Shown here: piece after piece, positions 1 through 24,546 of the stretch
Layout of the letters: each line of letters begins with the position of its first letter
Position numbering within the stretch: the stretch's first letter is position 1
From: Nanopusillaceae archaeon
GTDB lineage: Archaea; Nanobdellota; Nanobdellia; Nanobdellales; Nanobdellaceae
Direction of reading: 5' to 3'
Assembly (NCBI GenBank): GCA_038735675.1
Contig: JAVYNJ010000007.1
Coordinates: forward strand, 1 to 24,546
DNA: 24,546 nt
The notes under the pieces: model-generated
What the model saw: the letters and a program-made list of their open reading frames with translations, nothing else
What the model was told of the DNA's origin: nothing
The model's database searches: none
Program-made: the position numbers and the translations under genes

Positions 1-609
1 TATCGAATATCTAGATACAACTTTAGTTGGAATTTCCATAGATAGAACACTTTCATCTTGCGGGGTAATATCAATTTTCATGTCTTTTAATTCTCCTTCT
101 GCAATGAAACTTATTGTATTATGATCTGGATTTGTAACTATTTTTATTTCATCGGCTATAATTTTTGCAGATGAAATTATTTCGGAAAATGCCTTTGCAT
201 CCATTTCTAATTTTATTCTCAAATCTAGAGAAGGTATTTCCAAAATATTTCCCTCAGTCTCTATTAAAGGTAAAGTAAAAGTTCTTTTTGATTTTCCTTT
301 CATAGATATCAATAATTTATTTCTTTTCTTATCTATATTCCATTCTATCTGCTCTTTCATTTTTGCTTTACCAATAATTTTCTTTAAATCTTCCAAATTT
401 ACAGAAAAAATTTCTTCTTCGTCATCTAATTTATAATCTAAAAACATGTTTGGATACATTTCAACAATAATTATTGCTACATTTGCCGGATCGAGAGAAG
501 TAAGAAATATTCCATCATTCTTTGCTTTAAAAGTTCCCTCTGATAAAAATGCCGTTGTTGCCGCTAGTATATTTTTTAACTCCTTAGCCTGAGGAAATAC
601 TACTTCCAT
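1..609 (-). CDS. pcn: DNA polymerase sliding clamp (PCNA), 5' portion; the 3' end lies beyond the left edge of the window
   Basis: Absent from the supplied ORF track because there is no in-window stop. Manual minus-strand translation from ATG (cat at 607..609) gives MEVVFPQAKELKNILAATTAFLSEGTFKAKNDGIFLTSLDPANVAIIIVEMYPNMFLDYKLD...ISFIAEGELKDMKIDITPQDESVLSMEIPTKVVSRYSI. The frame is open to base 1 (203 codons, no tta/cta/tca triplet in plus frame 1). The pattern matches archaeal PCNA (~245 aa). Confidence 0.85.
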   Translation of the reverse strand, partial: MEVVFPQAKELKNILAATTAFLSEGTFKAKNDGIFLTSLDPANVAIIIVEMYPNMFLDYKLDDEEEIFSVNLEDLKKIIGKAKMKEQIEWNIDKKRNKLLISMKGKSKRTFTLPLIETEGNILEIPSLDLRIKLEMDAKAFSEIISSAKIIADEIKIVTNPDHNTISFIAEGELKDMKIDITPQDESVLSMEIPTKVVSRYSI

Positions 610-627
610 AAAAAGATTTTGTAAAAA

Positions 628-3213
628 TTATTTAAAATCTTTCATATTTTCAAAAAACTTCTTATATATTAGTCTAGCAGAATATTTATCTAAATACTCG
701 TTAAAATTACCACATTTAGAAGAAAGAATACATTTTGGACATCCATCTAAACATTTACAACTTATTAAAGATTCTCTAGACTTTTTCAAAAGTTTTTCTA
801 TATTTTCAAAGATTATTTCGGCTAAACCTACTCCATTTTCAAATCCTTCATATATAAAAATTGTTGGTTTTTGAGTTTGAAAATGAATTTGATATGAAAA
901 ACCACCCAATTCTTTTGAGTCAATATAAGTAACTATTGGGGATATTTTTATTATATTATGTTCTATAGCATGTAATCCAGATCTAAAAGCTGCCTGAAAA
1001 TCAATAAGCTTTTTAATATAAAAAACTAATTTTTTATCTTTAATTTTAAGATCCTTCAAAAAGTTTTCTACAATTTCTTTAATTTTTCTACTAGCTAAAC
1101 CTCTATATTTATCATAAAAATAATCTTTAACTACGGTAGTCGAAAAATTATATAATTCTTCGAAAGAAACATCATATTTCTTCTCAGATATTAATTTTGA
1201 AATTTTCTTTTTTAAATTCTCAAGATATTCTCTCTCTATTTTTTCATATTCTTTAGGTATTTCAATCCAAATAGCTTTAGTTGTAAACTTTCTTTTAATT
1301 GTATCTTCATAATATATTATATTCTGTATATAATCTTCTCCATATTTTATTTTTTCTAAATATCCTAAATATTCTCTATTTACTTCTATAAGCCCTAAAT
1401 TTATTTTCCAATCCCCAATATTCTTTTCATTATATTTTTCAATGATCCTAACTTCTTCATTATAAACTGGTTCGGTTTCTATACCAGATTCTTCTCTTTG
1501 TACAATAACAAAATTTATATTTCCCACACTATTTAACGAAATTGATCTATAAGATTTTCCTAAAGAATAGTAAACCATTCCCGGTAATAAATATTCATAA
1601 AAAGCTGCTTCATCAATTTCTTCTATGATTTTACCTTTAGATTTTAACATATTCACGATCTTAAATGCTGACTCTTCTTTTTTAAGATTCTTAATTATTT
1701 CATAGTCAGACATATCGATTAAATAATATACTTTATCAGATATATTTCTCAGCCCAGAATAAATTACTTTTTTTATTGGAATTAAATATTCTTTTCCAAA
1801 TAAACTATCTTTAATCACTCTAACATATCCTTTTTCTATTAATTTATCTAACAGCTTTTTATCTTTTTCCTCCAATAAATCTAAAGGAAATCTACCAAAT
1901 TCCTGAATCATGTAAAGCAAATGCTTCTCTCTTATTTTTTCATTGTTTAAATTAATAGGAAGTTCTTCAATATCATTTCTCTTTATTTTTTCAAATAATT
2001 CATCAAAATTAGAAGAATAATACAAATCTAACGCATCCTTCTTAAAAATTATTATATTTAAGCCATCAGAAGTTCTACCAGATCTTCCAAATCTCTGTAT
2101 TAAAGAAAATATTCCATCTCTAGGTATTCCATAATTAGCAACTGCAGTAACATCTCCTATATCTATACCTAATTCTAAAGCAGAAGTAGTTATCAAAATT
2201 TTATACTCATTATTTTTAAATTTCTTTTCTATTTCCTTTCTAATATCCTTTAAATAACTTGCTTTATATGTAAAAACTAAATTACTTTTTTCAAGATCTT
2301 CTATTAACATTTTATATTTCTCTACTCCTTTTTTTGATTCTAAAAAAACTAAAGATTTTATATCTTTATCTAAAAGTACTCTTATCAATCTCTTTAAAAT
2401 AACTTTAGGGCCAACATTTTTGGTATCTATTCCAATTATCCATTTGTCATATCTTTTACTATAATCTTCATCTACAACATAAAAATCTAAATTAAATAAT
2501 TTTTTTGCAAAATTTGAGGGATTTTTCAAAGTTGCAGATAAAGCTAAAAATTTAAAAAAATTGTTTTTATACAAATAGCTTAACAAATTTATTAATCTTC
2601 TAAAAACATATGCAGAATTTGTACCAAAAACTCCTCGATACGAATGTAACTCATCTACAACTATTAAATCCAAATTTCTAAAGAAATAATACATTTTTCC
2701 ATGATTTTTTAATAAAAATAAATGCAAGTTATCTATAGTAGTCAATATTACATTTGGTTTATCTTTAATTATTTTTTCCTTTTCTCTATAAGACAAGTCA
2801 CCTAGAAGAATTCCAAATTTTAAATTTATCTTTTTTTTAGATATTGAATTAAACTGATTTATTAGAGCTTGAAATTTTTCAAATTGATCGTATAACAAAG
2901 CTCTTAGAGGATAAATTAATAAATACGTTTTGTTTTGATTTTTTAAATAATTATCTATTATATATAATCTAAAGATATGAGATTTTCCAGAAGCTGTTGG
3001 AGTTGTTACAACCACATTTTTTCCATTATACAATAATTCTAAACTTTCTTTTTGATGTTTATATAATTTTATATCAATTTTATTTAAAAACTCCATTATT
3101 TCATCATTAAAGAATTTAAAATCTTCAAAAATAGGATCTTTTCTTTCTATTTTTTTTATTCCTACAATTAAATCGTTGAATTCCTGCTTTAAATTTTCAA
3201 TAATTTTGTCCAC
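628..3213 (-). CDS. Superfamily-2 DExH helicase with C-terminal DUF1998/MZB Cys cluster (COG1205, YprA/MrfA/Hel112-like)
   Basis: 861-aa ORF with a GTG start (cac at 3211..3213). Helicase motifs are Walker A TTPTASGKSHIF, DExH box VVDELHSY, motif III SATL and motif VI QRFGRSGR. The C-terminal cluster CKCLDGCPKCILSSKCGNF is typical of DUF1998. The gene ends 18 nt upstream of the PCNA start on the same strand. Confidence 0.85.
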   Translation of the reverse strand: MDKIIENLKQEFNDLIVGIKKIERKDPIFEDFKFFNDEIMEFLNKIDIKLYKHQKESLELLYNGKNVVVTTPTASGKSHIFRLYIIDNYLKNQNKTYLLIYPLRALLYDQFEKFQALINQFNSISKKKINLKFGILLGDLSYREKEKIIKDKPNVILTTIDNLHLFLLKNHGKMYYFFRNLDLIVVDELHSYRGVFGTNSAYVFRRLINLLSYLYKNNFFKFLALSATLKNPSNFAKKLFNLDFYVVDEDYSKRYDKWIIGIDTKNVGPKVILKRLIRVLLDKDIKSLVFLESKKGVEKYKMLIEDLEKSNLVFTYKASYLKDIRKEIEKKFKNNEYKILITTSALELGIDIGDVTAVANYGIPRDGIFSLIQRFGRSGRTSDGLNIIIFKKDALDLYYSSNFDELFEKIKRNDIEELPINLNNEKIREKHLLYMIQEFGRFPLDLLEEKDKKLLDKLIEKGYVRVIKDSLFGKEYLIPIKKVIYSGLRNISDKVYYLIDMSDYEIIKNLKKEESAFKIVNMLKSKGKIIEEIDEAAFYEYLLPGMVYYSLGKSYRSISLNSVGNINFVIVQREESGIETEPVYNEEVRIIEKYNEKNIGDWKINLGLIEVNREYLGYLEKIKYGEDYIQNIIYYEDTIKRKFTTKAIWIEIPKEYEKIEREYLENLKKKISKLISEKKYDVSFEELYNFSTTVVKDYFYDKYRGLASRKIKEIVENFLKDLKIKDKKLVFYIKKLIDFQAAFRSGLHAIEHNIIKISPIVTYIDSKELGGFSYQIHFQTQKPTIFIYEGFENGVGLAEIIFENIEKLLKKSRESLISCKCLDGCPKCILSSKCGNFNEYLDKYSARLIYKKFFENMKDFK

Positions 3214-3243
3214 AATAATATAATTTTGTTAAAATAATTAAAA

Positions 3244-3300
3244 GTATCAGTCAGGAGTGCTTAATCATTTTTCATTTCCCGGCAAAACCCTTCATCATCC
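3244..3300 (-). ncRNA. Candidate C/D box sRNA (2'-O-methylation guide) immediately 3' of tRNA-Asn
   Basis: Minus-strand read from 3300: GG-AUGAUGA(C box, 3298..3292)-AGGGUUUUGCC(11 nt)-GGGA(degenerate D', 3280..3277)-AAUGAAAA-AUGAUUA(C', 3268..3262)-AGCACUCCUGA(11 nt)-CUGA(D box, 3250..3247)-UAC. The box order, spacer lengths and ~55 nt size fit archaeal C/D sRNAs. This is also a local GC-enriched patch in AT-rich intergenic DNA. Confidence 0.6.
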
Positions 3301-3301
3301 A

Positions 3302-3373
3302 CGCCGCCGGGGGGATTTGAACCCCCGACCCTCCGGTTAACAGCCGGATGCTCTACCGCTGAGCTACGGCGGC
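3302..3373 (-). tRNA. tRNA-Asn (anticodon GTT), 72 nt, no encoded CCA
   Basis: Reverse complement folds as GCCGCCG-TA-GCTC-AGCGGTA-GAGC-A-TCCGG-CTGTTAA-CCGGA-GGGTC-GGGGG-TTCAAAT-CCCCC-CGGCGGC-G. It is a perfect cloverleaf with fully paired stems and anticodon loop CU-GUU-AA. Confidence 0.95.
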
Positions 3374-3395
3374 AATATAATATAATAATAAATTT

Positions 3396-3402
3396 CTTTT
3401 AA
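3396..3402 (-). promoter_or_regulatory. Putative TATA box (TTAAAAG) for the tRNA-Asn / C/D sRNA unit
   Basis: TTAAAAG on the minus strand lies at -29..-23 relative to the tRNA 5' end (3373). The same heptamer sits upstream of tRNA-Ile. The AT-rich background makes this weak evidence. Confidence 0.3.
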
Positions 3403-3413
3403 AAAATATTCTT

Positions 3414-3671
3414 ATGAATGATGAAATTATAAAGCTTACAGACAGAGAAATTGAAAAATTGAGGATAGTTTTTGAAAAAATAAAATTCTTTGATCTTGAA
3501 CTAAAAAGATTTGTCGAGGCATACTGGAAAGATTGTATTTACTTTTATGATAAAAAGGACTACATAAAAGCTTTTGAATTAGTAAATTACATATGGGGCA
3601 TTTTAGATTGCATGGCAAATAAGCAAATAATATATGTTCCAGAAGAAATTAAAGGATGGTTTAAGATTTAG
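3414..3671 (+). CDS. Small DUF357-like archaeal protein
   Basis: 85 aa. The segment YFYDKKDYIKAFELVNYIWGILDCMANKQII resembles the DUF357 signature (GDY..A....Y..GwLDa). This is recognised from memory only. Confidence 0.45.
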   Translation: MNDEIIKLTDREIEKLRIVFEKIKFFDLELKRFVEAYWKDCIYFYDKKDYIKAFELVNYIWGILDCMANKQIIYVPEEIKGWFKI

Positions 3672-4209
3672 GAATTTTCTTTATTAAGAAAAATATAAAA
3701 TCTTTTTCTTCTTCTGAAAACCAGATAATATCAAAATATTTTTTTATAAGAGGTTTCCAAAAAGCCAATCCCTTTCTTTTTAGTACTGTTAATATCAAAA
3801 TTCCATCATCTTTAAGAATTTTTTCCAATATCTTTAAATCTTCTTCAGGATTTTGGGAATCTTGCAAAACCGTAACAGAAATTATAATATTGAAAAATTT
3901 TTCATATTTATTAAAATCATCTTTTTTTATTACAATAACATTCTTTATTTTTTCTTTAGCTTTTTGAATCATTTTTTCGGATATGTCATAAATATATACT
4001 TCTTTAGCTATTTTAGATAAGAATACAGTAGATATTCCTGTTCCACATCCATAATCTAAACCTTTTTCGAATGTTTTAGATAAGAACAATTTATTATATA
4101 TTTTTTCTATTTCCAAAATTTTATTTTTTTGTTCTTCACCATATAAAGAATCGTATATATCAACGAGGTTATCATAAAATTCTGAAACCCGATTCTCATA
4201 TTCCTCCAT
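3661..4209 (-). CDS. Class I SAM-dependent methyltransferase
   Basis: 182 aa. SAM-binding motif I is LDYGCGTGISTVFL, followed by an acidic post-I residue (YIYDISEKM) and a motif-IV-like FNIIISVTVLQ. Confidence 0.8.
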   Translation of the reverse strand: MEEYENRVSEFYDNLVDIYDSLYGEEQKNKILEIEKIYNKLFLSKTFEKGLDYGCGTGISTVFLSKIAKEVYIYDISEKMIQKAKEKIKNVIVIKKDDFNKYEKFFNIIISVTVLQDSQNPEEDLKILEKILKDDGILILTVLKRKGLAFWKPLIKKYFDIIWFSEEEKDFIFFLIKKIPKS

Positions 4210-4267
4210 TATTTTATATAATGAATTATATTAAAAGATATAAATTATTACATTAGAATAATTTCTT

Positions 4268-4732
4268 ATGATAGAAATTTTAGGAATAGGTATAAAAATG
4301 GACGTTGAGAACATTGAAGTAAATATAGAAAAGAATAACAATATTTTAAACATCAAAGATAAAAAATTTGTTTCTTCTCAAGCTTATGATAGTTACAAAA
4401 AAAATTGGAACTGTAAATTACTTTTTGGAGATAAAATAAAGTTTATTGATGGACATAATATTTATATTTATGATTTTGATCATTTAAATCAAAAAGATAA
4501 AATATTTTCTAAAGCTGAAATAATATATATTGGTTTAAATCTCAAAGAAGAAAAGGAAATAGATTTAATTCAAGATAAATATTATCTATTGTCTCCATCC
4601 AGTAAAATAAAAATAGGAAGAGGAAAGATTGGAAGCGATTTAAAAGAGTCTATAATAGATGTAGAAAACGTAATAAGAAACATATTAAGATCTGTGGATG
4701 GTTTATTAATAAGAAAAATACCAAAAATATAA
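4268..4732 (+). CDS. Hypothetical protein
   Basis: 154-aa ORF filling the gap between two confident genes. No recognisable motif. An alternative start exists at 4298 (MDVEN). TTAAAAG lies at 4231..4237 upstream. Confidence 0.5.
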   Translation: MIEILGIGIKMDVENIEVNIEKNNNILNIKDKKFVSSQAYDSYKKNWNCKLLFGDKIKFIDGHNIYIYDFDHLNQKDKIFSKAEIIYIGLNLKEEKEIDLIQDKYYLLSPSSKIKIGRGKIGSDLKESIIDVENVIRNILRSVDGLLIRKIPKI

Positions 4733-4736
4733 AAAA

Positions 4737-5912
4737 TTAAGCTAATTTTTCATAAATTCTTATCAATTCATTAAGTTTACTAATTCTTTCTCCACCAACA
4801 ATACCAAACTTTACATAAGGAACCTCAAAAGCTGCTGCTAAATGTGCTATTATATTACTCTCTGTTTCTCCAGATCTATGAGAAAATATAGGAAGTATAT
4901 TATTTTTTTTACAATATTCAACTGCCTCCATTGTTTTCAAAATTGATCCTGCCTGATCAGGTTTAATTATTACGGATTTCACAGAATTATGATCTAACGC
5001 TTTTTTTATTCTTTCGATATTAGTAACAGTTAAATCATCTCCCGTAATTAAAATATTTGTTTTTTTATTTATTTCTGCAAAACCTTCAAAATCATCTTCA
5101 TGTAAAGGATCCTCAACATAAAATAATTTATAAATTTCTATAAAATTCAATACACTTTCTATAAATTCTTCTCTTTTGTATTCTTTCTTTTCAAAAATAT
5201 ACTTATCCTTGCTATATAGATGTGTTGCAGCAATATCTATTCCTAAATTTAGCTTTACAGAATATTCATTTTCAAAACTCTCAATTAATTTTGACAACAA
5301 ATCAAAAATTGATGTTGTCTTCAAAGATGTAGTCCAAGCCCCCTCATCATTTTTTCCATAAGTAAAACTACTATCTAAAATTTCTAATCTTTCTCCTAGA
5401 ATTTTATGATAATAGGATGATAAAAATACTGCTAACTTTATATTATCAACTTGAGGAGAAATTAAGAATTCTTGTATTGAAGTACTTCTCCATTTTGCAT
5501 GAGCTCCACCGCCAATAACATTAGCCAATATCTTCAAATTTTTAATATTTGGCTTTTTATTGAAAAATGCATATATTGGCTCATTATAGTAAAAGGACCA
5601 AGCTCTTAGAATTGCATATTCTATTGCTAGTAAAAGATTGCTTCCATATTTTTTAATTCCCCCAATAAGCTCAAAATCGTTTTCAAAGTTTTTTAGATCA
5701 CTTAAAGTTTGTATATCATATGTTTTTAAAAAATCAACTAGCTCTAAATTAAACAATTCTACTGCTTTTTCTACATCTATTTTGTTTGCTTCATAAGATC
5801 CTTTGCTAGCCCCAGAAGGAACAGATTCTGAAAATCCATTTATTTCAACTTCAATTGTCGGATCTCCCCTAGAATTTAAAACAATTCTTGCCTTAGCATC
5901 AAAAATTCTCAT
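4737..5912 (-). CDS. eno: Enolase (phosphopyruvate hydratase), compact 391-aa form
   Basis: N-terminus is ARIVLNSRGDPTIEVEI...VPSGASKGSYEA. Canonical motifs occur in order: NVIGGGAHA, IQEFLISP, NDEGAW, GIDIAA, YVEDPL, ITGDDLTVTN, IKPDQAGSI, SHRSGETE, VKFG..GGERISKLNELIRI. Confidence 0.9.
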   Translation of the reverse strand: MRIFDAKARIVLNSRGDPTIEVEINGFSESVPSGASKGSYEANKIDVEKAVELFNLELVDFLKTYDIQTLSDLKNFENDFELIGGIKKYGSNLLLAIEYAILRAWSFYYNEPIYAFFNKKPNIKNLKILANVIGGGAHAKWRSTSIQEFLISPQVDNIKLAVFLSSYYHKILGERLEILDSSFTYGKNDEGAWTTSLKTTSIFDLLSKLIESFENEYSVKLNLGIDIAATHLYSKDKYIFEKKEYKREEFIESVLNFIEIYKLFYVEDPLHEDDFEGFAEINKKTNILITGDDLTVTNIERIKKALDHNSVKSVIIKPDQAGSILKTMEAVEYCKKNNILPIFSHRSGETESNIIAHLAAAFEVPYVKFGIVGGERISKLNELIRIYEKLA

Positions 5913-5956
5913 AAAATTATTTGATATCTTTTGAAAAATTTAAATTATCAAATAAC

Positions 5957-6028
5957 TGGGCCCGGGGGGAATTGAACCCCCGACCTCCCGGTTATCAGCC
6001 GGGCGCTCCGCCACTGAGCCACGGGCCC
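5957..6028 (-). tRNA. tRNA-Ile (anticodon GAT), 72 nt, no encoded CCA
   Basis: Reverse complement folds as GGGCCCG-TG-GCTC-AGTGGCG-GAGC-G-CCCGG-CTGATAA-CCGGG-AGGTC-GGGGG-TTCAATT-CCCCC-CGGGCCC-A. All stems are fully paired and almost all G:C. Confidence 0.95.
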
Positions 6029-6054
6029 ATATTATTTGATTTTATACTAATAAA

Positions 6055-6061
6055 CTTTTAA
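6055..6061 (-). promoter_or_regulatory. Putative TATA box (TTAAAAG) for tRNA-Ile
   Basis: TTAAAAG on the minus strand lies at -33..-27 relative to the tRNA 5' end (6028). It is the same heptamer seen upstream of tRNA-Asn. Confidence 0.3.
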
Positions 6062-6075
6062 TTAGTTTAGAAAAT

Positions 6076-6714
6076 ATGGATCTTATTCCTAATATTTTAG
6101 AAACTATTTATGAAGAAGTAACTTTACCTATTATTAATTTTATAGCAAATATACCAGTACTTATATCAAAGCTAATACTGTTTATACTTATAGTAGCTTT
6201 AGGTTACGTAGTTAGCAGATTTTTAGATTTTATAGCTAGAATTATTTTATCTTATATAAGAATTGATGATGTTTTCAAAGAAAAAAATTTAGAAAATGCT
6301 TTTTTTAAGATAAAACCATCGATATATATTAGAAATTTATTAAAGTATTATATATACTTCTATTTTATATTAGAGGGATTGAAAAAAGCTAATTTAATTA
6401 ATATAACATTGCTTCCATATTTAAACACATTTTATATAATACTTTTAGTAGTTTCTATTGGATTTTTAATTTCAGCCATTCTAGAAAAATATTTAAGAGT
6501 TTTTACTGATAAAAAAATAGCTTTAGAACTTTTTAGAGGATTAATAATCTATATATTCTTTATATGGGCACTAGAAATAACAAATTTGCCTTCATCTATA
6601 TTCTATGAGATCTTAGATATATTTTTAATAACAATTTCAATATCATTAGGGCTTTTTATAGGAATAATATTGGCTTTAGAATATAGAGAAGAAATCAAAA
6701 AAATAATAAGATGA
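6076..6714 (+). CDS. Hypothetical multi-pass membrane protein
   Basis: 212 aa with several long hydrophobic segments (LISKLILFILIVALGYVV, FYIILLVVSIGFLISAIL, LIIYIFFIWALEI, IFLITISISLGLFIGIILAL). It is the first gene of a four-gene plus-strand block with ATGA overlaps. Confidence 0.6.
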   Translation: MDLIPNILETIYEEVTLPIINFIANIPVLISKLILFILIVALGYVVSRFLDFIARIILSYIRIDDVFKEKNLENAFFKIKPSIYIRNLLKYYIYFYFILEGLKKANLINITLLPYLNTFYIILLVVSIGFLISAILEKYLRVFTDKKIALELFRGLIIYIFFIWALEITNLPSSIFYEILDIFLITISISLGLFIGIILALEYREEIKKIIR

Positions 6715-7157
6715 TATGTGAGATTTGTGGAACAAGAAAAGCTTCTAAAAAGGTTTCTTTAGAAGGAACAATAATAAATGTTTGTGAAAATTGCTTCAAG
6801 GGTTTAAAGATAAAAAGTGAGATTATAAAACATGATAAATCTGTTTATAATTCAAAAAAGATAGAAATCGATTTTTCAATAGAGGAAGAATTTGTAGATG
6901 ATGATTTTTATAAAAAACTTAAAAAATATAGGGAAGAAAAAAATTTAAAGCAAAAAGATATGGCAAAACTGTTAGGAATTAAAGAAGGATTTTATAAAAG
7001 CTTAGAAGAAGGAAAAATAAAGCCTTCAATAGAACTGGCTAAAAAAATAGAAAAAATTATTGGTGAAAAAATAATAAAAAAAGAAAAAATTGAAAAAGAA
7101 GACAAAAAAGATAAATTTAATATTAGAGTTGCAGATATAATTGAATTTAAAGAATGA
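6711..7157 (+). CDS. mbf1: Archaeal multiprotein bridging factor 1 (zinc ribbon + XRE-type HTH)
   Basis: An N-terminal CEICG...CENC zinc ribbon is followed by a C-terminal HTH (LKQKDMAKLLGIKEGFYKSLEEGKIKPSIELAKKIEKI). This is the aMBF1 architecture. Confidence 0.8.
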   Translation: MICEICGTRKASKKVSLEGTIINVCENCFKGLKIKSEIIKHDKSVYNSKKIEIDFSIEEEFVDDDFYKKLKKYREEKNLKQKDMAKLLGIKEGFYKSLEEGKIKPSIELAKKIEKIIGEKIIKKEKIEKEDKKDKFNIRVADIIEFKE

Positions 7158-7732
7158 TAAAAAATGAAATACGAATAGTTGGTTTAGATGATGGTTTTTT
7201 TAATAAAAATAAAGACAAAAAAAGTTTATTAGTTGGAGTTATCATGAGAGGGCATAGACAAATAGATGGTGTTCTGTCTACTTATATAGAAATAGATGGA
7301 GATGACTCTACAGATAATATAATAGATATGATATCTAAAACAACTCATAGATATCAAATAAGATTAATAATGTCAAATGGAATTTCCTTTGCTGGATTTA
7401 ATATAATAGATATGAAAAAAATAAATAAAAAATTAGGTATTCCTGTCATTGCTGTAGTTAGAAAGAAGCCAAATATGGAAAAATTCTTATCTGCTGTAAA
7501 AAGAGTAAAAAATTATGACAAAAAGATAGAAATAATTAAAAATTTGCCGGAACCAAAACCAGTAAACACAAAATATGGAATTACATATTTTCAAAATGTT
7601 GGAATATCTGATGAAGAAGCAAAAGAAATAATATTAAAAACTTCCGTAAATTCAAGGATTCCTGAGCCAGTAAGAGTAGCTCACTTAATCGCTATGGGAG
7701 TAACTTTAGGATACTCTAGAGGAAAACCATAA
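7154..7732 (+). CDS. UPF0215/DUF99 family protein
   Basis: 192 aa. The N-terminal IRIVGLDDGFF...LLVGVIMRG..IDGVLSTYIEIDGDDSTD matches the conserved DUF99 signature, and the length fits. Confidence 0.65.
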   Translation: MIKNEIRIVGLDDGFFNKNKDKKSLLVGVIMRGHRQIDGVLSTYIEIDGDDSTDNIIDMISKTTHRYQIRLIMSNGISFAGFNIIDMKKINKKLGIPVIAVVRKKPNMEKFLSAVKRVKNYDKKIEIIKNLPEPKPVNTKYGITYFQNVGISDEEAKEIILKTSVNSRIPEPVRVAHLIAMGVTLGYSRGKP

Positions 7733-7756
7733 AAATATTTTTAATATAATTAGAAA

Positions 7757-9241
7757 ATGATGTTTCTAGACAGATTAAAAGAACTAATCAAAGATATTAG
7801 AGTAATAGTATATCTGGTTTCAGTTGTTGTTGCAATGATATATTTAATATATTCGGCCTCTCAAATGAAAATAGTTGTTGAAGATAGTCCCATAATACCA
7901 AAAGGTACTATAATTTATTCTATAAATGATTGTAAAATAAATAATATACAAGATTTTTATTCTTGTATTCCAGAAAAAGGAAATATAATAGTTAGTACAG
8001 ATAAAGGAAATTATTTGATAGAAGAAAAAGAATTATATGAATTTAAAGAAAAGACTATAGTAACAACCACCGGAAACATAAAATTTGGAATTGATATTGG
8101 TGGGGGATATATGATAGTATTAAAATCTTTAGAAGATATATCTAAAGATCAATTATATTTAGCACAGAAAGTATTGGAAAAGAGATTAAATACTTTAGGA
8201 TTAAAATCTTTGAATATTTACACGGCTGGAGATAAATATATTGTCATTCAAGTTCCAACAACAGAAAAAAGATTAATAGATGTAATAAAACAGCAAGGAT
8301 ATTTTGAAGCAAAAATAATGAATCTTACCGTATTTACTGGTTTAGATATCATTAATGTTCTTACAAATCCCGGATATGCTGGATTAGAAGGTTGTGAAAA
8401 AGACGTAACTGGATGGCACTGCTCTTACTATTTTACGCTCATATTAAGTAAAGATGCTGCTAGAAGATTTGCAAATATAACAAAAGATATTCCTCTATCT
8501 TTAGAATTTGGAGGAAGATATCTAAAAGAAAAAATATATTTCTATTTAGACGGTGAATTAGTTTCAGATTTGCTTATAGATGCTAATTTAAGAGGAGTAG
8601 AAGCAACTCAAGTTTTAATAAAAGTTTCTGGAAGCGGAAACACTCAAAAAGAGGCATCTGGAGATGCTTTAAATAGAGCAAGCAACTTACAGATAGTTTT
8701 AGGAAGCGGTTCTTTACCATCAAAATTTGAAATAGAACAAATATCATATATCTCTCCTCAAATTGCTGGATCCTATATTAGAAAAATTTTATTTGCAGCA
8801 TTTTTAGCTTTAATAATTCTAGCAACTATAGTATTTATAATATTTAGAAATGTAAAAGCATCACTTTTGATTTATTTACCTATGATTTCTGAAGTTATGT
8901 TAGCTGTTGCCATAGCAATAGCTGTAGGACAAACTTTAGACGTTGCAGCAATTTTAGGTGTATTCTTAGGAATTGCAACGGGTATGGATGATAACCTAAT
9001 AATTGTAAATGATGTACTCAGAGGAAAAAGAGAATATAAAGTAGAAAAATCCATTAAAAAAGTTTTATTTATTGTATTTACAGCTATATTTACAGAAATT
9101 ATAGCGTTTGTTCCAATGTTACATCCTAGCATGGCTTTTGGTTTATTTAGAGGATTTGCATTTATGACAATAGTTACAGCTTTAGTAGGATATTTCATAA
9201 CAAGACCAGCTTATGTAAAATTAACAAACTTCTTCTTATAA
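7757..9241 (+). CDS. secD: Protein-export membrane protein SecD (archaeal type)
   Basis: There is an N-terminal TM helix and an extracytoplasmic domain with FGIDIGGGYMIVLK...VLEKRLNTLGL...YIVIQVP. A C-terminal multi-TM block carries LGIATGMDDNLIIVNDVLRG. No secF is adjacent. Confidence 0.7.
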   Translation: MMFLDRLKELIKDIRVIVYLVSVVVAMIYLIYSASQMKIVVEDSPIIPKGTIIYSINDCKINNIQDFYSCIPEKGNIIVSTDKGNYLIEEKELYEFKEKTIVTTTGNIKFGIDIGGGYMIVLKSLEDISKDQLYLAQKVLEKRLNTLGLKSLNIYTAGDKYIVIQVPTTEKRLIDVIKQQGYFEAKIMNLTVFTGLDIINVLTNPGYAGLEGCEKDVTGWHCSYYFTLILSKDAARRFANITKDIPLSLEFGGRYLKEKIYFYLDGELVSDLLIDANLRGVEATQVLIKVSGSGNTQKEASGDALNRASNLQIVLGSGSLPSKFEIEQISYISPQIAGSYIRKILFAAFLALIILATIVFIIFRNVKASLLIYLPMISEVMLAVAIAIAVGQTLDVAAILGVFLGIATGMDDNLIIVNDVLRGKREYKVEKSIKKVLFIVFTAIFTEIIAFVPMLHPSMAFGLFRGFAFMTIVTALVGYFITRPAYVKLTNFFL

Positions 9242-10066
9242 TTTTTTATAGTAATTCATCATAAGAATAGCATCTCCTTCTATATTAGGACTTTCTGATA
9301 TTACTATTCCCTTAACGTTGAATTCTTTTAATAATAACAAAATTTCCTTCCAAGGTATATCAGATTCCTCTAAATTTAGATGAGTCCCAGCTTTATCCAT
9401 CTTAATTCCAGACATATGTATATGAAGATTTTCTAGTGCTTCTTTTCCTAAATCTTTTTCAATTTTTTCTAAAATTTCTCTGAAAAAATTGATTTGATTA
9501 TTTTTATATCTATATCTTAAATGAGCAAAATCTACTGCCGGTAAAACATTATCTAATTCTTGAGATAATCTCAAAATCTCTTCTAAATTTCCAAACTTTT
9601 TTTCTCCTTCCATAGTTTCTGGTCTTACCCAAATCTCAATTCCAAGATCTTTTAAAACTTTTACTACTGCTTCTATTCCTTCTTTAACTCTAAGATATGC
9701 TTCCTCTTTAGTAGATTTCATATACCATCCTGGATGAAAAACTATAGAATATCCACCTGCTAACCATGTTTTTTTAGCAGTATCAACTATCATTTGAACA
9801 GATTTCTCTCTTTTTGATTTTTCTATAGCGTTCAAATTAATAAAATATGGTGCATGTGCTGTAAGAACAATCTCTTTTTCTTTTGTATATTCTTTTATCT
9901 TTTTAGCTTCATCATCTTTTAACTTTATTCCATAAACAAATTCCATTTCAAATCCTTCTAGATTTAAAATCTCATAAGAAAATTTAATGCCTCCTAAAGT
10001 ATCTTTCCTTGTAGACGATAGAGGTATTCCTGCAGGACCAAAAACTAATTTACTAACTTTTTTCAT
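9236..10066 (-). CDS. Xylose-isomerase-like TIM-barrel protein, endonuclease IV (AP endonuclease family 2)-like
   Basis: Ordered motifs resemble Endo IV metal-ligand blocks: TAHAPYFINLNA, IVFHPGW, VRPETMEG..FGNLEE, AVDFAHL, HIHMSG, ISESP. Confidence 0.6.
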   Translation of the reverse strand: MKKVSKLVFGPAGIPLSSTRKDTLGGIKFSYEILNLEGFEMEFVYGIKLKDDEAKKIKEYTKEKEIVLTAHAPYFINLNAIEKSKREKSVQMIVDTAKKTWLAGGYSIVFHPGWYMKSTKEEAYLRVKEGIEAVVKVLKDLGIEIWVRPETMEGEKKFGNLEEILRLSQELDNVLPAVDFAHLRYRYKNNQINFFREILEKIEKDLGKEALENLHIHMSGIKMDKAGTHLNLEESDIPWKEILLLLKEFNVKGIVISESPNIEGDAILMMNYYKKL

Positions 10067-10069
10067 TTT

Positions 10070-10750
10070 TTACATTTTAAAAGATTCCTTTAAAAACTTG
10101 AAATTTTCCGGATTTTTTAAAAATTCCAAATATATATTTTCATCAAACAATTTTTTTCCATTTAGCTTTACAACAAAAAAATCTTCTAAATAATTTTTAT
10201 TAAAAACAATTCCATCCAAAGTTACGTATATAATTGCTCCTTTCTTTTCTTTATAAATACTATAATCTGATTCAAAATCCCAATAAACCAAATTGCTTAG
10301 AATTAAAGGATCGTTACCTATATTTATAGTTACATGTCCATAACCTGGTAATATCACAACTTGATCTCCTTTTTTAGCTTCAACAATTATTAGACTTCTA
10401 AAATCTCTACTTTGAAGAATAAAAAGTGCCTTTCCATTTAAAACTTCATATATTTCGGGATAATTATTAGGATGGTAATGCCCATAAGTTTTATTATATT
10501 CTCTACCTATAATTTTATTTTTAATTAAAGTTATATCATGTCTAATTCTATGTTTTTCAAAAACTTCTTTATCTTTCTTAAGAAATACTCCTCTGTACAT
10601 ATAATAAAGGTCTTCATTTTCTCCTTCATAATTCAATAAAACATCTTTCATATCTTCTTTTCTTCTAATTTTGGGTTTTACAATGTCTCCTTCTACTAAA
10701 AGATTATAATTATCGTCTATTTTTATATCTAAATAATCTAAATTTATCAT
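10070..10750 (-). CDS. pgiA: Cupin-type glucose-6-phosphate isomerase (archaeal cPGI)
   Basis: The match to Pyrococcus-type cupin PGI is colinear: TYGHYH...PEIYEVLNGKALFILQ...GDQVVILPGYGHVTINIGNDPLILSNL...DYSIYKEKKG. Confidence 0.75.
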   Translation of the reverse strand: MINLDYLDIKIDDNYNLLVEGDIVKPKIRRKEDMKDVLLNYEGENEDLYYMYRGVFLKKDKEVFEKHRIRHDITLIKNKIIGREYNKTYGHYHPNNYPEIYEVLNGKALFILQSRDFRSLIIVEAKKGDQVVILPGYGHVTINIGNDPLILSNLVYWDFESDYSIYKEKKGAIIYVTLDGIVFNKNYLEDFFVVKLNGKKLFDENIYLEFLKNPENFKFLKESFKM

Positions 10751-10773
10751 TAAGAATTAATATTTTTTGTTAC

Positions 10774-11505
10774 TTATAATTTTCTCATTAATACCAAAAA
10801 TTCTGTATGAACTAATTGCTTATTTTTTGGTCTCAATACATCTTTTTTTTCGTATTTCCAAGCTCTAAGAATATTTTCATAGATTCCTACTAAATTAAAC
10901 TTTTCATTTTTATCTAAAAGCTTTAATATACTAGTTACATTTGGCAAAAAAGATGCAAAATATCCTCCAAATTTTAAGGATTCATAAATATTATCTAAAA
11001 TTAAGAATGGATCTGGTATATCGGAAACTACTAAATCTGCTTCTTTTTCTTCTATACCTTCTTTAGCATCTTTCAATTTAAGCTCAACGTAATTAATCAG
11101 TTTTAATTTTATTAAATTCTCTTTTGCAATATTATAAAAATCTCTTCTACATTCATAAGTATAAACTCTTCCATTTGGCTTAACAATATTCGCTAATAAT
11201 GCTGTAAGCAATCCAGAACCCGTACCCAATTCAATAATTTTCCATCCACTGGATAATCCCGTCAAAGAAACTAAAAGACCAAAATCTTTAAGATGAGTTG
11301 ATTGCGTCTTTCTCTTTGTAAATCCTAACAAATCTATCAAATTATCTTCTATAACAATAAATTCTTCATTTAAATGTGATTTTATAATATCATAAGGTTT
11401 TGCTTTTTCCAAATCTTCCTTTTTTATTATACCTAGATGTGTATTTATATCTTTAATTTCAGTAATATATATCTTTTTTCCAGTTTTTCTATGAATCAAT
11501 ATCAT
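10774..11505 (-). CDS. trmI: tRNA (adenine-N1)-methyltransferase TrmI/Trm61 family
   Basis: KIIELGTGSGLLTALLANIVKPNGRVYTYECRRDFYNIAKENL plus DLVVSDIPDP match the GCD14/TrmI catalytic domain. Confidence 0.8.
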   Translation of the reverse strand: MILIHRKTGKKIYITEIKDINTHLGIIKKEDLEKAKPYDIIKSHLNEEFIVIEDNLIDLLGFTKRKTQSTHLKDFGLLVSLTGLSSGWKIIELGTGSGLLTALLANIVKPNGRVYTYECRRDFYNIAKENLIKLKLINYVELKLKDAKEGIEEKEADLVVSDIPDPFLILDNIYESLKFGGYFASFLPNVTSILKLLDKNEKFNLVGIYENILRAWKYEKKDVLRPKNKQLVHTEFLVLMRKL

Positions 11506-12098
11506 ATCTTTATGTTATAAAGCAAAATTTCTATAGCCATAGCTAATAAAATTAAACCAAAAATTCTATTTAAAACCATAAAATACTTTTTGTTTATTTT
11601 TTCTAATATTCCAACAGAAAAGAATACTACTAAAAAAGATAAAATAAAAGCTAACGTAAAAACTAAAAATAATAAAAGGAATTCATTTAACATACTTCTA
11701 AATATTATAGTAGTTGTAATAACTCCCGGACCTGTTAACAGGGGAGTTGCCATAGGTGTAACAACTATTTCTTCTAATTTTTCCTTATTATCTGAGAATT
11801 TTGTAAATGATGGGGAATCTCTAGATATTATCTCAAAAGCAATTAAAGATAAAAATATAGAACCTGCTATTGCAAAAGATTTTTCAGTTATGCCAAAAAA
11901 ATATAGGAAATTTTTACCTAAAAAGAAAATTGGAATCCAAATCAAATATGCTATAATATATGCCTTCTTTATAGCTTCTTTCTTTATATTAATAGATTTT
12001 GTATAGTTTTCTAACAAAGAATTAAATAAAAATATATTTCCAAATGTTCCTAATATTAGAAATAAACTAAAAAAGGCTCTTAAGTATATCAAATCCAT
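11502..12098 (-). CDS. MarC family (UPF0056) integral membrane protein
   Basis: 198 aa, multi-TM. The conserved MATPLLTGPGVITTTI motif is present. There is a 4-nt overlap with the trmI start. Confidence 0.75.
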   Translation of the reverse strand: MDLIYLRAFFSLFLILGTFGNIFLFNSLLENYTKSINIKKEAIKKAYIIAYLIWIPIFFLGKNFLYFFGITEKSFAIAGSIFLSLIAFEIISRDSPSFTKFSDNKEKLEEIVVTPMATPLLTGPGVITTTIIFRSMLNEFLLLFLVFTLAFILSFLVVFFSVGILEKINKKYFMVLNRIFGLILLAMAIEILLYNIKI

Positions 12099-12107
12099 CT
12101 TTTATCA

Positions 12108-12995
12108 TTATTTGTTTATATTCTTAATTATTTCCATTATCCTTTTTAATTCACTATAGCCAATAAGAAGTTCATGTTCCTTTTTTGTATTGAAAACGTT
12201 AAACAAATAAAGATTTAGAGCGTCAGTAACAAAAGAAACATTAAAATCATTTAGGGAATAACAACAACCACTAAATATCCTATTTCTATATTCAATTATT
12301 CTTTCCAAATTGTCTAAAAGATCAACTAAATTTAAATATAACTGATTAATTAAATCTCTTCTATCTAGCCTTGCTGCTTCAGAATAATCAAAAACAAAAT
12401 TCAATACATCTTTTTCATCTATTTTATTAAGTATATTTCCAGATTCTAAAGCTAGAAATATTATGTCTGTAAAATCTTTTTTATTATATCTAAGTATCTT
12501 ACTGAATATTGTAAATTTTTCAGCATCTTTAGGTATTATAATTGTTTCTTCCAATATTTTTCTTCCTTTAATTTTATAATAAATCGATCTTTCTGGAAAT
12601 ATAGCTATATAAATCTCATCTTTTTTGAATACTTTTTCTTCTGAACATGAAGATAAAACTTCTATTTTTCTATTTTCACATTCAACTTCTATTATAAATG
12701 GATTTTCTATTTCATTGTAACCTAATTCTTTCAATACATTATAAATGTACTCTATATTTTCTCTTCTACAAACATAATCTTGAATTGCTGACATTCCAGA
12801 TATTTTCAAGTAGTTTATATTATAATTTTTTCTAAGTGCATTAATTCCAATAGGATAACATAAATCTTTAGTTTTTGATTCAAAAATAGATAATTCCTCA
12901 ATTATTAAATCTAAATTTTTACCATAAATTTTTTTATCATGCAAATCAATGCCTTTCTTTTTTATATGTTTTATAGAACTATCTAAACATAACAT
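12108..12995 (-). CDS. Hypothetical protein (lineage-specific)
   Basis: 295-aa ORF with no confident family assignment. Its N-terminus shares a motif with the ORF at 20858..21316 (see findings). Confidence 0.55.
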   Translation of the reverse strand: MLCLDSSIKHIKKKGIDLHDKKIYGKNLDLIIEELSIFESKTKDLCYPIGINALRKNYNINYLKISGMSAIQDYVCRRENIEYIYNVLKELGYNEIENPFIIEVECENRKIEVLSSCSEEKVFKKDEIYIAIFPERSIYYKIKGRKILEETIIIPKDAEKFTIFSKILRYNKKDFTDIIFLALESGNILNKIDEKDVLNFVFDYSEAARLDRRDLINQLYLNLVDLLDNLERIIEYRNRIFSGCCYSLNDFNVSFVTDALNLYLFNVFNTKKEHELLIGYSELKRIMEIIKNINK

Positions 12996-13046
12996 TAGAG
13001 AAAAAATTTAATAAAAATTAATAAGCATTTAGAAAATTTTTTCTTA

Positions 13047-13487
13047 ATGGTTTGTATAGCAATATGCGCTTTAGGAACTGCTTCGGCATCTTTAATTACT
13101 AAATATTTAGGTATTAGCGATTTAATATTTGGATTATGGTTAGGGGCTTTAAATCTTATATTTACAATTGCAACAATAGAATATCTAAATAAAAAAAATA
13201 TAAAGTTCTTATTTAGAAAACCTTTAATATTTCTGTTATATTCTTTATCTTTTTTACTTCCTTTTTATTATTTTAATGCTGTAGATACTATAAATAAGAT
13301 TTTTGGAATAGATAAAATAATTTGGGGATTTATTTTAGGAAATATTACATTAAAATTAGGATATTTCACGAATGATATATTAATTGAAAAAAATAATGGA
13401 AAAGTTTATTTTAAATTTCAAAAATCAATTATTCCTCTGCTATTTCTTGTAATCCTAAGTTTAATATTTTGGATTCTAAAAATTTAG
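13047..13487 (+). CDS. Hypothetical small membrane protein
   Basis: 146 aa with four hydrophobic helices. It converges on and overlaps the 3' end of 13429..14322 by 59 nt. Confidence 0.5.
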   Translation: MVCIAICALGTASASLITKYLGISDLIFGLWLGALNLIFTIATIEYLNKKNIKFLFRKPLIFLLYSLSFLLPFYYFNAVDTINKIFGIDKIIWGFILGNITLKLGYFTNDILIEKNNGKVYFKFQKSIIPLLFLVILSLIFWILKI

Positions 13488-14322
13488 AATAATAATCAAG
13501 ATGTTTATTTAATTTGTATTCTGTACAATCTAATAAATTTTTTATTATATTGTTTTTTTCTAAATTTTCAAATTCTTTATAAATTATTTCCTTGTATTTA
13601 TCTATTGATTTTTTCTCCGATAGATCTTTTATCAATTCTGAAATTTTTACATTTTTTTGTAATAAAAGAGCTGGAATCCTATATAAAAAATAATATTTTA
13701 ATTCGTGATATAAATCCAAAATATCTAAACTAGTATAGGATATATTTATACATTTATCATATTTTTTTAATAATTCTTCCATTTCTGTATCTAATTTTTC
13801 TTTAATATCTTTTTTCATATTATTTTCTAATTTTTCTAAGTAATTAGGATCTTTAAGCTTGTTTATAACATACTTATTTATTTTTTCTATAGATTCTTCA
13901 ATGTCTTTATTTTTATTTATAGGAAAATCTAAGCTTATTGTATTATATATATTTTCAAATAGAGTTGCCAAACTCTCGTGAATAATAAGATTTTCTTTAA
14001 CTTCCTTCTTTTTTAAATCGGTATCTAAAATTACATGAACATATTCATGGATAACACTTTTCATAAGTTCATGTATTAATCTTGGATTACTCTTATGATT
14101 ATTCAAAATAATATCTAAATAATTCGAATTTATATAAATTTTTCCGTCTTTATAAAATGTTGGAAAATATAAATTTCCAATAATTTTCTTTTGAAGATCT
14201 AAAGACTCTAATTCAATTGAAACTTTATTATCTTTATTAAATACCTCTTTACCAAACTCATTTAAAATATTTTCAAGTTTTTTAATAACCTTTGTTTTTA
14301 ATTCAGTATTTGTTACAACCAT
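13429..14322 (-). CDS. Putative zinc metallopeptidase (HExxH, gluzincin-like spacing)
   Basis: 297 aa. HEYVH is followed 20 residues later by IIHESLATLFE (HExxH-x19-E, with an ExxA context as in MA-clan peptidases). The rest is unrecognisable. Confidence 0.5.
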   Translation of the reverse strand: MVVTNTELKTKVIKKLENILNEFGKEVFNKDNKVSIELESLDLQKKIIGNLYFPTFYKDGKIYINSNYLDIILNNHKSNPRLIHELMKSVIHEYVHVILDTDLKKKEVKENLIIHESLATLFENIYNTISLDFPINKNKDIEESIEKINKYVINKLKDPNYLEKLENNMKKDIKEKLDTEMEELLKKYDKCINISYTSLDILDLYHELKYYFLYRIPALLLQKNVKISELIKDLSEKKSIDKYKEIIYKEFENLEKNNIIKNLLDCTEYKLNKHLDYYSKFLESKILNLGLQEIAEE

Positions 14323-14476
14323 GTAGTAATAATAGAAGATCTAAAGACTCTAATTCAATTGAAACTTTATTATCTTTATTAAATACCTCTTTACCAAACT
14401 CATTTAAAATATTTTCAAGTTTTTTAATAACTTTTGTTTTTAATTCAGTATTTGTTACAACCATGTAGTAATAATA
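14193..14476. repeat. Head-to-tail tandem duplication, 2 x 142 bp (14193..14334 and 14335..14476), 1 mismatch
   Basis: Base-by-base comparison shows the copies are identical except 14290 c versus 14432 t. Each unit holds the first 43.3 codons of the 13429..14322 gene, its ATG and 12 nt of upstream sequence. Confidence 0.95.
14303..14464 (-). pseudogene. Duplicated 5' fragment of the HExxH gene: 43 native codons then an out-of-frame tail (53 aa)
   Basis: ATG at 14464 gives MVVTNTELKTKVIKKLENILNEFGKEVFNKDNKVSIELESLDL, then LLLLHGCNKY and a TGA stop at 14305..14303. It overlaps the intact gene's ATG (14322) in another frame. Confidence 0.7.
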
Positions 14477-14484
14477 TATTTTAA

Positions 14485-14493
14485 TATTTAAAA
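14485..14493 (-). promoter_or_regulatory. Putative TATA box (TTTTAAATA) upstream of the distal (duplicate) ATG
   Basis: It lies at -29..-21 relative to the ATG at 14464. No comparable element lies at the equivalent distance from the intact gene's ATG at 14322, because that sequence is duplicated coding DNA. Confidence 0.3.
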
Positions 14494-14538
14494 GTCTTTC
14501 ATCTAAATTAATAAAACTATAAGTTGATATATAATTTT

Positions 14539-15105
14539 ATGGATAAAATAAAAAAAGAAATTGAAGAAATTTTAAAAAAGACAAAAGATATTAAACTTGA
14601 TCTTTCAAGAGAAGAAGATTTAATTATTGGAATAATGAATTTAATATCTTTAGAAGAACATTTATTTTTTTCTGGAGTAAAAACTGGAAACGATTTATAT
14701 TATGATTTGCTAATAAAAGTTAGAAATATAAGAAAAGATCTCATGAAAAAAGTTATTAAGACTTTAGAAGAAGGATCGGAAATTTGGTGCATCTCAAAAC
14801 ATTTACTAGCCGCAACAATGAGATTATATGAAACTGGGGAAAAATTTTTAGATTCTAAAAGAGAAACGGAAGCAAAAGAATTATTTAATTATGCATATGA
14901 ACTATTTTCAATATTCTGGGGATTAAATTTGAATATATTGAATAAAGAAGAGGTTATAAAATCAATTAATGAAAAAGAGGAAATCAGAAAAGCTTATAAA
15001 GAATCTGAAGAAATAGAAAAAGATATTAAAGAAGTAGTTGAGAAAAAAAGATTTAGCAAATTAAAAAGTATTATAAAGAAAATTGTTGATTGTTGTATTG
15101 AATAG
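14539..15105 (+). CDS. Hypothetical protein
   Basis: The track ORF begins at a TTG (14524). The first ATG is at 14539 (MDKIKKEIEE...) and has TTAATAAAA ending 22 nt upstream, the same spacing as at metG. No recognisable domain. Confidence 0.55.
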   Translation: MDKIKKEIEEILKKTKDIKLDLSREEDLIIGIMNLISLEEHLFFSGVKTGNDLYYDLLIKVRNIRKDLMKKVIKTLEEGSEIWCISKHLLAATMRLYETGEKFLDSKRETEAKELFNYAYELFSIFWGLNLNILNKEEVIKSINEKEEIRKAYKESEEIEKDIKEVVEKKRFSKLKSIIKKIVDCCIE

Positions 15106-15318
15106 TTAGATTATTTCTACTCTTTTTGCTTTCCTTATAATTCCTCTAAGTCTTAATTCATCTTCTAAATATTTTATTATTTTCTCTTTTCCAAGTTTAG
15201 AAAATTCAGATAACGAATTAGGTATGATACCTGCTTTTACATCTTCATAATATCTTTTCAAAGTTTCTGTAGAAGAAGTTGCAAATTTTTCTCTTAATCT
15301 TAATACTAAATCTTCCAT
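15106..15318 (-). CDS. Hypothetical small protein (70 aa)
   Basis: This ORF lies directly downstream of the rhomboid gene on the same strand (7-nt gap). No recognisable motif. Confidence 0.4.
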   Translation of the reverse strand: MEDLVLRLREKFATSSTETLKRYYEDVKAGIIPNSLSEFSKLGKEKIIKYLEDELRLRGIIRKAKRVEII

Positions 15319-15325
15319 TTACTTA

Positions 15326-15919
15326 TTAAAATTCAAAAGAATTTAAATATTCTTCTATGATAAATCTTCTTTTTCTTTTAAACTTTTTGCCTAATGCTAT
15401 TCCAACAAATAATCCACCCAAATGAGCAATATATCCAACGTTTCCTATTTGAAATATAAAACCAAATAGATTAAAAAGTATCCATATAATAAGTGCAGTA
15501 CTCATAGATATAGGTACCATAAAAGGAAAAATTATTACATAATCTTGCGGTCTAAGAATTGCAAAGGCTCCTAATATACCAAAAATACATCCCGAAGCTC
15601 CTATTCCAAAAATATCTTGATTAAAATAGAAAATAAAATAGATCAAATTTCCAAAAATACCTGAAAGAAAATACAGTATTAGAAATCTTTCTTTTCCAAT
15701 TATTCTTTCCAAAGGATCTCCAAAAATAAACAAGGTTAGCATATTTACAAAAAGATGGGAAAAACTTCCATGTATAAATAAGTTTGTAAATATGGTCCAT
15801 GGTCTTTCAAAAAATCTTAATGGAGAAAAACCAAAAAAATATATAAAATTCTCTCCAAAAACTAAAGTTAAAATAAACATGATAACATTTAAAATTAGCA
15901 ACACAAAATTTGCTTTCAT
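15326..15919 (-). CDS. Rhomboid family intramembrane serine protease
   Basis: Six TM helices with signatures FIHGSFSHLFVNM (HxxxN), the catalytic GASGCIFGILGA (GxSG) and AHLGGLFVGI (catalytic His). Confidence 0.85.
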   Translation of the reverse strand: MKANFVLLILNVIMFILTLVFGENFIYFFGFSPLRFFERPWTIFTNLFIHGSFSHLFVNMLTLFIFGDPLERIIGKERFLILYFLSGIFGNLIYFIFYFNQDIFGIGASGCIFGILGAFAILRPQDYVIIFPFMVPISMSTALIIWILFNLFGFIFQIGNVGYIAHLGGLFVGIALGKKFKRKRRFIIEEYLNSFEF

Positions 15920-15941
15920 TTTTAATACATTATAGAAATAC

Positions 15942-15948
15942 TTAAAAC
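15942..15948 (+). promoter_or_regulatory. Putative TATA box (TTAAAAC) for metG, spacing consistent with a leaderless mRNA
   Basis: The heptamer ends 22 nt upstream of the ATG at 15971. Confidence 0.3.
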
Positions 15949-15970
15949 ATTAATTTGTATCTTATTAAAC

Positions 15971-18085
15971 ATGAAGAAAGAGTTTATATTGGTAACTGCG
16001 GCTTTACCATATTCAAATAATGTCCCACATATTGGACACATCGTTGGATCTCATCTCCCAGCAGATATTTTTGCAAGATATCAAAGATTTAAGGGAAATT
16101 ACGTTATATTCATCGGAGGAACTGATGAACATGGAACTCCAACCGAAATAGAAGCAATAAAAAAGAATACTACACCAGAAAAGATAACTGAATTTTATTA
16201 CAATATTCATAAAAAAATTTATGATTGGTTTAATATTTCTTATGACAATTTTTCTAGAACTTCTAAATCAGAAATACATTATGAGATGACTAAAAACATA
16301 TTTTTGAGAATTTTATGTTCAGATTTGATATGTGAAAAAATTGACGAATTACCTTACGATCCTTTAACTGGGAGATTTTTACCAGATAGATATGTTATTG
16401 GAAAGTGTCCACATTGTGGATACGATAAAGCAAGAGGAGATCAATGTGAAAATTGTGGAAAATTATTAGATCCTAAAGATTTGATAGAGCCGAAAAATTC
16501 TATAAATGGAAATCCGGTGATTTTCAAAAAAACTAGACATATATACTTTAGATTAGATAAACTATCCGAAGATTTAAAAAATTGGATAGAAGAAAAGAAA
16601 AAAGATTTTTCAGAACTTACATATACTACTTCGAAAAGTATGCTAAATGAGGGACTTAAAGAAAGAAGTATTACTAGAGATATAAAATGGGGTGTACCAG
16701 TTCCCTATGAAGATATTTGGAGATTTATACTAGACAAAATATTTAGCAAAATTGATTTTTCTTCAAAAGATAAACTATTCTATTCTATTATTGATTCTCT
16801 AAAATCTATTGATATTCCAATTACTCCAGAAGATGAAGAAAAAATAAAAGCAGTTATAGAACAAAACTGGCCAAAAATAGATAGTATAATAAATAGTATC
16901 AATATATACGAACCGTATAAAAATAAAGTTTTTTATGTATGGTTTGATGCACCGATAGGATATATTTCTTTTACGGTAGAATTGTTAAAAGAGGAGTTTA
17001 GCTTAAAAGAATTAGAAAACGTAGATTTAAAGGATTGTAAAATAATCAATATAGAAGAAAATTTTGCAGAAATAGAAATTGGTGATATTAAATATAAGGT
17101 AAAATATAAAGAAGTTGATGGTACATTATATATTGAAGATATAGAACCTGGATACTTCTTTTCAAATATTAAAAAAATAATTAAGATACTTTTAAATTCA
17201 AAAAAACTAGAAAAAGCGATTAATAAAATAAATTGGAAAAAATTTTGGATGGAAGGAAAAATATATCACTTTTTAGGCAAAGATAATATTCCTTTTCATA
17301 CTCTATTCTGGCCAGGAATAATTATTGCTTCGAATAAATGTAAAAAAGTAGATTCTATATTTGAAAAAGAAATTAAACTACCAGAAAACGTATTTGGTTA
17401 TGCTTATTTAACTTATGAGGGAAGAAAAATTAGTAAAAGTCAAAATTGGGGAATTTTCTGTGATAGCCTAATTGATGCTAATATTGATAGTGACTATTGG
17501 AGATTTTATTTAGCATATTTAATTCCTGAAAATAAAGATACTTCTTTCAAATGGAATGAATTTACAGAAATAATAAATAAAGAACTAGTAAATAATATCG
17601 GAAACTTAACTCATAGAGTATTAAAATTCTTTTGGCAAAATTACAAAAAAATTAATGGAGATTTTAATAAAGAAATATTAAAAATTGCTAGAGAATATTA
17701 TGATATAATTTGCTCACATTTAGAAAAAGGAGAGATATCAACAGCCTTAAAAAAGATAATTGAAATGTCTAATAGAGGTAATGTTCTATTTCAAGAGAGA
17801 AAACCCTGGGAAAATCCTGAAAAAAATAAAGAATTTATAAACAGTATGATAATTTACATAATAATAATTTACACATTTTTATCATTTTATATACCAAAAT
17901 ATTCTAAGATATTTTTTGAACAATTAAAAATAGAGATATTAAATAATAAAGACCTATTAGAATTATTAGAAAATCCCAAAAAACTAAGCATTGAAATGAA
18001 AAGCGAACCAAAACCCCTTTTTAATAAACTAGATATAGAATATATAAATAAAATTAAAGAAAATGTTACTAAACCAAAATATTAA
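15971..18085 (+). CDS. metG: Methionyl-tRNA synthetase with two large internal insertions
   Basis: Motifs are the HIGH motif PHIGHIVG, zinc knuckle CPHCG...CENCG, RDIKWGVPVP, VFYVWFDAPIGYIS, HFLGKDNIPFHTLFWP, a KMSKS variant KISKS, and the anticodon-domain NELVNNIGNLTHR. There is no C-terminal Trbp111-like domain. Confidence 0.9.
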   Translation: MKKEFILVTAALPYSNNVPHIGHIVGSHLPADIFARYQRFKGNYVIFIGGTDEHGTPTEIEAIKKNTTPEKITEFYYNIHKKIYDWFNISYDNFSRTSKSEIHYEMTKNIFLRILCSDLICEKIDELPYDPLTGRFLPDRYVIGKCPHCGYDKARGDQCENCGKLLDPKDLIEPKNSINGNPVIFKKTRHIYFRLDKLSEDLKNWIEEKKKDFSELTYTTSKSMLNEGLKERSITRDIKWGVPVPYEDIWRFILDKIFSKIDFSSKDKLFYSIIDSLKSIDIPITPEDEEKIKAVIEQNWPKIDSIINSINIYEPYKNKVFYVWFDAPIGYISFTVELLKEEFSLKELENVDLKDCKIINIEENFAEIEIGDIKYKVKYKEVDGTLYIEDIEPGYFFSNIKKIIKILLNSKKLEKAINKINWKKFWMEGKIYHFLGKDNIPFHTLFWPGIIIASNKCKKVDSIFEKEIKLPENVFGYAYLTYEGRKISKSQNWGIFCDSLIDANIDSDYWRFYLAYLIPENKDTSFKWNEFTEIINKELVNNIGNLTHRVLKFFWQNYKKINGDFNKEILKIAREYYDIICSHLEKGEISTALKKIIEMSNRGNVLFQERKPWENPEKNKEFINSMIIYIIIIYTFLSFYIPKYSKIFFEQLKIEILNNKDLLELLENPKKLSIEMKSEPKPLFNKLDIEYINKIKENVTKPKY

Positions 18086-18164
18086 AATTAAATTAAAAAA
18101 TAAAAATTTAAAATAGCCTTAACAGAACCTTTATAAATTTATACTACTAAAAAATTTACTTTTT

Positions 18165-18179
18165 TTGTTGTTGTTGTTG
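18165..18179. repeat. (TTG)5 microsatellite in the longest intergenic region
   Basis: ttgttgttgttgttg read directly from the sequence. On the minus strand it encodes the Gln5 run of a 17-codon mini-ORF. Confidence 0.9.
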
Positions 18180-18421
18180 TTCTTTCTTTTCTTCTTTTTT
18201 CTTTGCCATATTAATATATATTGACAATGATTTTATAAATATTAACGAAAATACTTAAAAATCAAAACATATATCGCTTTATAAAGACCTATCGTAATAA
18301 AAAAACGTCTTCAGATTTTAAATAAAATAAAAGAAAATTTTCAATAAAATAGAATAATGATAAAATTTATATCTAAATTCAAGAAAAGAATAAATAAAAT
18401 TAAAATTATAAAATTACTAAA

Positions 18422-19375
18422 ATGGCATTTGATATAATTGGTGATATAGCAATAATAAAAAAACCATTAAAATATGATATTGAAGAATATAAGAAGATTA
18501 TACTCAATAAACATAAAAATATAAAGACTATTTTACTACAAGAAACTGAAGTAGAACCTCCTTACAGAATAGCAAAATATAAATTCATTTATGGAGAAAA
18601 AAAAACTGAAACAATTTGCATTGAATATGGATTAAGGTTTAAATTAGATATTTCAAAATGCTATTATTCTAACAGATTATCAAATGAAAGACATAGAATA
18701 GCTAAAAGCGTTAAAGATGGAGAAAAAGTTTTAGTGATGTTTTCTGGAGTTAATCCATATCCTATATATATTTCAAAATTTTCTAAAGCGGATAAAATTT
18801 ATTCTATAGAATTAAATCCATATGCTTTTAAGTATGGAATAGAAAATGTCAAACTAAATAAAGCAAATAACATTATAACTATTTTAGGAGATGTTAGAGA
18901 CGTAACACCATATTTATACTATCTATCCAACGGGGATGGTATAATAAATGATGACATCTTAAATGATGCTATAGAATCTTCTATTGAATTGAATAAAGCA
19001 ATTTTCACCAGAGAAATAAATAAAAAATTAAAAGCTAAAGAATATTTAAATTTAGATTTTTTTAAAGATAAAGAAAAATACAAATTGAAATTTGACAGAA
19101 TTATAATGCCATTACCAAAAGAATCGGATCTTTTTTTAGATGTTGCAATACCGGCTATAAAAAATAACGGAATAATACATTTATACCATTTCTTAAATGA
19201 AGAAAATTATATGGAAGAAATTAAAAAGATATTAGATGAACAATCAGAAAAATTAAATTTTAAATATGAAATATTAAATATAATTAAAGCTGGAGATATA
19301 TCTCCCGGAGTTTATAGATATTGCATAGATTTTAAAGTAATAAAAAAATATAATGAAAACTATGGAGAAATTTAA
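18422..19375 (+). CDS. trm5: tRNA (guanine37-N1)-methyltransferase Trm5 (Met-10+ domain), D1-less with internal insertion
   Basis: It starts directly with the D2 signature FDIIGDIAII. It also has YYSNRLSNERHRIA, SAM-binding VLVMFSGVNPYPI, SIELNP, GDVRDV and FDRIIMPLP (NLP-type motif). Confidence 0.8.
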   Translation: MAFDIIGDIAIIKKPLKYDIEEYKKIILNKHKNIKTILLQETEVEPPYRIAKYKFIYGEKKTETICIEYGLRFKLDISKCYYSNRLSNERHRIAKSVKDGEKVLVMFSGVNPYPIYISKFSKADKIYSIELNPYAFKYGIENVKLNKANNIITILGDVRDVTPYLYYLSNGDGIINDDILNDAIESSIELNKAIFTREINKKLKAKEYLNLDFFKDKEKYKLKFDRIIMPLPKESDLFLDVAIPAIKNNGIIHLYHFLNEENYMEEIKKILDEQSEKLNFKYEILNIIKAGDISPGVYRYCIDFKVIKKYNENYGEI

Positions 19376-20351
19376 TGAAGATCTCTATCTTGAATTTTAT
19401 GAAACTGAAAATAGATTTATACTTGAAGATGCTTTATATGTTAACAAAATAGAATACAGAAGAGATCCTTTAACTGGAATATGGGTAAGAATAAATAGAA
19501 GATTAAATGAAAAACATAAAATTAAAAATATTATTGAAAAAAAAGAAAAAATAGAATGTCCTTTTTGCAAAGAAAACATTTTTACTAAAACTCCAAAACT
19601 AACTGACAGAGATAGATTTATATTAGAAAAAAGTATCGCATTTCCGAGCTTATATCCCTATGCTAAATATCATTTTGTTTTAGTTCCAAATTATGAAGAA
19701 CATATAGAAAATTTTTCAGATTTGAAGTTTGAAGATTTTTATAATTCGATGATTCTAATAAAAGAAGTTGCAGATTATGTAAATAAGAAAGATAAAAACT
19801 ATAAATATCTTTTTATAAATTTAAACAAAGGTCCTTTTTCTGGTGCATCTCAAGAACATTTACATTTTCAAATAATTATAGAAGATATTCCTAGAGGTTT
19901 CTATAGTAAATTAGTAGAAAACTCAGAAAAATATTTTAACAAATACAAAAGCTTTTTAATAGAAGACTACATTAATTTTGAAAAAAATCTAAATAAAAGA
20001 TATATTAAAGAAGATAAAAATTTTGTTTTAATATCACCTTTTGCTCCTATAAGAAATAATGAAATCTTAGGAATGATAAAATCGTTTGGAATATATTTTA
20101 TGTCATCAATAAATTTCAGAGAATTTCTTTTAGAACTATATAGATTATTAAAAATATACGAAAATCAATTTGAAAATTTTAATTTAGTAATTTCAGATAC
20201 TTCATATATAAAAGAAGGCAAAATTTTACCATTTTTTAGAGTTGGACAAAGAAATCAAAATGATATTGGATTTTTAGAACTTTATCATGGAGAATTTGTT
20301 GTTGGAAAAAGTCCAGAAGATACTGCAAAATTCTTTAGAGTTATAATATAG
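19353..20351 (+). CDS. Galactose-1-phosphate uridylyltransferase (GalT)-family nucleotidyltransferase/phosphorylase
   Basis: 332 aa. It has the zinc motif CPFCKEN near the N-terminus and the HIT-like active site SGASQEHLHFQI (HxHxQ). It overlaps the trm5 3' end by 23 nt, and an alternative ATG exists at 19362. Confidence 0.6.
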   Translation: MKTMEKFNEDLYLEFYETENRFILEDALYVNKIEYRRDPLTGIWVRINRRLNEKHKIKNIIEKKEKIECPFCKENIFTKTPKLTDRDRFILEKSIAFPSLYPYAKYHFVLVPNYEEHIENFSDLKFEDFYNSMILIKEVADYVNKKDKNYKYLFINLNKGPFSGASQEHLHFQIIIEDIPRGFYSKLVENSEKYFNKYKSFLIEDYINFEKNLNKRYIKEDKNFVLISPFAPIRNNEILGMIKSFGIYFMSSINFREFLLELYRLLKIYENQFENFNLVISDTSYIKEGKILPFFRVGQRNQNDIGFLELYHGEFVVGKSPEDTAKFFRVII

Positions 20352-20354
20352 CTT

Positions 20355-20834
20355 CTAATATTTTAAAGAATCATATAATATTTTAAGTAGATTACTTTTG
20401 GATTTATCCATCTCTAATAAACTCTTTCTATTGAAATAATTTCTAGAATTTTCGTAAATCTCAGAAATATTTTCAATCAAAAAATCTAACTTAAGATACT
20501 TACTTAATTCTGAATCAATATTATTTACCTTATCTGAACATAAAAATCGATTTTTACCATCATTATAGCATATATAATATTTGTTTGTATCTTTTAGGTT
20601 AATATAATCATTTAAAATGTATATAGCTAGAAATTTTGGCTTACTAAATATTTTAAATATTTTATTTTCATTGTAAATTTCCAAAGAATATATATTTTGG
20701 GAATATTTGTTTATTTTAAAGATTAAATCTTCTAAAAAATTTTTTTTAATTTTCAAATGATAAGAATCAACCACTATATCTTTTGAAATAATATTTTTTA
20801 TATATTCTCCGTTTCTTTTTTGTATCTCAATCAT
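20355..20834 (-). CDS. Hypothetical protein
   Basis: 159-aa ORF, the last gene of the minus-strand block that begins at the GNAT gene. No recognisable motif. Confidence 0.5.
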   Translation of the reverse strand: MIEIQKRNGEYIKNIISKDIVVDSYHLKIKKNFLEDLIFKINKYSQNIYSLEIYNENKIFKIFSKPKFLAIYILNDYINLKDTNKYYICYNDGKNRFLCSDKVNNIDSELSKYLKLDFLIENISEIYENSRNYFNRKSLLEMDKSKSNLLKILYDSLKY

Positions 20835-20857
20835 AATAATGAAATATATAGAAAAAT

Positions 20858-21316
20858 TTATAAATTTTTTTCAAGAAAAGTTGATATTTTTTCTTTTAGA
20901 ATATATGATAGCAAAATCTCTAGTTTTCTCCAATTTTTATTTTCTATAGCTTTTTCTGAAAAGAGATATATATCTCTGAATACTCTTCTTCTTTCATATT
21001 TACTTAAATGTGAAACACTAAAAAAATTTGAATTATAAATTGAGACTTTTCCAAAATCATTACATATACACTTATAAAATCTATCTAAATCCTCAAACTT
21101 CAATTTTTGTATTAATAAAGCCTCTTCAATAGATTGATTCACTCCATATTTCTCAGAAATTTTTATTATATAAACATAATTGTTATAAGGAATTTCAATT
21201 CTTCCAAAAATTACTCTGAGATATCTATCGTCATCTAAATAAATTTTTTTTGAATAAAATACATCTATTCTATCCTTTAATTTTATATAATCCTTACAAA
21301 TACTTTTACATAACAT
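20858..21316 (-). CDS. Hypothetical protein (shares an N-terminal motif with 12108..12995)
   Basis: 152-aa ORF. The N-terminus MLCKSICKDYIKLKDRIDVFYSKKIY...NNYVYIIKISE parallels MLCLDSSIKHIKKKGIDLHDKKIY...NYNINYLKISG. Confidence 0.5.
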   Translation of the reverse strand: MLCKSICKDYIKLKDRIDVFYSKKIYLDDDRYLRVIFGRIEIPYNNYVYIIKISEKYGVNQSIEEALLIQKLKFEDLDRFYKCICNDFGKVSIYNSNFFSVSHLSKYERRRVFRDIYLFSEKAIENKNWRKLEILLSYILKEKISTFLEKNL

Positions 21317-21354
21317 AAATAATTCTTTTTTTAAATATTTTTAACTATTATCAA

Positions 21355-22428
21355 TTACTTCACAGTTACACTTTTAGCTAGATTTCTTGGGTAGTCTATG
21401 GGTAATCTCTTTTCTCTTGCAATATAATAGGTCAATAATTGTCCTATTATTACAGAATATATAATAAAATCTGGAAAAGATTCTGATATATTAAAGTCTC
21501 CAGGAATTTTATAAACACTTCCTCCTCTTGCTAATATCTCTTCAATATTTGTTTTTATGTTATCATCCCAATAAGGATTTAAAGATAAAACCTTTGTTCC
21601 TTCTTCTATTAAAGCTAAAGTTCCATGTTTTAATTCTCCACCAGGCAAGGCTTCAGCATGAATGTAAGATATTTCCTTTAATTTTAAAGCTATTTCCATA
21701 GAAGAATAATAATTTATCCCTCTACCAATTATATACAGATCTTTTTCATTTTTTAAATATCTAGATAAATTAATTATTTTTTCTTCATTATTTTTAATTG
21801 TGTTTTCTATTTCTTTAGGTATATCATATAAATTTATTTTTAATCCTAACTTATTTGCAATATAAAAAAATGTAATTACTTGATTTGTAAATGTTTTTGT
21901 TGCAGCAACACATTTTTCCTGACCTGCTTTTATTTCAATAAAATTAGAAGACATTCTTTGAATTGTTGAATAAGGAACATTTACTATAGATAAGATATCT
22001 TTAACTCTACTTTTCAGATCTTTTAATGCTAAAATAACATCCATAGTTTCTCCAGATTGTGATACTGCTATTACTAAAGTATCTCTATCATATTTCATTT
22101 CTTTGTATTCTGATGCCAAAACCGAATATGCATCATAATTTAATTCTCTAAATAATTTTGATCCTATTAAAGATGCATGATAAGAAGATCCTGCAGCGAC
22201 AAAAACAATTTTTTTAGAATCATTAATTTTTTCTATAAAATCATTAATAGTTTTTTCTTGTTCTGTATTTAAAGAATCTATTAATATTTTTGAAACTAAA
22301 ATTTGATCATATATTTCTTTAATCATGTAATGTTCATATTCTTTCTTGTACTCTAAATTTATCCATTTTAGTTTTTTAATTTTCTTTTCTATTAAATTTC
22401 CAGATAAATCATAAAACTCTATTTTCAT
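21355..22428 (-). CDS. glmS: Glutamine--fructose-6-phosphate aminotransferase, C-terminal piece (end of glutaminase domain + two SIS domains)
   Basis: Motifs are HYMIKEIYDQ (domain linker), SIS motifs VFVAAGSSYHASLIG and AVSQSGETMDVILAL, GGELKHGTLALIEEGT, and the canonical C-terminus PRNLAKSVTVK. Confidence 0.85.
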   Translation of the reverse strand: MKIEFYDLSGNLIEKKIKKLKWINLEYKKEYEHYMIKEIYDQILVSKILIDSLNTEQEKTINDFIEKINDSKKIVFVAAGSSYHASLIGSKLFRELNYDAYSVLASEYKEMKYDRDTLVIAVSQSGETMDVILALKDLKSRVKDILSIVNVPYSTIQRMSSNFIEIKAGQEKCVAATKTFTNQVITFFYIANKLGLKINLYDIPKEIENTIKNNEEKIINLSRYLKNEKDLYIIGRGINYYSSMEIALKLKEISYIHAEALPGGELKHGTLALIEEGTKVLSLNPYWDDNIKTNIEEILARGGSVYKIPGDFNISESFPDFIIYSVIIGQLLTYYIAREKRLPIDYPRNLAKSVTVK

Positions 22429-23054
22429 AGATTTATTATTAAGAATTCATAATCATCCATTGTAATTATATTTTCTACTTTATCCAAAAAGGCATATACA
22501 TCTGATGCTAGATATATTGTATTTTTATCTAAACCAACAACTAAAGGGCTGCCATTTTTTATTGCAACTATTTTATTAAGATTTTTTAAATAAATTATGA
22601 CAGCATACGTTCCATAAAAATTTTTAAATATATCTAAAACAATTTCTTTTATTTCTTTTCCATTTTTTAATTCTTCTTCAAACCAATGTGCAAATATCTC
22701 AGAATCTGTTTCAGAAACAAATTTATGTCCTCTTTCTACTAAATAATTTTTTAATTCTAAATAATTATCTATTGTTCCATTATGAACTACAAAAATTTCT
22801 TTATTACAATCATAATGCGGATGGGCATTTATTTCAGATACTTTTCCATGAGTAGCCCATCTGGTATGTCCTATGAATATTTTTGATTTTCCTTTAAAAT
22901 CTATTTTTTCTATCCTTCCAACTTTTTTAAATATAGTTTTATCTGAACAAAACCCATAAGAATCATAGCCTCTATATTCTAATCTTCTCAATCTCTCTAA
23001 ACCTTCTGAAATATCAAAAAATTCTTCAGAAATTATTGCAACAATTCCACACAT
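22425..23054 (-). CDS. glmS: Glutamine--fructose-6-phosphate aminotransferase, N-terminal piece (class II glutamine amidotransferase)
   Basis: It starts MCGIVAII (Ntn catalytic Cys2). It also has LEYRGYDSYG, GHTRWATHG, NAHPH, VVHNGTIDNY and SETDSEIFAH. It ends in an ATGA overlap with the downstream piece. Confidence 0.85.
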   Translation of the reverse strand: MCGIVAIISEEFFDISEGLERLRRLEYRGYDSYGFCSDKTIFKKVGRIEKIDFKGKSKIFIGHTRWATHGKVSEINAHPHYDCNKEIFVVHNGTIDNYLELKNYLVERGHKFVSETDSEIFAHWFEEELKNGKEIKEIVLDIFKNFYGTYAVIIYLKNLNKIVAIKNGSPLVVGLDKNTIYLASDVYAFLDKVENIITMDDYEFLIINL

Positions 23055-23407
23055 TATAAATCTATTCTAAACTCATATCCCCATTTTTTAAATCCTAACT
23101 TTTCATAAAATTTATGTACATTTTCTCTTTCAAATCTACTAGTAGCAATTATTTTATAACAACCTTTTTGTTTTGCAATTTCAATTGCTTTCTTAACCAA
23201 TATTTTTCCATAACCTCTATTTCTATAATTTTCCTCTATAAAAACATCTTCTAACAATGCATATGGTTTTTCATGTAAATCGTTCTTTATAAAGTATAAA
23301 TAGCATCTTCCTACTTCTTTATTTTCAATTTCTAAACTTATTTTCATGTTATTCCCATTATCAAATATCCTAAAATTCTTGTTTATGATATCTTCAAGAT
23401 TTTCCAT
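23054..23407 (-). CDS. Small GNAT N-acetyltransferase, GNA1-like core (possible glucosamine-6-phosphate N-acetyltransferase)
   Basis: 117 aa. The acetyl-CoA motif is YRNRGYGKIL. LEDVFIEENYRNRGYGKILVKKAIEIAKQKGCYKIIATSRFERENVHKFYEKLGF parallels yeast GNA1 IEDIAVNSKYQGQGLGKLLIDQLVTIGFDYGCYKIILDCDEKNVKFYEKCGF (recalled from memory). TAATG couples it to the glmS start. Confidence 0.7.
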   Translation of the reverse strand: MENLEDIINKNFRIFDNGNNMKISLEIENKEVGRCYLYFIKNDLHEKPYALLEDVFIEENYRNRGYGKILVKKAIEIAKQKGCYKIIATSRFERENVHKFYEKLGFKKWGYEFRIDL

Positions 23408-23511
23408 ATTATAATATTCTAAAAGATTTATTTTAATACTTACTAAAACTTTTATTTTAATATTTTTAATATTTAGAATAAATTTTTTAATTTTATTAAA
23501 AAATTATTTTT

Positions 23512-24511
23512 ATGATAATTGAAGATACTAAAGGATATTATTCCAAAAAGGCAAATTTTTTTGACAATTTTTCTAGAGAAATATTGAAGCTTTTATCCGA
23601 GAAACCAATGAGTATTTCCGAAATTGCAAAAGTTACTAGAAAATCTGAACAACTAATAAGCTACTATATAAACAAAAAATTAAAAAATTATTTAGATATT
23701 GTTAATGAAGATAAAAAAACAAAATACAAAGCATACAAATCTTATTATGATATTGTTAATGAAAAAGAAGAAAATTGCAAAAGTTACTAGAAAATCTGAA
23801 CAACTAATAAGCTACTATATAAACAAAAAATTAAAAAATTATTTAGATATTGTTAGTGAAGATAAAAAAACAAAATACAAAGCATACAAATCTTATTATG
23901 ATATTGTTAATGAAAAAGAAGATTTTATATTTTATGAAACAAAAAATAATAATTTATATCCATTCGTAAAAGATAATATATTAAATTGCTTAATAGTAGT
24001 TGGATCTCCAGTACCTCATGGTCCATTTTCAGCTTCTTCAAGAGATAGTCATTATGTTGGATACCTAACTTCTTTTTTAGGAAGATATTTTAATAAAACC
24101 CAATATTCTGATTTCATAAGATTAGATACAGACGTTATAAAAGAAAATTTATTAAAAAGCAATTTAATTCTTTTAGGTGGACCCGTATCAAATTATATAT
24201 CTTATAAAATTAATACTATTTTAAAAGTAAGATTTCTCCAAGAATATAACTGGGATATATATTCTGATTTTACCAATAAAAGATATTCTAATGAATTAGT
24301 TTCTTTAATTGCTTGTATAAAAAATCCATTTAATGATAATAAAAGAATACTTTTAATTGCGGGAAAAAGAGCTTTAGGAACAAAAATAGCAATAAAATAT
24401 TTCATAAATAGTTCTTTAGATTTATCTAAGGATTTCTATATAGTTATAGATAGCTTAGATTTAGATTCTGATGGAATTCCAGAAAAAATAATAGAATTAG
24501 AAAATAATTAA
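23512..24511 (+). pseudogene. Winged-HTH (ArsR-like) protein with an uncharacterised C-terminal domain, split by a 151-bp tandem duplication
   Basis: The track shows two ORFs (23512..23790 and 23699..24511) that both contain IAKVTRKSEQLISYYINKKLKNYLDIV.EDKKTKYKAYKSYYDIVNEKE. Removing one 151-bp unit gives 849 nt, a single uninterrupted 282-codon ORF. The HTH is ILKLLSEKPMSISEIAKVT. Confidence 0.75.
23621..23922. repeat. Head-to-tail tandem duplication, 2 x 151 bp (23621..23771 and 23772..23922), 1 mismatch
   Basis: Base-by-base comparison shows the copies are identical except 23705 a versus 23856 g (AAT Asn versus AGT Ser). Confidence 0.95.
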
Positions 24512-24546
24512 TCTTTTTTCAATAAAATATTTAAAACTATTTTTCT

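Follow-up and report, generated by a model that had tools for sequence, protein, structure and literature searches.

The locus analysed here raises the question whether the short stretch directly 3' of a tRNA-Asn gene is a small RNA gene in its own right, and how such a gene would be expressed. The window, which is the whole stretch of DNA analysed (24,546 nt), stems from a hot-spring archaeon of the family Nanopusillaceae (Nanoarchaeota), whose DNA is AT-rich with a GC content of 24%. This terrestrial family is the sister group of Nanoarchaeum equitans. On the minus strand the order is tRNA-Asn, UGG, a 52-nt box C/D element (3298-3247), UAC and UUUU (Table 1). The original prediction of a box C/D sRNA at this place had read the sequence, with the discriminator G3302 and the adjoining U3301 and GG, correctly to the base, and its tRNA-Asn call was borne out by both ARAGORN and Rfam. 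We consider it likely that the element is a genuine gene for a box C/D small RNA and that it shares one transcription unit with the tRNA-Asn; the sequences themselves show its anatomy, its excess over chance and its lineage, and also that the element as well as its linkage to the tRNA has been conserved.

Table 1. Features of the tRNA-Asn/sRNA unit and its neighbour; invariant columns refer to the alignment of four lineages.
Feature	Position	Strand	Basis or remark
Presumed archaeal promoter, AT-rich upstream region	3374..3405	-	alignment of four lineages
tRNA-Asn, anticodon GUU, including discriminator G3302	3302..3373	-	ARAGORN; Rfam RF00005, 76.5 bits; 70/72 columns invariant
Linker UGG, 3 nt, discriminator to C box; predicted sRNA 5' leader	3299..3301	-	sequence
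C box AUGAUGA	3292..3298	-	7/7 columns invariant; aligned as C box by Rfam sR5 and profile R1
D' spacer AGGGUUUUGCCGGGAA, 16 nt	3276..3291	-	15 nt in relatives
D' guide core UUGCCGGGAA, 10 nt adjoining D'	3285-3276	-	10/10 columns invariant
D' box AUGA (revised)	3275-3272	-	4/4 columns invariant in four copies; sR5 and R1 alignments
K-loop AAA, 3 nt, D' to C'	3269..3271	-	AAA, UUA, CUA, AAG in four copies; length constant, 0/3 columns invariant
C' box AUGAUUA, degenerate	3262..3268	-	RUGA core kept; 0/3 columns invariant in last 3 nt
D guide AGCACUCCUGA, 11 nt	3251..3261	-	5/12 alignment columns invariant, insertions/deletions between lineages
D box CUGA	3250-3247	-	4/4 columns invariant
Trailer UAC and UUUU (3243-3240), presumed oligo-T terminator	3240..3246	-	T run after D box
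DEAD/DEAH helicase, 861 aa, MrfA zinc-binding (MZB) domain	628..3213	-	context, outside the RNA unit

A cluster of UGA-rich motifs might arise by chance in an AT-rich spacer, and ATGATGA-like and TGA-containing words are frequent at 24% GC. However, the element is the sole match in the 24.5 kb, on both strands, to the box pattern of the original prediction as well as to a looser one designed after the sRNAs of N. equitans. The strict pattern gave no match in 200 first-order Markov simulations of the window and the looser one 0.045 chance matches per window, which is thus the upper limit of what is expected by chance. The placement is exact, 3 nt past the tRNA and 3 nt ahead of the T run. With 43% GC the element is, as originally noted, the only GC-enriched intergenic patch besides the tRNAs, since the remaining inter-ORF gaps have 4-18% GC (both tRNAs and the truncated gene with which the window opens being left out of this comparison). 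The element is also the best match in the window to a profile built from 25 N. equitans sRNAs alone (R1; 10.1 bits, E 0.019). Together with the box-specific conservation in four lineages described below, these observations make a chance cluster hardly credible, and the simulations and the alignment effectively refute it.

The Rfam results could be quoted in favour of chance, as the element scores below the gathering threshold in every family. It is nevertheless the only place in the window that matches any Rfam C/D family, with full-length matches to sR5 (RF01304; 20.5 bits, E 0.0094 in a local search, gathering threshold 40) and sR30 (RF01134; 17 bits, gathering threshold 38). The C, D', C' and D boxes of these two Pyrococcus sRNAs align end to end with the element and the spacing matches, but the guides are unrelated and there is a 4-nt spacer insertion; the element is not a member of either family. 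Profile R1 had a sole match in 110 kb of related loci, the homologue in locus L002 (17.5 bits, E 3.8e-4); the copies in L003 and L007 reach 5.7-5.8 bits, below the top match of their loci. Folding z-scores of +1.4, +0.2, -1.0 and +1.0 reveal no stable fold of the element's own, which is the expectation for an RNA with free guides. These scores rule out a stable hairpin, a riboswitch or a bacterial-type terminator. The sole candidate for a small ORF, 27 aa long and antisense to the tRNA, was judged to be spurious.

Related loci were found via orthologues of the neighbouring helicase. Three divergent relatives, L002, L003/L004 and L007, whose orthologous helicase has 70-74% protein identity, carry the tRNA-Asn and the element upstream of this gene; the unit is also present in L001 and L123, two near-identical strains. 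In the alignment of four lineages the boxes C, D' and D and the guide core are invariant, whereas the loop and the tail of C' vary in every column. Invariant boxes combined with a variable loop are what a C/D sRNA should show. The comparison thus supports the predicted head-to-tail arrangement of a C/D sRNA with tRNA-Asn, and its conservation 3' of the tRNA extends to three further lineages. In L121 the tRNA-Asn still lies beside the helicase, but only 43 AT-rich nucleotides and no boxes are found between them; the element is therefore a discrete unit and not generic tRNA trailer or promoter sequence. It is likewise absent from the helicase orthologue loci L005, L008 and L122. Viral contigs contained no fusion of a tRNA with a C box, and three matches to the element in these contigs were discarded as chance matches inside the coding sequence of giant-virus bins. 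Genes for fibrillarin, Nop5 and L7Ae were found neither in the window nor in the related loci retrieved.

The retained linkage to the helicase in four lineages would also fit a cis-acting element of the helicase mRNA, either an L7Ae-binding kink-turn in the 5' leader that controls translation or a part of the helicase promoter. The helicase starts with GTG on the same strand, 33 nt past the end of the D box and 26 nt past the T run, and binding of L7Ae to kink-turns in mRNAs has been reported (PMC5539422). We regard a role of this kind as very unlikely. An oligo-T run separates the element from the helicase: in three lineages U4-U6 follows the D box after 2-3 nt, and the fourth, L007, has only CUUU at this place and UUUUUU 6 nt further downstream. 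Moreover, the element is a full double motif with two guide-length spacers and not a single kink-turn, the four orthologue loci just mentioned (L121, L005, L008 and L122) keep the helicase without it, and kink-turn binding would leave the invariant 10-nt guide core unexplained.

Within the sRNA, the position of the D' box had to be revised. The original prediction placed D' at GGGA (3280-3277), with an 8-nt D'-C' loop and two guides of 10-11 nt, and under this reading the D' guide AGGGUUUUGCC would target GGCA[A]AACCCU. Judged by sequence comparison, D' is AUGA rather than GGGA, because the four homologous copies, the Rfam sR5 alignment and the N. equitans profile R1 all place it there, the latter two being independent of each other. 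The reading with GGGA has the advantage of symmetric spacers of about 11 nt, which are typical of archaeal sRNAs, and GGGA is invariant in the four lineages as well. In addition, GGCAAUCCCG is present near E. coli position 1270 in the 16S rRNA of both P. calidifontis and T. tenax and resembles the complement of the guide version in L002 and L007; N. equitans 16S reads GCAAAUCCCC there. But GGGA as D' would leave unexplained why the 8-nt loop opens with an invariant AAUGA while the next 3 nt are free to vary. Of the 25 N. equitans sRNAs aligned, 23 have a D'-C' loop of 3 nt and two have one of 4 nt, and their D' boxes read CTGA, CAGA, CCGA or ATGA, with GGGA in none of the 25. The guide would also carry a mid-guide substitution and an insertion/deletion between lineages, and none of its matches in N. 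equitans rRNA is significant. On balance we think it rather unlikely that GGGA is the D' box.

With AUGA as D', the D' guide ends in UUGCCGGGAA and would be expected to recognise 5'-UUCC[C]GGCAA-3', so that the target proposed before is probably wrong. Of the two 11-nt spacers originally described, the D spacer stands (11 nt in the window, 11-12 nt in the four lineages); the D' spacer is instead 16 nt long and is followed by a 3-nt loop. With 15-16 nt in the copies compared, it exceeds all 25 N. equitans examples (9-13 nt, about 12). Its distal 6 nt vary by one substitution and one insertion/deletion in the four-lineage alignment. A shifted C-box register, AUGAAGG, would shorten the D' spacer to 12-13 nt but is less likely, since none of the four copies departs from the canonical AUGAUGA; AUGAAGG has A/G for U at box position 5 and G for A at position 7, and it reads AUGAGGG in L003. 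The C' box varies between the copies (AUGAUUA, AUGAAGA, GUGAAAU and GUGAAGU). At the 3' end, two CUGA adjoin each other in the window; the first reads CUAG in L003, which identifies the distal one as the D box. A form similar to the revised one is found in N. equitans sRNA4 and sRNA12, which have ATGA as D', a 3-nt loop and a C' box of the type GTGAxxx.

The search for targets of the two guides covered the rRNAs of N. equitans and of L127, none of them known to come from Nanopusillaceae. The N. equitans 16S and 23S sequences, which were reconstructed from the data of Dennis et al. 2015, yielded the published N. equitans guide targets. L127 (GCA_054017035.1) is an AT-rich nanoarchaeote-like genome with a complete 23S, which was found by a protein database search with the stop-free antisense translation of N. 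equitans 23S, making use of spurious rRNA ORFs. No guide target was detected in N. equitans 16S and 23S under either D' assignment, as 63-495 of 500 shuffled guides scored as well, and the L127 23S gave no significant target either (equalled by 87-489 of 500). Seven tRNAs and two N. equitans tRNA 3' parts contained no guide site above shuffled guides. Several near-matches were rejected as being at the level of shuffled guides: in N. equitans 16S UAUUCCCGGCUG (about E. coli 803-810), in N. equitans 23S UUCCCUGGCAAU, AAAUCGGCAAAUU at the sRNA21 site and AGCCUCCGGCAAG at the sRNA16 site, and CCCGGCGG in the 3' strand of the tRNA-Asn itself.

Pattern scans were applied to further sequence collections. 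A genome scan with GGTGAGAANCCCN{12,24}GGGTTCCCGGCAA gave no match. The pattern TTCCCGGCAAWN{5,11}GCCGGGNGTNAGNCGG was found at 102 loci, mostly 23S of Nitrososphaerales, Sulfolobales and Calditenuaceae and none from Nanoarchaeota; these loci show that the 23S domain III hairpin occurs naturally in a form with UUCCCGGCAA, although none of them comes from Nanopusillaceae. When metagenomes were scanned with GGATTAGANACCCNNGTATTCCCGGC, a variant of N. equitans 16S near position 800, the one match was a bacterial 16S. Scans of viral contigs with a universal 23S motif and a Nanoarchaeota 16S signature returned no archaeal match.

For the D guide AGCACUCCUGA, the N+5 rule predicts the target 5'-UCAG[G]AGUGCU-3'. 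This target, which was part of the original prediction, is not conserved, as the guide varies with insertions and deletions among the relatives; its complements in the four lineages are UCAGGAGUGCU, UCAGGGAGCUCU, CCAGGGAGCUCC and CUAGGAGGCUC. This fast-evolving guide may either be an orphan or follow a target that itself varies.

It might also be possible that the whole RNA forms a C/D RNP without a present methylation target, its guides being orphans, its role being that of an rRNA-folding chaperone only, or the cassette being in early decay. The lack of a target in N. equitans rRNA, L127 23S and the tRNAs searched would be consistent with this, as would the degenerate C' box, the non-canonical length of the D' spacer and the drifting D guide, and archaeal orphan guides have been described as common. 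However, none of the rRNAs searched is known to come from the sRNA-bearing clade. Furthermore, the 10 guide nucleotides next to D' are invariant although the helicase has diverged by 26-30% and the adjoining positions vary, which argues for selection on base pairing. We therefore give little weight to an RNA without a target and favour a functional methylation guide.

One known guide resembles the D' guide of the window. N. equitans sRNA21, with the D' guide GUUUGCCGAUUA and the 23S target AAAUCmGGCAAAUUG, shares UUUGCCG after AUGAAG(A/G) with the window copy. The site is marked as guided in three species (P38, N21 and T51; Dennis et al. 2015 supplement). A hand estimate puts the number of chance occurrences of a common 7-mer at about 0.2. 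Pairing of the window guide to this conserved 23S site would comprise only 8-9 bp with a G-U adjoining the methylation site, and the four D'-proximal guide nucleotides differ, with AUUA in sRNA21 and GGAA in the window copy. Orthology was rejected, because the 7-mer is present in the window copy only and the other three lineages read GAUUGCC. From the sequences, the likeness looks coincidental.

Arrangements of a tRNA with a C/D guide RNA are not confined to archaea. In plants, dicistronic tRNA-snoRNA genes were reportedly described by Kruszka and colleagues in 2003, with the tRNA promoter driving the C/D guide and RNase Z freeing it. These are eukaryotic genes, transcribed by RNA polymerase III and yielding nucleolar snoRNPs, and are thus an analogy to the tRNA-Asn unit and not a homologue.

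The closest known system is the dicistronic unit of tRNA-Val(UAC) and C/D box sRNA8 in N. equitans, for which RNase Z was proposed to generate the sRNA8 5' end (Randau 2012, Genome Biol 13:R63; PMC3491384). The precedent invoked in the original prediction is therefore real, as sRNA8 lies directly 3' of tRNA-Val; it is represented by 207,100 RNA-seq reads and has a predicted 16S target (Randau 2012, PMC3491384). Both units belong to the same phylum and carry the sRNA on the same strand 3-4 nt past the discriminator, with a leader of 4 nt (UUUU) after tRNA-Val and of 3 nt (UGG) after tRNA-Asn. The two sRNAs, each of about 55 nt, have the same succession of C box, spacer, D' box, 3-nt loop, C' box, a spacer of about 12 nt, D box and T run. 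They differ in the tRNA and in the D' spacer (12 nt in sRNA8, 15-16 nt here). Like most N. equitans sRNAs it has no terminal stem, and many of these RNAs end in CTGATTTT. None of the 26 N. equitans sRNAs carries the guides of the element.

This arrangement turns out to be commoner than the original prediction had put it. An sRNA directly downstream of the tRNA is also carried by tRNA-Ser of Ignicoccus hospitalis and tRNA-Pro of Thermoproteus tenax (Tripp et al. 2017, as cited in PMC7994747), and according to the same text tRNA 3' maturation was proposed to yield the sRNA 5' end. As far as the description given there allows a comparison, these fusions belong to other phyla and involve other tRNAs and guides. 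The combination of a tRNA with a guide RNA is thus already known from N. equitans, I. hospitalis and T. tenax, and the tRNA-Asn/sRNA unit reveals neither a new mechanism nor a new class of element.

By analogy with the tRNA-Val/sRNA8 unit, we infer that the two RNAs are transcribed together and processed by RNase Z, and that the sRNA assembles into an RNP and guides methylation. Transcription would start from a promoter upstream of the tRNA-Asn, where 14 of 32 alignment columns are invariant in the four lineages, including TATATT abutting the tRNA 5' end; in the window, ATATATT stands as the conserved motif immediately ahead of tRNA position 1. The transcript of about 135 nt would comprise the tRNA, the 3-nt linker, the sRNA and the UAC trailer and would end at UUUU. 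A cut by RNase Z past G3302 would leave the tRNA 3' end ready for the addition of CCA, which is needed because the tRNA-Asn gene encodes none; the discriminator G is followed by UGG, UAA or UAAA in the copies compared. The same cut would create the sRNA 5' end at U3301, so that the sRNA would need no promoter of its own. Indeed, the linker of 3-4 nt leaves no space for a separate promoter in the window and in three relatives, in which it reads UAAA or UAA; its length is steady, its sequence is not, and it contains no T run.

Once released, the sRNA of about 55 nt would offer L7Ae two binding sites, the C/D kink-turn formed by AUGAUGA and CUGA and the C'/D' K-loop formed by AUGA, the 3-nt loop and AUGAUUA. 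The L7Ae-bound sRNA would then recruit Nop5 and fibrillarin, and UUGCCGGGAA, the invariant guide, would select the third C of 5'-UUCC[C]GGCAA-3' for 2'-O-methylation.

The locus adds an apparently unannotated guide RNA gene to the symbiotic hot-spring nanoarchaea, which have barely been studied. By analogy, the mode of tRNA-sRNA expression first seen in N. equitans would reach the terrestrial Nanopusillaceae with another tRNA. The presence or absence of the sRNA at one locus, together with a D' guide that is frozen and a D guide that drifts, provides a small example of the gain, retention and remodelling of a guide gene.

The junction between tRNA-Asn and the helicase contains the 52-nt element in one clade as opposed to 43 AT-rich nt in the related L121. 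A more far-reaching idea, which we consider doubtful, is that the sRNA is a mobile or recently gained cassette at the tRNA-Asn 3' end and that its guides may address the two strands of one rRNA hairpin. If true, the locus would document how a guide RNA that lacks a promoter, and relies for its expression on the transcription of a tRNA and its RNase Z processing, is gained or lost, and a pairing with both strands of a hairpin would add the role of a folding chaperone to that of a methylation guide. A candidate for this hairpin is located in 23S domain III near E. coli 1336-1375, where N. equitans has UUCCCUGGCAAU...GCCAGGGG. The D' guide and the D guide are partly complementary to each other (CCGGGA and UCC(C)UG).

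The tRNA-Asn gene is directly followed by an element that is probably a genuine, conserved box C/D sRNA gene in Nanopusillaceae, probably functional and apparently dependent on the tRNA-Asn for its expression. As far as can be read from the sequence, the element carries the defining features of archaeal C/D sRNAs, with a D' spacer longer than in N. equitans, and the unit of tRNA and element displays all features of the dicistronic tRNA/C/D sRNA arrangement. The base transcription in the original prediction was correct throughout this unit, including the tRNA that ARAGORN and Rfam confirmed. Only one ORF overlaps the element, a 27-amino-acid frame antisense to the tRNA, which was judged to be spurious. 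No stable fold of the element itself was found, fitting an RNA with guides that need to stay single-stranded.

Anatomy of the tRNA-Asn/sRNA unit with its conservation in a four-way alignment (window, L002, L003/L004 and L007 copies), and the two parts of GlmS
Feature	Position	Strand	Basis	Invariant columns
tRNA-Asn(GUU), discriminator G3302	3373-3302	minus	ARAGORN and Rfam	
Linker, U3301 and GG	3301-3299	minus	sequence	
C box AUGAUGA	3298-3292	minus	sequence	7/7
D' spacer AGGGUUUUGCCGGGAA	3291-3276	minus	sequence	
UUGCCGGGAA adjoining D'				10/10
D' box AUGA	3275-3272	minus	revised assignment	4/4
Loop AAA	between D' and C'	minus	sequence	0/3 (AAA, UUA, CUA, AAG in the copies)
C' box AUGAUUA	3268-3262	minus	sequence	RUGA core kept (R = A or G, UGA invariant); last three nt 0/3
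D guide AGCACUCCUGA	3261-3251	minus	sequence	5/12, insertions/deletions
D box CUGA	3250-3247	minus	sequence	4/4
Trailer UAC, then UUUU (end of unit)	UUUU 3243-3240	minus		
DEAD/DEAH helicase, 861 aa	GTG start at 3213, 26 nt after UUUU	minus, same strand as unit		
GlmS, glutamine amidotransferase part, 209 aa	22425-23054	minus		
GlmS, part with two SIS domains, 357 aa	21355-22428	minus		

Two regular expressions, the box pattern originally proposed and a looser one based on N. equitans sRNAs from the literature, were run over the entire window on both strands, and each matched a single site, the element. According to 200 first-order Markov simulations of the window, chance would yield 0 matches to the former and 0.045 per window to the latter. 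Permissive Rfam searches, too, matched C/D families nowhere else in the window; the element aligned end to end with Pyrococcus sR5 (20.5 bits) and sR30 (17 bits) as well as sR28, sR47 and sR41. Every one of its Rfam C/D scores is below the gathering threshold, which is expected because these families are defined largely by their guides, and the element belongs to no Rfam family. Support from a lineage-specific profile, R1, a sequence-only model of 25 non-permuted N. equitans sRNAs (Randau, Additional file 2), is real but modest. With filters off, the element is the best-scoring match of the window (10.1 bits at E 0.019, covering model positions 1-47 of 49). With default filters, R1 matched 110 kb of related loci just once, at the L002 copy and over the full length (17.5 bits, E 3.8e-4). 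Scores are lower, at 5.7-5.8 bits, for the copies in L003 and L007 with their more degenerate C' boxes, and neither is the top match in its own locus.

The element had been described as a GC-enriched patch, and indeed its GC content is 43% compared to 4-18% in the other inter-ORF gaps, not counting both tRNAs and the truncated gene with which the window starts (genome: 24%). The MetRS and Trm5/TYW2 genes are separated by 336 nt (18086-18421, 16% GC) with a (TTG)5 run and, at about 18166-18205, a tract rich in T and C; neither Rfam families nor the C/D patterns matched there.

Orthologous loci were found via the helicase. Two near-identical strains carry an identical unit, and a homologous element follows tRNA-Asn at the same position in three divergent lineages: L002 (JGI hot-spring metagenome, helicase identity 72%), L007 (Logan assembly, 74%) and L003/L004 (NZ13-N, 70%). 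In L121 (ENA ERZ27245618, 2884-3003; helicase identity 64%) the tRNA-Asn is located directly upstream of the helicase, separated by 43 AT-rich nucleotides in which neither boxes nor a profile match were found. Thus, the element is a discrete unit: one clade has it, and a neighbouring lineage lacks it at the corresponding junction. In Nanobdella (L005) and at the related loci L008 and L122, the helicase is preceded by a different gene, and tRNA-Asn is missing there. GTG is the start codon of the helicase in the window (3211-3213), L002 (10001) and L007 (282), the three sRNA-bearing loci read, each time after a conserved TATATTATT; L121 (3001) and L008 (10001), lineages without the sRNA, have ATG instead.

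The conservation pattern led us to revise the box assignment. The original prediction placed D' at GGGA (3280-3277), a reading that leaves five invariant bases of its loop without explanation and needs an 8-nt loop, in contrast to the N. equitans sRNAs, of which 25 were aligned and all have a loop of either 3 nt (23 sRNAs) or 4 nt (two). The Rfam sR5 alignment and R1 independently place D' at AUGA, with an insertion of 3-4 nt in the spacer, and ATGA serves as D' in N. equitans sRNA4 and sRNA12. What counts against AUGA is the resulting spacer of 15-16 nt, as that of N. equitans has 12 nt. With the C box shifted to AUGAAGG, the spacer would be 12-13 nt long, but this is disfavoured, the canonical AUGAUGA being the register that never varies. 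We regard AUGA as quite likely the D' box and GGGA as unlikely, and one of the targets originally predicted falls with the latter.

Everything beyond the anatomy we infer by analogy with N. equitans, in which sRNA8 directly follows tRNA-Val. Most likely, a promoter upstream of tRNA-Asn would drive a single transcript ending at the T run, and RNase Z would cut after G3302, leaving a tRNA ready for CCA addition (CCA is not encoded in the gene). The same cut would free the sRNA with U3301 as its 5' end, to assemble with L7Ae, Nop5 and fibrillarin. Between discriminator and C box, the linker is steady in length (3-4 nt) and variable in sequence. In three of the four copies, the T run begins 2-3 nt after the D box; in L007, CUUU takes this place and UUUUUU comes 6 nt further on. 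From the T run to the start of the helicase gene the distance is about 26-30 nt, so the run may overlap the TATA region of the helicase. A similar tRNA-then-protein-gene layout is seen for tRNA-Ile(GAU) (5957-6028, minus), 44 nt upstream of the enolase gene (4737-5912) on the same strand; the pattern scan of the window found no C/D element after this tRNA.

Analogous tRNA-snoRNA genes have reportedly been published for plants. Among archaea, N. equitans has published fusions of a C/D sRNA to tRNA-Val and to two tRNA-Gly genes (PMC3491384), and a further report summarises such fusions for I. hospitalis (tRNA-Ser) and T. tenax (tRNA-Pro) (PMC7994747). With these published cases, the rarity originally claimed was overstated; the interpretation as a C/D sRNA joined to tRNA-Asn stands in substance, apart from D' and its target. 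New here is the tRNA-Asn case in Nanopusillaceae.

With D' at AUGA, the invariant guide has the predicted target 5'-UUCC[C]GGCAA-3'. The predicted D-guide target is UCAG[G]AGUGCU in the window and differs in the relatives. Scans of genomes, metagenomes and viral contigs retrieved no nanoarchaeal rRNA. One of the genome scans revealed that Nitrososphaerales and some Sulfolobales naturally have UUCCCGGCAA as the 5' strand of a hairpin in 23S domain III (about E. coli 1336-1375). In all four copies, fold analysis and inspection showed partial complementarity between the D' guide CCGGGA (3278-3283 in the window) and the D guide UCC(C)UG (3252-3257 in the window), as would be expected if both guides addressed the two strands of one hairpin; that their predicted targets could be such strands is a lead. 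The N. equitans 16S and 23S rRNAs were rebuilt from a published supplement, and the N. equitans targets already published were recovered in them; none of the element's guides, under either D' assignment, outperformed shuffled guides there. This is not surprising, since N. equitans has no sRNA bearing these guides. No significant target was found in the complete 23S rRNA of L127, an AT-rich nanoarchaeote-like genome. A search of seven tRNAs, taken from the window and the related loci, and of the 3' portions of two tRNAs of N. equitans was negative as well.

The rRNA genes of N. equitans are unlinked. The L127 23S gene (GCA_054017035.1, JBPMBW010000009.1, 4288-7490; 66-69% GC in a genome of 26-30%) was found via a spurious ORF, by searching with the antisense translation of N. 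equitans 23S. A tRNA-Trp(CCA) is located about 115 nt upstream on the same strand, and the approximately 3.4-4.3 kb fetched on either side contain no 16S gene, consistent with unlinked rRNA genes.

The genes near the unit are archaeal (aMBF1, endonuclease dU, DUF357, archaeal SecD, cupin-type GPI, Trm5/TYW2), and the closest helicase relatives carry the labels Nanopusillaceae archaeon, Nanoarchaeota archaeon NZ13-N and Nanobdella aerobiophila, which places the window in the terrestrial sister family of Nanoarchaeum equitans. Positions 1-627 (minus) hold the start of a PCNA gene running off the window edge; since helicase is followed by PCNA in the near-identical strain L001 and all relatives, this region is not intergenic, despite containing no complete ORF. 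Split genes are a hallmark of Nanoarchaeota, and GlmS (glucosamine-6-phosphate synthase; 21355-23054, minus) is apparently split at its domain boundary into two ORFs overlapping by 4 nt, which could instead be a frameshift.

Follow-up and report, generated by a model that had tools for sequence, protein, structure and literature searches.

A gene-splitting tandem duplication in a Nanopusillaceae contig is probably a false duplication of overlapping strain variants

Introduction

A tandem duplication that splits an otherwise conserved gene can record a recent event in the life of a genome, or it can be made when the genome is assembled. Which of the two applies to a 151-bp repeat at the far end of the window, by which we mean the whole stretch of 24,546 nucleotides analysed here? 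The repeat interrupts the gene of a putative DNA-binding protein, and the first-pass annotation of this DNA had offered three readings without ranking them: a very recent inactivation, a reversible on/off state, and an assembly artefact. Single-copy relatives, the alleles that these relatives carry and a second repeat in the same window speak for the artefact and against the other two. Comparing these sequences, we put the probability at about 0.8 that the 151-bp repeat is a false duplication, produced from two overlapping contig ends that represent different strain variants. The gene would then be intact in the organism, probably as a single copy of 282 codons.

Anatomy of the 151-bp repeat

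A tandem repeat finder applied to the 24.5-kb window returned a repeat with a period of 151 bp, 2.0 copies and a match of 99% at 23621..23922. Direct comparison, base by base, left a single mismatch between the two head-to-tail units, A at 23705 versus G at 23856, at offset 85 of the unit; at the protein level this is Asn65 versus Ser65. The window has 23.8% G+C and 0 N, and a chance origin of the repeat is excluded because the number of such repeats expected in the window, given its base composition, is about 10^-65. Into either flank the repeat extends by zero bases: the flanks AGTATTTCCG and TTTTATATTT stand against the unit ends AAAAAGAAGA and AAATTGCAAA. The junction at 23771|23772, which reads ...GAAAAAGAAGA|AAATTGCAAAAG..., is therefore without microhomology.

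The consequences for the gene are easily followed. The length of 151 is 1 mod 3, and the first reading frame stops at 23790 (...VNEKEENCKSY*), which leaves a product of 92 residues. The remainder of the protein is read in another frame, that of 23699..24511, with ATG codons at 23747 and 23759, and the resulting 254-residue product is without helix 1 and most of helix 2 of the winged-helix domain. Deletion of either unit restores one gene of 849 nt, that is 282 codons and a stop, which we refer to as the collapsed form. In all these respects the description given by the first-pass annotation was reproduced: the arrangement of the units and their one differing base, the lack of microhomology (not even one base of extension into the flanks), the frame shift with its stop, and the restored single-copy gene. 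The features discussed here and below are collected in Table 1.

Table 1. Features of the window and of its near-identical relatives (positions in window coordinates; percentages are identities to the window)
Feature	Position	Strand	Details
Gene as found in the window, split by the repeat	23512..24511	+	1000 nt; collapsed 849 nt, 282 aa
Truncated ORF, from the frame shift at the unit 1|unit 2 junction	23512..23790	+	92 aa, tail ...EENCKSY*; P0068
Downstream ORF	23747..24511	+	254 aa; P0064; alternative ATG 23759
Unit 1 of the 151-bp repeat	23621..23771	+	A at 23705 (Asn65); codons 37-87
Unit 2 of the 151-bp repeat	23772..23922	+	G at 23856 (Ser65)
Unit 1 of the 142-bp repeat	14193..14334	-	C at 14290
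Unit 2 of the 142-bp repeat	14335..14476	-	T at 14432
Window-private synonymous SNP	14185		T, versus C in 5/5 relatives; 8 nt before the 142-bp unit
Window-private synonymous SNP	23586		G, versus A in 3/3 relatives; 35 nt before the 151-bp unit
L005	17940-24546		99.5%; 151-bp unit single copy, allele G
L006	18912-24495		99.7-99.8%; 151-bp unit single copy, allele A
L004	near the 151-bp locus		97.9-99.5%; single copy, allele G
L003 (independent Logan k=31 contig, SRR21619497)	142-bp locus		99.8-100%; single copy
L007, L008, L009, L012	142-bp locus		99.3-99.8%; single copy
GlmS, glutamine amidotransferase part	22425..23054	-	209 aa
GlmS, SIS part	21355..22428	-	357 aa

The protein encoded by the collapsed gene

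Judged by sequence and by a structural model of a close orthologue, the affected gene is predicted to encode an ArsR-type winged helix-turn-helix (HTH) domain followed by a C-terminal domain resembling an S-layer anchor. The collapsed protein scores above the cut-off for two Pfam families, HTH_5 (PF01022, ArsR type) with 25.8 bits against 22 and S_layer_C (PF05124) with 29.9 bits against 23.9. A database search returned 61 relatives, mostly from DPANN archaea, 60 of which have 282-329 residues and the same architecture; the best match is 91% identical. In the model of this 91%-identical orthologue (pLDDT 87) helices span residues 19-30, 35-42 and 46-56, and a beta wing follows at 61-74. The modelled N-terminal domain superposes on SmtB, CzrA and ArsR with 1.2-1.6 A over 59-62 residues, while the modelled C-terminal domain matches the domain that anchors the S-layer protein of Methanococcus voltae in the cell wall (9fsa; TM 0.74, E 2.9e-5). 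The earlier assignment of the gene to the winged-HTH proteins thus agrees both with the HTH_5 score and with the ArsR/SmtB-like fold of the orthologue model. Projected onto this fold, the 151-bp unit spans helix 2, the recognition helix 3, the wing and the linker.

The comparison with orthologues that had been proposed for this gene came out in favour of the collapsed form. Fifteen orthologues of 282-290 residues, 50-91% identical to it, align without a gap at the junction; 72 columns are invariant, and the duplication occurs in none of the 15. The collapsed protein and its relatives (P0001-P0061) also share a strongly conserved motif, VVGSPxPHGPFSAxxRDxHYVG. The family is widespread in archaea and apparently uncharacterised, and its naming differs among sources, being "S-layer protein" in some and "ArsR family regulator" in others.

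A second repeat of the same anatomy

The first-pass annotation had missed a second tandem repeat in the window, at 14193..14476, with a period of 142 bp, 2.0 copies and one mismatch (C14290/T14432, offset 98). It does not extend into its flanks either, so that the extension is 0 on all four boundaries of both repeats; its junction at 14334|14335 reads ...GTAGTAATAATA|GAAGATCTAAAG.... The two repeats, 9 kb apart, hence have the same anatomy, namely 2.0 copies, a single mismatch and no microhomology.

The 142-bp repeat lies at the start of a minus-strand gene, 13429..14322, for which no Pfam or NCBIfam match was found. Its unit 1 holds the real start codon (14322), the first 43 codons and 12 nt of leader. 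The copy of the start codon in unit 2 (14464) opens a 53-residue ORF that is out of frame and runs across the real start. Apart from these two pairs, the window has no direct repeats that share at least one 30-mer. It also has no tandem repeats with periods of 25-141, though these would assemble easily.

Copy number and alleles among near-identical relatives

Near-identical sequence was available from five sibling metagenome-assembled genomes (MAGs) of one hot-spring survey and from one independent Logan contig assembled at k=31. Wherever these relatives cover one of the loci, they have a single copy: three out of three at the 151-bp locus and five out of five at the 142-bp locus. No tandem repeat above 100 bp was found in the sibling loci, which amount to about 90 kb in total with some regions covered repeatedly.

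The relatives also account for the base that differs between the 151-bp units. Unit 1 has precisely the sequence that occurs once in L006 (A, Asn), and unit 2 the one that occurs once in L004 and in L005 (G, Ser). On the protein side, the collapsed Ser form matches P0062, a protein of two sibling MAGs, exactly, and the collapsed Asn form corresponds to P0065 from a third MAG, where it is cut by the contig end. Because each allele occurs alone in siblings, the A/G difference between the copies is a polymorphism of a population with a single-copy gene. At the other locus, unit 2 of the 142-bp repeat is identical to the single copy of L003 and L008, and L007, L009 and L012 have T at this site as well. 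The C allele at 14290 was found in none of the five relatives, all of which have T, so that the segregation of both alleles is seen for the 151-bp unit only.

Sequence on the two sides of the junctions adds a further clue. The last 150 nt before 14334|14335 hold two window-private synonymous SNPs (14185 and 14290), and the 305 nt after this junction are identical to L003. Since private SNPs precede the junction and L003-identical sequence follows it, the haplotype switches at this very point. The layout recurs at the 151-bp junction, with the private SNP 23586 before the unit and the allelic site inside it. Here a switch of haplotype, judged by the SNP patterns of the siblings, was not significant, and private SNPs cluster elsewhere too, for example at 15887-15991. 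The exact 36-mer across the junction was absent from the genome and metagenome collections scanned. This carries little weight, because a 35-mer from the flank was absent from them as well and the species is apparently not included.

Assembly context

The accessions of the siblings fall within the range of a set of archaeal MAGs from Tengchong hot springs (PRJNA544494). This set was built from 2x150 reads with metaSPAdes, using k up to 127, and for the bins reads were recruited at 97% identity and re-assembled by SPAdes --careful, in isolate mode and again with k up to 127 (PMC11770067). One of the sibling bins, JAWBCI, is described as Nanoclepta (Nanoarchaeota, Nanopusillaceae), with 448 kb in 21 scaffolds, 25.5% G+C and a CheckM strain heterogeneity of 100 (PMC11094006 supplement). 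We infer that the siblings' SPAdes-based procedure was also used for the window.

In such a pipeline, allelic contig ends that overlap by 128-253 bases can share no 127-mer if a variant site falls in every 127-mer of the overlap. Both 142 and 151 lie within 128-253, and the SNP is inside every 127-mer of each unit, although the SNP position carries little weight, its joint probability by chance being p ~0.54. Period and SNP position would be compatible with such an overlap at k=127 as well as at k=99 of the siblings' pipeline, which the window presumably shares. Contig ends that overlap over a comparable length are left in these assemblies: contigs 8 and 17 of the sibling MAG GCA_038823625.1 (the end of L007 and the start of L005) have an identical overlap of 148 nt, longer than 127, which corresponds to window 17940..18087. 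Runs of N, as signs of scaffolding, are present neither in the window nor in the siblings.

A probable false duplication from two contig ends

Taken together, these observations are consistent with the following course of events. The source would be a population of a tiny, Nanoclepta-like symbiotic archaeon made up of several strains that differ at about 0.2-0.7% of sites. In two regions a pair of contig ends may have been assembled, each from a different strain variant, one entering from the left with one allele and the other leaving to the right with the other allele, both covering the same 151 (or 142) bases. The two ends would have been left unmerged because the variant base falls in every long k-mer, so that they have no k-mer in common. 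Joined end to end, a step that we infer, they would give the shared stretch twice, once per allele. Boundaries that look arbitrary, with two adjacent near-identical copies at both loci, are what this reading expects. Two variants of it were considered and rejected. A gap closer acting on the assembly graph and merging ends on a short false overlap would produce a repeat of more than 2.0 copies. An exact SNP bubble would comprise 2k-1 bases centred on the SNP, whereas the SNPs observed lie away from the centre (85/151 and 98/142) and one of the two lengths, 142, is an even number.

A feature that sits uneasily with a false duplication counts against it: the join is gapless, without trimming of the overlap and without Ns, and the k-mers of the junction had to be supplied from somewhere. 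A duplication really present in a minority of cells could also lead to the same sequence, the loop being traversed once with a different allele on each pass.

Weighing the alternatives

A real, very recent and strain-private tandem duplication, which inactivates the regulator gene or leaves it as two fragments, with the 142-bp repeat as a second and independent event, appears unlikely to us. The deposited sequence does carry the junction without Ns; de Bruijn assemblers normally require junction k-mers from reads; and one SNP per unit makes all 127-mers unique, so that a true duplication would assemble cleanly. Moreover, the window-private C at 14290 could be a mutation that followed the duplication. 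Yet one event of 142 bp and another, independent one of 151 bp are needed within 9 kb, with no other sizes in evidence, and by our own estimate the probability that both fall within 128-253 bp is about 0.02 if lengths are log-uniform over 10-1000 bp. Duplications of the slippage or flap type normally arise between short direct repeats, and neither junction has microhomology. The alleles weigh further against a fresh event. The 151-bp copies carry exactly the two alleles of single-copy relatives, and because fresh copies start out identical, parallel mutation or conversion would be needed to make them differ. The duplication is absent from all relatives, three at the 151-bp locus and five at the 142-bp locus. 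Finally, genes would be damaged at both loci in a streamlined genome of about 0.45 Mb, one by a frame shift in a conserved protein and the other by an additional start that precedes the real one and is out of frame. A more specific proposal treats both repeats as real and has the strain make duplications of about 140-150 bp without microhomology and carry them at high frequency; a conserved DNA-binding protein and a neighbouring gene of this minimal symbiont would thereby be knocked out in a quickly reversible way. Lengths of about 140-150 bp are close to the size of archaeal Okazaki fragments; we nevertheless regard this proposal as quite improbable.

A reversible switch, in which the duplication turns the gene off and recombination between the copies restores it, has the attraction that a direct repeat of 151 bp would collapse readily by homologous recombination and exactly restore the frame, and a DNA-binding protein is a plausible point for such control. 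Its probability is nonetheless very small in our estimation: neither this nor any other duplication of the gene occurs in the relatives or in the 15 orthologues, the site has no flanking repeats or anything else that marks it as prone to duplication, and the second repeat lies in an unrelated gene without a family match. Hardly credible at all is a chimera of library preparation or sequencing, in which junction molecules are made in vitro, for example by template switching in PCR, and are then reproduced correctly by the assembler. Such molecules would account for the junction k-mers without any duplication in the genome. Template switching, however, needs homology at the switch point, where there is none; two such chimeras would be required, each at a coverage seen by the assembler; and the different real alleles on the two copies would be left unexplained. 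A false duplication from overlapping contig ends thus stays our preferred reading.

Other observations on the window and its relatives

Several features of the same sequences were recorded on their own account. Glucosamine-6-phosphate synthase (GlmS), at 21355..23054 on the minus strand, is encoded by two ORFs, which share 4 nt where the two domains meet (Table 1). It looks genuinely split and not the product of an error, because the same split is found in L004, L005 and L006. At 18165..18167 the window differs from L005, L008 and L012 by 3 bp (TTG) in the length of a TTGTTG run, a polymorphism of the ordinary kind that slippage produces between strains.

Compared with the window, L004 has a mosaic structure. 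It shows 83.5% identity over 15987-20339, is without 20340-21354 (two small minus-strand ORFs of 159 and 152 residues with no family match), and reaches 97.9% over 21355-23771, where 44 of the 51 differences fall within 21358-21829, and 99.5% after 23772. Either recombination between strains or a chimeric contig would produce this pattern. The bin of L004, with 1.24 Mb and 45% G+C, does not fit a Nanoclepta genome. Two more distant loci, L001 and L002 (GCA_039001335.1 and GCA_038888235.1), have the same gene order as the window at about 91-92% DNA identity. Their proteins are labelled Candidatus Aenigmatarchaeota, versus Nanopusillaceae for the siblings at 99%, which reflects either inconsistent taxonomy or wrong binning.

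Implications

Should the repeat be an artefact, the gene is intact, and the apparent pseudogene as well as the fragment proteins recorded for this contig, P0064 and P0068, are spurious. The locus would then serve as a warning: when bins that mix strains are re-assembled in isolate mode, the result can include false duplications without a gap that slightly exceed the largest k-mer. Such false duplications break up genes and are open to misreading as phase variation or as a recent inactivation. They could be flagged by a simple scan for exact two-copy tandem repeats whose period is k+1 to 2k-1 and which hold one or two SNPs. If the repeat is real after all, it would be an example, of modest interest, of how a gene can be reversibly disrupted in a minimal archaeal symbiont. 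On the best reading it is in all likelihood not a feature of the genome, and its use lies in the recognisable signature that the artefact leaves.

Comparison with known systems

In its collapsed form the gene has counterparts in the fusion proteins of DPANN and other archaea that combine an ArsR/SmtB domain with S_layer_C, and it shares both domains with them above the cut-offs.

For the split form, the nearest biological parallel is the type 3 capsule gene cap3A of pneumococci, which reportedly undergoes phase variation by reversible tandem duplications inside the gene. Duplications of tens to hundreds of bases there shift the frame, and their precise loss restores it, which is also how the repeat in the window would act. 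In cap3A many different duplications reportedly recur in one gene within a single culture. The window, in contrast, has one event per gene in two unrelated genes, none of them seen in relatives, and the copies correspond to alleles of the population.

Among assembly errors, the closest relative is the type termed "duplicated overlapping contigs", which was described as a result of haplotype differences (Kelley and Salzberg 2010, PMC2864568); false gene gains have likewise been reported in vertebrate assemblies (PMC9516828). A literature search found no specific published account of such behaviour for SPAdes. By analogy, the 151-bp repeat most likely belongs to this type, here derived from co-existing strains. 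In the described cases, and by our reading in the window too, contig ends built from variants of one polymorphic stretch come to lie side by side, so that what looks like divergence between copies is allelic, and genes can be split or duplicated. The published examples come from Sanger-era overlap assemblies of diploids, where the variants are the two haplotypes and a gap usually separates the contigs, whereas the window would represent strains within a metagenome bin, with units of 142-151 bp just above the largest k-mer and joined without a gap.
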